A DNA stretch of 64,000 nt from Chloroflexota bacterium. Its GTDB lineage: Bacteria; Chloroflexota; Dehalococcoidia; Lucifugimonadales; JADFKI01. The notes below the pieces were generated by a model. It did no database searches and had not been told where the DNA came from. It was given only the letters and a program-made list of their open reading frames with translations. The translations under genes were made by a program, and so were the position numbers. The stretch is taken from positions 64,001 through 128,000 of the forward strand of contig JAQBUT010000002.1 of NCBI GenBank assembly GCA_027623195.1. The letters run 5' to 3'. Numbering within the stretch: position 1 is the stretch's first letter; the number at the start of each line of letters is the position of its first letter. Positions 1 through 64,000 of the stretch are shown here, one piece after another.

Positions 1-117
1 ACCGAGTGGGAGCATATGCGTCAGGAAGAGCAGCAGCAGATGCTGGCCACTCAGGCCGAGGCCGACGACCACGACGCTAGTCTGGATGCCGACGCAGGCG
101 ACGCCTCAGGGGAGTAG
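1..117 (+). CDS. 3' end of a CDS entering the window (acidic C-terminal tail), product unknown
   Basis: Frame 1 is open from base 1: TEWEHMRQEEQQQMLATQAEADDHDASLDADAGDASGE-TAG(115-117). Confidence 0.6.
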   Translation, partial: TEWEHMRQEEQQQMLATQAEADDHDASLDADAGDASGE

Positions 118-430
118 CTTCCCCCTTTGTAGACTCGCAAGGCCCACCATCCCAACAAAACGGCTGATCCCTATTCTCCCCAAACCTCTGCTCTTTTCTG
201 CCTCAAATGTCTTCTATGCGAAATCTAAGAAAAGTATAAGAAAATACCATAAACACCTTGCGCGACTTTTCCAGGCTTCGGTACTCTTCCCTCAGTAATG
301 TGCGGTAGCGTCCCTAACGGGTACTTCACCACACATTATCTTTTCAAGCAACTTCTGCAACCGCGGTGCCTCGGATTTCGTGTGGCACGCGGATTGAGAA
401 GAATACGGCGGAGTTGGGTCAGGAGGGTTC

Positions 431-2407
431 ATGAAGCTTGTTCGCGCAAGGGTAACCGACTTTAAATCCATCGATGACTCGGGTTGGGTGGACATTGACA
501 ATGTCACCAGCATGGTGGGGAAGAACGAGTCCGGGAAAACGGCGTTCCTTGGGGCGTTGAAGCGTCTAAATCCTGTGGATGGGAAAGAAGCATTCGACCT
601 CAAGGACTATCCACGTAAGGGTTATGTGCGGTACAAGAAGACCCACAAGGACAAGCCCGCCATCGCACTGACGGCTGAGTTCCAATTGTCCGATACGGAG
701 TTGGAAAAGATCGAAGCTGACCTTGGACAGAAGGTGCTCAAGTCCACGTTGGTCACTGTCTCCAAGGACTACAATAACGACTTCTTCTGGGACTTTGAGG
801 TCGATGAGAAGGCCATTGTTCAGAACATCTTGGGCAACGCCGGGTTGCCGCCTGAGATTCAACAGCACGCGGAGACGGCGCAGAACTGCGCAGAACTCGC
901 CGCGAAGCTGGAGGCTCTGGACGTCAAGCCTGCCTCAGTTCAATCGTTGCTCAAGGACATCTCAGAAAAATTCAAGAGCGACGTCGGCGAGCAGTTAGTA
1001 GAAAAATATCTTCAGAAATTCCTGCCCAAATTCGTCTACTTCGACGAATACAGCACTATGCGGGGGCGTATCTCAATTCAGGATGTGCGCCATCGCCAGG
1101 AAAAGGGCGAGGAACTGGACGATTCCGACCGGACTTTCTTGTCTCTGCTTGGCCTGGTTGGGGTAGACTTGAAGGATCTGGAAAACCAGACCAGTTACGA
1201 GTATTTGAAGGCAGAGTTGGAGTCGGCCTCCATTGGCATCTCCGACGAAATTTTCGAGTACTGGAACCAGAATAAGCAGTTGCGGGTTGAGTTCGACCTC
1301 TCCCCTGCTAACCCTAACGACACGCCGCCTCTGAACGCAGGCACTATCCTGCACGTCAGGATTTGGAACAACCGCCATAGGGTGTCGGTTCCTTTCGACG
1401 AAAGGTCCAAGGGTTTCGTGTGGTTCTTCTCCTTCCTGGCCTACTTCTCGCAGGTCGAGGAGGAAGAGGAGGGCGACCTGGTGCTTTTGCTGGACGAGCC
1501 TGGTCTGAACCTTCACGCCATGGCCCAGCACGACTTCCTGCGCTTCATTGAGGAGCGCCTGGCCCTGAAGCACCAGGTTATTTACACAACGCACTCGCCG
1601 TTCATGATCAACCTGAAGCATCTGGACCGTATCCGCACAGTGCAGGATATAGACGACAGGGGCACGGTAATCAACGGCGATACGCTTAGCAACGATATGG
1701 AGACGGTGTTCCCGCTGCAGGTGGCCCTGGGCCACAGGCTGGCGAACACGCTGTTCCTTGCGCCGCACTGCCTGATGGTAAATTCGGCTTCGGACCTGAT
1801 CTACCTGCAAATTCTTGGCGAGTTGTGCGCCTCCAAGGGCCATCAGCGCCTGGACCCGAGATGGGTGGTCATACCGGTTGGCGGAGCGGACAACCTGCCG
1901 ACCTTCGTCTCTCTGCTTGGCGAGAACTACGTCAGCGTAGCGGTGCTGATGGACGTTACGCCGAAGAACAAGGAGAAGATGGAGGCCATAAATCGCAACG
2001 GCGTTATCGACCGCAACAACCCCATAAAGTGGGTTGAGGTGGCCAAGATCAGGACAGCCGACATCGAGGACATTCTGGACCCTATGTTCTACCTCAAGTT
2101 GGTGAACGAGTCCTACGCCGGCGAACTCCCTGCCACTTTGACAATGAAGGCCATAACCGAGAGCGATCCTCGGATCGCGCACCGGCTGGCTGCCCACTTC
2201 GAAAGCGAGGGCATTGCTGGCGGGAATTTCGATACGTATCGGCCGGCATCGTACCTGTTGCAGAAGCACGCTCTACTGCGCAGCGAGATCGACGCGGAAA
2301 CTATCGAGAAGGCAGCGTCCATGTTCGAGCGTATCAACGCAATGCTCCCATCCGACGGCATGACCTCAAAGGGAGTCAATGGCAAATCGGTGGCTGCCAG
2401 GACTTAG
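431..2407 (+). CDS. OLD-family ABC-type ATPase with C-terminal TOPRIM-like domain (TOPRIM acidic motifs degenerate)
   Basis: RBS AGGAGG; N-terminal FKSI, Walker A GKNESGKT, signature-like RSKG, Walker B LLLDEP, H-loop TTHS; C-terminal VIPVGG...DIED. Confidence 0.85.
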   Translation: MKLVRARVTDFKSIDDSGWVDIDNVTSMVGKNESGKTAFLGALKRLNPVDGKEAFDLKDYPRKGYVRYKKTHKDKPAIALTAEFQLSDTELEKIEADLGQKVLKSTLVTVSKDYNNDFFWDFEVDEKAIVQNILGNAGLPPEIQQHAETAQNCAELAAKLEALDVKPASVQSLLKDISEKFKSDVGEQLVEKYLQKFLPKFVYFDEYSTMRGRISIQDVRHRQEKGEELDDSDRTFLSLLGLVGVDLKDLENQTSYEYLKAELESASIGISDEIFEYWNQNKQLRVEFDLSPANPNDTPPLNAGTILHVRIWNNRHRVSVPFDERSKGFVWFFSFLAYFSQVEEEEEGDLVLLLDEPGLNLHAMAQHDFLRFIEERLALKHQVIYTTHSPFMINLKHLDRIRTVQDIDDRGTVINGDTLSNDMETVFPLQVALGHRLANTLFLAPHCLMVNSASDLIYLQILGELCASKGHQRLDPRWVVIPVGGADNLPTFVSLLGENYVSVAVLMDVTPKNKEKMEAINRNGVIDRNNPIKWVEVAKIRTADIEDILDPMFYLKLVNESYAGELPATLTMKAITESDPRIAHRLAAHFESEGIAGGNFDTYRPASYLLQKHALLRSEIDAETIEKAASMFERINAMLPSDGMTSKGVNGKSVAART

Positions 2408-2435
2408 TCCAAGCCGCTGACAACTGGGCCATCAT

Positions 2436-2467
2436 AACAGGGGGGAGGCATTTGCCTCCCCCCTGTT
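2436..2467. terminator. Bidirectional intrinsic terminator
   Basis: AACAGGGGGGAGGCA/TGCCTCCCCCCTGTT inverted repeat between convergent genes. Confidence 0.85.
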
Positions 2468-2509
2468 TATTTGTTCCGTACCTGGTTTTGTAACTTAACG
2501 CGTTGTCTG

Positions 2510-5155
2510 CTACTTAATGGAAATATTGCCTCCCCCGATGGCAGTGCCTGCTTCGGAATCGTCAGGCTCCCCTATCCGGTTGTCGTAAACCACCGCGTCG
2601 CCGTCGTCCATGTCCCATATCTTGATGCGGAACAGATCGGTTGTAGCGCTGGCCGTAAGGTTAGCGTCAGTGGCCGTTATCATGAATCCGTAATTGCCGC
2701 CACCGTTAATAGTCCCGGCACCTTTGAACTTGGCGTTCGCGCCTGCTACCACCAGCCAGTCATAGGAGCCCGAATGAAAATTGAGGCCTCCTGCCTTGAA
2801 CTGGAATTCCGTCTGTCCTGTGGGCACGTTGGCGCCCTTCTTGTATTTCGACACGAAGCCAAAATTCGCTTTGCCTGTCAGCGATGGGTCAGCCACGTAC
2901 GCGCCCAAATGTGAGTTGATCCAGCCGCCGCCCGTGACGAAGCCGTTTGAGGGGTCGTAGGCCACCACAAACTGGTATGTAGAGGAATCTGACGCCCCGT
3001 CATTGTCGGTCACGGTGACGTTAAGAGTGTATACGCCGGGCGTTGAGTAGGCATGAGTGGCATCTGTTGTTCCTACGCCGCCTGCCTCTGTGACGAAGCA
3101 ATCCAGGTCAACCGAGGTGTCGCACTGGCTGCCGTCGCCCCAGTCCCAAACCGCTGTGTGAACATCCAGCACACCAGGGTCGCTGAGCGGCGCGCTGACG
3201 TTGACAGATGCTCCAATCTCTACCGGGTCCATTGGAGCTGTGATGGAACCAACGCTAGGTGCGACGTTGTTCACCGTGAGGTCGAACGTCGTCGTGCCCA
3301 TGCCGCCGTTGCTGTCGTCGCCCGTGATTGTAACCGTTTGTGATTCACTGGGCCCGTCGCTAGTAGCGAGGCCCCAGGACCATGTGCCACCACCGTCATT
3401 GGTTACGGAGCCGACGGAGGCGTTCAGTGTAACGATATCGCCGTCGACATCGCCGAACGTGCCCGAATTGGCTGCGTTTTGTCCCTCGTCTACCGACACC
3501 GTCGCGTTATCAGCGGTTAGTACCGGGGCGTCGTTCACCGGGTTCACGGTGATGGTAACCGTAGCCACGCTGGAGTCTAGCTCTCCGTCGTTAACGAGAT
3601 ATGTTAAAGCGTCTGTTCCATTGAAATTTGTCCCCGGCGTGTATGAGAATGAGCCATCCGAGTTGAGCATCAAGGCGCCGCTGGAAGGCCCGCTCACCAG
3701 CGATGTTGATAAAGAGTCGTTCTCTGAGTCCGTGTCGTTGGCCAACACACCTGGAGCGGCCACGTTTAGAACATTATCTTCATCTACAGAGTAAGTATCA
3801 TCGTTGGCCACCGGTACCGTGTTAGCCGGTAGCACCGGATCCCCCACCGCGAAGACTTCGTTGGTGGACCTGCTGATTACGTAGTACCGGGCCAACTGCG
3901 GAACTGTGTCGATCTGCCCCGGATATCCGAAACCGCTGAGAAGCTCCAGCGTCTCCGTTGCCCGCCAACCAGCGCCGTTGTCCTTGGCCAATCTCACCAG
4001 CGATAAGCCGGAGTTCTGGCCGCCGCCGGTTGCGTTGCGGTTCTGAGCCGCTAAGACGGAGTCTCCGTTTACCGACTCTGTCGCATATCCGAAACCTGGA
4101 GTACCAAGGGTTTGCAGATTTGCCATGGTGAAGGGATCCAGCACATAGGCGTTCTGAGATATGGAAGAGTCGCCAACCAGTAGCAGAACGCGGCAGCCTA
4201 CTGGCGCCTTGGTGTAGTGGATGAAACTTCCGGCATCCCCGAAGGTAAATGCCCCCAGGGTAGCCCCGCTGAAAGCATCATAGCCGTAGGCTGTGTCTCC
4301 TGAAGGGGAATCTGTCTTCTGTCCGTAGTGCCTTAAGCCATCCCAACTCACGTCACCGAGTCCAGTCGAGTCGCCACCGAAGGCTACGTTGCCGATGACC
4401 ATGTTGTCGCTGGTTCGTATTACCAGCCAACCTCTGCGTCCGGAGGCTATGACGTGAGCTGAATTCTCCTCTGGGACATCAATTTCATGAAATCCTTTAG
4501 CGGAGTCATCTATGTGCGTGATTGCCATAAAGGAAGAGATGTCAATCACAGTAACTCTGCCGACTGTTGCTGAGGCTCCGGATACTACATAAAGCCTGCT
4601 GCCGTCGGGCAGTACGTCTGTGTCCAGAATCGTCATGCCCGATGTCAGGGCTGGTGTGTAGGTTCGAAGCACAGCGTGGTTAGCCGTGCTGATCTCGTAG
4701 ACAATGTATTCGTCAGAGACGTATAAGCGGCTGCCGTCCGGGTGAGCTACCAGCGAGCGCAGGTTTCCTGTTCCCGGATTCGGAATCGTCGCTATTAGCT
4801 GCATGGGAAGGCTCTGCCAGTCTGCCCCGAATTCAAAGCTGGGACTGCCCGGCGTTGTGTTAGTCTGTCCCGTGCCGTCGGCGTTCATAACGAACATGTC
4901 GCCGTTGTTATCGTTCCGGTTGCTGTCGAACACGATTTGCAGTCCGTCTGGAGACCAGTCCGGTCGGCCATCTGAAGTCACGAGATTCGTGAGCGCCGTT
5001 TGTGCCTCCCCGTCGGCATCCATGACGAAAACGTCGCCATTGGGGTGCAAACGAGTGCTGGTAAAGGCGATTCGGCCGTTGTTGCCTGAGTAGGCCGCCT
5101 GCGCTGCAGGCAGGGCAGCGGTCCAATGCCAGGATGCGACAGTTGCCAGGAGCAT
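2510..5155 (-). CDS. Secreted modular protein: TolB/PD40 repeats, beta-propeller, cadherin/Ig-like (Big_9-type) repeats, PKD domain, C-terminal GFVTGGGWI domain; RBS-linked start at 5251 is cut off by an in-frame TAA
   Basis: GRIAFTS...PDWSPDG; PVANDDTYSVDED..NDTD; WDWGDGS..HAYSTPGVY; signal peptide ending AQA. Confidence 0.8.
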   Translation of the reverse strand: MLLATVASWHWTAALPAAQAAYSGNNGRIAFTSTRLHPNGDVFVMDADGEAQTALTNLVTSDGRPDWSPDGLQIVFDSNRNDNNGDMFVMNADGTGQTNTTPGSPSFEFGADWQSLPMQLIATIPNPGTGNLRSLVAHPDGSRLYVSDEYIVYEISTANHAVLRTYTPALTSGMTILDTDVLPDGSRLYVVSGASATVGRVTVIDISSFMAITHIDDSAKGFHEIDVPEENSAHVIASGRRGWLVIRTSDNMVIGNVAFGGDSTGLGDVSWDGLRHYGQKTDSPSGDTAYGYDAFSGATLGAFTFGDAGSFIHYTKAPVGCRVLLLVGDSSISQNAYVLDPFTMANLQTLGTPGFGYATESVNGDSVLAAQNRNATGGGQNSGLSLVRLAKDNGAGWRATETLELLSGFGYPGQIDTVPQLARYYVISRSTNEVFAVGDPVLPANTVPVANDDTYSVDEDNVLNVAAPGVLANDTDSENDSLSTSLVSGPSSGALMLNSDGSFSYTPGTNFNGTDALTYLVNDGELDSSVATVTITVNPVNDAPVLTADNATVSVDEGQNAANSGTFGDVDGDIVTLNASVGSVTNDGGGTWSWGLATSDGPSESQTVTITGDDSNGGMGTTTFDLTVNNVAPSVGSITAPMDPVEIGASVNVSAPLSDPGVLDVHTAVWDWGDGSQCDTSVDLDCFVTEAGGVGTTDATHAYSTPGVYTLNVTVTDNDGASDSSTYQFVVAYDPSNGFVTGGGWINSHLGAYVADPSLTGKANFGFVSKYKKGANVPTGQTEFQFKAGGLNFHSGSYDWLVVAGANAKFKGAGTINGGGNYGFMITATDANLTASATTDLFRIKIWDMDDGDAVVYDNRIGEPDDSEAGTAIGGGNISIK

Positions 5156-5576
5156 GGCCAGGGCCAGGAATGACCGACGGAACGTCAGGCAACGGTGGCG
5201 GGCCCTTTGCTTGGATTGGCGGGCGTCTGTTTAGGGTGCGTTGAGTTTCATGGCTTTCTCCTTCGAACCAAACTTGGGTGCCAGAGTTGGCTTCGGCCCC
5301 TTTGTCTCGACACGTCGTGACGAAATGCCTCAGATATATGGGCCAGTTGAGAAAGCCATGTCATTTAGCTTAATAAATGCTGTCAATGGCCACACTTAAT
5401 GTTAAATTAACGACTGGTTGTCGTTATTACAGCCTTGAAATTGGAGAACCGCAAAGTTGTTATAATTTCAGCGAATATCGTCTGAGTTAGATGTTCCTGT
5501 GAGGCGATGTACGGCTGTGCTGAATTGCGGTACAGTTGAATGCGTCCCTTTAAATCGACATGCAATGAGTCTGTAA

Positions 5577-7034
5577 TTGACACAAACAAGCGATCAAGAT
5601 AGTTCACAAACTGGGGACGCTTTGACCTATCCCGAGGCTCTTGAACTGGTGATGGGGCTGGCCGACTTTGAGCGTTCCACGCACAGTCCAGGGCACTCCA
5701 AGTTTCACCTGGAGCGCATGACGCTTCTTATGGAGCGGCTCGGCAGCGTCCACCTCCTGGTTCCGACAGTGCATGTGGCGGGAACCAAAGGCAAGGGCAG
5801 CACCTCCGCCATGATTACCTCTATGCTCGCGGCTCATGGGTACAAGGTCGGGTTTTACTCCTCTCCGCACCTCCACAGTGCAGTAGAGCGGATCAGAGTG
5901 GGGCAGGAACCCATTAGCCAACAGGATTTCGCCGCAGTGGTGCAGCAGATCTGGCCCGTATTCGAAGACATTGGGTTGAACGGAGGCTACGGCCCAGCCA
6001 CAACCTTCGAGGCCTTGACCGCCATGGCCTTCGTCCATTTCCACAACGTAGGTGTGGATTTCCAGGTGATGGAGGTTGGTCTGGGCGGCAGACTGGACTC
6101 CACCAATATAGTTTCCCCCGAGGTCTGCGTAATCACTTCAATCAGCCTGGACCATATGGCCACGCTGGGTGACACAATCGAGGAAATTGCGCTGGAAAAG
6201 GCAGGAATTATCAAGCCGGGGGTTCCCGTGGTGGTTGCGCCCCAGCAGGATGAGGTCATGGCGGTGTTCAGGCAAGTGGCCAAGGAGCGCGGTTCTCCCC
6301 TCGTTTCTGTGCAGGATAACCTAAAGTGGAATGAGACCGGCATGGGGGCCATTGGGCAGAGATTGCAGCTGTCGGGCCTGCGAGGCAAATACGACCTGGA
6401 GATGCCTTTACTGGGGGAATACCAGTTGGAAAACACAGCGACGGCCGTAGCCGCTGTAGAGACTTTGGCTACAAGGTTGCCTGCCGTGGACGCAATTTTA
6501 TCCGAGAATTGTATCGGCCAAGGGTTAAGAAATGTTCAGTGGCCTGCTAGACTAGAAGTAGTGTCAGGTGAATATGGCTTGGAATCCCAAATAGTGGTGG
6601 ACGGCGCGCACAATCCCTACTCGATCAGTCGACTAGTTGAAGCGCTGCCCAAGTACTTTAAATACGACAAAGTGTTGCTGGTTTTCGGCGCATTGGGCGG
6701 CCATAGTGCCAGGGACATGATAAAAGAGCTGGCGGTACTAGAACCGACCGTTTATGCGGCCCGCTCCAGGCATCCGCGCTCTTCCACCGGCAGTGACATT
6801 GCCGAAATTGCTATGGAAGAAGGCATGAAAGTAGCCTTCCATGGGGAGACCGTTGAGGAGGCGCTGAGGCCTGCCATCAAGGCGGCTGGCCCATGTGATC
6901 TGGTGTTGGGTACGGGTTCCCTGTCCGTCGCTGCCGAAATCAGAGAAGAGATTCTGGGTATTCCACCCGAACGCTACCCTAACATGAAGCCGGTAAATGC
7001 AGACGTTAACTCTCGAAACAAAGGCCCCGGGTAA
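5577..7034 (+). CDS. folC: Folylpolyglutamate synthase/dihydrofolate synthase
   Basis: HVAGTKGKGS, SPHL..ERI, EVGLGGRLDSTN, EKAGIIK, DGAHNP motifs. Confidence 0.93.
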   Translation: MTQTSDQDSSQTGDALTYPEALELVMGLADFERSTHSPGHSKFHLERMTLLMERLGSVHLLVPTVHVAGTKGKGSTSAMITSMLAAHGYKVGFYSSPHLHSAVERIRVGQEPISQQDFAAVVQQIWPVFEDIGLNGGYGPATTFEALTAMAFVHFHNVGVDFQVMEVGLGGRLDSTNIVSPEVCVITSISLDHMATLGDTIEEIALEKAGIIKPGVPVVVAPQQDEVMAVFRQVAKERGSPLVSVQDNLKWNETGMGAIGQRLQLSGLRGKYDLEMPLLGEYQLENTATAVAAVETLATRLPAVDAILSENCIGQGLRNVQWPARLEVVSGEYGLESQIVVDGAHNPYSISRLVEALPKYFKYDKVLLVFGALGGHSARDMIKELAVLEPTVYAARSRHPRSSTGSDIAEIAMEEGMKVAFHGETVEEALRPAIKAAGPCDLVLGTGSLSVAAEIREEILGIPPERYPNMKPVNADVNSRNKGPG

Positions 7035-7062
7035 TCTCTGAATTAAGTCCAAGAGGTAATTA

Positions 7063-8313
7063 ATGGTCAACGGAAGAAAAAGAGTCGTAGTGACTGGCAT
7101 GGGGGCTGTTACTCCTCTTGGCGCCTCGGTGGAGGATTACTGGTCAAGCCTGATCGCGGGAAAGTCTGGCGTACGTCCTATGAGGCTGGTCGATCCTACC
7201 GATTACCCCTGTAAGGTCTCTGGAGAGGTCCCCAACTTCGATCCGGGGCAGTACGTTAATCCTAAAGAGGCCCGGCGTATGGCCCGATTCACGCAGTTGG
7301 CCGTGGCTGCCGCTGCATTGGCCATCGAAGATGCCGATCTGAACATGTCCAAAGAGAACCCGGAAAGATTGGGCGTTGTCATGGGCAACGGCAACGGAGG
7401 CTTTCCTACTATGGAGGATGGGGCTCGGGTTCTGATCGAGCGAGGTGGCATGAAGATGAGTCCGTTCTTCATCCCAATGATTCTTCCGAACATGGCCGCC
7501 GCTAACGTAAGCCGATTATTCGGCCTGAAAGGCTACACTTCAACGGTGATAACCGCCTGCGCAGCCGGTAATCAGGGCATCGGCGAAGGCACCGAAGCTA
7601 TTCGCAGAGGTGCGGCCGATGTCATATTAGCCGGCGGCTGTGAGGCTGGCATATGTGAGCTGGGACTGGGCGGTTTCAACGTCATTAAAGCGCTTTCCCG
7701 CCGCGAGGGAGACCCAACGAAGGCCAGCAGGCCATTCGATGCTGGCAGGGATGGCTTCGTGCCTGCGGAAGGCGCTGGCATCCTGATGCTGGAGAGCCTG
7801 GAACACGCCATAGATCGCGGCGCCAATATCCTGGCCGAGATAGTCGGCTACGCTGTGTCTTCAGACGCCTTCCATGCCGTGCAGCCAGACGAAGACGGCT
7901 CCGGGGCGGCTCGCGCGATGAAGTGGGCTATCGAAAACGCAGGTCTAGAGCCGAAAGATATCGACTACATCAACGCTCATGGCACCTCGACTCCTATGAA
8001 TGACATGGTAGAGACCCTCGCAATCAAGAAGGCCTTCGGGGAGCAGGCGTACAAGGTGCCCATAAGCTCCACCAAGTCTATGACAGGCCATGCCTTGGGC
8101 GGAGCAGGAGCCATCGAGGCGGTGGCCTGTATCCAGTCCATTCTCAACAACCAGATACATCCGACTATCAATTACGAAACGCCGGACCCCCAGTGCGATC
8201 TGGATTACGTTCCCAACAAGGCCAGAAGCTTAGAAGTCAAAAATGTGCTTTCCAACAGCTTTGGCTTTGGCGGACAGAATGCGTGCGTGGTCTTTTCGGA
8301 ATTCGAAGAGTGA
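7063..8313 (+). CDS. fabF: 3-oxoacyl-ACP synthase II
   Basis: RVVVTGMG, TACAAG (catalytic Cys), NAHGTST, KSMTGH, SNSFGFGG. Confidence 0.95.
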   Translation: MVNGRKRVVVTGMGAVTPLGASVEDYWSSLIAGKSGVRPMRLVDPTDYPCKVSGEVPNFDPGQYVNPKEARRMARFTQLAVAAAALAIEDADLNMSKENPERLGVVMGNGNGGFPTMEDGARVLIERGGMKMSPFFIPMILPNMAAANVSRLFGLKGYTSTVITACAAGNQGIGEGTEAIRRGAADVILAGGCEAGICELGLGGFNVIKALSRREGDPTKASRPFDAGRDGFVPAEGAGILMLESLEHAIDRGANILAEIVGYAVSSDAFHAVQPDEDGSGAARAMKWAIENAGLEPKDIDYINAHGTSTPMNDMVETLAIKKAFGEQAYKVPISSTKSMTGHALGGAGAIEAVACIQSILNNQIHPTINYETPDPQCDLDYVPNKARSLEVKNVLSNSFGFGGQNACVVFSEFEE

Positions 8314-8345
8314 GGTTCGGCGTACTTTCGGGAGTAATTTCCGGT

Positions 8346-8388
8346 AAATAAAAAGAGGGCGGAGTTTTAATCCGCCCTCTTTTTATTT
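8346..8388. terminator. Bidirectional intrinsic terminator
   Basis: AAATAAAAAGAGGGCGGA-loop-TCCGCCCTCTTTTTATTT between convergent genes. Confidence 0.9.
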
Positions 8389-8414
8389 CTTGTGCTGACC
8401 AAAAGCTTGGGGTT

Positions 8415-8663
8415 TCAGGCTGTGACTGCCTTCTCATTGGTTACCATGTCTTCAAGAATGATCTGCATCGCCATGGTGTGGCTGCAAGTATCATGCCCTG
8501 CGAAGTAATTGCAGTTGCATTGCCAAGACCCCGACTCGTAGGAAATTTCGTGATCGTCATTGTCGCCTTTGAACGTAGCCTTGCACTGGGCAAATCTGAT
8601 GCGCTCAGGTTGAAGTGCGTAGTCCTTAGCTTTCTCGATTTTCCTCATGAGGCCTGAATCCAT
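8415..8663 (-). CDS. Small SWIM zinc-finger protein
   Basis: CxC...CxH (WQCNCNYF...TCSH); RBS AGGAGG. Confidence 0.85.
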   Translation of the reverse strand: MDSGLMRKIEKAKDYALQPERIRFAQCKATFKGDNDDHEISYESGSWQCNCNYFAGHDTCSHTMAMQIILEDMVTNEKAVTA

Positions 8664-8774
8664 AAGCTTCCTCCTACCAAATTTTTATTACTTCACTGCC
8701 CGCATTTTACGATTTGAATCTCCCTCGTTAACGGCACCGCACGAAAGCCTTCTTTCAGCGGTTCCTGTTCCCTC

Positions 8775-8804
8775 ATAGTACGACGAGTCGGACATCCCCG
8801 TCAA
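8775..8804 (-). promoter_or_regulatory. Putative sigma70 promoter of the SWIM gene
   Basis: Minus strand TTGACG-N18-TACTAT. Confidence 0.5.
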
Positions 8805-9008
8805 CGTAGTAAAGGGTGAAATGGGCCAACTTAGTAGCGGTTTTGCTCTGATCTATTTAGCGGCCTGATCGACCACCTTGGGCAAGCGCACCTAACGCTT
8901 GAGGTAAACGATTCCAATACGACTTCCAAACAAGCCGGCCTGTATGATCGACAGGTTAGGGATTGAAATTGGGTCAGGCCTAGAAGCTCATTGAGTGGTC
9001 AGGCCGCC

Positions 9009-9033
9009 TAGAAAATTCGGTGGAGGATGAGGA
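9009..9033 (+). repeat. 25-nt direct repeat covering the RBS/start (copy 1)
   Basis: TAGAAAATTCGGTGGAGGATGAGGA, identical at 10772-10796. Confidence 0.9.
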
Positions 9034-10634
9034 TGAAGATGAGGAGTCCCTTTAGGATCGCACCGTTGGTGACAATGGCTCTGGCGGTGGCCTTTCTACT
9101 AATAAGTCAGGTGCCGACGGCTCAAGCGGCCAAGCCTTCCGGCCCAGATAACAATGTGATAGCACGCAGCAATGGCTACCCCAGCGGCGCGCATTTCAAC
9201 CTGAACATTCACGGTAAGAATGACAGCTACACATGCGACTCCACCCCAGGAGGGAAGTCGGTCTTCGTTCGAGAGTACGGCCACTCGACCGTTCAGTATG
9301 TTTCAAATAAGAGGTCTAGCGTAACCGACCTGATTGCTCTCGATCCTTGCGCCGAACAGTACGATGGCGATCCTGTAAAGGTCCAGATACCATACGAGCC
9401 TGAAGGCTATTACGTTTTCGCCCGGTTGCGTGCCAAGCCACAGAGCGGTAATGGCGACGACGATGCCACTTCTGTGATCCTCACTCCTAACCCAGTGTTG
9501 GAGATGTGCAACGAGTCCACCGATTCAATAGATTTCGGCGGCAACACCTCGTGTAGCGACGACCTTCTCTCGCTGGGCCTGGTTACCAACGATGGTGTTT
9601 ACAAGACGTCTGAAGAGTACTTCGAACGTTGGGATGGCACCTCCGGCGCCAAAGGCAAGACAACGGCCACGGACATCACGGGCCTGTTCACCTGGACCGG
9701 CTACTCATGCGACGATGTCTTAGACATCAATGGAGACGGCGTCATCGACGTTAACGACGTCCCTAATGATCTTGACGGCGATGGAGACATCGACGACGCG
9801 GACCTAGGTATATTCCTGTCCCTGAACTGTACTTTCTATAATCAGGAATGGATCTTCAATCTTGCTGACCTGGTTGTGCAAGATCAGGACATCAACAATA
9901 ACGGCTCAAAGCTTCTAAAGCTTCGCTTCTACCCTGTGGCAACCACTGAGTACATGTCTGATACACCTGACGTTGCCGCAGATATTCATGACAGTAACGA
10001 CATTAATCACACCGGCATAGGCGGCTCGACGGTGCAGACTGGAACGACCATACATGCCAGCGCCACGTTGACCGCAGGAACCGGCCCTACGCCCACAGGC
10101 ACCGTGACGTTCCATCGGTTTGCGACCATCGACTGCACGGGCGTCCCAGTAGATGAGACACTGGCTCTAATTAATGGCGTGATTGAGTCCGGCGACTTTT
10201 TAACTACTGCGGGCTACCTTTCGTACCTGGTGGATTACGATCCCGATGCGTTCTCGGATCACTACAATCCGTCCATCAGCGCTTGTGTGCCTCTGGGCGT
10301 GGGAACAACACCTGCCGTCGCCACACAGATCCACGATGACTTGCACTCCGACATAACCGGCAGTTCAGTTATCGCTGGTGGCAATATACATGCGCAGGCC
10401 TCGGTGTCGGGCGCTCCTACCGGCACGGTAACCTTCCATCGATTCGACACGGCGGACTGCACTGGTCTATCTGTTAATGACACGGTAGCTTTGGACTTGG
10501 CCGGCAATGCGGAATCCAGTGCATTCACCACAGTCATAGGGGTGCTGTCCTACGTAGCAAATTACAATGGCGAGGACGCTAATTACTTTCCCGCCGTCGG
10601 AAGCTGCGTAATGCTTACCGTGATAAGCCCGTAG
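9027..10634 (+). CDS. Secreted protein with DxDxDG Ca-binding-like motifs and two C-terminal Ig-like repeats; paralog of 10790..11521
   Basis: Signal peptide (TAQA); DINGDGVID, DLDGDGDID; two copies of IHD...TGTVTFHRFxTxDCTG; true start may be ATG 9033. Confidence 0.8.
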   Translation: MRMKMRSPFRIAPLVTMALAVAFLLISQVPTAQAAKPSGPDNNVIARSNGYPSGAHFNLNIHGKNDSYTCDSTPGGKSVFVREYGHSTVQYVSNKRSSVTDLIALDPCAEQYDGDPVKVQIPYEPEGYYVFARLRAKPQSGNGDDDATSVILTPNPVLEMCNESTDSIDFGGNTSCSDDLLSLGLVTNDGVYKTSEEYFERWDGTSGAKGKTTATDITGLFTWTGYSCDDVLDINGDGVIDVNDVPNDLDGDGDIDDADLGIFLSLNCTFYNQEWIFNLADLVVQDQDINNNGSKLLKLRFYPVATTEYMSDTPDVAADIHDSNDINHTGIGGSTVQTGTTIHASATLTAGTGPTPTGTVTFHRFATIDCTGVPVDETLALINGVIESGDFLTTAGYLSYLVDYDPDAFSDHYNPSISACVPLGVGTTPAVATQIHDDLHSDITGSSVIAGGNIHAQASVSGAPTGTVTFHRFDTADCTGLSVNDTVALDLAGNAESSAFTTVIGVLSYVANYNGEDANYFPAVGSCVMLTVISP

Positions 10635-10771
10635 CGTCTCATTAACAGACAAACCTAACACTAATAAAGATAGTTAATTGAAAAGGCCGCGTCGTTGCTT
10701 CGGCCAGCCACATGGTTGTGCTGGTCGGAGTAGTCGAAGGGCGGTTTCGCTAGGAGGCGGAGTGATCCGCT

Positions 10772-10796
10772 TAGAAAATTCGGTGGAGGATGAGGA
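10772..10796 (+). repeat. 25-nt direct repeat covering the RBS/start (copy 2)
   Basis: Identical to 9009-9033. Confidence 0.9.
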
Positions 10797-11521
10797 AGAA
10801 GAAAATGCTTGGAATGGGGACGCTGGTGCTATCTGCTGTGGCGCTTGTGGCCTCATCCTGGGCTGCAAGTCCGGGCTGGGCCGAGGCCACCGGCAACGGC
10901 GCTCCCAGAGGCGCGCACTACAATCTGAATGTCATCGGCGTTTCGAAGGATAAGAAGGCCGATATGACGAACTTCAATAGGCACGTGATTTTTGTCAAGG
11001 ACGACGGCAAGACAAGAATTAACCTTGCCGAAGGTGACGACTATCAGGTGTTGGATGGCAATGGTACCGACGGAGCAGCAGCCTTCCAGCTACCCAACCC
11101 TGATCCAGATAATGACGGCACGACAACTTACTCTGTCTTTGCGCGGGCTTTGGGAGTCCCAGGAGGAAGTGCAACCATTGCCACCTGCGCTATGGCTCCG
11201 GGGGTGGACGGCATCCTGGGTACAGCCGATGACGAAGAGGTTTGCAATACCGGCGAAGTTACGGTCGGCCTGACCCGAGGCAACGGAAAGTCGTCATTCG
11301 AGAACGTGTCAAAGGAGATGCTGTATCTCTGGGACGTCGACCTGGATGGAGACGGAGTGGTCGACATTGATCGGGTCAATCTCTTCAGCGACTTACTTGA
11401 AGGGTACTACTGGGACTATGACAATAATGGTCTGAAGTTAGCTCAGTTCCGTTTCTACGAATGTTCCACCAGCGTAGGTGATGGTTCTGGCGACTCCATT
11501 AACGACGGAGCCTGCTTCTGA
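10790..11521 (+). CDS. Secreted protein with DxDxDG motifs, paralog of 9027..10634
   Basis: Signal peptide; NGAPRGAHYNLNVIG vs NGYPSGAHFNLNIHG; NNGLKLAQFRFY vs NNGSKLLKLRFY. Confidence 0.8.
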   Translation: MRKKKMLGMGTLVLSAVALVASSWAASPGWAEATGNGAPRGAHYNLNVIGVSKDKKADMTNFNRHVIFVKDDGKTRINLAEGDDYQVLDGNGTDGAAAFQLPNPDPDNDGTTTYSVFARALGVPGGSATIATCAMAPGVDGILGTADDEEVCNTGEVTVGLTRGNGKSSFENVSKEMLYLWDVDLDGDGVVDIDRVNLFSDLLEGYYWDYDNNGLKLAQFRFYECSTSVGDGSGDSINDGACF

Positions 11522-11659
11522 CACCCTAATAAGTTACCCCCTTTAGTGTGAGGACGCCGGAGCCGGCCTCTGGTGTCCTCAAAATATCCTGGTTATCCCC
11601 TCCGAGACGATGAGCGGTGGCGGTTATTGAGGCAAATAAGATTCGGAGGACGATATACA

Positions 11660-12028
11660 GTGATTTCTTTCAAGAAGATCGGAATAATGTCGGCGACTGC
11701 TGCCGTCCTGGCGGTAGGTTCCTTCTCCAGCGGAGCCTTCGCGTCGCCCGTGGATGCGGCCAAGATGCCCAAGTTTGACGTCTGCCACTATCAGGCCGAG
11801 GATGAGTTGCTGCTGGATGAGCTTGGTGTACCTGTACTCGACGAATTCGGAAACCCGACAATATTGGACCCTGCAGGGTGGCGAATGATTAACGTATCTG
11901 GTAGCGCTTTGCCTGCCCACATAGATGGTGATGCCCTTCATCCGGGCCACACCGACGGAACAACAATGGATTACGTCATTACCGACCAAGCAGGTGCTGA
12001 CGCCTGCACCGTGTTGATCAACAGTTAG
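11660..12028 (+). CDS. Small secreted protein with VCH...INVSxxALPAH..HxD motif
   Basis: GGAGG RBS then GTG at 11660; signal peptide MISFKKIG...GAFA. Confidence 0.7.
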   Translation: MISFKKIGIMSATAAVLAVGSFSSGAFASPVDAAKMPKFDVCHYQAEDELLLDELGVPVLDEFGNPTILDPAGWRMINVSGSALPAHIDGDALHPGHTDGTTMDYVITDQAGADACTVLINS

Positions 12029-12081
12029 AAGAGAACGAAACAAGAAGAAGTAGAGGGACCAAAGTCTCGGAGAATAACGCG

Positions 12082-12110
12082 AGGGCCGTCCAGCTAATGG
12101 CGGTCCTTTT
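12082..12110. terminator. Probable intrinsic terminator
   Basis: AGGGCCGTC...GGCGGTCCT followed by a T-run, between convergent genes. Confidence 0.55.
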
Positions 12111-12111
12111 C

Positions 12112-13347
12112 TTATGGTGCGGTATGCACGGGCGTCTTGGCCTGTGTGAGGGACAGCACCCCGGTTAAGAAGAAGCACGCCACCGTGATAAATGCCACAT
12201 GGTAGCTGCCCGTCATATCGAAAGTCAGACCAGCCAGTAGCGGTCCCACGCCGAAAGACACCACCATCGTTATGTTGATGATGCCCATGATGCTGCCAAA
12301 GTACCTGATTCCGAACGCGTCCTGCACTATCAGTTGGAACAGAGCCCCAAATGCGCCCAGGAAGAAGCCGAAAAGAGGCATTATCACCCACAAGAGCCAG
12401 GGCGTTAAGCCTACAAAGAGCATAGCGGTGAGAAAGGTGGCCTGTCCCGTCAGGTCTATCATTAAAGCGTAACGAGCTGAAATGCGCTCCGCGACGAAAC
12501 CCATCACGAACTTACCACCCATACCAAAAAGCGCCACCAGACTCAGACCTAGTGTCGCCCAACCCTGGGGGATTCCTTCATTAGTAAGGTGGTTGATGAT
12601 CTGAGGCAGCACCGTACTGTAGGTGAAGGTTCCCAGCATGATGGTCATGGCGATAAAGTAGAAGCTCCTGCTGTGGAGCGCCTCCCTCAGCGTCCAACCT
12701 GTGAGCGTGACCGTTGTAGTCTTCGGCTGATTACCCATGCTAGGTGGCTGGTCCCGATTCGGATTTTCGCTAACGACAAAGAACGCGAATGCCGCCACAG
12801 CAAACGCCAAAATGCCGTATGTGATGTATGCCCCTCGCCAGGAACTCATCACAAATATCAGTCCGGTAAACAGAGGGAACACTAATCCGCCGAAGTTGTT
12901 GCCCATGGCCGTGATACCCATCACCCTGCCGCGAGTCCTCTGGAACCATATACCAACTAATCTACCGGCAGGCAGCATGGCCGCACCGGCAAAGCCAATG
13001 AACTGGAGGAAGCTAAGGGCGTACCAGTGCCACAGGTCGGTCATTAGGGGTCTAAGCAGGAAGCTGAGGCCGATGAGCATTAAGGATGCGATCATCACTT
13101 TTTTGGCGCCATGACGATCCATGTATCGACCGATGAATGGCGCTGCTAGACTGCCGACAGCCGTGAAGGATAACGAAGCGTTGATCTGAGTGCGATTCCA
13201 GCCGAACTCAGTTTCCAGAGGCTCGACGAAGAGGCCGAAGGCGTATTGGCCGGTACCCACAGTTAACGCGTAGGCCAGGAATGGGGCCGAAACGACCAGC
13301 CATCCCGGATTTATCCCCTTCCCTGTGAGCTTGGACGCAATGGACAT
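12112..13347 (-). CDS. MFS transporter (OFA/MCT-like)
   Basis: About 12 hydrophobic segments, motif A GRYMDRHGAK, WFQRTRG. Confidence 0.9.
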   Translation of the reverse strand: MSIASKLTGKGINPGWLVVSAPFLAYALTVGTGQYAFGLFVEPLETEFGWNRTQINASLSFTAVGSLAAPFIGRYMDRHGAKKVMIASLMLIGLSFLLRPLMTDLWHWYALSFLQFIGFAGAAMLPAGRLVGIWFQRTRGRVMGITAMGNNFGGLVFPLFTGLIFVMSSWRGAYITYGILAFAVAAFAFFVVSENPNRDQPPSMGNQPKTTTVTLTGWTLREALHSRSFYFIAMTIMLGTFTYSTVLPQIINHLTNEGIPQGWATLGLSLVALFGMGGKFVMGFVAERISARYALMIDLTGQATFLTAMLFVGLTPWLLWVIMPLFGFFLGAFGALFQLIVQDAFGIRYFGSIMGIINITMVVSFGVGPLLAGLTFDMTGSYHVAFITVACFFLTGVLSLTQAKTPVHTAP

Positions 13348-13496
13348 GGAAATGAGTATACGGGAATATCCGGGCCTCTAGATAGCCTTCTGTACGAGGG
13401 AATTAAAGATTCTATTCATGAATTTATTGGCCTCATTGTCTCCTGTGAGTCTGACCTGGGTCTATCGGCGTCCTGACTGCTGTGTGGGCGCGGCTG

Positions 13497-13525
13497 TTGA
13501 CGCAAAAAACCTTCGCGTATATCAT
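13497..13525 (+). promoter_or_regulatory. Putative sigma70 promoter
   Basis: TTGACG-N17-TATCAT upstream of the formyltransferase. Confidence 0.55.
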
Positions 13526-13615
13526 CCCTGATGCACCCCCGTGGAGTTTGGGATATCAGGGGGATCGGGCTAATGCAGCCCCGTACAAACGGACACAATA
13601 TTCAGGAGGAAATTT

Positions 13616-14548
13616 ATGGCTGACGACTTTCGCGTCGCAGTTATTGGGCAGGCGGCATTTGGCGAGAGCGTATTGAATGCTCTGGTCGAGGGTGGTGAAA
13701 ACGTGGTTGGGGTTTTTTGCACTCCGGACCGCGAGGGCAGGCCCGTGGACCCCATAAAGGCTGCGGCGGAAAAGCACGGCGTGCCCGTGTTCCAGTTCCG
13801 GCGCATGCGCAACCAGGATGCCATCGACGCCTTTCTAGGGCTTAATACTGACCTTTGCGTCATGGCCTTTGTGACCGACATCGTGCCGGACGCCATGCTT
13901 GAGGCGCCGAAGCAGGGCACCATTCAGTACCACCCGTCGCTGCTGCCGTTGCATCGCGGGCCCAGCTCCATCAACTGGCCCATCATTATGGGAGATAAAA
14001 AGACAGGCCTGAGCATATTCTGGCCGGACAAGGGGCTGGACACGGGTCCGATACTTCTTCAAAAAGAGACCGAGATTAGCGCGGACGACACCCTGGGCAG
14101 CGTCTACTTCGACAGGCTGTTCCCCATGGGAGTGGAGGCAATGGTCGAGTCGGTGCAGATGGTGAAGAACGGCACCGCCCCCAAGATCGTGCAGGACGAG
14201 AGCAATGCCACCTACGAGGGCTGGTGCAAAGCTGAAGACGCCGTTATCAACTGGAGCAAGCCTGCCAGCGAGATCTACAACCTGGTTCGGGGAGCAGACC
14301 CGAGCCCCGGAGCTGGCACCACGTTCAAGGGGAGCAAGATCCAGTTCTTCAGGGCCAGCAGTAACGACGTCGACACCGGCAAAGCGCCCGGTGAGATCGT
14401 GAGTGTGACCGATACTGCCTTCGAGGTGGCAGCCAGCGGCGGCAGCATCGTCGTAGGCCGAGTGCAGCCCGAAGGCGCCCGCAAAATCATGTCCCCCGAG
14501 TGGATAGAGTCCGTAAGCTTAAAAGTAGGCGACAAGTTCGGGGAATAG
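13616..14548 (+). CDS. Formyltransferase family protein (Fmt / 10-formyl-THF hydrolase-like)
   Basis: HPSLLPLHRG, GLDTGPILLQ, Fmt-like C-terminal domain; RBS AGGAGG. Confidence 0.88.
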   Translation: MADDFRVAVIGQAAFGESVLNALVEGGENVVGVFCTPDREGRPVDPIKAAAEKHGVPVFQFRRMRNQDAIDAFLGLNTDLCVMAFVTDIVPDAMLEAPKQGTIQYHPSLLPLHRGPSSINWPIIMGDKKTGLSIFWPDKGLDTGPILLQKETEISADDTLGSVYFDRLFPMGVEAMVESVQMVKNGTAPKIVQDESNATYEGWCKAEDAVINWSKPASEIYNLVRGADPSPGAGTTFKGSKIQFFRASSNDVDTGKAPGEIVSVTDTAFEVAASGGSIVVGRVQPEGARKIMSPEWIESVSLKVGDKFGE

Positions 14549-14571
14549 TTTCCGATAAGATCAGCTAACGC

Positions 14572-14606
14572 AAGGGGCGGTCGTAAGACCGCCCCTTTTG
14601 TTTTTT
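14572..14606 (+). terminator. Intrinsic terminator
   Basis: AAGGGGCGGTC-GTAA-GACCGCCCCTT followed by a T-tract. Confidence 0.9.
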
Positions 14607-14680
14607 GCCCGATACTCTGCTGTTATAATGTTTGCCTTTCCTTGCAAAAAGCACAAATTTGTGGGCGTGCCAGGTGTAAT

Positions 14681-15916
14681 ATGCCTAGTCGATGGGATCA
14701 ATGGTATAGCGGTGGGCATCCACCTACTTGTACATGTGTTGCCTGCAACGATAGACGCCTAGGTCGACTGGGGGCCGGGCAAGGAGGGGGAGGGCGCAGA
14801 GGCGCAATAGGAGTGGCCGAGCGGCCTGACTACCCCCGTCGGGATGAAGGTAAGTCGTGGTTCCGGCCGATATTTTTTGGGGCGTTAATCATAGTCACTA
14901 TTGGCTTGATCGGCTCATTCTCGATTCATTTTAGTCAAGGGGCGACTGGCGCTGACGCGGTAGCCATGGTCGTAGACAATGTTAAATTGACGGCCACCTG
15001 CCCTACTGAGGTAGGTAGGGTGGCAAGATTCATCTTGCGGCCTGATTCTGTTCCCATCACGTCGGAATTATCTGCGGACGCCTCTTCGAGATTCTTAGAC
15101 GCCATATGCGATGGTCACATTGCCGTTGCTCAAGCCATCATCTTGGAAGGCCGAAATATCGGAACTAGAAGTGCAAATGATTTCAGTCCGACAGTGACCC
15201 CTTTTCAATTTCTGAGGCCAACAGTTGCCGTGGTTATAATCCCCTCCGCAACCGTTACTCCAACGCCTCGGCAGAATATCTTGCCTAAATCGACACGCAC
15301 GCCGCCATCTGCACCGCCGACTACCGTAGTTCAAACGCGGCCTACAAATACCCCGGCATCAACTAATGTTCCAGCCAAAGCACCAAGCTTCTTTGAATCA
15401 CTGGACGACTTGCGAAAATCTAGCGGCATCACGCAACCTGATATCGATCTACAGCAATTGGCCGAGCGAGTTCATGCTTTGATCAATGCTACACGTAGCA
15501 AAAACGGGCTTAGTCCGCTTGCTCTTGATCCAAAAATAACAACCATCGCCCAAATTCATAGCGTTGATATGGCCCGATTTGATTATTTTGATCATGATAA
15601 TTTGCAGGGGCTGGATGCTACGGCTAGAGGTGCGGCTGTCGGCTACGATTGCATAAAACACTACGGAGGTTACTACACATTTGGCTTAGCTGAAAATATC
15701 TATCAAGCTTGGCTTTACTCTTCAACGACTTATATTAACGGCCTACCTATTCGAGATTGGAATTCGCAGGAAGAACTAGCGATAATTGCCGTCCAAGGAT
15801 GGATGGATAGCCCTGGCCACAGAGAAAATATTTTGACCGATACCTACGACAGAACTGGAGTAGGCGTAGCCGTTGCCCAAGATGGCAAGATATACATCAC
15901 TCAGAACTTTTGCTAA
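14681..15916 (+). CDS. Membrane-anchored CAP/SCP-domain protein with Pro/Thr linker and N-terminal Cys-rich motif
   Basis: LINATR..GL..L, HSVDMA...FDH, AENI, WMDSPGHRENIL, YITQNF; one TM segment; HPPTCTCVAC; start uncertain (14642 TTG or 14681 ATG). Confidence 0.85.
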   Translation: MPSRWDQWYSGGHPPTCTCVACNDRRLGRLGAGQGGGGRRGAIGVAERPDYPRRDEGKSWFRPIFFGALIIVTIGLIGSFSIHFSQGATGADAVAMVVDNVKLTATCPTEVGRVARFILRPDSVPITSELSADASSRFLDAICDGHIAVAQAIILEGRNIGTRSANDFSPTVTPFQFLRPTVAVVIIPSATVTPTPRQNILPKSTRTPPSAPPTTVVQTRPTNTPASTNVPAKAPSFFESLDDLRKSSGITQPDIDLQQLAERVHALINATRSKNGLSPLALDPKITTIAQIHSVDMARFDYFDHDNLQGLDATARGAAVGYDCIKHYGGYYTFGLAENIYQAWLYSSTTYINGLPIRDWNSQEELAIIAVQGWMDSPGHRENILTDTYDRTGVGVAVAQDGKIYITQNFC

Positions 15917-16416
15917 TGCCCTTCGCCCTCGGCCTCTTTGCGGCGGCGTTCGCGGTTAGTGATCTGGCGGACGGCCTCGTCGGCACCCATGCGTCCCACC
16001 GGGCCTGAGGCGTACATGGAGCCTATCACCACGCCGCCTCGACTTATCAGGAACTCGGATGGCTGTATGTAGCCTCCCCTGTCCTCTGACCACCATGCGC
16101 CGAAGCTTTCGGACTCCGCCTGCGTAACGCCGTAGGCCACCGGGAACGTTGCCCCCGACTCCTCGACGGTCTTTTGGGCGTTCTCCAGAGTGTCCACGCT
16201 GGCGGCGACTACGGTGCAACCCAAGGCCTCAAGCTCGGCCTTCTGCGACTCCCACGCGGCTAACTGCCGCACGCAGTACGGTCACCAGTGGCCACGGTAG
16301 AAGAGCAGCGCTACGTACCGGCTGGGCATCTCCGCTGGAAACGACATGGTGCCGCCGTTAGTGAAGTTAAGGCTAAGAGAGGGGAACCTGTCGCTCTGTT
16401 GAAGCATTGCGGCCAT
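15913..16416 (-). CDS. AhpC/TSA (peroxiredoxin-like) selenoprotein; Sec at codon 45 (TGA 16284-16282)
   Basis: GGAGG RBS + ATG 16416 in frame with the track ORF; FYRGHW-TGA-PYC = UxxC; downstream SECIS-like hairpin. Confidence 0.85.
16253..16273 (-). promoter_or_regulatory. Putative bacterial SECIS element
   Basis: CGUGCGGC-AGUUA-GCCGCGUG; loop starts 17 nt after UGA with G at loop position 2. Confidence 0.65.
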
Positions 16417-16504
16417 ATTGCTGTTTCCTCCGGCATGGGATTTTAAGGTTGCCTGACTCGAAATTCACCCTTGTGCTAGTGAGATGCATTCCAGGACATA
16501 TCGA

Positions 16505-16987
16505 TCAGCCCTCGATCAACTCTTCCTGAGGCTCATTGGCCGCACGCTCGCCGTCCAAGACCTTGGACAGGACCCTGAGCAGTGCTTGTACATCAAACCG
16601 GTCCAGGTACCGCAGGAAATGCTCTTCAATGCCGTTAATATGGCCCGGCATGGCATCGAACAGCGTCGTCTCGCCGTGGTTTGTGATGACCGCGTACGTT
16701 CCTCGCCTGTCCTCTTCGCAGGGGTGGCGTTCCACCAGTCCGGCCTGCTCCATACGGTCCACCAGCCGGGTGAGGCCGCTGCGACTAAGCAACGCCGACT
16801 CGGCCAGCTCCTGCATGCGCAAGGCTCCGCGCGGTGCGCTGTCCAGGTGGGCCAGGATGTCGTACCAGGTCAACGGAAGGGACTGCTCGTCCTGCATCTC
16901 CCGCTCCAGTTCGCGCATAACGGAGGCGTATGTGAGCAGGAATGCCCTCCAAGATGCTAGCCTCTGATCGTCGGATGCTGTGGTCAT
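16505..16987 (-). CDS. MarR-family transcriptional regulator
   Basis: WYDILAHL...LRMQELAE.ALLSRSGLTRLVDRME..GLVER...DRRG; probable near-leaderless start at ATG 16987. Confidence 0.92.
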   Translation of the reverse strand: MTTASDDQRLASWRAFLLTYASVMRELEREMQDEQSLPLTWYDILAHLDSAPRGALRMQELAESALLSRSGLTRLVDRMEQAGLVERHPCEEDRRGTYAVITNHGETTLFDAMPGHINGIEEHFLRYLDRFDVQALLRVLSKVLDGERAANEPQEELIEG

Positions 16988-16997
16988 AATGTTTGCG

Positions 16998-17077
16998 ATA
17001 TTACCATCATTAAATTGCTTTGACAATTATTGTGAAGGCAAGTAATAATCGAAAATCATGGTTGTATAAGCAATCAT
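16998..17077. promoter_or_regulatory. marR promoter with two TTG-N6-CAA palindromes (candidate operators)
   Basis: Minus strand TTGTCA-N17-TAATAT; AATTG-CTTTGA-CAATT (17013-17028) and ATGGTTG-TATAAG-CAATCAT (17058-17077). Confidence 0.55.
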
Positions 17078-17220
17078 CGACGGGCGAACAAGTACTGGTC
17101 GCCCTGCATCAGATTTTAAATTAGGGTTCTCCATGATCGGTTGTGGATGGCCAATTATGTGGTTATGATGGGGTGGAGCAGCACACGTCTTGTGTATTAA
17201 CGAAACCCATAGGTGGATGG

Positions 17221-18069
17221 ATGAGTCAAGAAAATAGGCCCGGCTTACTGGCAATATTCGCTCACCCGGACGATGAGTCGGCCGCCACGGGTGGTACATT
17301 GGCGCACTACGCAAAACTGGGTTTTCAGGTTGGGCTGGTATGTGCGACCCGCGGCGAGATAGGCGAGATTTCCGATCCTAACCTTGCGTCTCAGGCCAAC
17401 CTCGGCGAGGTGCGGGAGCAAGAGTTGCGTGATGCAGCCGCGGCCCTGGGTGTGGCTGACCTGACACTATTGGACTATCGTGATTCGGGCATGGCCGGCA
17501 CTGCCGATAATGAGCATCCAAACGCCCTCACTAATGCGCTGGCCGACGATGTTGTGGCGGCGCTGGTTGGAATTATTCGGCAACGCAAGCCTGGCGTTGT
17601 GATAACCTTCGACCCTAACGGAGGTTACGGCCACCCCGACCACATCGCCATACACCATCACACCGTCGAGGCCTTTACGGCGGCGGCGGACGTCTCCCGG
17701 TACAAGGACAAGGGAGCGCCCTGGAGTGCATCTCGGCTGTTCTACACCGTGTTCACCAAGGGCACCTTTGCAACGATGCGAGAAGGCCTGGAAAAGTTCG
17801 GCGCGGACTCCTCTGAGATGGACGAATGGGAGTCGGTGGCTCAGCTTTGGGACGACAACGATGTGCACGTGCGTATGGACCTGTCTGGAGTGGCCGACGC
17901 CAAGTGGGAGGCCTTGAACGCCCACCGCACTCAGTTCGGCGAGAACAATATTTTCAGTCGCATACCGGTAGAAGATGCCAAGGCCGCCATGTCCAGCGAG
18001 ACGTTTGTGCTGGCTCTGCCCGTCCCCGCTCCCGGAACCATCCTGGCAGACCTATTCGACGGCATTTAG
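17221..18069 (+). CDS. PIG-L family deacetylase (MshB/Mca-like)
   Basis: AHPDDE, TRGEIGE, YRDSGMAG, GGYGHPDH, AHRTQ. Confidence 0.9.
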   Translation: MSQENRPGLLAIFAHPDDESAATGGTLAHYAKLGFQVGLVCATRGEIGEISDPNLASQANLGEVREQELRDAAAALGVADLTLLDYRDSGMAGTADNEHPNALTNALADDVVAALVGIIRQRKPGVVITFDPNGGYGHPDHIAIHHHTVEAFTAAADVSRYKDKGAPWSASRLFYTVFTKGTFATMREGLEKFGADSSEMDEWESVAQLWDDNDVHVRMDLSGVADAKWEALNAHRTQFGENNIFSRIPVEDAKAAMSSETFVLALPVPAPGTILADLFDGI

Positions 18070-18115
18070 GCTTATTAAGCCCCCCTGACGCTCGGAGAGG
18101 AATCGAAGATAACGA

Positions 18116-18826
18116 ATGATAGAAATTCGGCGCAAGGAAGACATCTTCAATATCCAGCAGGACTGGTTCGAGGGCTTCTGGCACTTCTCCTTTGGCGTGC
18201 CACCTCAGGGTTACCACGATTCTGATAACACCAATTTCGGCGCACTGAGGGTGTTCAACGTGGATACGCTGGTGCCTGGCGGCGTTTGGCCCATGCACCC
18301 GCACCAGAACATCGAGGTTATTACGTACTGTCTCGATGGCGAGTTCCAGCATGCCGACAACACGGGCAAGGGTGGTGTCCTGCTGAAGGGCGACGTTCAG
18401 CACACGACGGTTGGCAGAGGCATGCTCCACGAGGAGATTAACCACCGCAAAGACGTCCCCATGACTTTCTTGCAGATCTGGATTATGCCTCGGGAGGCCG
18501 ACCTGGAGCCGTCTATGGAGCAGCGCACCGTAGACCCCAAGGAAAGGCTGAACAAGTTTCTGACCTTGGTCTCTGATAAGAACCCAGATGCCCTGCCCAT
18601 AGCGCAAGACGCAGAGTTTGTGGTCTCTAGTCTGGAGAAGAACCGCAGCGCCTCCTATGCGCTTCCGGATGGCTACGGCGCGTACCTTTTGGTAGCATCT
18701 GGGCAAATCCAGGTAAACGGAAACGCCGCCTCCGAGGGCGACGCGGTCATGATTTCAGACACGCCGGCGGTGGACGTGAAGGCGGATAAGGCGAGCGAGT
18801 TGGCGATGGTTGTAGTTCGGGTGTAG
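18116..18826 (+). CDS. Pirin family protein
   Basis: FGALRVFN, HPHQNIE, GMLHEE, LQIW. Confidence 0.92.
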   Translation: MIEIRRKEDIFNIQQDWFEGFWHFSFGVPPQGYHDSDNTNFGALRVFNVDTLVPGGVWPMHPHQNIEVITYCLDGEFQHADNTGKGGVLLKGDVQHTTVGRGMLHEEINHRKDVPMTFLQIWIMPREADLEPSMEQRTVDPKERLNKFLTLVSDKNPDALPIAQDAEFVVSSLEKNRSASYALPDGYGAYLLVASGQIQVNGNAASEGDAVMISDTPAVDVKADKASELAMVVVRV

Positions 18827-18862
18827 CCTGCGACATCCAAAGTCAGATACGGAGCGAGGAAT

Positions 18863-19402
18863 ATGGCGATCAAAACGAGAGGCGTTAATCATCCGGCAAT
18901 CATCGGCCAGGACCGTGACGAGACTGTTAAGTTCTACACCGAGGTGCTGGGCATGCGCCTGGTGCTGGACCAGCCCAATCTGGACGAGCCGCGCATGACT
19001 CACCTCTTTTTCGACGCGGGAAACGGCGGCTTCATCGCGTATTTCGTAATCAACGAGGGCACCGACCTGGAACTGCCAAAGGCCCAGGACGGCATTGGCC
19101 ATATGGGGCACGTGGCGCTGAACCTCATAGGGCCAATCGAGGATGCCATGGAGAACCTGAATAACCACGGCGTGAAGTTCATGGGGCCTATCGACCGAGG
19201 CTACGAAAGATCTGTGTATTTTAAAGACCCAAACGGCGTGCTTGTGGAGCTTCTTACCTGGATAACGCCGCTTCCCGAGGATGCTGACGAGGCTGAAGTC
19301 GTTGCCAGGGCCACGGTGCTACGGCAGCAGGAGGGAGCGCACCACATCGAGGACGAACACGTGCGCCGCGCAATGCAGGAAATGGGGTACGCTCTTGACT
19401 AA
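18863..19402 (+). CDS. VOC/glyoxalase family protein
   Basis: GVNHPA, FYTEVLG, HVAL, SVYFKDPNGVLVE. Confidence 0.9.
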   Translation: MAIKTRGVNHPAIIGQDRDETVKFYTEVLGMRLVLDQPNLDEPRMTHLFFDAGNGGFIAYFVINEGTDLELPKAQDGIGHMGHVALNLIGPIEDAMENLNNHGVKFMGPIDRGYERSVYFKDPNGVLVELLTWITPLPEDADEAEVVARATVLRQQEGAHHIEDEHVRRAMQEMGYALD

Positions 19403-20255
19403 CGAGAACATTGAGTCCCGGCTCGTAACCTGTGACTGGCTTACCGAACACCTGGACGATCCCAACGTCCGCGTTATTGAAGTGTCGTCGTCGGCATCGG
19501 ACGCAAAGTATCGGCAGGGGCACATTCCTGGCTCGGCCTGGTGGAACTGGAAGGACGCATGTTGGCACGCCACAGACCGGGAGTTCGCCACACCGGCGGA
19601 GATGGCACAGCGCTTGGGGGTCATCGGCGTCGGCCCGGATACGACCGTCGTGCTGGTGGGAGAGCCTGTCCAGTATGGCACGTACGCCTTCTGGGCGCTG
19701 ACGATGGCCGGTCACAAAGACGTTCGTCTGCTGGACGGCGCGCGCACCTTGTGGACTGCAGAGGGTCGACCCCTGGATGCAGAAATGCCGAGCTTTTCAT
19801 CGGTCGATTACCCGCCGCCTGCGCCGGACCCGTCCAGCCGTGTGGGCCGCGACGACGTTCGGGCCAAGCTAGGCCAGCCTGGCCGTCTGCTACTGGACGT
19901 GCGCTCACCAGAGGAGTTCAGCGGCGAGAGGGTTAGCCCGGCTTCAATGATGGGAGCCGTGGACCACGGTGCGGAGCGGACCGGGCGTATACCCGGAGCC
20001 GTGCACCTCTTCTACAAGGACCTGCTGAACGACGACGATACGTTTTTGCCGGTCGAACGCTTACGCGAAATATTCGCGACCGCCGGAATCGCAGAAAACT
20101 CGCCGGACGAGGTAGTGGCCTACTGCCGCCTCAGCCATAGGGCTACGCTGGCCTGGGTCGCCATGGAGCACATCCTGGGCATGGCCAACGTTCGCATCTA
20201 CGACGGCTCCTGGACCGAGTGGGGCAGCATCGTCGGCTTCCCTATAGAAAAATAG
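19395..20255 (+). CDS. Two-domain sulfurtransferase (rhodanese, SseA/CysA-like)
   Basis: GHIPGS, LLDVRSPEEF, GRIPGA, active site YCRLSHR, YDGSWTEW; probable TTG start overlapping the VOC stop. Confidence 0.9.
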   Translation: MTNENIESRLVTCDWLTEHLDDPNVRVIEVSSSASDAKYRQGHIPGSAWWNWKDACWHATDREFATPAEMAQRLGVIGVGPDTTVVLVGEPVQYGTYAFWALTMAGHKDVRLLDGARTLWTAEGRPLDAEMPSFSSVDYPPPAPDPSSRVGRDDVRAKLGQPGRLLLDVRSPEEFSGERVSPASMMGAVDHGAERTGRIPGAVHLFYKDLLNDDDTFLPVERLREIFATAGIAENSPDEVVAYCRLSHRATLAWVAMEHILGMANVRIYDGSWTEWGSIVGFPIEK

Positions 20256-20390
20256 CTGGGGAGACCTTTCAAGAAGCTGGCCGCCTTTGCTAACTGCGCC
20301 GGGACCCGTCTTAGACGGCTCGCGTTGACCTCAAAATACCCGACGTGGTAGGCTTGGCGAGTCAAATCCCTTTCAGGAGGCTTCCCCCTT

Positions 20391-21394
20391 ATGACTGAGC
20401 AGACCTCTACACCACGCCCCGAGACCATAACTGGGTTACAAGAGGCGGCTAATTCAGCTCTCGCCATGCTGGCAGGTATGCAGCTTGATGTCTTCACGCC
20501 TGTGAAAGAGGGCCCCATGAGCCTGGAGCAGGTGGCGGCGGCCATCGACGTTAGGTCCATCAAGCTGAGGCCCTCATGTACGCCCTGGTAGTTGCGGGCC
20601 TGCTGAATGTGGACGAAGACAAGTTCTCCAACACAACTGAGTCTGGGCACTTTCTTGTTAAAGGCAACCCTGCCTATATGGGCGGTATACATGCAAGGAT
20701 GGCTCTTACATGGGAGTCAACCCTGGACACGGCGGAGTCCATACGCACAGGTATCCCGCAGGCAAGGCTGGACTTCTCCGGTGGCTCCGAGGAAAAACTG
20801 GAGAGGTTCCTGCGCGCAATCCAGCCTCAGACTATAACCTCTGGTCAAGAGTTAGCTGACAAGTGGGACTTCTCGTCTTGCCGCAAGCTGGCCGATGTCG
20901 GAGGCGGTTCCGGCGGTCTTGCTATCGCCCTTACGGAGAAGTGCCCTCACGTCAAGGCGACAGTGGTTGACCTTCCCACAGTGACGCCGATAACTCAGCG
21001 CATAGTGGATGAGGCTGGGGCCAGCGACAGGGTCGGGGTCACGGCGGCTGATGTGCTCGGCGGCCGGTTGGCAGGTTCGTACGACGTGGCGGTGCTGCGT
21101 GCTCTGATACAGGTGCTTTCGCCTGAGGATGCAGTCAAGGCCCTGAAGAACGTACGGGAGGCGATAAGACCCGGTGGGACAATACACATCATCGGCAGGA
21201 TGCTGGACAACTCACGCCTGACTCCCGCATCGTCGGTGTCCTTCAGCCTGCTTACCATTAACCTGTACGACGATGGGCAGTCCTACACTGAGCAGGAGTA
21301 CGCCGACTGGCTTGCGGAGGCGGGCTTCGAAGGATTCGAGAGGGCGCGCCTAACCGAGATAGACGACATAGTTACCGCCCGAAATCCGGGCTAA
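20391..21394 (+). pseudogene. SAM-dependent O-methyltransferase (dimerisation + Methyltransf_2) split by a frameshift near 20571
   Basis: RBS AGGAGG + ATG 20391; one extra C in AGGCCCTCATG gives continuous ...KLRPLMYALVVAGLL; DVGGGSG motif in the second ORF. Confidence 0.75.
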
Positions 21395-22278
21395 GGATAC
21401 CTCTCCTTCCACCAGCGGGCGATCTCGATGCGTTTGGCAAACCAGACGTCGGGGAACTGTTTCGTATATTCAAAAAACTGTCGTAGTGCCACGGCGCGGG
21501 AGGGCCTACCCACTATGCGGCAGTGCAGGCCGATGTTCATCATCTTCGGATGGGTTGCGCCCTCGGCGTACAGCAGGTCGAAGGTGTTCTTCAGCGTCAA
21601 GTAAAAATCGTCGGGGCTGACCATGTTACCGCGCCAGAAACGGGTATCGTTGGTCTCCAGCGAGTACGGCACTACCAACCACTTCCGGCCCTCGGCCTCG
21701 GTGTAGTATGGCAGATCGTCGTTGTACGCCATGCTGTCATACTCGAATCCGCCCTCTTCGATGACCAGCCGCCGGGTGTTCTCGCCGTGAGCGTAGCGGG
21801 TGTACCAGCCCAGGGGCCTCTCCCCAGTGGTTCGCTGCAAAGACTCTACTGTTTTGCGTATAGCCTCCCGCTCCTCCTCCTCGCCCATCTTGAAGTGCTC
21901 TTCCCAGCGGTAGCCGTGCCCGAAAATCTCGTGGCCTCGTCGAACCAGTTCCGGGCCTACGTGGGGATTGCGCTCCAGGGCCAGCGCGCAACAGAAGAAG
22001 GTCGACTTTACGTCGAACTCATCCAGGATATTCAGCACGCGCCAGACCCCTACCCTGCTGCCGTACTCGAAGAAGGACTCGTTGGCCAGGTCTCGCTGGT
22101 CCAACGGCACCGGCGAAGGCACCTCGTTGTTGACCTCGTGAGTCGGGTCGCCGTCTAGCAGCGAATACTCCGAGCCCTCCTCGTAATTCACCACCACTGA
22201 GATGGCAATGCGCGCCCCGTTAGGCCACTCCACAACAGGCGGATTGGGCCCGTAGCCAATTAGGTCTCTTTGATTCAT
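21391..22278 (-). CDS. Polysaccharide deacetylase family protein (PuuE allantoinase-like)
   Basis: RDLIGYG..PP..WP, VNYEEG, YGSRVGVWR, HGYRW, GLHCRIVGRP. Confidence 0.9.
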   Translation of the reverse strand: MNQRDLIGYGPNPPVVEWPNGARIAISVVVNYEEGSEYSLLDGDPTHEVNNEVPSPVPLDQRDLANESFFEYGSRVGVWRVLNILDEFDVKSTFFCCALALERNPHVGPELVRRGHEIFGHGYRWEEHFKMGEEEEREAIRKTVESLQRTTGERPLGWYTRYAHGENTRRLVIEEGGFEYDSMAYNDDLPYYTEAEGRKWLVVPYSLETNDTRFWRGNMVSPDDFYLTLKNTFDLLYAEGATHPKMMNIGLHCRIVGRPSRAVALRQFFEYTKQFPDVWFAKRIEIARWWKERYP

Positions 22279-22359
22279 GAGTGGTGTTACCCCCTTGGAC
22301 GATTATTATGGTAAAGTGATCAGACACTAGTTTACTCCAATAATTAGGGGAGAGGTGAA

Positions 22360-22686
22360 TTGGGAATCTACGTAACGAAACATCAACATGACGCAGCGTC
22401 TTGCCCCGCAGGACATCCTGAGATGGGGCCTATGCTGCTCCAGCATCTATCCGATGAGAATGCAGCCCAGATGGGCATAACCGTTAAGGGAGACGCCGTT
22501 GTAGGCGGGCACTCCTTCTTCATGATATTGGATGCCCCCAATTTGGAGGTCGTTCAACAGTTCATGGGGCCTTTCATGCAGGCCGGCAGCGTGGAGATCA
22601 TGGAAGCCAGCTCATGCAGCCAGGTGGTAGCCCGCGGGAACTGTGGCCCCACGGCCAACATCTGGACAAGCGGTGTCCCTGTTTAG
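22360..22686 (+). CDS. Small hypothetical protein (HxHxxxxCP N-terminal motif)
   Basis: RBS GAGG + TTG; coherent 108-aa ORF followed by a terminator. Confidence 0.7.
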   Translation: MGIYVTKHQHDAASCPAGHPEMGPMLLQHLSDENAAQMGITVKGDAVVGGHSFFMILDAPNLEVVQQFMGPFMQAGSVEIMEASSCSQVVARGNCGPTANIWTSGVPV

Positions 22687-22707
22687 GAATCCGACTGTAA
22701 ATTAGCC

Positions 22708-22749
22708 AAGGCCCGCCTGACGACTAACCCTCGCCAGCCGGGCCTTTTT
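22708..22749 (+). terminator. Probable intrinsic terminator
   Basis: AAGGCCCG...CGGGCCTT followed by a T-run. Confidence 0.6.
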
Positions 22750-22766
22750 CTTTGGGACAGAATCCT

Positions 22767-23045
22767 ATGAACCAGGCAAGTCAGGAAATCCTAGTCGAAA
22801 ACGACAAGGTGCGAGTCGGCAGGTGGACCTTTCCACCTGGTTCTGAGACTGGCCAGCACCGACACGCCATGGCCTACGTCGTTGTGCCAATGACCACAGG
22901 CACCCTGGTGGTGCGCGACGCTCAAGGCCAGAGAGACAACAATCTGGTAGCGGGCTCGCCCTACTACGGTGACGCCGGCGTGGAGCATAATGTGTTCAAC
23001 GAAAGTTCGGCTCAGATCGTATTCTTAGAAGTGGAGTTAAAGTAG
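22767..23045 (+). CDS. Cupin domain protein
   Basis: ENDKVRV..W.FPPGSETGQHRH, GVEHNVFN, FLEVELK. Confidence 0.85.
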   Translation: MNQASQEILVENDKVRVGRWTFPPGSETGQHRHAMAYVVVPMTTGTLVVRDAQGQRDNNLVAGSPYYGDAGVEHNVFNESSAQIVFLEVELK

Positions 23046-23053
23046 GCCTGCCA

Positions 23054-23872
23054 ATGGAGTATCGCAAAATAGGGCATATCGACGTGTCAGCGATCGGCAT
23101 GGGGACGTACCGAAGCTTCGATGTTCGTTCGGAGCGTGACATTGAGGTGCGGCGCGACATAATCGCCAATTGCCTGGAGACGGGACTCAGCCTGATAGAC
23201 TCGTCGCCCATGTATGGCAACGCCGAGCGTGTGATCGGGCTAACTACCCAAGGTGAAGGCACGAGAGGCAAATTGCGGTTCGCCACGAAGGTCTGGACCA
23301 GAGGGCGCGCCGAGGGCCAACGCCAGATACGTGAGTCCTTTGAATTGATGGGCACCGACCACATCGATCTCTTCCAGGTGCACAACCTGCTGGACTGGCG
23401 TACCCACCTGGATACCCTGGAGGACCTCAAGGAGCAGGACGCTATCGGGGCAATAGGCATAACGCATTACACGGCCAGCGCCTATCCGGAGATGCTGCAG
23501 GTTATGAAGACCGGTCGTATCGACGCGATTCAGGTGCCTTATAACGTGCTGGAGAGGGCATGTGATGCGGAGGTGCTGCCGTTGGCCGAGGAACTAGGTA
23601 TCGCGGTGCTGGTAATGGAGCCGCTGGAAAAGGGGCGCTACGTCACAGGTCTTAGACGACCGCCGAATATGACGCCACTTGCGGATTTTGGTGTGGAGAC
23701 GTGGGCGCAGGCTCTTCTAGCCTGGGTCATTAGCGACCATCGGGTTACCAGCGCCATACCTGCCACATCTCGTCCAGAGCGCATCCTGGAAAATGCGAAA
23801 GCCGGCGATATGGGGAATCTTCCTGAGGAGTTGAGGGACTACGTTCGTCGGGAAACGGAGCGGTGCCTGTAG
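23054..23872 (+). CDS. Aldo/keto reductase
   Basis: IGMGT, IDSSPMYG, ATKVW, IDLFQVHN, IPATS. Confidence 0.92.
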   Translation: MEYRKIGHIDVSAIGMGTYRSFDVRSERDIEVRRDIIANCLETGLSLIDSSPMYGNAERVIGLTTQGEGTRGKLRFATKVWTRGRAEGQRQIRESFELMGTDHIDLFQVHNLLDWRTHLDTLEDLKEQDAIGAIGITHYTASAYPEMLQVMKTGRIDAIQVPYNVLERACDAEVLPLAEELGIAVLVMEPLEKGRYVTGLRRPPNMTPLADFGVETWAQALLAWVISDHRVTSAIPATSRPERILENAKAGDMGNLPEELRDYVRRETERCL

Positions 23873-23912
23873 TGGCCCGTATTCCGATCCACTGGACTAA
23901 TTTGTAGAAGCC

Positions 23913-24884
23913 CTAGTCTTCGTCCTCGTAGTCGTCATCATCGTCGAAGTCATCCTCTTCGGCATCGCCTTCGCCTGGAGTTTCCAGTCGCTGGCCGACT
24001 TCACGGAGAAACTGCTCAACGTCAGGAGCAAACGAGGTGTCCTCTTCCACCGGCGCGTCGTCACCCGAAGGCTCCCGAACGGCCAGAGTCCTATCGTAAT
24101 AAGCCTCTAGTTGCTGGATTAGCGACTGGACCTCTGGATTGTTCTGCACGGCCCGGTTGATGTCCTGATACTGCTGCTCGCCCCTGGACTGGTCGGCCAG
24201 TCTCTTAGGCAGGTCGTACATTGCGCAGAGAACGCTCATGAGACGAGAGGCCCCCATGTGGTCCTCATCCAGTTGGACGTACTGAGGCAGGTGCGCCATC
24301 AGATTCACCGAAGGCACCTCGGACTCCGCCAAGGACTCGTGCACCAGGTTAACGATGCTGGTCGGCCCCTGGTAGGTGCTGCGCCTGATGGAAACCAGTC
24401 CTTTAGCCTTCTCCTCGTAGTCGGACGTAAGGCTTCCTGTTACGAGCACAGGTCTGGTGTGCGGCACCGAGTCGTACATGCCGCCGATGCGACAATACTC
24501 AGCGACGTCGAAATGCTTCAGTAATTCCACTATGGCGTCCGTGTAATCCTCGCCCATAGCGTGCGGTTCGCGGATGTGGAGGAAAAGGTAGTCCTGGTCC
24601 TGATCGTTATCGTGCGCGTAATGAACGATTGTATTGGGTCTGGTAAACACCCGTTGGCCATCTACAGTTCGCATCCTGGGCCGGTAGCGCGTAAAGTCGA
24701 AGTACAGGCCGGGCTTGGCCAAGCGGCCCAATTCCTGGGCGCCCAAGTGTCGTTCCAATCTATTCAGGACTAAAGTCCCAACCCTGCCGACATCTACCCA
24801 CGGCCGCAGCATGGCGATTACGCGAGTGTTCTTCAATTGCGGGACTGGCTCTGGTATCTCGAATTCACCAATTCTCATGGGCAT
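23913..24884 (-). CDS. PAC2 (proteasome assembly chaperone-like) family protein
   Basis: WVDVG, YFDFTRYRP, VPHTRP, YQGPTSI, AHLPQY, acidic tail. Confidence 0.85.
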   Translation of the reverse strand: MPMRIGEFEIPEPVPQLKNTRVIAMLRPWVDVGRVGTLVLNRLERHLGAQELGRLAKPGLYFDFTRYRPRMRTVDGQRVFTRPNTIVHYAHDNDQDQDYLFLHIREPHAMGEDYTDAIVELLKHFDVAEYCRIGGMYDSVPHTRPVLVTGSLTSDYEEKAKGLVSIRRSTYQGPTSIVNLVHESLAESEVPSVNLMAHLPQYVQLDEDHMGASRLMSVLCAMYDLPKRLADQSRGEQQYQDINRAVQNNPEVQSLIQQLEAYYDRTLAVREPSGDDAPVEEDTSFAPDVEQFLREVGQRLETPGEGDAEEDDFDDDDDYEDED

Positions 24885-25209
24885 ATCCTGTCAAACATGG
24901 CGGAAATGTTCAAGTCTTTTGCGTAGTTGGTCGTAGTTTCTTACTAATTGGCTCTTAGAGGGTAAATCAACCTGGGAAGACCTGCAAGAAACCTTCGAAC
25001 AATTAGACGGGAAGTAGGTATCTTGCCAATTTATGCGAAGCAAGCCAAATATATACGCATAATGTAGTTTACCACCACAGCGATGGGTGTATTCCATAAA
25101 GCATAAAGGTTGAGATGGCGGCATCAATAAATCTCTAGTGAAGAATTGTTGCCCTCATCGCTTTGGACTTTCTCTATTCAGATTTACCAGAGATTTGCCG
25201 TTTTAAGGT

Positions 25210-28200
25210 ATGTATAGGCAGCATCTAAGTATACTCATTGTTGACGATTCCGATCGTGATGTCATTCTCCTGGAGCGCATGCTCAGACAGGAAGGGTACG
25301 ACATTACCTTGGAAAGAACCGACACTGCTGAGAGCCTGAGAAGGTCGCTACGCACTCAGGACTGGGACATCGTGGTGTCGGCGTGCAGGCTCCCCACTTT
25401 CAGCGCGTACAAGGCTTTGGAAACAATTAACGAACTCGGCCTTGATATTCCCCTTATAGTTGTCTCTGAGACAGTTGATGAGATGGACGTTGTTGCCCTC
25501 GTTAAAGCCGGGGCTGTGGATTTCATCAGGAAAGATAACCTTTCTCTTGTGGCATCTACCGTCAAGCGGGAAATACGCAATGCCGCTAGAAGACGCGAAG
25601 AGCTCCTCGCAGAACTGGACCACCAGGAAATTCTCGCTGACGAGTTTGAACAGACCCGTGCAGAAGCCCAAAAGCTCGCAAACGAGAATGCAGCTATCGC
25701 CGACATCGGGAGAATCGTCAGCTCTACTCTGGACTTTGATGAGATATGTGAAGCTGTTGCAGAGCCGATTAAGTCAATCGTGCCCTACGACAGGTTTTCA
25801 CTTTCGGTCCGGAGAGATGATGGCGAGACCATCGAAGTTCGATTTTTGGCTGGAATTGAGATGCCTAGTCACTACGTGGGAATGGTCTTCGACTTTAACC
25901 GATCTATTTCCCGTGATTCTCGTAGGGCTAGCGAGGGTCGCGTTTTCGAGCTATTGGAATCAGATACCGCCCCATCTCAATTGGAAAAAAACCAGATTTT
26001 TGCGGAGCACCAAAAGCCGTTCTATGCTTTGGGGCTTAAATATGGGTTAACAGCTCCTCTGATCTCCAATAATCAGGTAATCGGGTATATGGCTTTCAGG
26101 TCTCTTGAGGAGGGAACTTACTCCGATTACCAATTGGGCTTAGCGGAACGAATCGCTCCACTGCTGGCGGGGGCTCTCGCCTCAGAAAAGCTGTACCAAC
26201 AGGCACTGCGGGAGTCCCGTGAAAACGAAGCCCTGGCCTCTATTGGCAGGGCTATGGGTTCTACTTTAGATGTTAAGACCGTATACGGTTGCGCATACGA
26301 TGCGCTCAAAGATCTGGTCCCTGTGGACAGGGTGAGCGCAGCACTCATTATGCCCGATGGGCAGCACATGATTTCCAACTATTTTGCCGGCATAGAGATG
26401 CCTGGGAGACGCGTTGGAGAGATCTTCCCAATCAGAGACGTACTTCGGTTCGTGATAGATTCACGGACAGGGCACCTGATGCAGGGGGCCGAGTACGAAG
26501 ACATAAAGTCCGACCGGTCTCAATTTATAAATAGTGGGCTGCAGTCTCAGATGGTTGTCCCCATGGTTTCGGAAGACGAAGTCATAGGGCTGATTTTTGT
26601 TCGGTCCACGAAGCCCTTGGCGTATACCCCCAGGGACCTTGCGCTGGCAGAGCGAATTGGGCTGCAAATTGCGGGGGCGGTAGCCAAAGCCAGGCTTCAC
26701 GAGCAGATGCAACATCTGGGCAACGAGCGCCAGGTGCTATCCGAAATTGGCAAGGTAATCAGCTCATCCTCCAAGTTGGACGACGTTTACGAGGAATTAG
26801 CAAAACTTGTGAAGAGGATAGTCCCTTACGACCGTTTCTCAATTTGGACCATTACAGAGGACAACAGGCGAAGAGGCGCATTTCGGACTGGAATGACATT
26901 GGACGAAATAGATAACCCCGAATTCATTGTTGATCTGGGAGAGAACGTCGAAAAGGCATTGCGGGCTCAGGCTCCAGTGCTAAGTGTTCCGGATGCAAAA
27001 CGAAATCTAATTGAGCATTCTCGAATCCGTGATTCCGCCCTGGCTCAGGGCATAAGGGGTGTTATCACCGCCCCTCTCATATCAGATGGTCATGTCGTGG
27101 GAGTACTGATAGTTGGCACCATTGTAGAGGACTCCTATTCTCAAAATGAGATGGACCTGCTAGAGAGGGTCGCCAATCAGATAGCAGGCGCCATGTCCAT
27201 TGCTTTGTTAGCAGAAAACCTGAAACTAGCCGAAACTGCTGCCTTGCAGTTGGCTCGCGAAAATGATGCCGTTGCAGAGATCGGACGGACCATCACCTCC
27301 TCAATAGACATTAGTGATGTATACGAAAAGTTCGGTGAATTGGTCCGGGAATTTATCCCGTTCGACCATACTGTCATTGCACTGATCGAATCTGTTAATA
27401 ACCGAATGAGTATGGCCTATGTCTACGGGGAAGAGGTATCAGGCAGAAGGGTCGGAGAGTTTTCAAACCTATCCGACGATTTCTTGAAGGACATGAATAT
27501 CGAGCACGGTGGCTTCATTCTTCACCTGGAAGACGATGAAGAGCTAGTTGCTAGCCAGTACTCCCGCTACCTGCCTGGGTATCGTGTAGGCGCCAGGTCG
27601 TTTCTTACAGTGCCGCTTGTTTCAGAGGGAGAGACCATCGGCTTAATTCGCTTTTGGTCAAAGGAACGCAACGCATATACCGAAAAGCAGCTGTTGTTCT
27701 GCGGTCGAATCGCACGCCAAATTTCCGGCGCCGTGAAAAACGCCCAGATGCACAAGGTGATCCAGCGCGAGGCAGAAGAACGGAAGATTCTCGCCGAGAT
27801 AGGCAGGGTCACCAGCTTCTCTCTGGACCTGGATGAAGTGTATTCAACCTTTGCCGAGCAGGTGAGAAGGCTCATCGCCTACGACCGTGTGGCTATTGGC
27901 CTGATTGATGAAGAACAGGACAACCTGACCATCGCATTCGTTGTAGGCTCAGCTGTAAAGGGCAGAGAACCGGGGGATTTCATTTCGCTGAATGGGACTC
28001 ATAGCCGAGATGTTATACGGAGGCGGGATGGCGTACTGACGCAGGAAACCGACGAGTCCGAAATAAAGTCGCTCTTCCCAGGTCTGATGCCGCTTTTTGA
28101 GGCAGGACTGCGCTCCTTCATAACGATGCCGCTCGTCTCCAATGACAAGGTTATTGGCACCTTTCACTTACATAGCGTGCAGGAGAACATGTACTCCGCC

Positions 28201-31200
28201 GAAGACCTGAAACTCGCGGAGAGGATCAGTATTCAGATCGCTGGAGCCATTGACGCCTCTAGATTACATACCAAGCTTCAGAGAGATGCCACGGAGCGAC
28301 AGGTACTGGCAGAGATCAGTCGTATTATTAGCTCTTCGCTGGATGTACACGGCGTTTACACAGGATTCGCGGAGCAAGTCGCAAAGCTGGTCCCCTTCGA
28401 CAGAATCGCCATCAGGGGTTTGGGTTCCGGCCCTAATTCTCTGAAGCACCTGTACACGGCCGGGTTGGAGTTTTCCGGAGCCCCAGCGGCTGGCGAGGAG
28501 TTTTCCAGTTCGGGAACTCTGGCTGAGAGCGTTTTGCGGTTCGGTAAAGGGTTGGTGCTCAATGCTGAAGATGACACAGCCTTCAACCTGACATATCCCG
28601 GATTTGCCTCCTTCTACGGGGCAGGCTTCCGATCTTGCGTTATTGTGCCGTTGGTCTCAGATGACCGAACAATAGGCACCATTTCAATCATGTCGCTTGA
28701 GTACGGCACCCACGATGAGAATCATCTCTCGATTTTGCAGCGCGTCGCCAACCAGATTGCCGGGGCTATTGCCGCCTCATTCCTGCACGGGGTAGTTCAG
28801 CAGGAAGCGGTAGAGAAGGAAGTGCTGGCGGAGATTGGTCGGGTAATAAATTCGTCCGTAAATATACAAGATGTCTATCCTGACTTTTCACGACAGGTGC
28901 ATCGGCTTATACCCTTTGTCAGATTAGCCATTTCCACTCTGTCCGAAGATGAATCATATGCGCAGGTTGCGTCGGTGGACGGTGAAGGAGTGAATGGGCT
29001 TCGGGAGCGGGACGCTGCCCCTGTTGCCGGGTCTCCCCTGGAACTGGCAATTAAAGGAAAACAACCCGTTTTGTTGTCTCTGGACGAGCTACAACAATTT
29101 ACCGAAACCTCTCCAGAAACTGTCGCACTCCTGCAGGCCGGTATATCAGGAATGATTATCGTGCCGCTTCTGAACGGGGATAAAAGCATTGCCACCCTGA
29201 ACATTAGTGGCAATGAGAAGGATCTGACTCGGGCTCATCTAGACTTCGGGAGACGCGTTGGCGCTCAAATTGCCGGGTCCATCGCGAATTCGCAGCTTTA
29301 TGAGGAGCAAAAACGTACGGAAGAGGCGCTGACAGTAAGCGAGGCGCGTTATCGAGACCTCTTCGAAAATGCCAGCGATCTGATACAGAGCGTAACCCTG
29401 GATGGAAAATTCCTGTACGTAAACCAGGCCTGGCGGGATACGTTGGGCTATGCCGAAGATGAGTTGGAAAGCCTGGACTTCTTAGAGATTATTCATGCCG
29501 ACCACAGAGAACATTGCCGGGACCTTTTGCTTAGCCTGCTTGATGGCGAACCACAGATCAATTTGGAAGCTGATTTCGTTACCAAGAGCGGTCAGATTAT
29601 CTCTATCGAGGGCAGGAGCAGTTGTCAATTCCAGGACGGTGTGGCCGTAGCTACTCGTAGCATATTGCGGGACGTTACCATGCGGCGTCAGGCTGAAGCG
29701 GCCTTGCGGAAGACTGAGGCAGAGGCGGCAAGACTAGCCAGTGAGATGAACGCCAGGGCAGCCCAGATCGGTACCCTTACTCAGATGAATAATATTGTTA
29801 TGTCCTCCCTAGATTCAGCTCAGGTGATAAGTGAAATTACCAGAGCTGCTGCCGACATCATGGGCGTCCCACTGGCGGCATTCTGGGCATACGATGAGGA
29901 ATCAGAAACTCTCCGTCTGGGTCCTGGCGGGTTTTCTTCACGGGAGTATCAAGCCGACTTTGGGATTAGCGAAATGAAGGTGGGCGAAGGCGGTTCGGGC
30001 TGGGTGGCGAAGCACAAGGCCCCACTTCAAGTAGAGAACGTATTCGAAGATGATCGTTTCTTAGCGCTTGACTGGATGAAGAGGGCTGGGCTCCAAAGTT
30101 ATTATGGTGTGCCAATTATGGTGAACAGCAAGTTATCTGGGGTACTGGCACTTAACGACAAGGTCCCAATGAATTTTAGCCCCAGTCAAGAGCTTATTCT
30201 GGAACACTACGTTACCCAGATAGTGGCTACCTTACGCAACGCCCAGCTGTACGAGGAGATTCAGACAACGGCCAGGGAAACGGCTATGCTGGCGGATATC
30301 GGACGGCTGTTTAGCTCGGCCACAAATTTGAGCGAGATTTATGAGGAGTTCTCCAAGTTAGTTAACGAACTGGTGCCGGTGGACCGAATAACAGTAAACC
30401 TGTTGGATGGGGATGGGGAACGGCTCACTCTTGCCTATCACAGTGGAGTTCACCTTAAAGACAGGCATCTAGGCGCGGTAATACCATTGGCGGGAACTTT
30501 TTCCGAACAGGCAGTCAGAAGTCGCGCAATTACCGTTTTTAACCCCACGTCGTTAGATGAGGTTAAAGCAACCTATCCTAGCCTCGAGGGACCTTACGGG
30601 GCTGGCATTCGAGCCTTCGTTGGCGTTCCGCTAATTGCCAACGACGAGGTTTTTGGTGCCTTGCAAATGAGGTCTAAAATAGCCAATGCATTTAATGGCA
30701 GGACAGAGGGCCTGGTCCAGAGTATCGCCAACCAGGTAGCCGGCACTATCGCCAGCGCCCAGCTCTATGGTGAAATCCAGGAAACATCTCGGGAGACGGC
30801 CGCACTGGCCGATATTGGTCGACTTTTCAGCTCTGCCAATCAGCTTAGCGACGTTTATGAAGAGTTCGCTCAAATGATCAATCAGCTGGTGCCGTCGGAC
30901 AGAATAACAGTCGATCTCTTGGACGCAGAAAAGAAAAACATCACGATCGAATATCATAGCGGTGTGGAAATCGAAGGCAGAGAGGCCGGGACGAAACTAC
31001 TTCTCCAGGGGACGCTGGCAGAAGCGGCAGTTAAATCCAGGTCGGTCATCGTGCTCAACCCCACACCGGATAATGGAGAGTTGGATAGGTTCCCCAATCT
31101 GGGTGACAATCAAGATCAGGGAATAAAGTCATACATGGTCGTACCGCTTATCGTAAATGACGAGGTTATTGGTACGCTGCAAATGAGATCATTTGCAGCG

Positions 31201-33321
31201 TACGCGTTCAACAGGCGAGCGCAAGGTCTGGTCCAGGGCATTGCCAACCAGGTTGCCGGTACCATCGCCAATGCCAGGCTTAACCAGGAAGCGCAGGAGG
31301 CTCGCGAGGTCGCTGAAGATGCCAACAGCGCGAAAAGCGAGTTTCTGGCCAACATGAGCCATGAAATTCGTACTCCTATGAATGGGGTCATAGGGATGTC
31401 CGACCTCTTGTTGGATACCGACCTGAGCGGAGAGCAACTGGAGTACGTGAACGGCGTCCGGTCTTCCGCAGATTCCCTTTTAGGTATCATCAATGACATT
31501 CTGGACTTCTCTAAAATTGAAGCCAGAAAACTGGATGTAGACGCGCTCAGCTTCAACCTAACCGAGGCCTTGGGTAGCCATATGACTCTGTTCACGGAGC
31601 GCGCAAGTAGCAAAGGTCTGTCCTTGTCTCATTCGATAGACCCTCAGATGCCTGAACTGGTCGTCGGCGATATGCTCCGTATAGGGCAGGTCATGACGAA
31701 TTTGGTGGCCAACGCTATCAAGTTTACTGAGGAAGGCGGAGTAACTGTAGACGTTGCCGTGGAATCCCAAAGTGACAGCGATGTTGATCTCCATTTCAGC
31801 GTGTGGGACACAGGTATTGGGATATCGGAAGACAAACAGAAGCACATATTCGAAGCCTTTTCCCAGGCTGACGGGTCTGTCACGCGGCGCTTCGGAGGCA
31901 CTGGTCTTGGCCTGGCAATCTCATCACAGCTTGTGCACCTTATGGGAGGGCGCATATGGGTGGAAAGTGATGTCAAAAATGGCAGCGCATTCCACTTTCA
32001 CCTTACCTTGCCGAAGGGTACCCCAGAGCTAGAAAAGGTCCCAACGAAGGAGTCCGTTGGGTTGACGGCCCTGGTGATAACAGGGGATGGGTTCGAAAGT
32101 AGTTCTCTTGAGCAAATTTTGTCTGCAAATGGCGTAGCTGTAACGATTGTGAATGATGCCCAAGAAGCCCTGGTTAATTTCGATGATGAAAATATCCCCG
32201 GTCAGCCCTTCGGATTCTTAATTGTGGACGGCGATATGCCTGGAACCGACGGCGAAGATTTTTCGAGGGGCTTAAGGGAACGAGTAGACAGTTCTGGTGT
32301 CCCCGTTATTATGCTCTCGTCACCTCATGATAGAGAGGAACATCAGGGTAGGCCTTATGCCGACATGGTGTCTTTCGTTGACAAGCCTGTAACGGATTCT
32401 GCCTTGGCTGAGGCGATTCGCCACGAAAAGGAAGGCCAAACCGATATCGATGACGTACCTGCGGACTTCTCGGCTCCCGAGGCGCCGACACCTGCAGTGG
32501 ATGTTCCTAAGAATCGTCGTCCGTCTAGATCGCTCCACGTGCTTCTGGTAGAAGACAACGAGGTGAACCAGGTCCTGGCAGCTCGGGTGTTGGAAAAGCA
32601 GGGACATACCTTGGCTTTGGCTAAGCACGGCGAAGAGGCGCTTGCTCTGCTGGAAGAATCTACGTTTGACCTGGTGTTAATGGACGTGCAAATGCCGGTC
32701 ATGGACGGGTTGGAAACGACAAGGCTGATCCGCGACCGGGAGACGGAGACTGGGGAACATCTGCCCATAATAGCTATGACTGCCAACGCCATGAAGGGCG
32801 ATAGGGAGAAGTGCCTGGAGGCGGGCATGGATGATTACGTATCCAAGCCACTGCTCACCCAAGTCTTATTTGAGGCCATGGCCAATGTCCTGGAAAATAA
32901 GACCTCATCTTCAGCGTTTGTGGAGTCGGACAGTGGCGCGGCAGACCTTACGGCGAACCAAAAATCTGCAATGGACCTGGACGCAGCGCTTAAACGCCTT
33001 GGCGGCAGCCCCAAGCTATTCCTCGAACTGTCCGGCATGTTCGTAGATAAGTGCCCCGCATATTCGCGAGACCTGCGAGCGTCCCTTCTAGGGGAGAACG
33101 TTGAGGAGTTCACCAGGCATGCACATTCGCTGAAGGGTGTCCTCGGATTCTTCGTGGCCGATTCGGCGTTCGACATGTCGTTGCAACTGGAAATGCTTGG
33201 TAGGTCAGGCGATCTGACTACGGCCGAACCCATTCTCGTTCAGCTCGAGTCCGAGTTACGTCGTATCTGTGAAGAGATCGAAGAGGCTCGACTGGCCCTC
33301 AGCGCCGGACTTCCCTCTTAG
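25210..33321 (+). CDS. Giant cytoplasmic hybrid histidine kinase: REC - 7xGAF - PAS - 3xGAF - HisKA - HATPase - REC - REC - Hpt
   Basis: Repeated LAEIGRxxSSxLD...PL...IG...QIAGA units; [55 protein letters not shown]. Confidence 0.95.
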
Positions 33322-33394
33322 CCAGCCACAACTCAGTTTCGAGTCCTTGCTTTTAACGACGTAGCCCATCCATTAGTCCGGGATACGGCGCACC

Positions 33395-33745
33395 TCAGTC
33401 GGGGAACACCTCGGCCATTGCTTTCTTGTCCGTGCCCACCACTACTCGATTACCGACCTTTATCAGCGGCCTGCGAACGAGTCGTGGCTCCTCAAGCATC
33501 AAGCGAATTAGATCGTCTTCGGAAAGCTCGTCTGGCTTGAGTTCCATCTTCTTTACAGAGGGGCTTCGGTACGAGAATATTGCCGACGCGGGTGTGTCGC
33601 CCAGCAATTCCCGCAACTCCTGTTCTGTGAACTGGTCCTGAAAGAAGTCCCTCTCGTCCAGCTCAACACCACCTTGTGAAAGCGACGCCTTCACCTTCTT
33701 GCAAGTGCTTCAGCGGGTCCAGGTGTAATATTTTGCAGTGGTCAA
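33395..33745 (-). CDS. ArsC/Spx-family selenoprotein; Sec at codon 12 (TGA 33712-33710)
   Basis: GGAGG + TTG 33745 in frame: MTTAKYYTWTR-U-STCKK; EPRLVRRP motif; SECIS-like hairpin. Confidence 0.85.
33676..33694 (-). promoter_or_regulatory. Putative bacterial SECIS element
   Basis: GUGAAGGC-GUC-GCUUUCAC; loop begins with G, 24 nt after UGA. Confidence 0.6.
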
Positions 33746-33771
33746 TTCGGCCTCCAAAATTGGTGGTCTGC

Positions 33772-33888
33772 TTATCGGGGCTTGGGGGGAGGTGGCGGCG
33801 GAATATCCTTTTTTATCACAGGACCTGTTGGCGGCGGATCCTTCTGAGGCTTGGCCATCAATGCGTTTGCGTTTAGTTCATTCAGCAT
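33772..33888 (-). CDS. Putative 38-aa proline-rich small protein
   Basis: MLNELNANALMAKPQKDPPPTGPVIKKDIPPPPPPKPR; GGGAGG upstream; overlaps the preceding gene's stop. Confidence 0.4.
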   Translation of the reverse strand: MLNELNANALMAKPQKDPPPTGPVIKKDIPPPPPPKPR

Positions 33889-34457
33889 CGTCTAATTCTT
33901 CCTCCCGCGAACTTACCAGATTCGAGAGATCATGAACAGTTCTAGCCTCCAGGCCTTTGGCACTATTGGACTGATAGTAGGATATCACTTGAATGGTCTC
34001 TGCTGGATCGGGAATGACCAATTTGGTAATGCAATTCCTCTGTGTCCGCTGGCTCGATGTCAAAACCATCACTCAGCGCAAGCGGACGCTCATCAATCAC
34101 TGGCCACATGTAATCTGGAGCGCTCTCTTCGACCGCAAATGCACGGTGCAACTGTGATAGCTCTTCATGCTCAATTGGTTTTATTAGAAGAATTCTAGTC
34201 CAACCGTGCGACGAGTCCAAAGACCAGACAACTCTACCCGTATTTGAGAATACCACACTCACGAATACGTGGACTGTATTGGCGGTTAGCCGTCGGTGGG
34301 AAATTCGGTGAGTTATGCTGACCCGTGGTACAGATTCTCTAAATATGCCGAAACGGTAGATTGCCCATATGCCAACGCTCAAAACCGCGACGACCTGAAC
34401 GAATTTCAGCACAGCGTCGATAAATAAGTTGACATTCTCTAGCGTGATCTCAGTCAA
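33878..34457 (-). pseudogene. Single-TM hypothetical protein with an apparent frameshift near 34022
   Basis: Removing one A from TACCAAATTGGTC joins ...EELHYQ to LVIPDPAETIQVISYY...DDAE. Confidence 0.55.
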
Positions 34458-34482
34458 AGTGGCTGCTTCACTCCGATACCGG

Positions 34483-35781
34483 CTAGTCCCATTCCTCTAC
34501 GCGTATGAGGTTGCCGATAGAGTTTACAACGTCAAGTTCGCTGATCAATCGAAGCGCTTCTTGCAGGGAAGACTCCTTGGCCCGATGCGTCATCAGCACT
34601 ATCTCAGCCCGTTGCGCCTCGTCGTCGGTCTCCTTCTGTATGGCGGACGCGATGCTGATGTCCAGTTCGCCTAGCACGCCGAGTATCTGCGCAAATACGC
34701 CGGGTCGCTCTGCGACGTTCAGCCTCATGTAGTATTTGGTCTCCAACTCGCTCATGGGCTTGATGCGAATTTCGTCCGAAAGCTTTAAAAGAGGGGGAGC
34801 GATAACGTTGCCAACGACGTTTCGAGCTATGCCCACCATGTCGGCGAGCACAGCGCTGGTGGTCGGCATGTCCCCTGCCCCGCGACCGTGAAACAGCACC
34901 CTTCCGGCCAGGTCAGTCTGTACCTCAACCGCGTTCAATACTCCATCCACTTTGGCGATCATTACGTCTTTCGGCACCAGCGCAGGGTGTACCCTAACCT
35001 GCACTGCGCCATTGTCTTTGCTGGCGATGGCGAGGAGCTTTATGGCGTAGCCCAACTCCTTGGCGTACTGGAAATCTTGCGCCGTCAATTTCGTTATGCC
35101 CTCGCTGTAGACGTCCACATCCTTTACCCTGGCCCGAAAGCCCAACGTCGACAGGATAGCCAGTTTGTATGCCGCGTCAATCCCTTCCACGTCATTAGTC
35201 GGGTCCGACTCGGCGTAGCCCAAGGCCTGCGCCTCTTTCAATACTTCTCCGAAGTCCGAACCCTCCTGGGACATCTTCGTCAGGATGTAGTTCGTGGTGC
35301 CGTTGATAATGCCATGAATTGTGAGAACCTCGTTTGCCACCAGGTCTCGCAAGAGCGGCGCGATGATGGGCGTGCCTCCTGCGACGCTGGCCTCAAAAAG
35401 AACCTGAACACCCTTCTCCGTGGCCTGCGTCAAAATATCCGGACCGTGCTTGGCCATGACCTCTTTGTTCGCGGTGACCACGTGTTTGCCTAGGGAAATG
35501 GCCTTCAGTATGTATTCTAGAGCCGGATCCTCGCCGCCCATTAGTTCAACAATGATGTCGACTTTTGGATTCTCGAGAACGTCTTGCGCGTTTGTAGTAA
35601 GCAGTGCGGCAGGGGCGTCGAAAGATCGGGCCCGCGCGATATCGCGCACCAGTATGCCTTCGACAGTGACGGGCGCGCCAACCAGGTGTTGGATTTGATG
35701 TCCTTTTTCCGCCAGGACCCTGGCTACGCCGCCACCGACTACACCCATTCCCAAAAGACCGATTCCGACCAATTCCTTCAT
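34483..35781 (-). CDS. hom: Homoserine dehydrogenase with C-terminal ACT domain
   Basis: GLLGMGVVG, VTANK, EASVAGGTP, NGTTNYIL, DVEGIDAA.KL, ACT ERPGV. Confidence 0.95.
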   Translation of the reverse strand: MKELVGIGLLGMGVVGGGVARVLAEKGHQIQHLVGAPVTVEGILVRDIARARSFDAPAALLTTNAQDVLENPKVDIIVELMGGEDPALEYILKAISLGKHVVTANKEVMAKHGPDILTQATEKGVQVLFEASVAGGTPIIAPLLRDLVANEVLTIHGIINGTTNYILTKMSQEGSDFGEVLKEAQALGYAESDPTNDVEGIDAAYKLAILSTLGFRARVKDVDVYSEGITKLTAQDFQYAKELGYAIKLLAIASKDNGAVQVRVHPALVPKDVMIAKVDGVLNAVEVQTDLAGRVLFHGRGAGDMPTTSAVLADMVGIARNVVGNVIAPPLLKLSDEIRIKPMSELETKYYMRLNVAERPGVFAQILGVLGELDISIASAIQKETDDEAQRAEIVLMTHRAKESSLQEALRLISELDVVNSIGNLIRVEEWD

Positions 35782-35833
35782 GACATGTCCTATCTGTTTA
35801 ACTGAAGCGTCCTTTTCATTACCCTACGCATTA

Positions 35834-35867
35834 AGAGGGGCGGCCCTCCGTGGCGGGCCGCCCCTCT
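35834..35867. terminator. GC-rich hairpin, probable terminator between the SurA-like gene and hom
   Basis: 13-bp perfect inverted repeat AGAGGGGCGGCCC/GGGCCGCCCCTCT. Confidence 0.65.
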
Positions 35868-35908
35868 ATCGTATCCCTATTCGATTGTAATGTTAACACT
35901 CTATGGAG

Positions 35909-37102
35909 TTACGGCGCTGAAATCAAACCCTGATCCTTGAACAGTTGCTGGTACGGATCATCCGGCACAGGTGTCGGCAAAATGCTGGTGGAGATTCCTA
36001 GTTGTTCTATAATCCAGGCGTAAATTTCGGAATTGAACACGGCGTAAACCTCGTGGTCTCGCCGGTGTTCGTTGATCCAATCATCCAAAGCGTTGTTCCT
36101 TAAAGTTTCCACATGGCCGGGGTGGACATCGCGGAGTTCATCTACTTCAGAGACCATGAAAATGAGTGTGTCATTTTGCACGTCGCGATTCCGAACGGGG
36201 TCTGAAAGTCTCCCCATCTCTAATGTGGCTATGACATCGTCGTAATCTTTGATGATGCCCAGGGGGAGCCATCCCAGGTCTCCTCCGATACGGAGGCTCT
36301 CTGCCGGCTCACGAGAGAACTCCCTGGTTATGTTTTTGAAAGCCTCCGCTAGAATTTGGGGATCGGTGTTGGTTCGCACCATGTCCTGATACTTGGTGCG
36401 CATAACGTCTGCCTCGTCTCCAGACTGAAGAGTCAGTCGATAGACATGGTACTGCTTGGCCACAAGGGGGACGCTCTCGCCTACGAATATCCTTACCTTT
36501 TGACGAAGTATGATTCGCCGGACGATGTCGCGGTGCTCTTTCTCGTTGATCTGGCTTTCGTTCAGAAAGCGGCCATACTGCTCGTCGAACTCCCTTTCGA
36601 GCTGGTCTGGGGATTTGCCGAAAGGGTCAACTCCAGATGAGAGCGTGATGGAGAAATTGATCTGAGCATCAACCTCCTCTTCGGACACAGTAATGCCGAG
36701 GGAAGGGGCGGTCTGGGCTATAATCTCATTTTCCACGATTAGCTGGAGCGCCTGAAAAACATCTGTACTGTTGTCCAGCCGTTCGCCAGTCTGTTCCAGA
36801 GACCTTTGTCGCACTCTGAGAATCTTGACCATGTCTCCGCGTGAGTATTCAATGTCGTTAACTCGCACGACGAGCTGTTGCGGAGGCCTTACGAATATGA
36901 TGACGTAGCCAGCCAACAGGATCCCGACAATGACCAACATCAGAGCGCCGATGATAGCGAACGCGTATCGCCTTCGGCGTTTCAGTTGCTGTATGCGGAC
37001 GACCTCGGAACGGCGATCTGGCCGCGCCGGGTTCGGCTGCGTCATGCTCGGCTGTTGGCTAGGTTCCTGCCCAGATGGTAATCCCTGCGCATCATCAACC
37101 AC
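35909..37102 (-). CDS. Membrane-anchored SurA/PrsA-like foldase (parvulin-like)
   Basis: N-terminal TM; VVRVN, LGITVSEEEVD, GGDLGW. Confidence 0.8.
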   Translation of the reverse strand: MVDDAQGLPSGQEPSQQPSMTQPNPARPDRRSEVVRIQQLKRRRRYAFAIIGALMLVIVGILLAGYVIIFVRPPQQLVVRVNDIEYSRGDMVKILRVRQRSLEQTGERLDNSTDVFQALQLIVENEIIAQTAPSLGITVSEEEVDAQINFSITLSSGVDPFGKSPDQLEREFDEQYGRFLNESQINEKEHRDIVRRIILRQKVRIFVGESVPLVAKQYHVYRLTLQSGDEADVMRTKYQDMVRTNTDPQILAEAFKNITREFSREPAESLRIGGDLGWLPLGIIKDYDDVIATLEMGRLSDPVRNRDVQNDTLIFMVSEVDELRDVHPGHVETLRNNALDDWINEHRRDHEVYAVFNSEIYAWIIEQLGISTSILPTPVPDDPYQQLFKDQGLISAP

Positions 37103-37132
37103 TAAACAATCCCCTTGCTAAGGTGTTTGGCC

Positions 37133-37426
37133 TTAACCGGCGAATCCGCCACCGGGGAGGCGATGGTCAGGGCTGAAGGGAATCATGGCGAGAAGCCGCG
37201 CCCTCTTGATGGCTGTGGAAAGCCCTCGCTGGTGTTTGGAGCAGACGCCAGTCTTTCTTCGTGCCTCGATCTTGTACCTGTCGGACAAGAAACGCCTCAG
37301 GCGGTCAACCTGTTTGTAGTCGACCTCCTTGATATGATCCACACAGAATGTGCATACCTTGCGTCGCGCGTAAAACCTTGGTCGGCCTCGCCTGTGAGGG
37401 GGGCCGGCGGAACGTTGCTGTGTCAT
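37133..37426 (-). CDS. rpsR: 30S ribosomal protein S18 (Zn-motif type)
   Basis: RRKVCTFC, VDYK, TGVCSKHQR..AIKRAR. Confidence 0.96.
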   Translation of the reverse strand: MTQQRSAGPPHRRGRPRFYARRKVCTFCVDHIKEVDYKQVDRLRRFLSDRYKIEARRKTGVCSKHQRGLSTAIKRARLLAMIPFSPDHRLPGGGFAG

Positions 37427-37532
37427 GCTCTTCCTCTGAAATGCTCCGATTTACTCTTTAATTGACTCATATTAACGCCTGACTCCGCAAGGCTGCGTGG
37501 GGGGTTAAATTGCCCGCCGCGCCAAGCCAGAG

Positions 37533-37961
37533 CTACCAGGGAAGGTCCTCGGCATCGCCCACTGCCATAGCAGGGTCCTCCTCGCCTTCAAATGCCGGTG
37601 TGCCCGAATCTTCGAACGATCCTGAAGAGGGTGTCCTGTCCAGGAATATAACGCGGTTGGCAATGATTTCGTTACGAAACCGTGATTGACCGTCCTGGCC
37701 AGTCCAGGTGTTGCTCTTGATCCTGCCCTCGACGTAGACCCTTCGGCCTTTCGCCAGGAACTGGTTGCACTGCTCAGCCAACTGATTCCACGCCACCACT
37801 GTGAACCATTCCGTTTCCTGCTTTCGCTCACCGTCCGACGCCGTGTAAGAACGGCCTGTCGCAAGCCTGAAGGAGGTCACTGGATTGCCGTTAGGCGTGT
37901 AACGCATCTCCGGATCCGTCCCAACGTTTCCAATGGCTATCATTTTGTTTAGCCCGACCAT
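37533..37961 (-). CDS. ssb: Single-stranded DNA-binding protein
   Basis: LNKMIAIGNVGTDPEMRYT, TEWF, KGRRVYVEG, acidic tail DLPW. Confidence 0.96.
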   Translation of the reverse strand: MVGLNKMIAIGNVGTDPEMRYTPNGNPVTSFRLATGRSYTASDGERKQETEWFTVVAWNQLAEQCNQFLAKGRRVYVEGRIKSNTWTGQDGQSRFRNEIIANRVIFLDRTPSSGSFEDSGTPAFEGEEDPAMAVGDAEDLPW

Positions 37962-38016
37962 GGATCATCTCCTTACGGGTGCGGATTATTGGCAATCCAA
38001 CTCTAATCGGCGGCTG

Positions 38017-38313
38017 TTACTTCTTAGTGACCAAGTGCCGGAGAATATCTTCGGACGTGGTCAAATTTCGGTTCAACTCCAAAACGTCCTTGGCGTCTAG
38101 CGAGAAGTGCGCCAGCACGTAAATGCCTTCTAGGAACTTATTGATCGGGTAGGCCATGCGGCGTAGGCCCCAGATATCGTGGTCCGCCAAGGTGCCGCCG
38201 TGTTCCGATATGTAACCGGAAACGCGCTCCATGATTGCTGCCACTTCTTCCTCGTTGGCCTGAGGCGTGAGGATCAGCACTATTTCGTAATCTCGCAAAC
38301 GTTGAGCTACCAA
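38017..38313 (-). CDS. rpsF: 30S ribosomal protein S6
   Basis: RDYE, WGLRRMAYPINK..EGIY, ILRHL; rpsF-ssb-rpsR gene order. Confidence 0.96.
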   Translation of the reverse strand: MVAQRLRDYEIVLILTPQANEEEVAAIMERVSGYISEHGGTLADHDIWGLRRMAYPINKFLEGIYVLAHFSLDAKDVLELNRNLTTSEDILRHLVTKK

Positions 38314-38349
38314 AGTCGACTCCCAATTCTTTTAAAGCCAATAGCAATA

Positions 38350-38394
38350 GCCGCTCCACACGTGGCTATCCGAAGAGTATACGTCAGGAACGGC
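38350..38394 (-). promoter_or_regulatory. Putative S6:S18 autoregulatory leader structure
   Basis: GCCGUUCC/GGAGCGGC stem, inner ACGU/ACGU stem, CUUCGG tetraloop and unpaired CC; located in the rpsF 5' UTR. Confidence 0.45.
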
Positions 38395-38428
38395 AGTTAG
38401 TACTAATGCTGCCAAATTTACCCAGAAA

Positions 38429-38458
38429 ATTATATCACGCTCGTTTGCATCTCTACAA
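38429..38458 (-). promoter_or_regulatory. Putative rpsF promoter (extended -10)
   Basis: Minus strand TTGTAG-N18-TATAAT with TGn extension. Confidence 0.55.
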
Positions 38459-38758
38459 TGAAATCGGGCCGCTCGTTTTCGATTCATGCCTTTTTAAATT
38501 GGCGGCGCCGTGAATCGAAGGGGCAACGGCCCGTACATTTGCTGCGCAATCGACCGGGGGGGCCTTAGGGCATTGCACAGTTCATGGTGATGGTTCATAA
38601 AATAAGGGCAGGTCGATTTGGGGAAAAAGGAAGAGAAGCCATTCCCAAATTGTTGATACACGGGTATTTCCCCTATTTCCCCAAGGGTAGCGTCCCGATA
38701 GGGCTTCTAAGTAAACCCAATTCATGTCATTAGGTGGTTACTTTACCCCCAAGGCTGT

Positions 38759-38788
38759 TTGACAGAATGCGGGTCGGCCAACTAGTAT
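38759..38788 (+). promoter_or_regulatory. Putative sigma70 promoter of the panD operon
   Basis: TTGACA-N18-TAGTAT. Confidence 0.6.
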
Positions 38789-38794
38789 GGAGAA

Positions 38795-38921
38795 AATTCG
38801 GTTGGCCCGTAAAGGCCGAACCAATTGTTTGCGAAACTTACGTTATGCCGATTGGGATACATATGAATAGAGATAAGATTTCCTGAATGGCGGCTCGCAT
38901 GGGCACCGCCATTCAGGAAAT
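38795..38921 (+). ncRNA. Structured 5' leader (two hairpins) of the panD-methyltransferase operon, function unknown
   Basis: Bulged hairpin 38795-38826 and perfect 16-bp stem ATTTCCTGAATGGCGG/CCGCCATTCAGGAAAT (38878-38921). Confidence 0.4.
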
Positions 38922-39137
38922 AACTTCACATTGCGCCCGCAACCGCCCCCTTCCCTGCGAGCCCTAACCTACTTCACTGCACTTACCGGACTGCTGGGCG
39001 TTACCCCGCCTGCGCACTAGACTATGTCTTTCTCCTTTTAAATCTGGCGTTATTTGCTGTGAAAAGCGTGCGCCTTCGTCGGTATATTCGTCTTCAATCC
39101 ATATCAACAAATCGAGCAAAAATTAATTGGGAGAATC

Positions 39138-39515
39138 ATGATGCGAACAGTTCTACGATCTAAGATTCATCGAGCCTTCGTTACGCACTGCAACGAGGAC
39201 TACATTGGTAGCATCCTCATCGATAAGGACCTGATGGAGAGGGTAAACCTTTGGGAGTATGAAAAGGTTCTGATATGCGATGTAACCAATGGCAACAGGT
39301 TCGAGACCTATGCCATTCCAGGTGAAGCCGGCTCTGGAGTCGTATCCGTGCAAGGTGCGGCTGCCAAGCTGGTAGACCAAGGCGATTGCATCATCATTAT
39401 GTCATTTGACCTTACCGACGAGCCCATTGAGCCGCAGATGATACTGGTAAACGAGCAGAACGAGTTCGTCGAATATCTCGGAGAGGCGCACTATGCTAAG
39501 CAAAAGGTTCACTGA
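39138..39515 (+). CDS. panD: Aspartate 1-decarboxylase-like pyruvoyl enzyme
   Basis: SKIHRA, Y-x-G/S-I-x-ID autocleavage site, NGNRFETY, GAAA. Confidence 0.9.
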   Translation: MMRTVLRSKIHRAFVTHCNEDYIGSILIDKDLMERVNLWEYEKVLICDVTNGNRFETYAIPGEAGSGVVSVQGAAAKLVDQGDCIIIMSFDLTDEPIEPQMILVNEQNEFVEYLGEAHYAKQKVH

Positions 39516-40314
39516 GCAAGACACCGAAAGTTACTACGACAGCCAGGACTCGATCTACAGCTCCTTTTGGGACCCTGACGGTAGCGTACATTGGGGTTAT
39601 TTCGGCGAGTCCACTGGGCACGACTTTCTAAAGGCGTGCGCCAATTTGGATTCACTTATGTCGCGCTTGGGACAGATTGGTCCTGACTCAAAAGTCTTGG
39701 ACCTTGGCTGCGGCAACGGGACCACAGCACTGAGTCTGCATGAGGCTTTCAAATGCGAGGTTGTTGGAGTTGACCTCAGTGGCGTTCGTATCGACAACGC
39801 CCGGAAAGCCCTGTTAGAGCAGTCGCCCGAAGTACAAGCGCGTGTATCGTTCGAGAAGGCCTCCGCCATTGACCTCCCCTTCGAGGATGGCGCTTTCACT
39901 CACGTGTGGAGCCAGGCGGTACTCTACCATGTTCACGATCAGGAAACGGCCCTGAAAGAGGCGTACCGCGTGCTCAAACAAGGCGGTACCCTGATTTTTG
40001 ATGATCTACTCAAGCCAAAGCCTGACGTAAGCGAACTGGCCAAAAAGCATGTCTATGAGCGGCTTTATTTCGACACTGAGTATAGCTTCGAGACATACCA
40101 GAGAGCTCTGGAGCGTGTTGGCTTCACCATCTCGGAGGCTCGGGACCTGTCAGAACACTTGAAGATGAGCTACTGGTGCCTCTCCATCATGACCCATAGT
40201 CGGGGGGGCGAGCACGCTGACCATTATGAGGAGCTGTCGCACTCTTACGAGCAGACCGCCCAGGCAGTGGTGAATAGAGAGCTTGGCTGGGGACTGTTCC
40301 TCTGCCAAAAGTGA
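39493..40314 (+). CDS. SAM-dependent methyltransferase, sarcosine/dimethylglycine N-methyltransferase-like
   Basis: YYDS..IY..FW...VHWGY, VLDLGCGNG, VWSQ..LYH, C-terminal LGWGLF; overlaps the panD end. Confidence 0.85.
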   Translation: MLSKRFTEQDTESYYDSQDSIYSSFWDPDGSVHWGYFGESTGHDFLKACANLDSLMSRLGQIGPDSKVLDLGCGNGTTALSLHEAFKCEVVGVDLSGVRIDNARKALLEQSPEVQARVSFEKASAIDLPFEDGAFTHVWSQAVLYHVHDQETALKEAYRVLKQGGTLIFDDLLKPKPDVSELAKKHVYERLYFDTEYSFETYQRALERVGFTISEARDLSEHLKMSYWCLSIMTHSRGGEHADHYEELSHSYEQTAQAVVNRELGWGLFLCQK

Positions 40315-40336
40315 TCAATCCGCGGGAGACCAGAGC

Positions 40337-40969
40337 ATGACGCAAGAAGATAACCTGGTCCAATGGGTCTACGCCTCCAAGAACGAGGACGAGTTGGAGG
40401 AGCGGTATGACCATTGGGCAAAAACATATGACGAAGACTTGAACCGAGACTTTGGCTGGTACGGCCCGATCCGAGCAGTAGAGTCGATGGGCAAATACGT
40501 CTCTAAGGACGCTCGGATTCTGGACGCAGGCGCAGGCACGGGCCTGGTAGGAAAACTGCTGGCAGACGCTGGTTACACCAACCTCGTAGCAATGGACCTA
40601 TCTCAGGGAATGCTGGATGAGGCCCGTAACAAGGGCGTGTACCAGGAGTTCCATCAGATGACCATGGGTGAAACCCTGGACTTTCCTACGAACTCCTTTG
40701 ATGCTGTTGTTACAGTTGGTGTATTGACTGTAGGCCACGCCCCGGTCAAATCGCTTGACGAACTGGTCCGGGTAACTAGGCCAGGCGGATATATTGTGTA
40801 CACGTTGAGGCCGGACCTCCTGGAGGATGGCGGCTTCAAGGAAAAGCACGCCGAGCTAGAAGCAGCCGGCAAGTGGAAGTTGACTGAAATGGGAGAGCCC
40901 ACCAAGATTCTCCCCAAGGGTGAACCGGACGTCTTCCATCAAGTGTGGGTCTTCGAAGTGCTGGCGTAG
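40337..40969 (+). CDS. Class I SAM-dependent methyltransferase
   Basis: YDHWAKTYDEDL, ILDAGAGTG, DLSQGML, ELVRVTRPGG. Confidence 0.9.
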   Translation: MTQEDNLVQWVYASKNEDELEERYDHWAKTYDEDLNRDFGWYGPIRAVESMGKYVSKDARILDAGAGTGLVGKLLADAGYTNLVAMDLSQGMLDEARNKGVYQEFHQMTMGETLDFPTNSFDAVVTVGVLTVGHAPVKSLDELVRVTRPGGYIVYTLRPDLLEDGGFKEKHAELEAAGKWKLTEMGEPTKILPKGEPDVFHQVWVFEVLA

Positions 40970-41083
40970 CGGGGCTTCCCGCTGCCGAACGTCTAGTATC
41001 GCCGCATCGCAATCGACTCACACAAATCTGACTGATTAGGGTATCCTTAGCTCCGAGATATCACAGTAATCAGGAGAAACCTC

Positions 41084-41572
41084 ATGCCCGATTTGACACC
41101 TATGGCCGCATCCGTTGGCGAGAAACTTAAGCAGAGTGGCCAGAATTTGGCCGTCTCCGAGTCCTCGTGTGGAGGGTTGCTTTCTGCCTGCCTCGTATCG
41201 GTCCCGGGGGCGTCAGCTTACTACGTAGGTGGTTCTGTGGTTTACACCAGGGTCGCCCAGAAGGGTCTGCTAGATGTGCCCGACAGCGCTATGGAGGGCA
41301 TGCGCGCCAGCACCGAAGCCTACGCTCTCATGAACGCCCGTGCCTTACGGGAGCGTCTTGGCACCACCTGGGCTCTTAGCGAAACAGGCGCCAGTGGTCC
41401 GACGGGAAACCGCTATGGCGACGATGCAGGCCATGCCTGTATCGCAGTCGCCGGTCCCATTGAGCGGGCCATAACCGTAGAGACTGGCAATTCTGATCGC
41501 GAGGCCAATATGTGGGCCTTCGCCAAGGCAGCCTTTGATCTGCTGGAAGAGTGTGTTTCGGAGGCTGGCTAG
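41084..41572 (+). CDS. CinA C-terminal domain (PncC-like) protein
   Basis: AVSESSCGGL, PGASAYY.GG, ETGASGP. Confidence 0.88.
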   Translation: MPDLTPMAASVGEKLKQSGQNLAVSESSCGGLLSACLVSVPGASAYYVGGSVVYTRVAQKGLLDVPDSAMEGMRASTEAYALMNARALRERLGTTWALSETGASGPTGNRYGDDAGHACIAVAGPIERAITVETGNSDREANMWAFAKAAFDLLEECVSEAG

Positions 41573-41590
41573 AGCCGCCATACCTCCGTC

Positions 41591-42499
41591 TTAAGCCCGG
41601 TCGCCTGATTCAGTAGCCCTGAACATGATGATAATGGTCTGCTGGTCTCCAAGCACGTACGTCGCTGGCTCCTCTATGCGCACCCCATCCACAAAGACGG
41701 CCAACTCACCTGCATGACCGTCTGGACATAGATCACCGTTTGTAAAGCTCGTCCCCCACGGCATCGTCATGCTTGAGTTCGTCAGATCCCCGCCTGATGT
41801 CCTGAAGGCCAGAGCTAACGTTGCGTTTTTGCCGGCCTCCGAGGGGTCAAACGGATGAACGTGTATTAGCTCGTCGCCGTGGCTGTGGACTCCGCCGGGA
41901 GCGCCCGGCAGATTGGGCTGCCGAACGCCGCACACGGATATGCCATATGCGTTGTGCCAGTGGTCGCCAACGTAAGGGTGGTCCGGATTCCACACAGCAT
42001 TGCTTACAGCAACCCCTAAGACGATAAGAGCTACCCCTGAGCCAATGCCGACGTAAATGAGGCGTCTTGGGAGGCCGATCACTCGGAGAAAGACGACAGC
42101 CCCAAGCCCAAGTAGGATACCAGTGACGTTGAACAAAACGTCCGACAACTGAGCCGACCGCTCTGGAAGTATGGCCTGCAGGACCTCTACGGTTATGCCA
42201 ATCGTAGTGGCTATCACCATGGCTGCTACGGCAGACCTAAGACCACCCAGCAGGCCTGGTCGGCTTCGTGCCAGAGCCACGTGAATCAGCGAGGCGAGGA
42301 TGAAGTACGCGATCACGTGGGCTGCTGCTGAGACCAGGGGCCGAGGCAACGAGGGCAACAGAAGCAGGCGTGGCGTCGAAGACAGGTACACGAGGTAGAC
42401 TACCCAGGCCGTGATAAGCAGCGTTGTGGGACTGCGGAGAAATCCTAGTCGGCGCAACTGGCTCAGTCCTGGTCGCGAGGTGAAGTCTTCATGTTCCAA
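41591..42499 (-). CDS. VanZ-like membrane protein fused to a His-rich extracytoplasmic domain
   Basis: AH..AY, EVLQ..LPERS...DV..N; C-terminal DHWH..YGI.VCG, GVHSHGD..IHVHP. Confidence 0.7.
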   Translation of the reverse strand: MEHEDFTSRPGLSQLRRLGFLRSPTTLLITAWVVYLVYLSSTPRLLLLPSLPRPLVSAAAHVIAYFILASLIHVALARSRPGLLGGLRSAVAAMVIATTIGITVEVLQAILPERSAQLSDVLFNVTGILLGLGAVVFLRVIGLPRRLIYVGIGSGVALIVLGVAVSNAVWNPDHPYVGDHWHNAYGISVCGVRQPNLPGAPGGVHSHGDELIHVHPFDPSEAGKNATLALAFRTSGGDLTNSSMTMPWGTSFTNGDLCPDGHAGELAVFVDGVRIEEPATYVLGDQQTIIIMFRATESGDRA

Positions 42500-42541
42500 T
42501 TATAACTGTATCGGGGGCGGTTCGAACTCCTCGTTTCGGGC

Positions 42542-43396
42542 CTAAACCTGGCTGTATCCGCTGCCTACCCTGCCTCCCGGAAGGCCTGTGCCCTCGGGAT
42601 TGTCAAGCTGCCCGTACTCTGCCAGAATCTGCTGGCTGTAAGTCACCCGTCCCGAGATCTTCTCCACGGGCTCTGTGGCTAGGATCAGCGCAGCGTCTGC
42701 CATGAGCTTGGGGTGCTCGCCGCGAGGGTCGTCGACGCCGGTTACCAGGTGATGGAACACCGTGCCGGGTGTCGGTACTACCTTCGACGGAGACAGCGCT
42801 GTAACCGAGATGCCGTACTCGAATAGCTCTTGGGCCAAGCCCTGGCTGAAGCGTTCCAGCGCCGCCTTTTCTGCGCCGTAGCAGGTGTGACCGCTGTTGG
42901 GCGGCACGTCTTTGTACGGACCGCGACCCGGGCCAATGGCTGCTCCGGATGAGATGTTTACAATGCTGCCGCTTTTGCGGGGTATCATATCTTCCATTAC
43001 CAGTTGGCTCAGGATAAATGGCGCATGGAAATTTACCGCCCACGACCGCATCCATCGGTTAAGCTGGTAGTCTTTGATCGGCACGAAATAGGTCAGCGCG
43101 GCGTTGTTGACCAGGACGTCCACCGGACCATAGGTCTCCTTAGTGGCCTGAACCAGGTTTTCGCAATCTTCCGGCAGCGATATGTTGGCTGCCACAGCGG
43201 TGGCTTCCCCGCCCGCCTGTTTTATTTGGTTAACAGTAGTGTTTAGGGAGCCTTCCAAGGGGTGGTCGCCCTCATCCACGGTCCTTGCGGCACAAACGAC
43301 CTTGCCGCCTTCGGCAGCGAACAGCACTGCTATTTCCTTGCCGATGCCACGGCTGGCCCCAGTTACCAGAACGACCTTGCCGTCTAACTTACCCAT
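42542..43396 (-). CDS. SDR family oxidoreductase
   Basis: TGASRGIG, NNAA, NISS, YGAEK. Confidence 0.93.
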   Translation of the reverse strand: MGKLDGKVVLVTGASRGIGKEIAVLFAAEGGKVVCAARTVDEGDHPLEGSLNTTVNQIKQAGGEATAVAANISLPEDCENLVQATKETYGPVDVLVNNAALTYFVPIKDYQLNRWMRSWAVNFHAPFILSQLVMEDMIPRKSGSIVNISSGAAIGPGRGPYKDVPPNSGHTCYGAEKAALERFSQGLAQELFEYGISVTALSPSKVVPTPGTVFHHLVTGVDDPRGEHPKLMADAALILATEPVEKISGRVTYSQQILAEYGQLDNPEGTGLPGGRVGSGYSQV

Positions 43397-43464
43397 ATAA
43401 TTTCCTCCAAAAAGTTTCAGGCGCAGGTGCCAATGTCAAAAAAATCAGCCTCGTGTGCTTCCGC

Positions 43465-44178
43465 TTAACAACCTAGTTTGCCTGCCAACTCTTCAAAGCT
43501 GGTGGCGTAGACGTCGATCCAGTCTTCGTTGGTCGTGTCGATTTCACGACTGGGCCCGTGTTCCCCTGGCCGGGGTACGAAGGCAGTCTTCATGCCTGTC
43601 TCGTGAGCCGCCTTCAGATCGTCCTTGTGTGCGGCGGTCATCATCACCTGCTCGATAGGCAACCCAAGCATCTGCGCAGCGCCCTTGTATACCTCGGGGT
43701 CGCGCTTGTAATGATGAAACAGCTCTGCGGATAGAATGCAGTCCCAGGGCAGTCCTGCGTACTTTCCCATATTGGCAAGCAGGGCTACGTTGCCATTGGA
43801 CAGCGTGGATATGAGGAACTTCGTTTTCAGTCGAGTAAGTCCCGGAGGAGAGTCCGGCCAGGCATCCAGCCTATGCCAGGACCTGTTGAAGTCGTCTTTT
43901 TCCTCTTCGGTGAGTCCCGTTATCTTGAACTCTTCCAGAAGGTCTTCGAGAATCATACGATGTAGCGTGTCGATGTTGGTCCACGGCAATTCGCCCTTGC
44001 GTACCTTGTCCATGGACGGCCGATAGCCTCCGCGCCATCGATCGGCAAACTCTGCCCAGTCAAGGGAAACGCCCTTCGCCTTGCCCAGCGCTTCGCCTTG
44101 CCGCGTGATGCTTCCGCGCCAGTCTACCACGGTGCCGAACACGTCGAACGTGAGTGCCTTTACGTCGGATAAACTCAT
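43465..44178 (-). CDS. Haloacid dehalogenase type II
   Basis: FDVFGTVVDW, LSNGN, YK.DP..Y, AAH..DL. Confidence 0.92.
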   Translation of the reverse strand: MSLSDVKALTFDVFGTVVDWRGSITRQGEALGKAKGVSLDWAEFADRWRGGYRPSMDKVRKGELPWTNIDTLHRMILEDLLEEFKITGLTEEEKDDFNRSWHRLDAWPDSPPGLTRLKTKFLISTLSNGNVALLANMGKYAGLPWDCILSAELFHHYKRDPEVYKGAAQMLGLPIEQVMMTAAHKDDLKAAHETGMKTAFVPRPGEHGPSREIDTTNEDWIDVYATSFEELAGKLGC

Positions 44179-44288
44179 TAGGATTAAACCTCCAAAGGGT
44201 CATGATGCTAAATGGGGCGTGCAAGATTGGGTCGTTCGCCTATCCCGCTTTTACCAGTAGCCTACGGGGGCTATACCAATTACGAAAA

Positions 44289-44744
44289 TCAGGGTATGAC
44301 CAGGACGGGTACATCGCCGGTGCGAATGACTCTGTCCGTATTACTTCCCAGCAACATACGCTTCAAGCCTCCATGTCCGTGGGTGGACATGACGATAAGA
44401 TCGATTCCATGCTGCTTGGCATAATCGATTATATGGTCGTGGGCGGAGCCCTCACATACCTCTCGCTCGGACTGGATTCCGTCATGCTCCAACTGCGCGG
44501 CTACGCGTTCGAGGTACTCCTCCACGCCGCTTAATTGGGCCTCTTCCAGTTGTCGAGCCAGGTCCGCAGTGCTGGGATCGGAGTCCAGGCCACCGGTTAA
44601 GGCCATGCCGCCTGAAGGGTTCCGGGAGAAGACACTAATTAGATGTATGGTAGCGCCAGAGGTCTTGGCCAGGCCCTGCGCGTGGGGCAAAGCCTTTTCT
44701 GCTAGCTTGGAACCGTCCAAGGGCACCAGGATGCGGGAGTACAT
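44289..44744 (-). CDS. Universal stress protein
   Basis: ILVPLDGS, LIVMSTHG.GG...LLGS, PVLVIP. Confidence 0.95.
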   Translation of the reverse strand: MYSRILVPLDGSKLAEKALPHAQGLAKTSGATIHLISVFSRNPSGGMALTGGLDSDPSTADLARQLEEAQLSGVEEYLERVAAQLEHDGIQSEREVCEGSAHDHIIDYAKQHGIDLIVMSTHGHGGLKRMLLGSNTDRVIRTGDVPVLVIP

Positions 44745-45084
44745 AAATCCTCCATAAGGATAACAATGCGGGTCACTCTACAGGAACCGCATGATACGGA
44801 CATGGCGTGGGCCTGTCAACGATGTGGGGCTAGACGAAAGAGGGCATCAAGCCTTGCTATGTCTGCGCCCCTCAACTCGCGGTTTCTGGTATACCGAATA
44901 TTTCTGGACTACGCCCACCACCTTTGATTACACTTTAGAGTAGCGGTGTATTTTATCTTTAGGTTACGTATATCCTCGTAAATTCGACTGAGCAGCCTGC
45001 CAGATCAATATCAGTGGATTTACTCATGGGCCGCATGGCGGCTGACCGCAACGAAATTAAAGCCCGAATAATCAAGGAGCGTTC

Positions 45085-45816
45085 ATGACTGAAGAGACCC
45101 AAGACGAAAAATTCTCCCGTGGCATGGTTGTCGTCGCCCACGCGGACGATGCCGAATTCGGCTGTTCCGGTACGGTGGCAAAGCTCTGCGCCGAGGGCTG
45201 GGATATGGTGTACGTGATGTGCACCGACGGCAGCAAGGGCAGCAGCGACCGCAAGATGACTCAAAAGGAACTTTCTCGAATTCGCCACGAAGAACAGTCT
45301 AACGCCGGCAAGGTGCTGGGGCTCAAGGACGTGGTGTTCCTGGATAACGAAGACAGCATGCTCCAGCCCACGTTGGAGCTACGCAAAAGCATCGCGCGCG
45401 AGATTCGCCGACACAAGCCCGACGTGGTTATTACTATGTACCCTATGCGCAATTTGGACGGCGACGGCTTTGGAGTAGGACACCCAGACCACATGGCGGC
45501 GGGTGAGGCGACGCTCCAGGCTATATTCCCCACCGCCCGCGATCACATGACCTTTCCCGATCTGCTGGAGAACGGCTTCGAGCCACACAAGGTTGCCGAG
45601 GTCTGGATAATGGGCCACCCGAATCCCGACCATTGGGTAGACGTGACGGACCACATGGATACGTCGGTGAAGGCTTTGTTGGAACACGTATCCCAGATGG
45701 ACGGGCGCGACGAGGCCTGGGCTAACACAGTCATGAGGGACGGGCGAAGGGAAAGGGCAGAAGGCAAGGGCATGCAGTATGCAGAGGCCTTCAAGAAGAT
45801 CGGGTTCCGCCGATAA
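45085..45816 (+). CDS. PIG-L family deacetylase
   Basis: AHADDAE, TDGSKG, HPDH, HVSQ, YAEAF. Confidence 0.9.
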   Translation: MTEETQDEKFSRGMVVVAHADDAEFGCSGTVAKLCAEGWDMVYVMCTDGSKGSSDRKMTQKELSRIRHEEQSNAGKVLGLKDVVFLDNEDSMLQPTLELRKSIAREIRRHKPDVVITMYPMRNLDGDGFGVGHPDHMAAGEATLQAIFPTARDHMTFPDLLENGFEPHKVAEVWIMGHPNPDHWVDVTDHMDTSVKALLEHVSQMDGRDEAWANTVMRDGRRERAEGKGMQYAEAFKKIGFRR

Positions 45817-45897
45817 GCAGCACGCCGTTGGGAACACTTTGATGTATGGCATATTAGGTAGGCTACGCGGCCCACCTCATATTTGTTTGCGAGCGAA

Positions 45898-46902
45898 TCA
45901 GCCTGCCGGAGCGAGGTCTCGAACTGCCTGAAATATGTTTTCTTTGTTCGGCTCGTTGAACACGAGACGAATTTCGTCCACTCCGGCGTCGAAAAAGGTC
46001 TGCATCTGCTGGCGACACTGCTGGGGATCGCCAATGATGGTCATGGCATCCACCATCTCATCGGTGACCAGTTTGGCCGCGCCGTCACGGTCTCGGCGTT
46101 CCAGGTAGGCCTCTCGTATACGGTCGGCCTCTTCCCCGAAGCCAATGCGGTGCATGTACTGGTGGTAGAAAACGCCCATACCGCCAATGTAGAAGGCGAT
46201 GTGTGGTCGTTCCCGGTCCCGTGCTGCAGGGATGTCGTCGGTAACGTATATGGAGACCTGTGGCGATATGGCAATGTCGTCCAGCGACCGGCCCGCTAAT
46301 TCCGCGCCTGCTTTAAGTTCTGCCAAAGCAGATTCCATACGCCCAGGCGCCAAATAAATAGGTAGCCAGCCGTCGGCCAACTCCCCGGTAAGACGTAGGC
46401 TCGCCGGACTCAGCGACGCGATGTAGATTGGCATGTTTGGCCGATAGGGTTGGAACCGCAGACGAAAACGTTGGGTGTGAAAGAACTCGCCTTCGTGGTC
46501 CAGCCGTTCTCCGGCCAGCGCTTTGCGAACGATGTCGATATACTCCCGCATGCGCGCCAAAGGCTTGTTGAACTGTTCCCCGTGCAGGTCTTCTATGACA
46601 AGTTTTCCGCTGGAGCCCAGTCCTAAAAAGAAGCGGCCTTCGGACATCAGGTCCATATTAAGCGCGGTCATGGCCAGGTTGGCCGGGGAGCGCGCGAACA
46701 CCGGCACGATGCTGGTGCCGATTCGGATACGTGAGGTTACCGCCGCCAGTTGAGCCAGCGACGTGAACGCGTCTTCTCCCCACGACTCGCCCATCGCCAG
46801 GCTGCTGTAGCCCAGTTCGTCGGCCAGGATTGCGAGCTCCCGCACGTCGTTCCACGACATGCCGGGAGAGCGCAGTCCCATCAGGCCTACCTTGCCTGCC
46901 AT
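45898..46902 (-). CDS. Luciferase-like monooxygenase (LLM, possibly F420-dependent)
   Basis: ESWGEDAF, IGTSI...RSP, SEGRF.LGLG, GELADGW; probable start ATG 46902. Confidence 0.9.
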   Translation of the reverse strand: MAGKVGLMGLRSPGMSWNDVRELAILADELGYSSLAMGESWGEDAFTSLAQLAAVTSRIRIGTSIVPVFARSPANLAMTALNMDLMSEGRFFLGLGSSGKLVIEDLHGEQFNKPLARMREYIDIVRKALAGERLDHEGEFFHTQRFRLRFQPYRPNMPIYIASLSPASLRLTGELADGWLPIYLAPGRMESALAELKAGAELAGRSLDDIAISPQVSIYVTDDIPAARDRERPHIAFYIGGMGVFYHQYMHRIGFGEEADRIREAYLERRDRDGAAKLVTDEMVDAMTIIGDPQQCRQQMQTFFDAGVDEIRLVFNEPNKENIFQAVRDLAPAG

Positions 46903-46912
46903 CCTGGAAGCC

Positions 46913-47701
46913 TTAGCCCTGCTTGGCTTCGAAGATGGCAAAGTAGGCGCCCTGCGGGTCGGAAACGTAGGCGAACTTGCCGAACTCGATGTCCATGACC
47001 GGCGTTACGCCCTTGCCGCCCAGGCTCTCGACCTTCTGCAGGGCCGAGTTGACTTCCTCGACGAGGAAGTAGACGTTCCACATAGGGGGTGCGCCGCCCC
47101 ACTCCTCGGGCGTTTTCATCATGCCGCCCTTCATGTTTTCGCCGTCCATTAACATCGTGTATTCAGCGTCTTGCGACATTGGCATCGTGTTAGTCCGCCA
47201 GCCGAACAGGCCGCTGTAGAACGCGCCTGCCGCCTCGGTGTCACTCGTACCAAGCTCGTTCCAGCACATGGCGCCCGGCTCATAAGCAATCTGCGTGCCT
47301 ATGTGAGCCTTAGGCTCCCACAGCGATATGTGCGCTCCCTGGGGGTCTTGCACCACCGCCATTCGACCTACATCCATCACGTCCATGGCCGGCATAACGG
47401 CCTTACCACCAAGCTCCTCAGCTTTCTTCTGGCTCTCTTCGGCGCTTGCCACCGTGACGTAGTTCACCCAGTGCGGCGGAATACCCTGCCCCTTCATCTC
47501 GTCGCCCATGTCGTACACGGCGGCGGCATTCAGGCCGCCCTTGTCGAACATTGTGTACGTCATGCCCTCGCCAGCCGGCATGTCCGTGGCGTTCCAGCCA
47601 AACAGACCTGTGTAAAAGGCCTTCGCGCCCTCCGCGTCTGAGGTGGCCAGATCGGCCCAGCTAAAGGATCCAGGTGCGTGTTCCTTTACTTCTGACATCA
47701 A
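46913..47701 (-). CDS. Two-domain VOC family protein (Rv0577/CFP32-like)
   Basis: PGSFSWADL..FY.GLFGW duplicated; DPQGA twice. Confidence 0.9.
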   Translation of the reverse strand: MMSEVKEHAPGSFSWADLATSDAEGAKAFYTGLFGWNATDMPAGEGMTYTMFDKGGLNAAAVYDMGDEMKGQGIPPHWVNYVTVASAEESQKKAEELGGKAVMPAMDVMDVGRMAVVQDPQGAHISLWEPKAHIGTQIAYEPGAMCWNELGTSDTEAAGAFYSGLFGWRTNTMPMSQDAEYTMLMDGENMKGGMMKTPEEWGGAPPMWNVYFLVEEVNSALQKVESLGGKGVTPVMDIEFGKFAYVSDPQGAYFAIFEAKQG

Positions 47702-47898
47702 TGTCTCCTTTTCAGACTTCGATTATTTAGCACTAATGTTTGTATATTGTCCGACCTCTTGTCCAGGGTCCACAATTTATCAGGTACGGACCTTACATGT
47801 GGTTGCCCAAATTATGTATTGGATCGAGAGAATTGGCACTACTTTTATGCGTCGGGCATATTCATTCCGATTTAACAGAGAAGTACCCGTCGCGGCCT

Positions 47899-47962
47899 TT
47901 CCCCCCAAGGGGGAAGAAACAATCTCCTCTCCCTCGACGGGAGAGGATTAGGGTGAGGGTGA
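47899..47962. repeat. REP-like palindromic element (CCTCTCCC-N5-GGGAGAGG family)
   Basis: Two hairpins; reverse complement of 47925-47962 matches 59577-59614 at 34/38 nt. Confidence 0.75.
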
Positions 47963-48049
47963 GGTCGTCCTCGTCCCCGGCCGAAAAACGTACCGCAATT
48001 CAGCCATAGACAAATCCGCCTTCAACGTGATCCCGAAGCCAGGCCCGCC

Positions 48050-48748
48050 CTACCCCAGCAGCAGCTTGCTCAACTCGGCCGGGTGGCTAAGCATGGGGTA
48101 GTGTCCTGCATCCAACTCGTACCATGCTGCGTTGAGCTTGTCTGCGGTGGCCCGCTGATGTGCCTCCGGTGGGTTGACACTCAGGCGGCAACGGATGACC
48201 GTGGCTGGCCACTCCTGCGACCAGAAGCCGTCTAGCTCTCCGGGCGCGTCCGAGGCCTCGATTGGATGCGCGGTGCAGCGGTCTACGGCCCAGGCCTTCA
48301 GCGTCGGCTCCAGGTCGGCGAACAAACGCGTTTCCAACTCCTCTCGCGTGGGGCCGCGAGTGAGTTCTGTGGTCGTCATGGGCGCTGAATCGGGGTTACG
48401 CTGCACGATATCGGTAACCTTCTGGCCGGGCTGCGGAGCCAGGGCGTCTACGAAAAAGATGTGCTTGATTCTGTCTCGAGCCAACTCGGCGATCTTGGCT
48501 ACCACCAGACCACCGGTGCTTGTGCCTGCGAGCATCACGTTGTCAATGTCCTCGTAGAACATCAAGTCTGCTAACTCTTGGGCCTGTGTCGCGATGGTGA
48601 TGCCGGGCCGAATCTGATGGCGGCGTTCGGCACAACCGTCCAGTGTCGGGACGTAGACGTTGTGTCCAGCCTCTCTCAAAATCTTGGCCGTTGGCTGCCA
48701 AATCCAGGCACCCTGAAATGATCCATGAACCAGTACGTAGTTTGCCAT
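48050..48748 (-). CDS. Alpha/beta hydrolase (methylesterase-like)
   Basis: VLVHG...W, GTSTGG nucleophile elbow, GHYPMLSHP. Confidence 0.9.
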   Translation of the reverse strand: MANYVLVHGSFQGAWIWQPTAKILREAGHNVYVPTLDGCAERRHQIRPGITIATQAQELADLMFYEDIDNVMLAGTSTGGLVVAKIAELARDRIKHIFFVDALAPQPGQKVTDIVQRNPDSAPMTTTELTRGPTREELETRLFADLEPTLKAWAVDRCTAHPIEASDAPGELDGFWSQEWPATVIRCRLSVNPPEAHQRATADKLNAAWYELDAGHYPMLSHPAELSKLLLG

Positions 48749-48840
48749 TTCTTCTCCTTATGCTTTCTCTGTGACTGGCCGCCTGCAGGCCAGTGTCCGG
48801 GTCATTACGCTTCTTGTGGGAGCGAACCCGCCGTGACGGG

Positions 48841-50163
48841 TCAACGGGCCTCCCGCTGCACCCTGCGAACGCCACCCATATCTGCGCCCTCTAAAGGGAT
48901 AGTTCCGATTACCTGCTTCGATTCCAGTTCTCTCATTCGTTCGTCTGGGTATCCTAACACTTCGCCAAGAAGGTACTCGTTGTGCTCGCCCAACGTAGGC
49001 GCATGTTCGTGTCGTTTTTCGAAACGACCTTTATCTGAATTACCCAAGAACTTCCATATAGGGCCGCTCATAGGGTACGTTCCGGCATCGGGATGTGTAA
49101 CTACCTGGAAGTAATCTCGAGCCTGCAGGTGCGGGTCCTCGTACGTGTCCGCTCCGCAATCCAGAACAGGCCCAGCCGGAATGTTCTTGGCCTGTAACAG
49201 ACGAAAGATGTCATACTTGTCACGTGTGGCTGTCCACTCGCCGATGATCTCGTCCAGTGCGTCCTGGTTTTCCAGGCGCGCTGCCAATGTGCCGAACCTA
49301 CCGTCATCTCCCAGGTCCGGCACGCCCATGAGGGCGCAAAGGGCATGCCACTCGTTATTGTTGCGGATAGAAAGTGTCACCCACTGGTCTTCACCTGTGC
49401 AGAGGTAGCAACCCTGAGGCGCAATCGCGGGGTGTCGATTGCCCCTACGCTCTCTGGGACGGCCTGTCATCTGCTCTTTCAGGAAGATCTCTCCAAGATG
49501 AGGCATGAAGGTCTCCGCCTGAGACAGGTCGATGAACTGGCCCTTGCCAGTGCGAGCCCTGTAGAGCAGCGCAGCGCAAATGGCGAAGTATGCCGTGACA
49601 CCGCCTACCGCGTCTGGATGGTGCACCAGCGAATTGTTGGACAGGTCCATGTCCGGGTATCCGCGCAGCGCCGAGTGACCAGACAGCGCGTCTATGGCCA
49701 TGCCCATGCTGTGAAATTTCTTGTATGGCCCTGTGTTGCCGTAACCAGGAGTAAACAGGACGATGAGGTCTGGCTTGACCTTGCGCAACTCCTCGTACCC
49801 CAGGCCCAGGCGGTCCATGACTCCAAAGGCATAGTTGGAGAAGACCACGTCGCTGAGACTGGCCATCTCCTTGAACGCCTCCCTGCCCTCCTCAGACCCC
49901 AGGTCGAGAGTCACGCCCAGCTTGTTCCTATTCAGCGCATTGAAATTGGCCTGTCGGTTCCACGCCCGTTCCCCAGGCTCGTCTTCGGGGTAACCGGGCG
50001 TGTCTGGATTGGGGTGTATAAGTCCTCTGGCGATACGCTGAATGGCCTCTACTTTGATGACCTCTGCGCCCATGTCTCCCATAAGCACACCACAGAAGGG
50101 ACCGGCCCAGATCTCTGCTAGCTCCAGCGCCCGTACGCCCGACAGAGGGCCTTTGCTCGGCAC
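48841..50163 (-). CDS. Family III CoA-transferase (CaiB/BaiF), catalytic Asp present
   Basis: GPLSGVRALEL, GAEVIKVE, NRNK, HPDAVGG, APTLGEHN. Confidence 0.93.
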   Translation of the reverse strand: MPSKGPLSGVRALELAEIWAGPFCGVLMGDMGAEVIKVEAIQRIARGLIHPNPDTPGYPEDEPGERAWNRQANFNALNRNKLGVTLDLGSEEGREAFKEMASLSDVVFSNYAFGVMDRLGLGYEELRKVKPDLIVLFTPGYGNTGPYKKFHSMGMAIDALSGHSALRGYPDMDLSNNSLVHHPDAVGGVTAYFAICAALLYRARTGKGQFIDLSQAETFMPHLGEIFLKEQMTGRPRERRGNRHPAIAPQGCYLCTGEDQWVTLSIRNNNEWHALCALMGVPDLGDDGRFGTLAARLENQDALDEIIGEWTATRDKYDIFRLLQAKNIPAGPVLDCGADTYEDPHLQARDYFQVVTHPDAGTYPMSGPIWKFLGNSDKGRFEKRHEHAPTLGEHNEYLLGEVLGYPDERMRELESKQVIGTIPLEGADMGGVRRVQREAR

Positions 50164-51389
50164 TAGACCACACCCCTATCGCGCAATTCAGTCAGGTCGC
50201 TTTCACGTAATCCAAGAATCTCGCCGTATACCTCAGGGTTATGCTGTCCTAGCGTGGGTGCGGGTGTTGGCTCGTTGCGGGGCATGTCGGAATACAAGAA
50301 AGGCAGGCCAGTGTAGGTCAGGACACCAGCCTCCGGATGCGCCAGGTCAACGAAGTAGTCGCGAAACTTGAACTGCTCGTTCTCCAGTGCGTCAGAAGTC
50401 GTCTGAATGGGTGCGCAGGGCAGGCCCTCCCCCTGTCCGGCATCGAAAATCTCGGCTCGGGTGTGCCTGTCGAACCACTCCTGGAATTCAGCTTCGATCT
50501 CCTCACGGAACTCGGTGCGGCCTTCAGGAGTTTTGTAGCGCTCCACGTCCAAGAGTTCGGGCCTCTTTATCATCCTCGCCAGATTGGGCCACATGCGGGG
50601 ACCCAATGGCAGAAAGCTGACGAAGCCGTCCTTGCATCGGAATGTGCCGACGGCGTATGGCTCGCGGGAGCCTGACGCCGTCAGACGAGGTGGCTTGCGC
50701 GGGTCGGTCTCGCCGCCGTAGATGTACGGCAGCCGTCGGCCAATCTGGTGAGGATGTCCGGCCATGCACTCCTGCATAGCGATGTCGATCCACTCTCCCT
50801 TGCCGGTCATGGTTGCCTGAAATATGGCCGTCATAGTCGCCGCAACTGCCGCCGTGCCGGTGAAGTACTGGGCTGCCTCCGCGCCGTAACGCAGCGGCTC
50901 TCTCTCCGGAAGGCCCTCCCTGTGCATGGCACCACCCATGGCGAAGATGGTCAGCTCAGTGAACTCGAAATCTTTGTACGGTCCCGCTTGACCGAATGGG
51001 GTTATGGATGTCATTACCAGGTCAACGTGGTTTTCTGACAGCGCGCCGTATCCCAGGCCGAGTGACTCCATTTGGTCCGGGGGACCGTTCTCGATAACGA
51101 CATGGCTTTGCGCGGCCAACTCGCGGAAGAGTCTTGCGCCCTCCGAGGTCTTTATATCCAGCGTCACTCCCTTCTTCTGGCGGTTCAGGTGCAGGAAGAG
51201 GCCGCTCTTCTCCAGGTGCGGCTTGTCGTTGATGAAGGGACCGTGTTGTCGGGACGTGTCGCCGGTGGCGGGTCGTTCCACCTTGATGACGTCGGCCCCG
51301 TAGTCGGCCAGCATTTTGGCGCAGTAGGGCCCGGCGATGTCTGTGGAGACATCGAGAACGCGAACTCCCTCCAGGGCGAGAAACGGCAA
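50163..51389 (-). CDS. Family III CoA-transferase subunit, catalytic Asp apparently absent
   Basis: LEGVRVLD, GADVIKVE, NRQKK, AAQYFTG at the Asp position, APTLGQHN. Confidence 0.9.
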   Translation of the reverse strand: MPFLALEGVRVLDVSTDIAGPYCAKMLADYGADVIKVERPATGDTSRQHGPFINDKPHLEKSGLFLHLNRQKKGVTLDIKTSEGARLFRELAAQSHVVIENGPPDQMESLGLGYGALSENHVDLVMTSITPFGQAGPYKDFEFTELTIFAMGGAMHREGLPEREPLRYGAEAAQYFTGTAAVAATMTAIFQATMTGKGEWIDIAMQECMAGHPHQIGRRLPYIYGGETDPRKPPRLTASGSREPYAVGTFRCKDGFVSFLPLGPRMWPNLARMIKRPELLDVERYKTPEGRTEFREEIEAEFQEWFDRHTRAEIFDAGQGEGLPCAPIQTTSDALENEQFKFRDYFVDLAHPEAGVLTYTGLPFLYSDMPRNEPTPAPTLGQHNPEVYGEILGLRESDLTELRDRGVV

Positions 51390-51559
51390 AGGCCTACCTC
51401 ATGCGCAAGACGGCGACAGGGCCAATTCTCCATGCGTCGGAGCCAGGTTGTCAACCGGCGTTTATAGAAAGGACGGCTTGGTAAAAATTATGCCTTTGCA
51501 GTTGGATACCTGCCGTAACCGTTTGGCTCAGATATTAGGCTAAAAGCAGGAGGGTTCCC

Positions 51560-52888
51560 ATGGCATTGAAGACTTACGGAACGATGGGCGTGGACTGGGA
51601 GGAGCGTATCGACTATGACAGGCTGCGCACGCAGCGCTTGGACAAGGCCAAGGCTCTCCTAAAGAAGTCGGATATGGGCGCGATTCTGACTTTCGACATG
51701 AACAACATTCGTTACCTCACGGCGACGATCATCGGCACGTGGGCCATGGACAAGCTGGTGCGCTATGCCCTGATGCCCCAGGATCACGAACCCATTCTGT
51801 GGGACTTTGGGTCGGCTGCCAAGCATCACCAGCTTTACTGCCCATGGCTAGGCGACCGCTCCCGCGCAGGCATCTCTACCCTGCGAGGCGCTACTCCCGA
51901 GGGAGCGGGTCTCGCCGCCGACGTGGCAAAAAAGATACGCATAGAGCTGGAACTGCGAGGCCTGAAAGACGAGCCACTGGGCGTGGACATCGTGGAACCC
52001 GTGGTCCTATTTGCGCTGCAAAACGAAGGGCTGAACGTGGTTGACGGGCAGCAGCTAATGCTGGAGGCCCGCCGTGTAAAGACTGACGACGAAATCACCC
52101 TGCTGAACATGGCCTGCGGAATGGTCGATGCCGTCTACGACGAGCTGTACATGATGCTGCGGGCCGGTGTGCGCGAGAACGACGCTGTCGCCCTAGCCAA
52201 CAAGATTCTTTACGAGCTTGGCTCGGAGCATGTGGAGGGCGTTAACGCCATCTCCGGCGAGCGCACAAATCCGCATCCGCACAACTATAGCGACCGTCTG
52301 TTGCGGCAGGGCGACCCGGTGTACTTCGACATTCTTCATAGCTACATGGGCTATCGAACGTGTTACTACCGCACCATGGTCATCGGCAGCGCGTCGCAGG
52401 CGCAGATCGACGCATACAAGAAGTGTCGCGAGATTCTGGACATCTCCATCGACAAGGTGAAGCCTGGTATCACCACTGCCGACATCGTGAAGGACTGGCC
52501 CAAGGCCCAGGAGTTCGGCTTCGAAAACGAGGAGGCCGCGTTCGCACTGCAGTACGGGCACGGCGTCGGACTGTCCATCTGGGAGAAGCCTATCTTCAGC
52601 CGGTTGGTGTCGTTGGACAACCCGCAGCCCATCGAAGAGAACATGGTCTTCGCGTTGGAAACCTTCTGGCCTTCCGCTGACGGGTGGTCGGCGGCCCGCA
52701 TCGAGGAGGAGGTTGTTGTCACCAAGACCGGCGCCGAGGTAATCACCCGCTTCCCCGCCGAGCAGCTGATGGTGGCGGGACCGCGCTACCACACCGCCAC
52801 GGGGCCGCTATCGGCCACCCGGGAGGCGCAGTCGCACCTGAACCGCGCCGACGGCATTCCCCCTGGAATAGCAGGGGCGCACGCCTAG
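51560..52888 (+). CDS. M24 (Xaa-Pro peptidase/creatinase) family hydrolase
   Basis: ARRVKT..EI, GHGVG, ALET, ARIEEEV. Confidence 0.9.
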   Translation: MALKTYGTMGVDWEERIDYDRLRTQRLDKAKALLKKSDMGAILTFDMNNIRYLTATIIGTWAMDKLVRYALMPQDHEPILWDFGSAAKHHQLYCPWLGDRSRAGISTLRGATPEGAGLAADVAKKIRIELELRGLKDEPLGVDIVEPVVLFALQNEGLNVVDGQQLMLEARRVKTDDEITLLNMACGMVDAVYDELYMMLRAGVRENDAVALANKILYELGSEHVEGVNAISGERTNPHPHNYSDRLLRQGDPVYFDILHSYMGYRTCYYRTMVIGSASQAQIDAYKKCREILDISIDKVKPGITTADIVKDWPKAQEFGFENEEAAFALQYGHGVGLSIWEKPIFSRLVSLDNPQPIEENMVFALETFWPSADGWSAARIEEEVVVTKTGAEVITRFPAEQLMVAGPRYHTATGPLSATREAQSHLNRADGIPPGIAGAHA

Positions 52889-52960
52889 TTTCTTTTGGGT
52901 AGACGGCTTTGGGAAAGAGTTGTGGCAAAACGTCGCAACACATAAAGGGGAGTCAACGGC

Positions 52961-53713
52961 ATGGGTAGTGAGGCGTTTGAACGGCACATCTCTCTGGAAG
53001 GCGCGTACAACTTTCGCGACCTGGGCGGCTATCGCACGAACGATGGCCGGACTGTCAAATGGCGGAGCCTGTTTCGGAGTGGCGAACTTCACCTCTTGAC
53101 CGATCTGGATGTGTCGCGGTTGCGAGGTGAACTTGGTCTAACCACGGTTTTGGACCTGCGAACCACGGACGAAAGCGACGCCGGGGGCATGGGGCAATTG
53201 CAAAATCTAGGGGTTCAACATCACAGCCTACCTTTCACTGCCAGTCTAGCCGAAGATTTTAATTTGCTTCAGGCAGTTCAAAACATGGGAGAGTTTTATA
53301 TTGAACTCACTTCTCGAAAGGCTTTCGGAATTAACCTGCTGGAGGCGCTCAACTTGATTGCCGATCCTCATAATCACGCGCTGACCTTCCACTGCTCTGT
53401 TGGCAAAGACCGGACCGGAGTTTTGGCGGCCATTCTGCTCGGAGCGTTGGGAGTGCCTGACGAGGAGATTGTTGCCGATTATGAGCTGTCGCAGGCGGCA
53501 ATGGACTCGATAAACCAGAGAATTATGGCAGACCCCGTTAGATCAGAACGCAACAGGCTGTTGCCCAATTTCACCCAAGAAGCGGCACCAAAGGCCATGC
53601 GAGTTTTCCTGTCTTCCTTGAGGGGCGAATACGGTTCCATGCGCGGTTACGTCGAAGCGCAGGGAGGGGATGATGCCTTGTTTCAGCAACTGGAAAACGT
53701 GCTTTTGGAGTAG
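52961..53713 (+). CDS. Tyrosine/serine phosphatase (PtpB/IphP family)
   Basis: NFRDLGGY, DLR, HCSVGKDRTG. Confidence 0.93.
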   Translation: MGSEAFERHISLEGAYNFRDLGGYRTNDGRTVKWRSLFRSGELHLLTDLDVSRLRGELGLTTVLDLRTTDESDAGGMGQLQNLGVQHHSLPFTASLAEDFNLLQAVQNMGEFYIELTSRKAFGINLLEALNLIADPHNHALTFHCSVGKDRTGVLAAILLGALGVPDEEIVADYELSQAAMDSINQRIMADPVRSERNRLLPNFTQEAAPKAMRVFLSSLRGEYGSMRGYVEAQGGDDALFQQLENVLLE

Positions 53714-53748
53714 CGGCAGCTCTTATCAGGCGTCGACGGGTCTGCCAT

Positions 53749-54537
53749 TTATCCAGCGCCCTCATCTGAGTCTGGAGGGAACCCTTCGTTTTCAGTGAGT
53801 AAATGATGCTTCAAACGGTCCAGACGTCCGCTAATGGTCATGTCTACTAGCGTGTCACCCGTGCGAATAGAAATGCCTCCCAATACCGATGGGTCGACCT
53901 TATAGAATGTCCTTACCTCCCTCTTAGCCATTTGAGCCAGAAAGTCGGATATCTGCTTCTCCTGGTTGGCGCTCATCGGGACCGCCGTGGTGACAATCGC
54001 GAACCCAATTGATTTCCTAGCTGGAGGTTCCCACGTAAGTTTCGACAGTTCCTCGGTCGCCTCTGAAAGGAGTTTTTGTTGCTCCTCTTCATCGAGTGAT
54101 CGTTGCAGTGAACGCTCTGCTGCGGCCATAACCAGCTCTACAAATGAGTGGTGCAGGTCCTGATACGCCAGTCTGCTTTCCTGGCGCAACTGATCCTTGG
54201 TCCGCTTCAATTGAGTCTCGGCTGCTTTGCGGGCCCGCCTAAGTCCATCTTGCACATGTCTCTCAGCCAACTCTTCGGCGGCTCGAAGCAGGGCGTCCCC
54301 TTCCCTGCGCGCTTCGGTCAACAATTCCTTCCGAGTTCTGACCGCCTCGTCGGTGATGTTACTGGCGTCTTCTTTATTCGCCGCCCACGTTTTCTCCTCC
54401 TCAGCACGCGTCTTTAGTTTCCGCATAAGTGGTTTGAAGGCAAGCAGGTACAACACCCCCCAGAGTACCAGGAAGTTCACGGTGTATATCAGCAGGCTGG
54501 GAAGGTGGACTCCCAGCCGTTGCAGCGTGTCCAACAT
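53749..54537 (-). CDS. atpF: F0F1 ATP synthase subunit b fused to a delta C-terminal domain
   Basis: NFLVL...FKP TM anchor, coiled coil, then TTAVP...VDPSVLGG...GDTLVD.TISGRL. Confidence 0.8.
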   Translation of the reverse strand: MLDTLQRLGVHLPSLLIYTVNFLVLWGVLYLLAFKPLMRKLKTRAEEEKTWAANKEDASNITDEAVRTRKELLTEARREGDALLRAAEELAERHVQDGLRRARKAAETQLKRTKDQLRQESRLAYQDLHHSFVELVMAAAERSLQRSLDEEEQQKLLSEATEELSKLTWEPPARKSIGFAIVTTAVPMSANQEKQISDFLAQMAKREVRTFYKVDPSVLGGISIRTGDTLVDMTISGRLDRLKHHLLTENEGFPPDSDEGAG

Positions 54538-54539
54538 TG

Positions 54540-55442
54540 CTAATTCCCGTTCTTGGATGTTGCTTCATTGTTGCCTTCGGCGACGACCATCAGCACCACA
54601 GTCAATCCCGCAAACACAAAAGCCTGTAGAGTTCCGAGCAGTATTTCCAAACCGTAGAATGGGACAACCAGCATCAAGGGAGTCAAGAAGGAGATCACTA
54701 TTCGCAGCAACTCACCAGCAGTTAGAGCTCCAAACAAGCGGAAGGTGAAACTAAACAATCTTGCCAGGATGGTGATGTCGTGTAGAACTGCTGCGAACAT
54801 CTTAACCAGACCAGCCAGCGGCTTCCCCCTTATGAGGCTTTGAATGGGGAAAAATTGCCTAAAATAAACGATCCCTTTAGTTCTAAATACGTGAAGCTCA
54901 ACAAATATACCAGTAACAATTGCCAACGAAAGAGGCATGTTAATGTCGGTCCCCGCTCCTCGCAACAAGGCAAACGTCCCTTCTGCGCTGTCTGGAGATT
55001 CAATCAACACCGGGCCGTAGACCGGCAAAAGCGTAATCCAGGCGTTGGCGGTTATGAAGAGAAAAAGTGTCGCCACGAAGGAAAAGGTCACGATGGAATA
55101 CCGCTCTCCTGCGATTCCTTTGAACAGCCCCCAAAGGGACTCCAGGATAATGTCAACCGTTCTCCGGCTTTGCGGGAACACGCGGCCGCCAGGCCCAATA
55201 GCGAAGCCTATCAGTCCGATGAGGATGAGCGTTGCCAGCCAGGAAGATAGGATAGTGTTGGTGATCGCGAAAGAGCCGATCGTATATAAAGTGTCGGCTT
55301 GCAGGTGAATTGTGGGGGGCGGTACCAGTTCCTTTATGCCGAAAATATCTCTTGCCAGCAAGCGAAGAAGTACGCCTCCAACGCCGGCAATTACGACGCA
55401 TAGAATAGAGACCTTTACCAGGGTACGTCCGGTAAATATCAA
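54540..55442 (-). CDS. atpB: F0F1 ATP synthase subunit a (divergent)
   Basis: ITNTILSSW, FLFI..N....LP, TDINMPL, FRLFG (essential Arg), LQAFVF. Confidence 0.85.
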   Translation of the reverse strand: MIFTGRTLVKVSILCVVIAGVGGVLLRLLARDIFGIKELVPPPTIHLQADTLYTIGSFAITNTILSSWLATLILIGLIGFAIGPGGRVFPQSRRTVDIILESLWGLFKGIAGERYSIVTFSFVATLFLFITANAWITLLPVYGPVLIESPDSAEGTFALLRGAGTDINMPLSLAIVTGIFVELHVFRTKGIVYFRQFFPIQSLIRGKPLAGLVKMFAAVLHDITILARLFSFTFRLFGALTAGELLRIVISFLTPLMLVVPFYGLEILLGTLQAFVFAGLTVVLMVVAEGNNEATSKNGN

Positions 55443-55622
55443 CAGAAATACCTAAAATGCGATACGTCCGACTTCCACGTAGGGAATTCCGAGCTTTAAC
55501 CGAAATTGGCCGAGTGGGTCGTTGACGATTGAAGAAGTCAATCGCCTAGTCTTTTGCCAGAATGTTAAGGTCATGAAGGCCGCGATACAAATGGCAAACG
55601 CTGGCAGGCGTCACGCGCGCCC

Positions 55623-56507
55623 TCAGATTGCGACCGCCTCCAAAGCCGCCATAGGCCCGTGTCGCAGTATTGTGGCCAACTGGTCGCGGTCCATGACCAG
55701 CAGCTCCCCGGCGAAGCCCAGCGCGTTTATCGAGATGCCTTCGAAGTGCTCGCGGCTGCGGGGCACTAGCATCATCCAGCGTAGCGTAGCTAGCAAGTTG
55801 TACTTTCTTCTCTCATCAGACGCTTTTCCCAGTCCAACGCCGTCCAATAAGGCTGCGTAATTTTCAAGGAGCATATTGCCGGCCTCCGATATGGACAGAG
55901 TGTCAATCCCATCCAGCATGGCTATGCAGTGCTGAAACGATAGCATCGGCGATTTCCATATCCCGGTTGTTATTGCTGCGGCATCAATGGCCGTTTCGAT
56001 GGGCACGGGCGGCCCATTTGAGTTCAGCGGCAGCGGCACTATCTGAAAATGCTTGTGGCGCTGGCTGGCACCGGCGACCTCCCCTGCGTTGTAGAAGGCC
56101 AGACCATCGAACTCCTGCATGCACGCCCACAGGGCTTCGAAATCTGCCAGCCTTAGTGACGAAGTTTGCTCTTCGAAAACTCGCGTAATAATTAGCAAGT
56201 GGTTGTTGACAACCGGGAACTTGTTCAGGATGGCCACGTGGGTCTCTGATATATCGGCGACGAACAGGTCCTGGTCGTACGGCAGAAAAGGGTCGAAGTC
56301 CGGCGGATGGACCTCGGGGTTAGCCTCATGCGCCTTGAGGGCCAGGCTGGACACCACCCGAACGTCGAAGGCTATACCCTGGTCCTCCACGGTCTCTCGC
56401 GTAGTCTCGATTGGCCGCAGCGCGCCTCTTTTGATAGCCTGCCGAGTGCTATTTTCGATGGCGCGCCACAGCGTCCCGGCCTGGAGGGTCAGTCTGCTAT
56501 CAGGCAA
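55623..56507 (-). CDS. ATP adenylyltransferase / Ap4A phosphorylase
   Basis: DPFLPY, LNKFPV, FYN.G..AGASQ.HKHFQ, INALGFAG. Confidence 0.92.
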   Translation of the reverse strand: MPDSRLTLQAGTLWRAIENSTRQAIKRGALRPIETTRETVEDQGIAFDVRVVSSLALKAHEANPEVHPPDFDPFLPYDQDLFVADISETHVAILNKFPVVNNHLLIITRVFEEQTSSLRLADFEALWACMQEFDGLAFYNAGEVAGASQRHKHFQIVPLPLNSNGPPVPIETAIDAAAITTGIWKSPMLSFQHCIAMLDGIDTLSISEAGNMLLENYAALLDGVGLGKASDERRKYNLLATLRWMMLVPRSREHFEGISINALGFAGELLVMDRDQLATILRHGPMAALEAVAI

Positions 56508-56514
56508 ATGTACC

Positions 56515-56952
56515 TCACCCCAGCCCGTCGATTTCGTAAGTGGTGACCTCCAGCAGGTAGCCGTCCGGGTCGCTGAAGTAGATGGACTGGCAGTCGGCGT
56601 GCACCAGTTTTTCGTAATCTATCTGCCGATCTTTCAGATGTTGCTGGTACGCAACAAACGTCACAGCGTCGGTGCCGAAAGCTATGTGGCAAGCTCTGGG
56701 ACCCTGGCCTACGGGTGCCACGTAGGTCCGTTCCTGATTCTCCTCCAACAATGCTAGCTTGGTCGTGGCGTTGCCGATGTACGGACTGGAAGGACCCGCA
56801 TTCGGGTCTAGCGCCGCAAAGCCGAACATCTCCGCATACCACCTCTTTGATTCTGCCAGGTCGCGTACCACGAAGGCCGCGTGGTCCATACCGCTAACGG
56901 TCAGTTGTTCTCTCAAAATTGTCTCCTCGTCGATGTAGTGAGGGTTAGCCAT
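56515..56952 (-). CDS. VOC/glyoxalase family protein
   Basis: MDHAA, HIAF, SIYFSDPDG..LE. Confidence 0.88.
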   Translation of the reverse strand: MANPHYIDEETILREQLTVSGMDHAAFVVRDLAESKRWYAEMFGFAALDPNAGPSSPYIGNATTKLALLEENQERTYVAPVGQGPRACHIAFGTDAVTFVAYQQHLKDRQIDYEKLVHADCQSIYFSDPDGYLLEVTTYEIDGLG

Positions 56953-57217
56953 TAATGTGAGAATGGTAGCAAATTGCCCGGTTCGTTGGGGGGCGAATGG
57001 CTGGGGCTCCCGGCGTTTCCTTGACCGGCCCTATACCCGTTGCTAAACTCGCCCCTGGATGTTCGGCGAAGACATGCCCTACAGGTAGAACGTTATAATG
57101 CAAATGCAGGACGAGGCTCGCCGATGATATGGCGGGCGTTACGACTGAATGTTTTAGCTTGCGTCCGCATTCTGCATTGGACAACTTGTAAAATATGAAC
57201 TTTGAGGGGAGAAGCCA

Positions 57218-58333
57218 TTGGCTGACAAAGTAGGCCTGGCCATTATTGGCTCAACGGGAATAATAGGGCGAGTACACATCGATGCCATTGCCCAACTGGA
57301 TAGTTGCCGTGTGGTTGGCATCACCGCGCGGAGCCAGGAGCCGCTTCGGAAGCAGGCGATGGAGCAACATGTAACCATGTACGCCACTCTGGACGAGGTG
57401 CTGGAGGACCCGGAGGTCGACGCCGTGGTAATCGCCACGCCGCACCCGTCTCACCTGGAGATTACGCTGAAGGCAGCGGCGGCGGGTAAGCACATCCTCG
57501 CAGAGAAGCCAATGAGCGTTACGCCATCCGACGCCGACGCTATGATTGCCGCCGCCAAGTCGGCAGGAGTGAAGCTAGGGGTTCTCTTCAACAACCGCTT
57601 TCGTCCTGAGGCCATAAAAGCCAAAGAGCTTATTCAGCAAGGCGCCATCGGCTCCATAAACCGAGTTAGCATGTCCAGCGTCATGCTGCGCAGTCAGGAC
57701 TACTACGACCGCCTGGATTGGCGCGGCCGCTGGGACATGGAAGGCGGCGGCGTTTTGATTAACCAGGGCATCCACGCCATAGACATGATGCAGTGGCTCG
57801 GCGGTATGCCAACGACCGTCTTCGGACGGATCACCGCTCACAGGCACAACGTCGAGGTTGAGGATCATGCCACGGCGGTAATGGAGTTCGCTGGCGGCGG
57901 CCACGGTACGCTGCACTGCACCACGGCCCAGGCCCCTAATCAACATCGTATAGAGATTTGGGGTGAGAAGGGTGCACTGATCCTGGATAACTGGGTGCTG
58001 ACGCTACACAAGATTGGAACGTCGGTCACGGACTACGTCAATAACAACAAGGACGTCGCCTTCACAACCCCCGATGTTCAGACCGAGATCTTTGACGACT
58101 TTGAATCGATGGCAGGCACCCATGCGCCCGCCATTGACGACTTCGCACGCGCCATCCTGGAAAACAGGGAGCCGTCCATAACTGGCGAGGATGGCCTTAG
58201 GTCGCAGGAGTTGGTTGCTGCTGTCACGCTGTCCGGTTGCCGGGAGAAACTGGTGCGTCTGCCCGTGGGCCGCGCCGAGTACGACGGCCTCATGAACGAA
58301 CTGCGCACCACAAGACGGATGCCTGGCAGGTAG
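57218..58333 (+). CDS. Gfo/Idh/MocA oxidoreductase
   Basis: IATP...H, GKHILAEKP, GGGVL.NQGIH.ID. Confidence 0.93.
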   Translation: MADKVGLAIIGSTGIIGRVHIDAIAQLDSCRVVGITARSQEPLRKQAMEQHVTMYATLDEVLEDPEVDAVVIATPHPSHLEITLKAAAAGKHILAEKPMSVTPSDADAMIAAAKSAGVKLGVLFNNRFRPEAIKAKELIQQGAIGSINRVSMSSVMLRSQDYYDRLDWRGRWDMEGGGVLINQGIHAIDMMQWLGGMPTTVFGRITAHRHNVEVEDHATAVMEFAGGGHGTLHCTTAQAPNQHRIEIWGEKGALILDNWVLTLHKIGTSVTDYVNNNKDVAFTTPDVQTEIFDDFESMAGTHAPAIDDFARAILENREPSITGEDGLRSQELVAAVTLSGCREKLVRLPVGRAEYDGLMNELRTTRRMPGR

Positions 58334-58354
58334 CGCATTCTAGGTAGACCCTCC

Positions 58355-58436
58355 GATAGCATGTCATGCCGAAGAGATTGTCTGGATTCGCAGGCGTGCG
58401 TTCTAGATGCCCAGCTCTGCTCGGAATGACACTATC
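58355..58436. repeat. Intergenic long imperfect palindrome (TGTCAT...GGAATGACA, REP-like)
   Basis: GATAG-C-ATGTCATGCCGA ... TCGGAATGACA-CTATC. Confidence 0.5.
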
Positions 58437-58476
58437 TTTCGTTTGGAAATAACGAAATCGAAGGAAATCCAGAAAT

Positions 58477-59520
58477 ATGAAGTTCGCCTTGTTTACGCAT
58501 GTGCCTTGGCCTGAGGGATACGAACCGGCGAAGATTCTGGCAGAGACTACCGAGCAGATTCAGTACGGCGAGGAACTGGGCTTCCACAGCGCCTGGTTTG
58601 CGGAGCACCACTTCTCGCGCTACAGCATGGGCTCGTCGTCGCTGGTCATAGCTGCTGCTATTGCGGCAGCAACAAAGCGTATTCGTTTGGGCACTGCCGT
58701 GCTGGTCCCGACTCTGCATAACCCGATACGTCTGGCCGAGGACGCCGCGACAGTAGACGCCATCAGCAACGGTCGTCTGGACCTGGGCTTCGGTCGTGGC
58801 AGCGGCGGTTACGAGTACGGGGGCTTCAACGTAAGTCGGGAGGAGAGCCAGGCCCACTTTCAGGAGAGTGTGCGCATAGTGGAGGGACTTTTCACCACAA
58901 CCGAGTTCTCATATGCCGGACAGTTCTACCAGTTAAACAAGATAAACCTGGTGCCGCCGGTTACGCAGAAGCCTCACCCGCCCATGTACGTCGCAGCGTC
59001 GTTTACGCAGGAGACTTTGGACTTCGCCGTGTCGACGGGCCACAAACTGGCGTTGGCCGTAGTGCAGGACACCGAGCAGTCCCTGGACCTGTGCAAGCGC
59101 TTCGTGAAGATGTCGGCCGAGGCGGGCCACAACATACCCATGTCGGAGATACCGTTCTTTCGCTACTTCTACGTGGCCGAGACCGAGGAGCAGGCGCGTG
59201 AGGATACGGAGTCTCATATCAACTGGATTCTAGATATCATGCAGTGGCGGCGCATCTTCGACAAGGGCAGCAGCGAAGTGCCTTACAGCATCGAGGACTG
59301 GCGGCGCACTCGCACAGACGCGCCCTTGAGTTACGAATACATCAACGAGAATCGGGCATTCATCGGCACTCCCGAGCAGTGCGTCGTGAAGATTCAGCGG
59401 CTGCGGGACGAGGGCATCGAGTACTTCGGCTGCAACTTCCACTTCGGCGGCATCTCGCATGAAAAGGCCATGAAGTCCATGGAGCTTTTTTCGAAAGAGG
59501 TCATGCCGCAGCTCTTGTGA
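58477..59520 (+). CDS. Luciferase-like monooxygenase (LLM)
   Basis: WFAEHHF, RIRLGTAV, P.RLAED, SNGRLDLGFGRG, EVMP. Confidence 0.93.
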   Translation: MKFALFTHVPWPEGYEPAKILAETTEQIQYGEELGFHSAWFAEHHFSRYSMGSSSLVIAAAIAAATKRIRLGTAVLVPTLHNPIRLAEDAATVDAISNGRLDLGFGRGSGGYEYGGFNVSREESQAHFQESVRIVEGLFTTTEFSYAGQFYQLNKINLVPPVTQKPHPPMYVAASFTQETLDFAVSTGHKLALAVVQDTEQSLDLCKRFVKMSAEAGHNIPMSEIPFFRYFYVAETEEQAREDTESHINWILDIMQWRRIFDKGSSEVPYSIEDWRRTRTDAPLSYEYINENRAFIGTPEQCVVKIQRLRDEGIEYFGCNFHFGGISHEKAMKSMELFSKEVMPQLL

Positions 59521-59575
59521 GGAGTGGTGTGTGGCGTAATTGGTTTCGACGGTGGCTGTATCGATGGTTTAACTC

Positions 59576-59660
59576 TTCACCCTCACCTCAGTCCTCTCCC
59601 GTCCAGGGAGAGGAAGACGCCCCTTCCCCCTTGATGGGGGAAGGCTGGGATGGGGGTGAA
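59576..59660. repeat. REP-like composite palindrome between convergent genes
   Basis: Outer TTCACCCTCACCTCAG/CTGGGATGGGGGTGAA enclosing the CCTCTCCC/GGGAGAGG and CCTTCCCCC/GGGGGAAGG hairpins. Confidence 0.8.
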
Positions 59661-59739
59661 AGAATTGCCGATGACCAGCGTCGTAGTTTCGGGAAATGAC
59701 TGCAACGAAAGAAATGCGGGAGAGGCATGCTCGAGAATG

Positions 59740-60213
59740 CTACTCCCCGGTGCCCAATCCCAGAAAACGCGCGTGCACATCCTCGGCGTTCAGAACCACC
59801 TGTAGCTGGCCATCGGCGTCGGTCTCGAAAGACGAGTCCTTGTTAAATTCTTCGACCATAAGGCCAAGCGCCTTCTTCAAAGTAGCATCCGTCATTGCGC
59901 TTGCCGCGCTATGGGTCTCGGCCCCAATTGTCAGCATTACGGCGATCTCTTCCGCCAGTAACTCCCGTTGAACAACGGACTTCTGAATGTCGGCGATGGC
60001 CTCCATGCGGCCGGCCCCCAGGTAGCACCCGCCAAACGACAGAAGCTCAAAATTCTCGCCATCCAGCTCCACGTCGGACTGCCGCTTGGGTTCCAGGCCG
60101 TTGTCTGTCAGGTACTGACGAACGTGAGAGTCTTCGGCATGCGGCTTAGTCTGACTGAAGAAGATCTGCACGGTGTACATGTCCCATTCCTTGGGTTCAA
60201 CGCGAATGATCAT
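59740..60213 (-). CDS. Hypothetical protein
   Basis: RBS AAGGAG + ATG 60213 (MIIRVEPKEW...); 157 aa. Confidence 0.75.
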   Translation of the reverse strand: MIIRVEPKEWDMYTVQIFFSQTKPHAEDSHVRQYLTDNGLEPKRQSDVELDGENFELLSFGGCYLGAGRMEAIADIQKSVVQRELLAEEIAVMLTIGAETHSAASAMTDATLKKALGLMVEEFNKDSSFETDADGQLQVVLNAEDVHARFLGLGTGE

Positions 60214-60352
60214 TTGTTGGATGCTCCTTAGAGTCAGGTTAGCATCGGCGCGCGTTCGAAGTCCAGTTGTTTGCCTCAATAACCTTGTCCACCGATGCTC
60301 CCTGACATAACATTTGGAAAGCACCAAGCCGGTATACCTCAAAGGACAAATA

Positions 60353-62332
60353 ATGCCATTGCAGACCGCTCCATACGGCTCCTGGAAGTCTCCCATAACG
60401 TCAGAACTTATCGTCTCTGAGGCCATCAGCATAACATGCTTGGCCCTGGACGGCGACGACGTCTACTGGGTAGAGATGCGGCCTTCTGAAGGCGCCAGGA
60501 ACGTGGTGGTGCGTCGCACTCCGGACGGCAAGACGCAGGACGTCACTGGCACGCCGTACAACGTGCGCTCGCGTGTTCACGAGTACGGCGGTGGTGCGCT
60601 GACGGTGGCCGACGGCGTGGTGTACTTCTCGAACTTCGACGACCAGCGTCTGTATCGGCAGGAGGTCGGGGGCGAGGCCAGCCCGCTAACGCCCGAGATA
60701 GACATGCGCTACTCCGACGGCGACATAGACCGCCGACGCGGTGTCATGGTCTGCGTGCGCGAGGACCACACGTCGGCTTGGCAGGAGCCTGTGAACACAC
60801 TGGTCGCCATCGACCTGCGGCGCGGCGGCGGCAGTCGTGTGCTGGTATCCGGCAACAACTTTTACACTAGCCCGCGCATCAGTCCAGACGGCACGAAGCT
60901 TACCTGGCTTGCCTGGAATCATCCCAACATGCCTTGGGACGGCACTGAGCTTTGGGTCGCGGAACTGCTTCCTGATGGCGGCGTGGGCGAACGACAGCTT
61001 GTGGCCGGGGGCAGAGAAGAGTCTATATTTCAACCGGAGTGGTCGCCGGGCGGTACGCTGTACTTTGTCTCCGACCGCACTGCTTTCTGGAATATTTTTA
61101 GATATACGGGGGTAGGGCAAGCTAGTGAGGCAGAGGCTGCTGTGGAGCCGATGTGTCCGATGGAAGCGGAGTTTGGCCTGCCTCAGTGGGGACTGGGCGT
61201 CGGGACGTACGGTTTTGCGTCGGAGGAGCGCATCATCTGCGCATACAACCAGCAGGGAACCTGGCACATCGCCGACCTGGATACGCAAACCAAAACTCTT
61301 CAGAGGGTGCCCACGCCCTTTACTGACATAGGCCGCATGGGCTTGAAGGTTGGCTCAGGCAAAGTGGTATTCACCGCAGGGTCGCCTACGATGCGCATCG
61401 CCCTGATGCTGCACGATCTCAATGTCGGAAGCACGGAAGCCTTGCGCGCAACCAGTGAGTCAGCGGTGGATGACGGGTATATCTCGCAGCCTCAGGTAAT
61501 AGAGTTCCCCACCGAGAACGGCGTGACGGCCCACGCCTTTCACTATCTGCCAGCCAACCAGGACTTCCAAGCGCCCGAGGGCGAGAGGCCGCCGCTAATC
61601 GTGATTAGTCACGGCGGGCCGACAGGCGCTACGACCTCTACGCTAAGCCTGATGACCCAGTATTGGACCAGTCGAGGCTTCGCCGTCCTGGACGTAAACT
61701 ACGGGGGCAGCACCGGCTACGGCACGGCTTACCGACGACGGCTCAACGGCAACTGGGGCGTCGTCGACGTGGACGACTGCGTTAACGGAGCGAGGTATCT
61801 TGTGGAGCAGGGCCTGGCGGATGGCGAGCGGCTGGTCATTCGCGGCAGCAGCGCCGGCGGCTACACTACCTTGGCGGCGTTAACATTCCGGGACGCCTTC
61901 AAAGCAGGAGCCAGCCTGTATGGCATCTGCGACCTGACTGCGCTGGCGGAGGATACGCACAAGTTCGAGTCCCGTTACCTCGACACAATGATCGGGCCGT
62001 ACCCCGAGCGGGAAGACCTTTATGAGCAGCGTTCCCCTATCAATTACACAGACCAGTTGTCCTGCGCCCTCATCCTATTTCAGGGCTTGGACGACCAGAT
62101 TGTGCCGCCGAAGCAGGCGGAGGCCATGCTGGCCGCCGTGCGAGAGAAGGGTCTGCCCGTAGCTTACGTCCCCTTTGAGGGCGAGCAGCACGGCTTCCGC
62201 AAAGCTGAGAACATTCGCCGGGCTCTCGATAGTGAGCTTTACTTCTACTCCCGCGTGCTTGGCTTCGAGCTTCCCAACGACCTGGAGCCAGTGGAAATTG
62301 AGAATCTGCCGTCAGTGGGTAGGAGAGCTTAA
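60353..62332 (+). CDS. S9 family peptidase (acylaminoacyl/dipeptidyl peptidase-like)
   Basis: APYGSWKSP, HGGP, GSSAGG, QG.DD..V, EQHGF. Confidence 0.95.
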   Translation: MPLQTAPYGSWKSPITSELIVSEAISITCLALDGDDVYWVEMRPSEGARNVVVRRTPDGKTQDVTGTPYNVRSRVHEYGGGALTVADGVVYFSNFDDQRLYRQEVGGEASPLTPEIDMRYSDGDIDRRRGVMVCVREDHTSAWQEPVNTLVAIDLRRGGGSRVLVSGNNFYTSPRISPDGTKLTWLAWNHPNMPWDGTELWVAELLPDGGVGERQLVAGGREESIFQPEWSPGGTLYFVSDRTAFWNIFRYTGVGQASEAEAAVEPMCPMEAEFGLPQWGLGVGTYGFASEERIICAYNQQGTWHIADLDTQTKTLQRVPTPFTDIGRMGLKVGSGKVVFTAGSPTMRIALMLHDLNVGSTEALRATSESAVDDGYISQPQVIEFPTENGVTAHAFHYLPANQDFQAPEGERPPLIVISHGGPTGATTSTLSLMTQYWTSRGFAVLDVNYGGSTGYGTAYRRRLNGNWGVVDVDDCVNGARYLVEQGLADGERLVIRGSSAGGYTTLAALTFRDAFKAGASLYGICDLTALAEDTHKFESRYLDTMIGPYPEREDLYEQRSPINYTDQLSCALILFQGLDDQIVPPKQAEAMLAAVREKGLPVAYVPFEGEQHGFRKAENIRRALDSELYFYSRVLGFELPNDLEPVEIENLPSVGRRA

Positions 62333-62333
62333 G

Positions 62334-62894
62334 GTGTCTATAGTTCTGCTGATGGGCTTCGTCACCTTAATCTGGGTGGTGGAGATTTTGGACGGCTTTA
62401 CGGGTAACAGCCTGGACCAGTATGGCATCGTGCCTCGCAATATCCATGGCCTTGTGGGTATACCGCTGAGTCCGTTTCTTCATGGCGGGCTGGGCCACGT
62501 GCTTTCCAACACACTGCCCCTGTTAGTGCTGGGCGGCCTTGTTGCCCTTCGAGGCAGAGCAATTCTAGTAGGTCTAACCCTGTTTGTGACTTTTCTTGGT
62601 GGTCTGGGCATCTGGGTAATCGGTAGGCCTGGCGTCCATATTGGAGCCAGCATACTGGTGTTTGGTTTCTTTGGGTACCTGGTGGCGCGGGGCTGGTACG
62701 ACCGCAGCGTTCTATCTTTTGTAATCGCCGTAGTCGTTCTGATATTCTACGGCGGCCTCATCTTCGGCGCGCTACCTTCGCAGGGCTTTGTTTCCTGGGA
62801 AGGGCACCTGACGGGCATGCTGGCAGGCATTTTTTACGCACGGATTACTCGGAAGAGGCGGCTTCCGGCCCAGGATTCAGCAAAAGAGCCATAA
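62334..62894 (+). CDS. Rhomboid family intramembrane protease
   Basis: RBS AGGAG + GTG 62334; PFLHG...H..SN, HIGAS, SWEGHL. Confidence 0.9.
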   Translation: MSIVLLMGFVTLIWVVEILDGFTGNSLDQYGIVPRNIHGLVGIPLSPFLHGGLGHVLSNTLPLLVLGGLVALRGRAILVGLTLFVTFLGGLGIWVIGRPGVHIGASILVFGFFGYLVARGWYDRSVLSFVIAVVVLIFYGGLIFGALPSQGFVSWEGHLTGMLAGIFYARITRKRRLPAQDSAKEP

Positions 62895-63396
62895 GGTATT
62901 CGTCCAGGTACTCGCCATTAAACAGCATTGCTTTTGGCTCGGTGCCGTAGGTCTGAAAGCCCACGGACCGGTATAGACCGTATGCCGGAGTATTGACGCT
63001 GGTCACCGCAAGAAGTATCTGCTCCAGGCCCGGCAATGACTTTGCCTGCTCGATAGCCCTGCGGATTAACTCCCTGCCGATGCCATCCCCTTGAGCCTCG
63101 GCGGAGACGTACATGCCCCAGAAGTGGCCTTTGTGGCGCGTCTTCTCTCCAGAATCTCGGCGAAATCCCACCATGCCCCTGAACACCTCGTCGTGAAACA
63201 GGCCCATTATGAAGTCGTCGCGTGAACGCTCGGTACTGCGGAGCCGCTCCTGCACAGCCTCCAGCGGCGTGTCGCGCTGCGACTCGTAGGACTGGCCAAA
63301 GGCTTCGGGATGCTCCTTCAGCGCTTGCAAACGAAGTTCCTGATACGCAGGTGCGTCGACTTCCGTCAGTTGTCGATAGGCTATGGTGGGAGCCAT
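62845..63396 (-). CDS. GNAT family N-acetyltransferase
   Basis: LR..AL..HPEAF, GMYV...QGDGIG, N.PA..LY...GF. Confidence 0.9.
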   Translation of the reverse strand: MAPTIAYRQLTEVDAPAYQELRLQALKEHPEAFGQSYESQRDTPLEAVQERLRSTERSRDDFIMGLFHDEVFRGMVGFRRDSGEKTRHKGHFWGMYVSAEAQGDGIGRELIRRAIEQAKSLPGLEQILLAVTSVNTPAYGLYRSVGFQTYGTEPKAMLFNGEYLDEYLMALLLNPGPEAASSE

Positions 63397-63418
63397 TATT
63401 AATTTGCCTTGGGTAGGA

Positions 63419-64000
63419 CTACTTCCCCAGCTTCTTTGCCAGAGCGGCGCCGTGCTCCTTGGTCCAGTCGCTTATGATGCTGACGTCCCAGCCGATGCAG
63501 AAGTGTTTAACGCCCATCTCGATGTACTCTTCAGCGTCGCTGCTGTCCTTTAGCTCGATGCGAGGCGCTACGCCCATCTTCAACGCCGTCTCGATGATGT
63601 AGCGATCAGCCTCTTTGATGCGCGGGTCGTCCCACTGGTCAGGAATACCGATGCTCATGGAGTAGTCTGCCGGACCGAACTGCACCATGTCGATGCCGCC
63701 TATGGACAGGATCTCCTCCAGGTTCTGAACGGCTGATTCCTTTTCGATCATCAGGGCTACCACGGTGTCCTCAAGGGAGTCGATATATTCGGTCAGCGTG
63801 GCCTCGCCGTAGCCGCCGTCGCGTCTCATACCTACGCCTGCGCGCCCTCCCGCCCTTGGCGTATCGGCCCTGGAAGCTGAAACAGCCTCGCGGGCGTCGT
63901 CAGCAGTCCAAATGTCGGCGAACAGGAGGTTCTGAATCCCTGAGCCTACCGCTCGAACAGCCAGATAAGTACGGGGCTGCTGTTCAATTTTCATCATTGA
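63419..64000 (-). CDS. HpcH/HpaI aldolase family protein (5' part outside the window)
   Basis: MIEK..AV.NLEEI, QFGPADYSMSIG. Confidence 0.88.
   Translation of the reverse strand, partial: SMMKIEQQPRTYLAVRAVGSGIQNLLFADIWTADDAREAVSASRADTPRAGGRAGVGMRRDGGYGEATLTEYIDSLEDTVVALMIEKESAVQNLEEILSIGGIDMVQFGPADYSMSIGIPDQWDDPRIKEADRYIIETALKMGVAPRIELKDSSDAEEYIEMGVKHFCIGWDVSIISDWTKEHGAALAKKLGK

Follow-up and report, generated by a model that had tools for sequence, protein, structure and literature searches.

BANMT is a COMT-type enzyme, and we know of no panD in the plant that carries it. According to the parts of PMC6657504 and PMC9699165 that describe it, BANMT (EC 2.1.1.49, Limonium latifolium) has the substrate and product that are proposed below for a bacterial gene cassette, unlike which it is a single trifunctional enzyme. 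In the glycine betaine synthesis by GSMT and SDMT/DMT (Aphanothece halophytica; part of PMC9699165; profiles NF051855 and NF041675), two tandem or fused class I SAM methyltransferases are used, as would be the case here. Moreover, DsyGD, DsyG and DSYE appear by description to belong to the same broad methyltransferase group as the first methyltransferase of the cassette, and a DsyG-like fusion of a methyltransferase with a PanD domain has been published from Porphyra umbilicalis with no function assigned (PMC11306096). METTL27/WBSCR27 is a mammalian orphan protein whose substrate is not assigned in the part of PMC9240639 consulted, where a nucleic acid is favoured on structural grounds and a small molecule is considered possible.

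The locus was found in a window of 64,000 nucleotides, which is the whole stretch of contig JAQBUT010000002.1 that was analysed. The host is a marine-type Chloroflexota bacterium. The cassette comprises panD and two methyltransferase genes, named here MT1 and MT2, and on balance, if only just, its sequences lead us to favour a path from aspartate through beta-alanine and on to beta-alanine betaine, a compatible solute.

Organization of the locus

The following features were located, all of them on the forward strand:

38759..38788 (+): sigma-70-type promoter-like site TTGACA-18-TAGTAT, a consensus match
38880..38919 (+): perfect 14-bp inverted repeat (38880-38893 / 38906-38919), spanning the leader ATG
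38887..38967 (+): leader reading frame of 26 codons with an LPCEP-stop end, predicted to be translated
39141..39515 (+): panD, predicted pyruvoyl-dependent aspartate 1-decarboxylase of the Gln72 clade tied to MT1, with a second ATG at 39138
39493..40314 (+): MT1, 273 aa, class I SAM methyltransferase with an SDMT/PMT/RebM-type fold, of a family apart from SDMT
40337..40969 (+): MT2, 210 aa, class I SAM methyltransferase, closest among solved structures to METTL27/WBSCR27 and elsewhere frequently joined to MT1

The layout given in the first-pass annotation was reproduced, with the 3′ end of panD overlapping the start of MT1 by 23 nt and 22 nt between the MT1 stop and the ATG of MT2. Of the tandem ATG codons at the panD start (39138/39141), the second is favoured, giving 124 aa, as judged from the Shine-Dalgarno (SD) spacing and the starts of homologues; the SD of MT1 lies inside panD. 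The promoter-like site agrees with the consensus at 10 of 12 positions and is treated as a consensus match only, since three such sites were found against 2.1 expected; it is the probable start of a leader-panD-MT1-MT2 transcript. Furthermore, DNA of the locus is present in estuary metagenomes; no RNA data set was among those listed as containing it, which says nothing about expression. Contigs from three runs of an independent estuary study showed no indels over the locus, no single one of them spanning the whole of it; one further contig covers it whole but may be the source of this DNA. The downstream cinA gene was rejected as a part of the cassette, as among the first 71 loci it stood beside MT2 only twice, in the own genome and in its congener.

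Conservation of the cassette and gene fusions

The main survey covered 401 genomes of the order, in which 81 of 115 full-length panD copies immediately precede an MT1 gene of the same orientation (80 genomes, 13 families). Both genes co-occurred in 83 genomes, compared to about 26 expected under independence, although kin are not independent. MT2 came next in 74 of 79 linked loci, and no other neighbour recurred in more than five of the 40 loci inspected more widely. The panD gene and the two methyltransferase genes are thus one conserved unit, as had been supposed from the window. In addition, an alignment scan that was no census gave at least 80 loci among the matches listed, 10 of them from close relatives. 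In a class-wide sample, MT1 appeared in 2 of 401 genomes, while a scan of genome contigs for MT1 only and a plasmid search gave no match.

Fusions were found for both pairs of adjacent genes. PanD-MT1 fusions of 389-394 aa formed four clusters, replicated in several assemblies and occupying three positions of the PanD tree, and MT1-MT2 fusions accounted for 11 of the best 150 representatives, including EAW37235 of Lyngbya PCC 8106. Moreover, Symploca NER48858 joins PanD to a GSMT-like domain (NF051855, E 2e-15) and an MT1-like domain, and these fusions point to decarboxylation followed by N-methylation, the course that the first-pass annotation had suggested. However, the Symploca protein may be a parallel system, since FastTree placed its MT1-like domain in a eukaryote-like clade and not with MT1 proper, and in the quick PanD tree its PanD belonged to a different lineage from the linked PanD. 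Enzymes of the gamma-butyrobetaine-dioxygenase family act on trimethylammonium compounds, and an enzyme resembling them was found fused to MT1 (P0149) or in the same cluster (L119).

The unit also varies. No panD match was obtained in 16 of 99 genomes with MT1, and MT2 was absent beside MT1 in 5 of 20 panD-less MT1 loci. In two genomes (G001 and G565) the panD of this type is separate from MT1, and in G565 and G672 the leader and a Gln-type panD stand directly before metH. In Paraprochloron, the cassette genes head a cluster with asparagine-synthetase-like, ureidoglycolate-lyase-like and two dioxygenase genes, in which a PF04115 gene is present.

The decarboxylase and the two methyltransferases

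PanD of the cassette matched PF02261 with 136 bits (cut-off 25, E 6e-40) and passed TIGR00223 with 125 bits (cut-off 106). The catalytic and substrate-binding residues of PanD, with the cleavage site Gly24-Ser25, are listed in part of PMC3314653, Arg54 being the residue that binds the beta-carboxylate (parts of PMC3975893 and PMC3314653), while Asn72 touches Ser25 and Gly24 in the zymogen and is dispensable for activation (part of PMC3975893). As in the enzymes of Escherichia coli (1ppy) and Mycobacterium tuberculosis (2c45), these catalytic and substrate-binding residues are all kept in the cassette PanD, and K9, H11, Y22, G24, S25, R54, T57, Y58 and G73 were invariant in all 76 intact linked Gln-type sequences. 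In contrast to both enzymes, it has Gln72 for Asn72, falls in its own clade and is linked to methyltransferases instead of panBC; in a quick tree, the linked PanD sequences formed one clade with Gln72 fixed. The QGAAA motif in place of NGAAA is therefore present as first described, but the altered substrate that had been read from it is not supported, because all the catalytic and aspartate-binding residues are kept (Arg54, Lys9, Thr57 and Tyr58 in 76/76), and the MT1-tied PanDs of Symploca and Paraprochloron carry Asn72. Thus, PanD of the cassette likely removes the alpha-carboxyl of aspartate.

For MT1, the best structural match was the SDMT of Galdieria (2o57; Z 30.9, with an rmsd of 2.6 over 261 aligned positions), level with SpnF (30.3), and phosphoethanolamine N-methyltransferases came just behind (29.4 and 29.2). 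It has the SDMT/PMT-type fold with capping helices, and in the alignment its R190, which is invariant, coincides with the Arg of ILDRI, a motif of SDMT. The likeness to SDMT drawn in the first-pass annotation stands for the fold, but MT1 is not an SDMT: it scored 99.9 bits against NF041675 (cut-off 550), where a genuine SDMT from cyanobacteria reached 455, its identity to bona fide cyanobacterial SDMTs is 24-32%, and in the comparison with GSMT/SDMT called for earlier its family formed a clade separate from SDMT-like sequences (FastTree, local support 98). Furthermore, the substrate cannot be read from the fold, since the best PDB sequence matches were the natural-product O/C-methyltransferases AtmM, MitM and RebM. 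A search of the ESM Atlas turned up no methyltransferase clusters other than unnamed ones.

MT2 is without a characterised relative. Its best PDB match was METTL27/WBSCR27 (7qcb, E 2.9e-22), with the runner-up at 7e-11, and weak BioC-type matches were also obtained; a structure model built with no alignment was of low quality (pLDDT 58.8). GSMT was ruled out as its identity by the absence of a match to NF051855 at E 1e-14, a profile for which a true GSMT scored 503. Compared to the GSMT and SDMT pair, the cassette therefore resembles it in the fold and ILDRI arginine of MT1 and in the GSMT-like/MT1-like pairing of Symploca, and departs from it in the low SDMT score of MT1, in the METTL27-like MT2 and in having a leader frame as well as a decarboxylase of its own.

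The leader reading frame

A short reading frame (38887-38967) ending in LPCEP-stop, absent from the first-pass annotation, precedes panD. An LPCxP-type end was found upstream of 60 of 79 linked panD genes, compared to none of 32 Asn-type unlinked ones, and the core was followed by a stop in 58 of 60 matches. The frame was open for at least 22 codons in all 58, while 43-48% of the other frames were open for fewer than 20 codons. Moreover, Arg codons were of both the CGN and AGR kinds and the stop swapped between TAA and TAG among strains, so that the conserved C-terminal residues lie in an open frame under amino-acid-level selection. The choice of codons is exceptionally constant (CCC in 57 of 59), so that there is constraint at the RNA level as well. 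In an alignment of eight leaders, the LPCEP block was the only conserved part.

The same frame can be read from an ATG at 38863, where it is open over 34 codons in the estuary strain and cut by TGA (38884-38886) in the window; judged against that strain, the copy in the window is shortened by a new stop. The inverted repeat is perfect only with the alleles of the window, the estuary strain differing at 38881, 38886, 38887 and 38889. Folding of the whole leader was not significant (z -1.38), no Rfam model matched 38314-39200 at E up to 1, and two further LPC[ED]P-stop matches in the own genome were chance-like.

TnaC represents a type of arrest-peptide leader. The frame resembles leaders of this type in being short, upstream and conserved at a C-terminus ending in Pro-stop, and in being followed by C-rich, G-poor sequence with no intrinsic terminator, although no sequence likeness is claimed and the fixed codons set it apart. 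By analogy, the leader probably regulates the cassette through ligand-dependent ribosome stalling. A literature search for leaders of the LPCEP kind found nothing relevant among the matches listed.

Proposed pathway

In the path that we favour, PanD would convert aspartate to beta-alanine, and MT2 and MT1 would place three SAM methyl groups on its amine to give beta-alanine betaine. By analogy with GSMT and SDMT, and from the fold of MT1 and the Symploca fusion, where a GSMT-like domain takes the place of MT2, the early methylations may be attributed to MT2 and the last one to the SDMT-like MT1. PanD would act as an accessory supply step; in MT1-MT2 loci devoid of it, another cellular source of beta-alanine, needed for panC anyway, would serve.

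Alternative explanations

One alternative is that panD is plainly an enzyme of the CoA pathway and the methyltransferases are unrelated passengers. It gains from the own genome (87% complete), where panD is the sole PF02261 gene and panB and panC sit together on contig C11 with no panD there, in line with the earlier remark that they do not adjoin it; the score above the TIGR00223 cut-off fits as well, and part of the beta-alanine may well feed PanC. However, panC was detected in 349 of 401 genomes and panD in 107, at least 242 genomes having the former and lacking the latter; three genomes (about 95% complete) carry the whole cassette but gave no match to panB or panC, and PanD-MT1 fusions arose at three tree positions. 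Nine genomes of one family (f120) have a second, Asn-type panD beside the linked one. The first-pass annotation had warned of an only panD serving CoA synthesis: it is indeed the only one, yet the majority of relatives have a panC and no panD at all. CoA synthesis leaves the cassette unexplained; this alternative is largely refuted, and we regard it as having next to no chance.

The remaining alternatives concern what enters and leaves the cassette. With the same entry, N-methylation might stop at the mono- or dimethyl stage, MT2 might be an O-methyltransferase forming a methyl ester, or the product might be an intermediate of a larger metabolite, as the weak BioC-type matches of an MT2 unrelated to GSMT, the natural-product methyltransferases closest to MT1 and the gene cluster of Paraprochloron would allow; but no further gene is conserved in the cassette within the order studied and the nearest MT1 folds include enzymes that finish trimethylammonium groups, so that such an outcome is unlikely. 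Methylated taurines are known in red algae, and PanD might instead act on cysteine sulfinate or cysteate, the methyltransferases then yielding N-methylated hypotaurine or taurine, since Arg54 could accommodate not only a carboxylate but also a sulfinate or sulfonate, and Gln72 is fixed in the clade. A methyltransferase-PF02261 fusion is found in the red alga P. umbilicalis (PMC11306096). Nevertheless, neither a cysteine dioxygenase (PF05995) nor a cysteate synthase above the cut-off was found in the own genome at its 87% completeness, the surroundings of the cassette contain no conserved sulfur gene and the ordinary Asn72 of Symploca and Paraprochloron fits poorly, making this route improbable; a literature search on PanD with sulfinate substrates found nothing relevant among the matches listed. 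A group II PLP decarboxylase was also looked for in the own genome, and none was found. Pyruvoyl enzymes need a primary amine, which DMSHB does not have, and the invariant Arg54 is ill-suited to a cationic sulfonium side chain; both points weigh against MT1 being an S-methyltransferase of the DsyG/DSYE/TpMMT kind, which would form DMSHB/DMSP or another sulfonium with PanD acting on a methionine-derived amino acid. In its favour are the similar size of DsyG-like proteins, the PF02261 domain of P. umbilicalis OSX77567.1 (PMC11306096), the PF04115 (DsyD family) gene of Paraprochloron and the panD before metH in two genomes. However, the P. umbilicalis fusion, in which the PanD domain is C-terminal, was tested without MSM or DDC activity or any other DMSP-pathway activity, and no Chloroflexota homologue is given among the DsyG relatives in PMC11306096 or its searchable supplements; the sulfonium route is accordingly held to be highly improbable. 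A split DsyGD was rejected, as DsyD is a PF04115 domain and not PanD. Longer fusions were looked for with the PF04115 gene, and none was found; when 321 cyanobacterial genomes were searched with a profile, the matches were MT1 genes in Hormoscilla and otherwise mostly GSMT/SDMT loci, with no DsyGD.

Biological implications

In the open-access literature searched, no bacterial genes for beta-alanine betaine synthesis were found described, and the only synthase found in print was plant BANMT. According to part of PMC9321204, beta-alanine betaine has been detected in microbial communities of the ocean, where its methyl groups are actively labelled, and in those of the North Pacific 13C enters it as methyl groups. 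It is a tentative and rather doubtful prospect, as read from the sequences, that the cassette represents all of the following at once: a microbial beta-alanine betaine route of an abundant ocean lineage (SAR202-type Chloroflexota) shared with marine cyanobacteria, a METTL27-type small-amine N-methyltransferase and a new metabolite-sensing LPCEP-stop arrest peptide, one family having a second leader that is unrelated to it.

If the path to beta-alanine betaine is correct, the cassette, present in about one fifth of the sampled genomes of the order, would give marker genes for microbial beta-alanine betaine production and would supply an oxygen-independent osmolyte module, while MT2 would provide a first substrate class for an orphan human family. 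As for the conserved leader, it is a candidate for a new peptide that senses a metabolite. The marine makers of beta-alanine betaine, the methylation targets of METTL27/WBSCR27-type proteins and the role of the published activity-less Porphyra methyltransferase-PanD fusion would thereby become testable by simple assays.

Results

The three genes of the cassette were found where the first-pass annotation had placed them, with a 23-nt overlap between panD and MT1 and a 22-nt gap before MT2, and each was preceded by an SD-like sequence; a leader frame ahead of them was added in the present analysis:

38887-38967: leader, a short reading frame ending LPCEP-stop
39141-39515, + strand: panD (second ATG at 39138), here panD*, a Gln72-type aspartate decarboxylase gene
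39493-40314, + strand: MT1, methyltransferase
40337-40969, + strand: MT2, methyltransferase

By profile comparison, PanD matched PF02261 and passed the TIGR00223 cut-off, and MT1 and MT2 were both class I methyltransferases. As had been claimed, panD was not a neighbour of panB and panC, which adjoin each other on contig C11, where panD is absent; a separate panBCD set was recovered only as far as this pair, panD being the only PF02261 gene of the genome (87% complete). The host is probably a SAR202-type Chloroflexota, as the named homologues were from SAR202 or Dehalococcoidia. The window DNA was present in 6 of the 7 runs listed, from two studies: an estuarine one and an aquatic one that may be the source. 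A stand-alone CinA/PncC-domain gene (41084-41572) lies 3′ of MT2, an adjacency kept only in the congener, and a 2703-aa hybrid histidine kinase (25210-33321) was read from its sequence as having many GAF-like repeats, PAS, two receiver and Hpt-like parts. Furthermore, the genome harbours a second MT2 paralogue (C41, 53719-54327; 53% identical) without MT1, flanked by genes named from sequence reading as mandelate-racemase-like and truD-like.

Among 401 sampled genomes from the order, 99 had MT1, 107 PF02261 and 349 panC; an initial sample of 60 relatives had given a panD match in 7. Leaving out 11 panD fragments or sub-cut-off matches and 4 weak MT1 paralogue matches, 81 of 115 panD copies lay directly upstream of MT1 (80 genomes, 13 families), so the proposed co-occurrence of panD and methyltransferases is kept in relatives. 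Both genes occurred together in 83 genomes vs. 26 expected under independence (kin are not independent). The loci retrieved yielded 112 distinct PanD proteins, 79 of them linked to MT1, with MT2 next in 74 of the latter, and no further neighbour recurred in more than 5 of 40 loci (11-14 kb each). MT1 appeared in only 2 of 401 genomes of a class-wide sample, so the cassette belongs mainly to this order. Moreover, 16 genomes had MT1 without any panD, and MT2 came next in 15 of 20 retrieved MT1 loci lacking an upstream panD; since the methyltransferase pair persists there, it is the core, and panD* its usual partner. In the congener (G001), the same chromosomal site has the leader directly before MT1-MT2-cinA (L072, C16), and the Gln-type panD lies on another contig (L008, C178). 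Tandem duplications were also seen (L102 in G682:C5, L106 in G737, L206 in G755): either an intact cassette is preceded by a broken panD-MT1, or the cassette has MT1 twice in succession.

Residue 72 was Gln in 76 of the 79 linked PanD proteins (the other three being broken) and Asn in 32 of the 33 unlinked ones, the exception being a Gln-type copy preceding metH. The Gln type falls into a single clade (SH-aLRT 94 in a quick tree of 118 columns), so Gln72 marks a clade and arose once, rather than being a repeated adaptation. Lys9, His11, Tyr22, Gly24, Ser25, Arg54, Thr57, Tyr58 and Gly73 were invariant in PanD*. According to two PanD studies (PMC3975893, PMC3314653), Arg54 binds the beta-carboxylate; in the zymogen, the side chain of Asn72 touches Ser25 or Gly24, yet activation does not require it. 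Moreover, the PanDs tied to MT1 in Symploca and Paraprochloron carry Asn, and between the window and a related strain, panD showed 18 synonymous and 3 non-synonymous codon differences at the sites listed. For these reasons, aspartate is predicted as the simplest PanD* substrate, and the earlier suggestion that QGAAA may signal an altered substrate is not supported; sulfinate or sulfonate analogues are possible. Two loci, L246 (G565) and L244 (G672), carry on the minus strand (1-2827) a Gln-type panD that is set apart from MT1 and sits directly upstream of metH; in G565 an LPCDP leader precedes it.

The MT1 structure model (pLDDT 95.8) matched Galdieria SDMT best (Z 30.9), with SpnF tied and phosphoethanolamine N-methyltransferases close, while AtmM, MitM and RebM were its best solved relatives by sequence. 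The SDMT likeness noted in the first-pass annotation holds for this fold; in terms of sequence, MT1 is not an SDMT, because it scored 99.9 of 550 against the SDMT model, shared 24-32% identity with cyanobacterial SDMTs and formed its own clade. Its invariant R190, common to the SDMT motif ILDRI, may be a carboxylate anchor. MT2 was rejected as a GSMT by comparison with the GSMT model, and its best PDB match was METTL27/WBSCR27, an orphan enzyme without an assigned substrate in the available part of its description (PMC9240639).

Of the 79 linked loci, 60 had the leader pattern (LPC[ED]P-stop or a form close to it) at a distance of 127-376 nt ahead of panD, vs. 0 of 32 Asn-type unlinked ones, and a stricter pattern appeared in 0 of 1580 shuffles. 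When the nucleotide core was searched without requiring a stop, 58 of 60 matches had one directly after them; in 58 of 58 cases this frame stayed open over 22 codons or more, the other two being shut within 20 codons in 43-48%. Arg at position -5 was encoded by both CGN and AGR codons. The RNA sequence is constrained too, because CCC was used in 57 of 59 leaders vs. 47% in coding genes. The 50 nt 3′ of the stop had 39% C and 19% G, with no intrinsic terminator found after the stop and no Rfam match for the region. The leader also preceded MT1 in 5 of 20 panD-less loci. On contigs of three estuary runs, four differing sites remove both the in-frame TGA and the new ATG of the window, which gives one 34-codon frame, with a TAA/TAG exchange at its end. 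With the window's own alleles, a 14-bp inverted repeat becomes perfect, which suggests that these alleles arose by template-switch mutation. Nine loci of family f24 had no LPCEP leader but another conserved frame, 29-30 residues long and with ...ALADLGLxNxVP-stop as its end, which is a candidate second leader peptide of this cassette:

About 146-56 nt before panD: f24 second leader frame (L104 in G647, L220, L223, L226-L230, L232)

A related frame was seen at L105. Our best guess, by analogy, is that the putative leader peptide would act by ribosome stalling, of which TnaC is an example.

PanD-MT1 fusions (389-394 aa) formed four clusters, with 1/1, 4/5, 3/8 and 3/3 full-length members, at three positions of the PanD tree. 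Among the best 150 representatives, 11 were MT1-MT2 fusions (one partial), Lyngbya PCC 8106 EAW37235 included, while Moorena has MT1 as single genes and Symploca NER48858 joins PanD, a GSMT-like and an MT1-like domain. A Hyphomicrobiaceae MAG has panD*-MT1 with MT2 close by. The order in Ca. Paraprochloron is MT1-MT2, panD, asparagine-synthetase-like, PF04115 and gamma-butyrobetaine-dioxygenase-like; in this cluster (Ca. Paraprochloron terpiosi, L119, 6001-12704), MT1-MT2 is a fusion, the PF04115 gene is ureidoglycolate-lyase-like (DsyD family) and a PhyH dioxygenase gene is also present, this cluster possibly making a tailored betaine metabolite. Sequences binned as uncultured Hormoscilla, a cyanobacterium, comprised a Gln-type panD standing alone, with 66% identity to that of the window (L253, 1423-1836), a broken MT1-MT2 fusion apart from panD (L265, 907-2298) and an intact MT1 adjoining two ectB-like aminotransferase genes (L120). 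The Porphyra umbilicalis methyltransferase-PF02261 fusion OSX77567.1 lacked both DMSP-pathway activities, according to an excerpt of its report (PMC11306096).

Discussion

The favoured reading, to which we give somewhat better than an even chance, is that PanD* would convert aspartate to beta-alanine, which the methyltransferases would methylate through the N-methyl and N,N-dimethyl forms; the resulting beta-alanine betaine would serve as a compatible solute. That the product is some other methylated form of beta-alanine is unlikely. Methylated taurines are quite improbable, as neither cysteine dioxygenase nor an over-cut-off cysteate synthase was found in the own genome, and a sulfonium product of S-methylation is less probable still.

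That panD* supplies CoA synthesis, with the methyltransferases as passengers, is very improbable. At least 242 of the 401 genomes of the order have panC without panD, so this lineage gets beta-alanine from another source, and G562, G577 and G643 (95% complete) keep panD*, MT1 and MT2 intact with panB and panC matches absent; both observations speak against the cassette as a CoA-pathway unit. In its own genome, panD* may also feed PanC as a side supply. Nine f120 genomes carried a second, Asn-type panD alongside the linked copy, not beside panBC. Short Asn-type panDs form a clade (L236-L243, L248, L249; families f120, f116 and f19) away from panBC, in f120 adjoining genes named from sequence reading as transhydrogenase and glnB-amtB.

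Neither bacterial beta-alanine betaine genes nor a description of the panD*-MT1-MT2 cassette were found in the open-access literature searched, in agreement with the first-pass annotation, which knew of no such bacterial operon. In the available portions of the sources, beta-alanine betaine arises by way of one enzyme in Plumbaginaceae (PMC6657504, PMC9699165), is known from Ascaris with no genes named (PMC13577585) and occurs as a metabolite with methyl label in communities of the North Pacific (PMC9321204). The predicted synthesis of beta-alanine betaine would work like the GSMT/SDMT route of glycine betaine synthesis, although the cassette is not a member of it, MT1 not being an SDMT nor MT2 a GSMT. 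Furthermore, the Gln-type panD found before metH, the methionine synthase gene, ties the cassette to methyl-group recycling.
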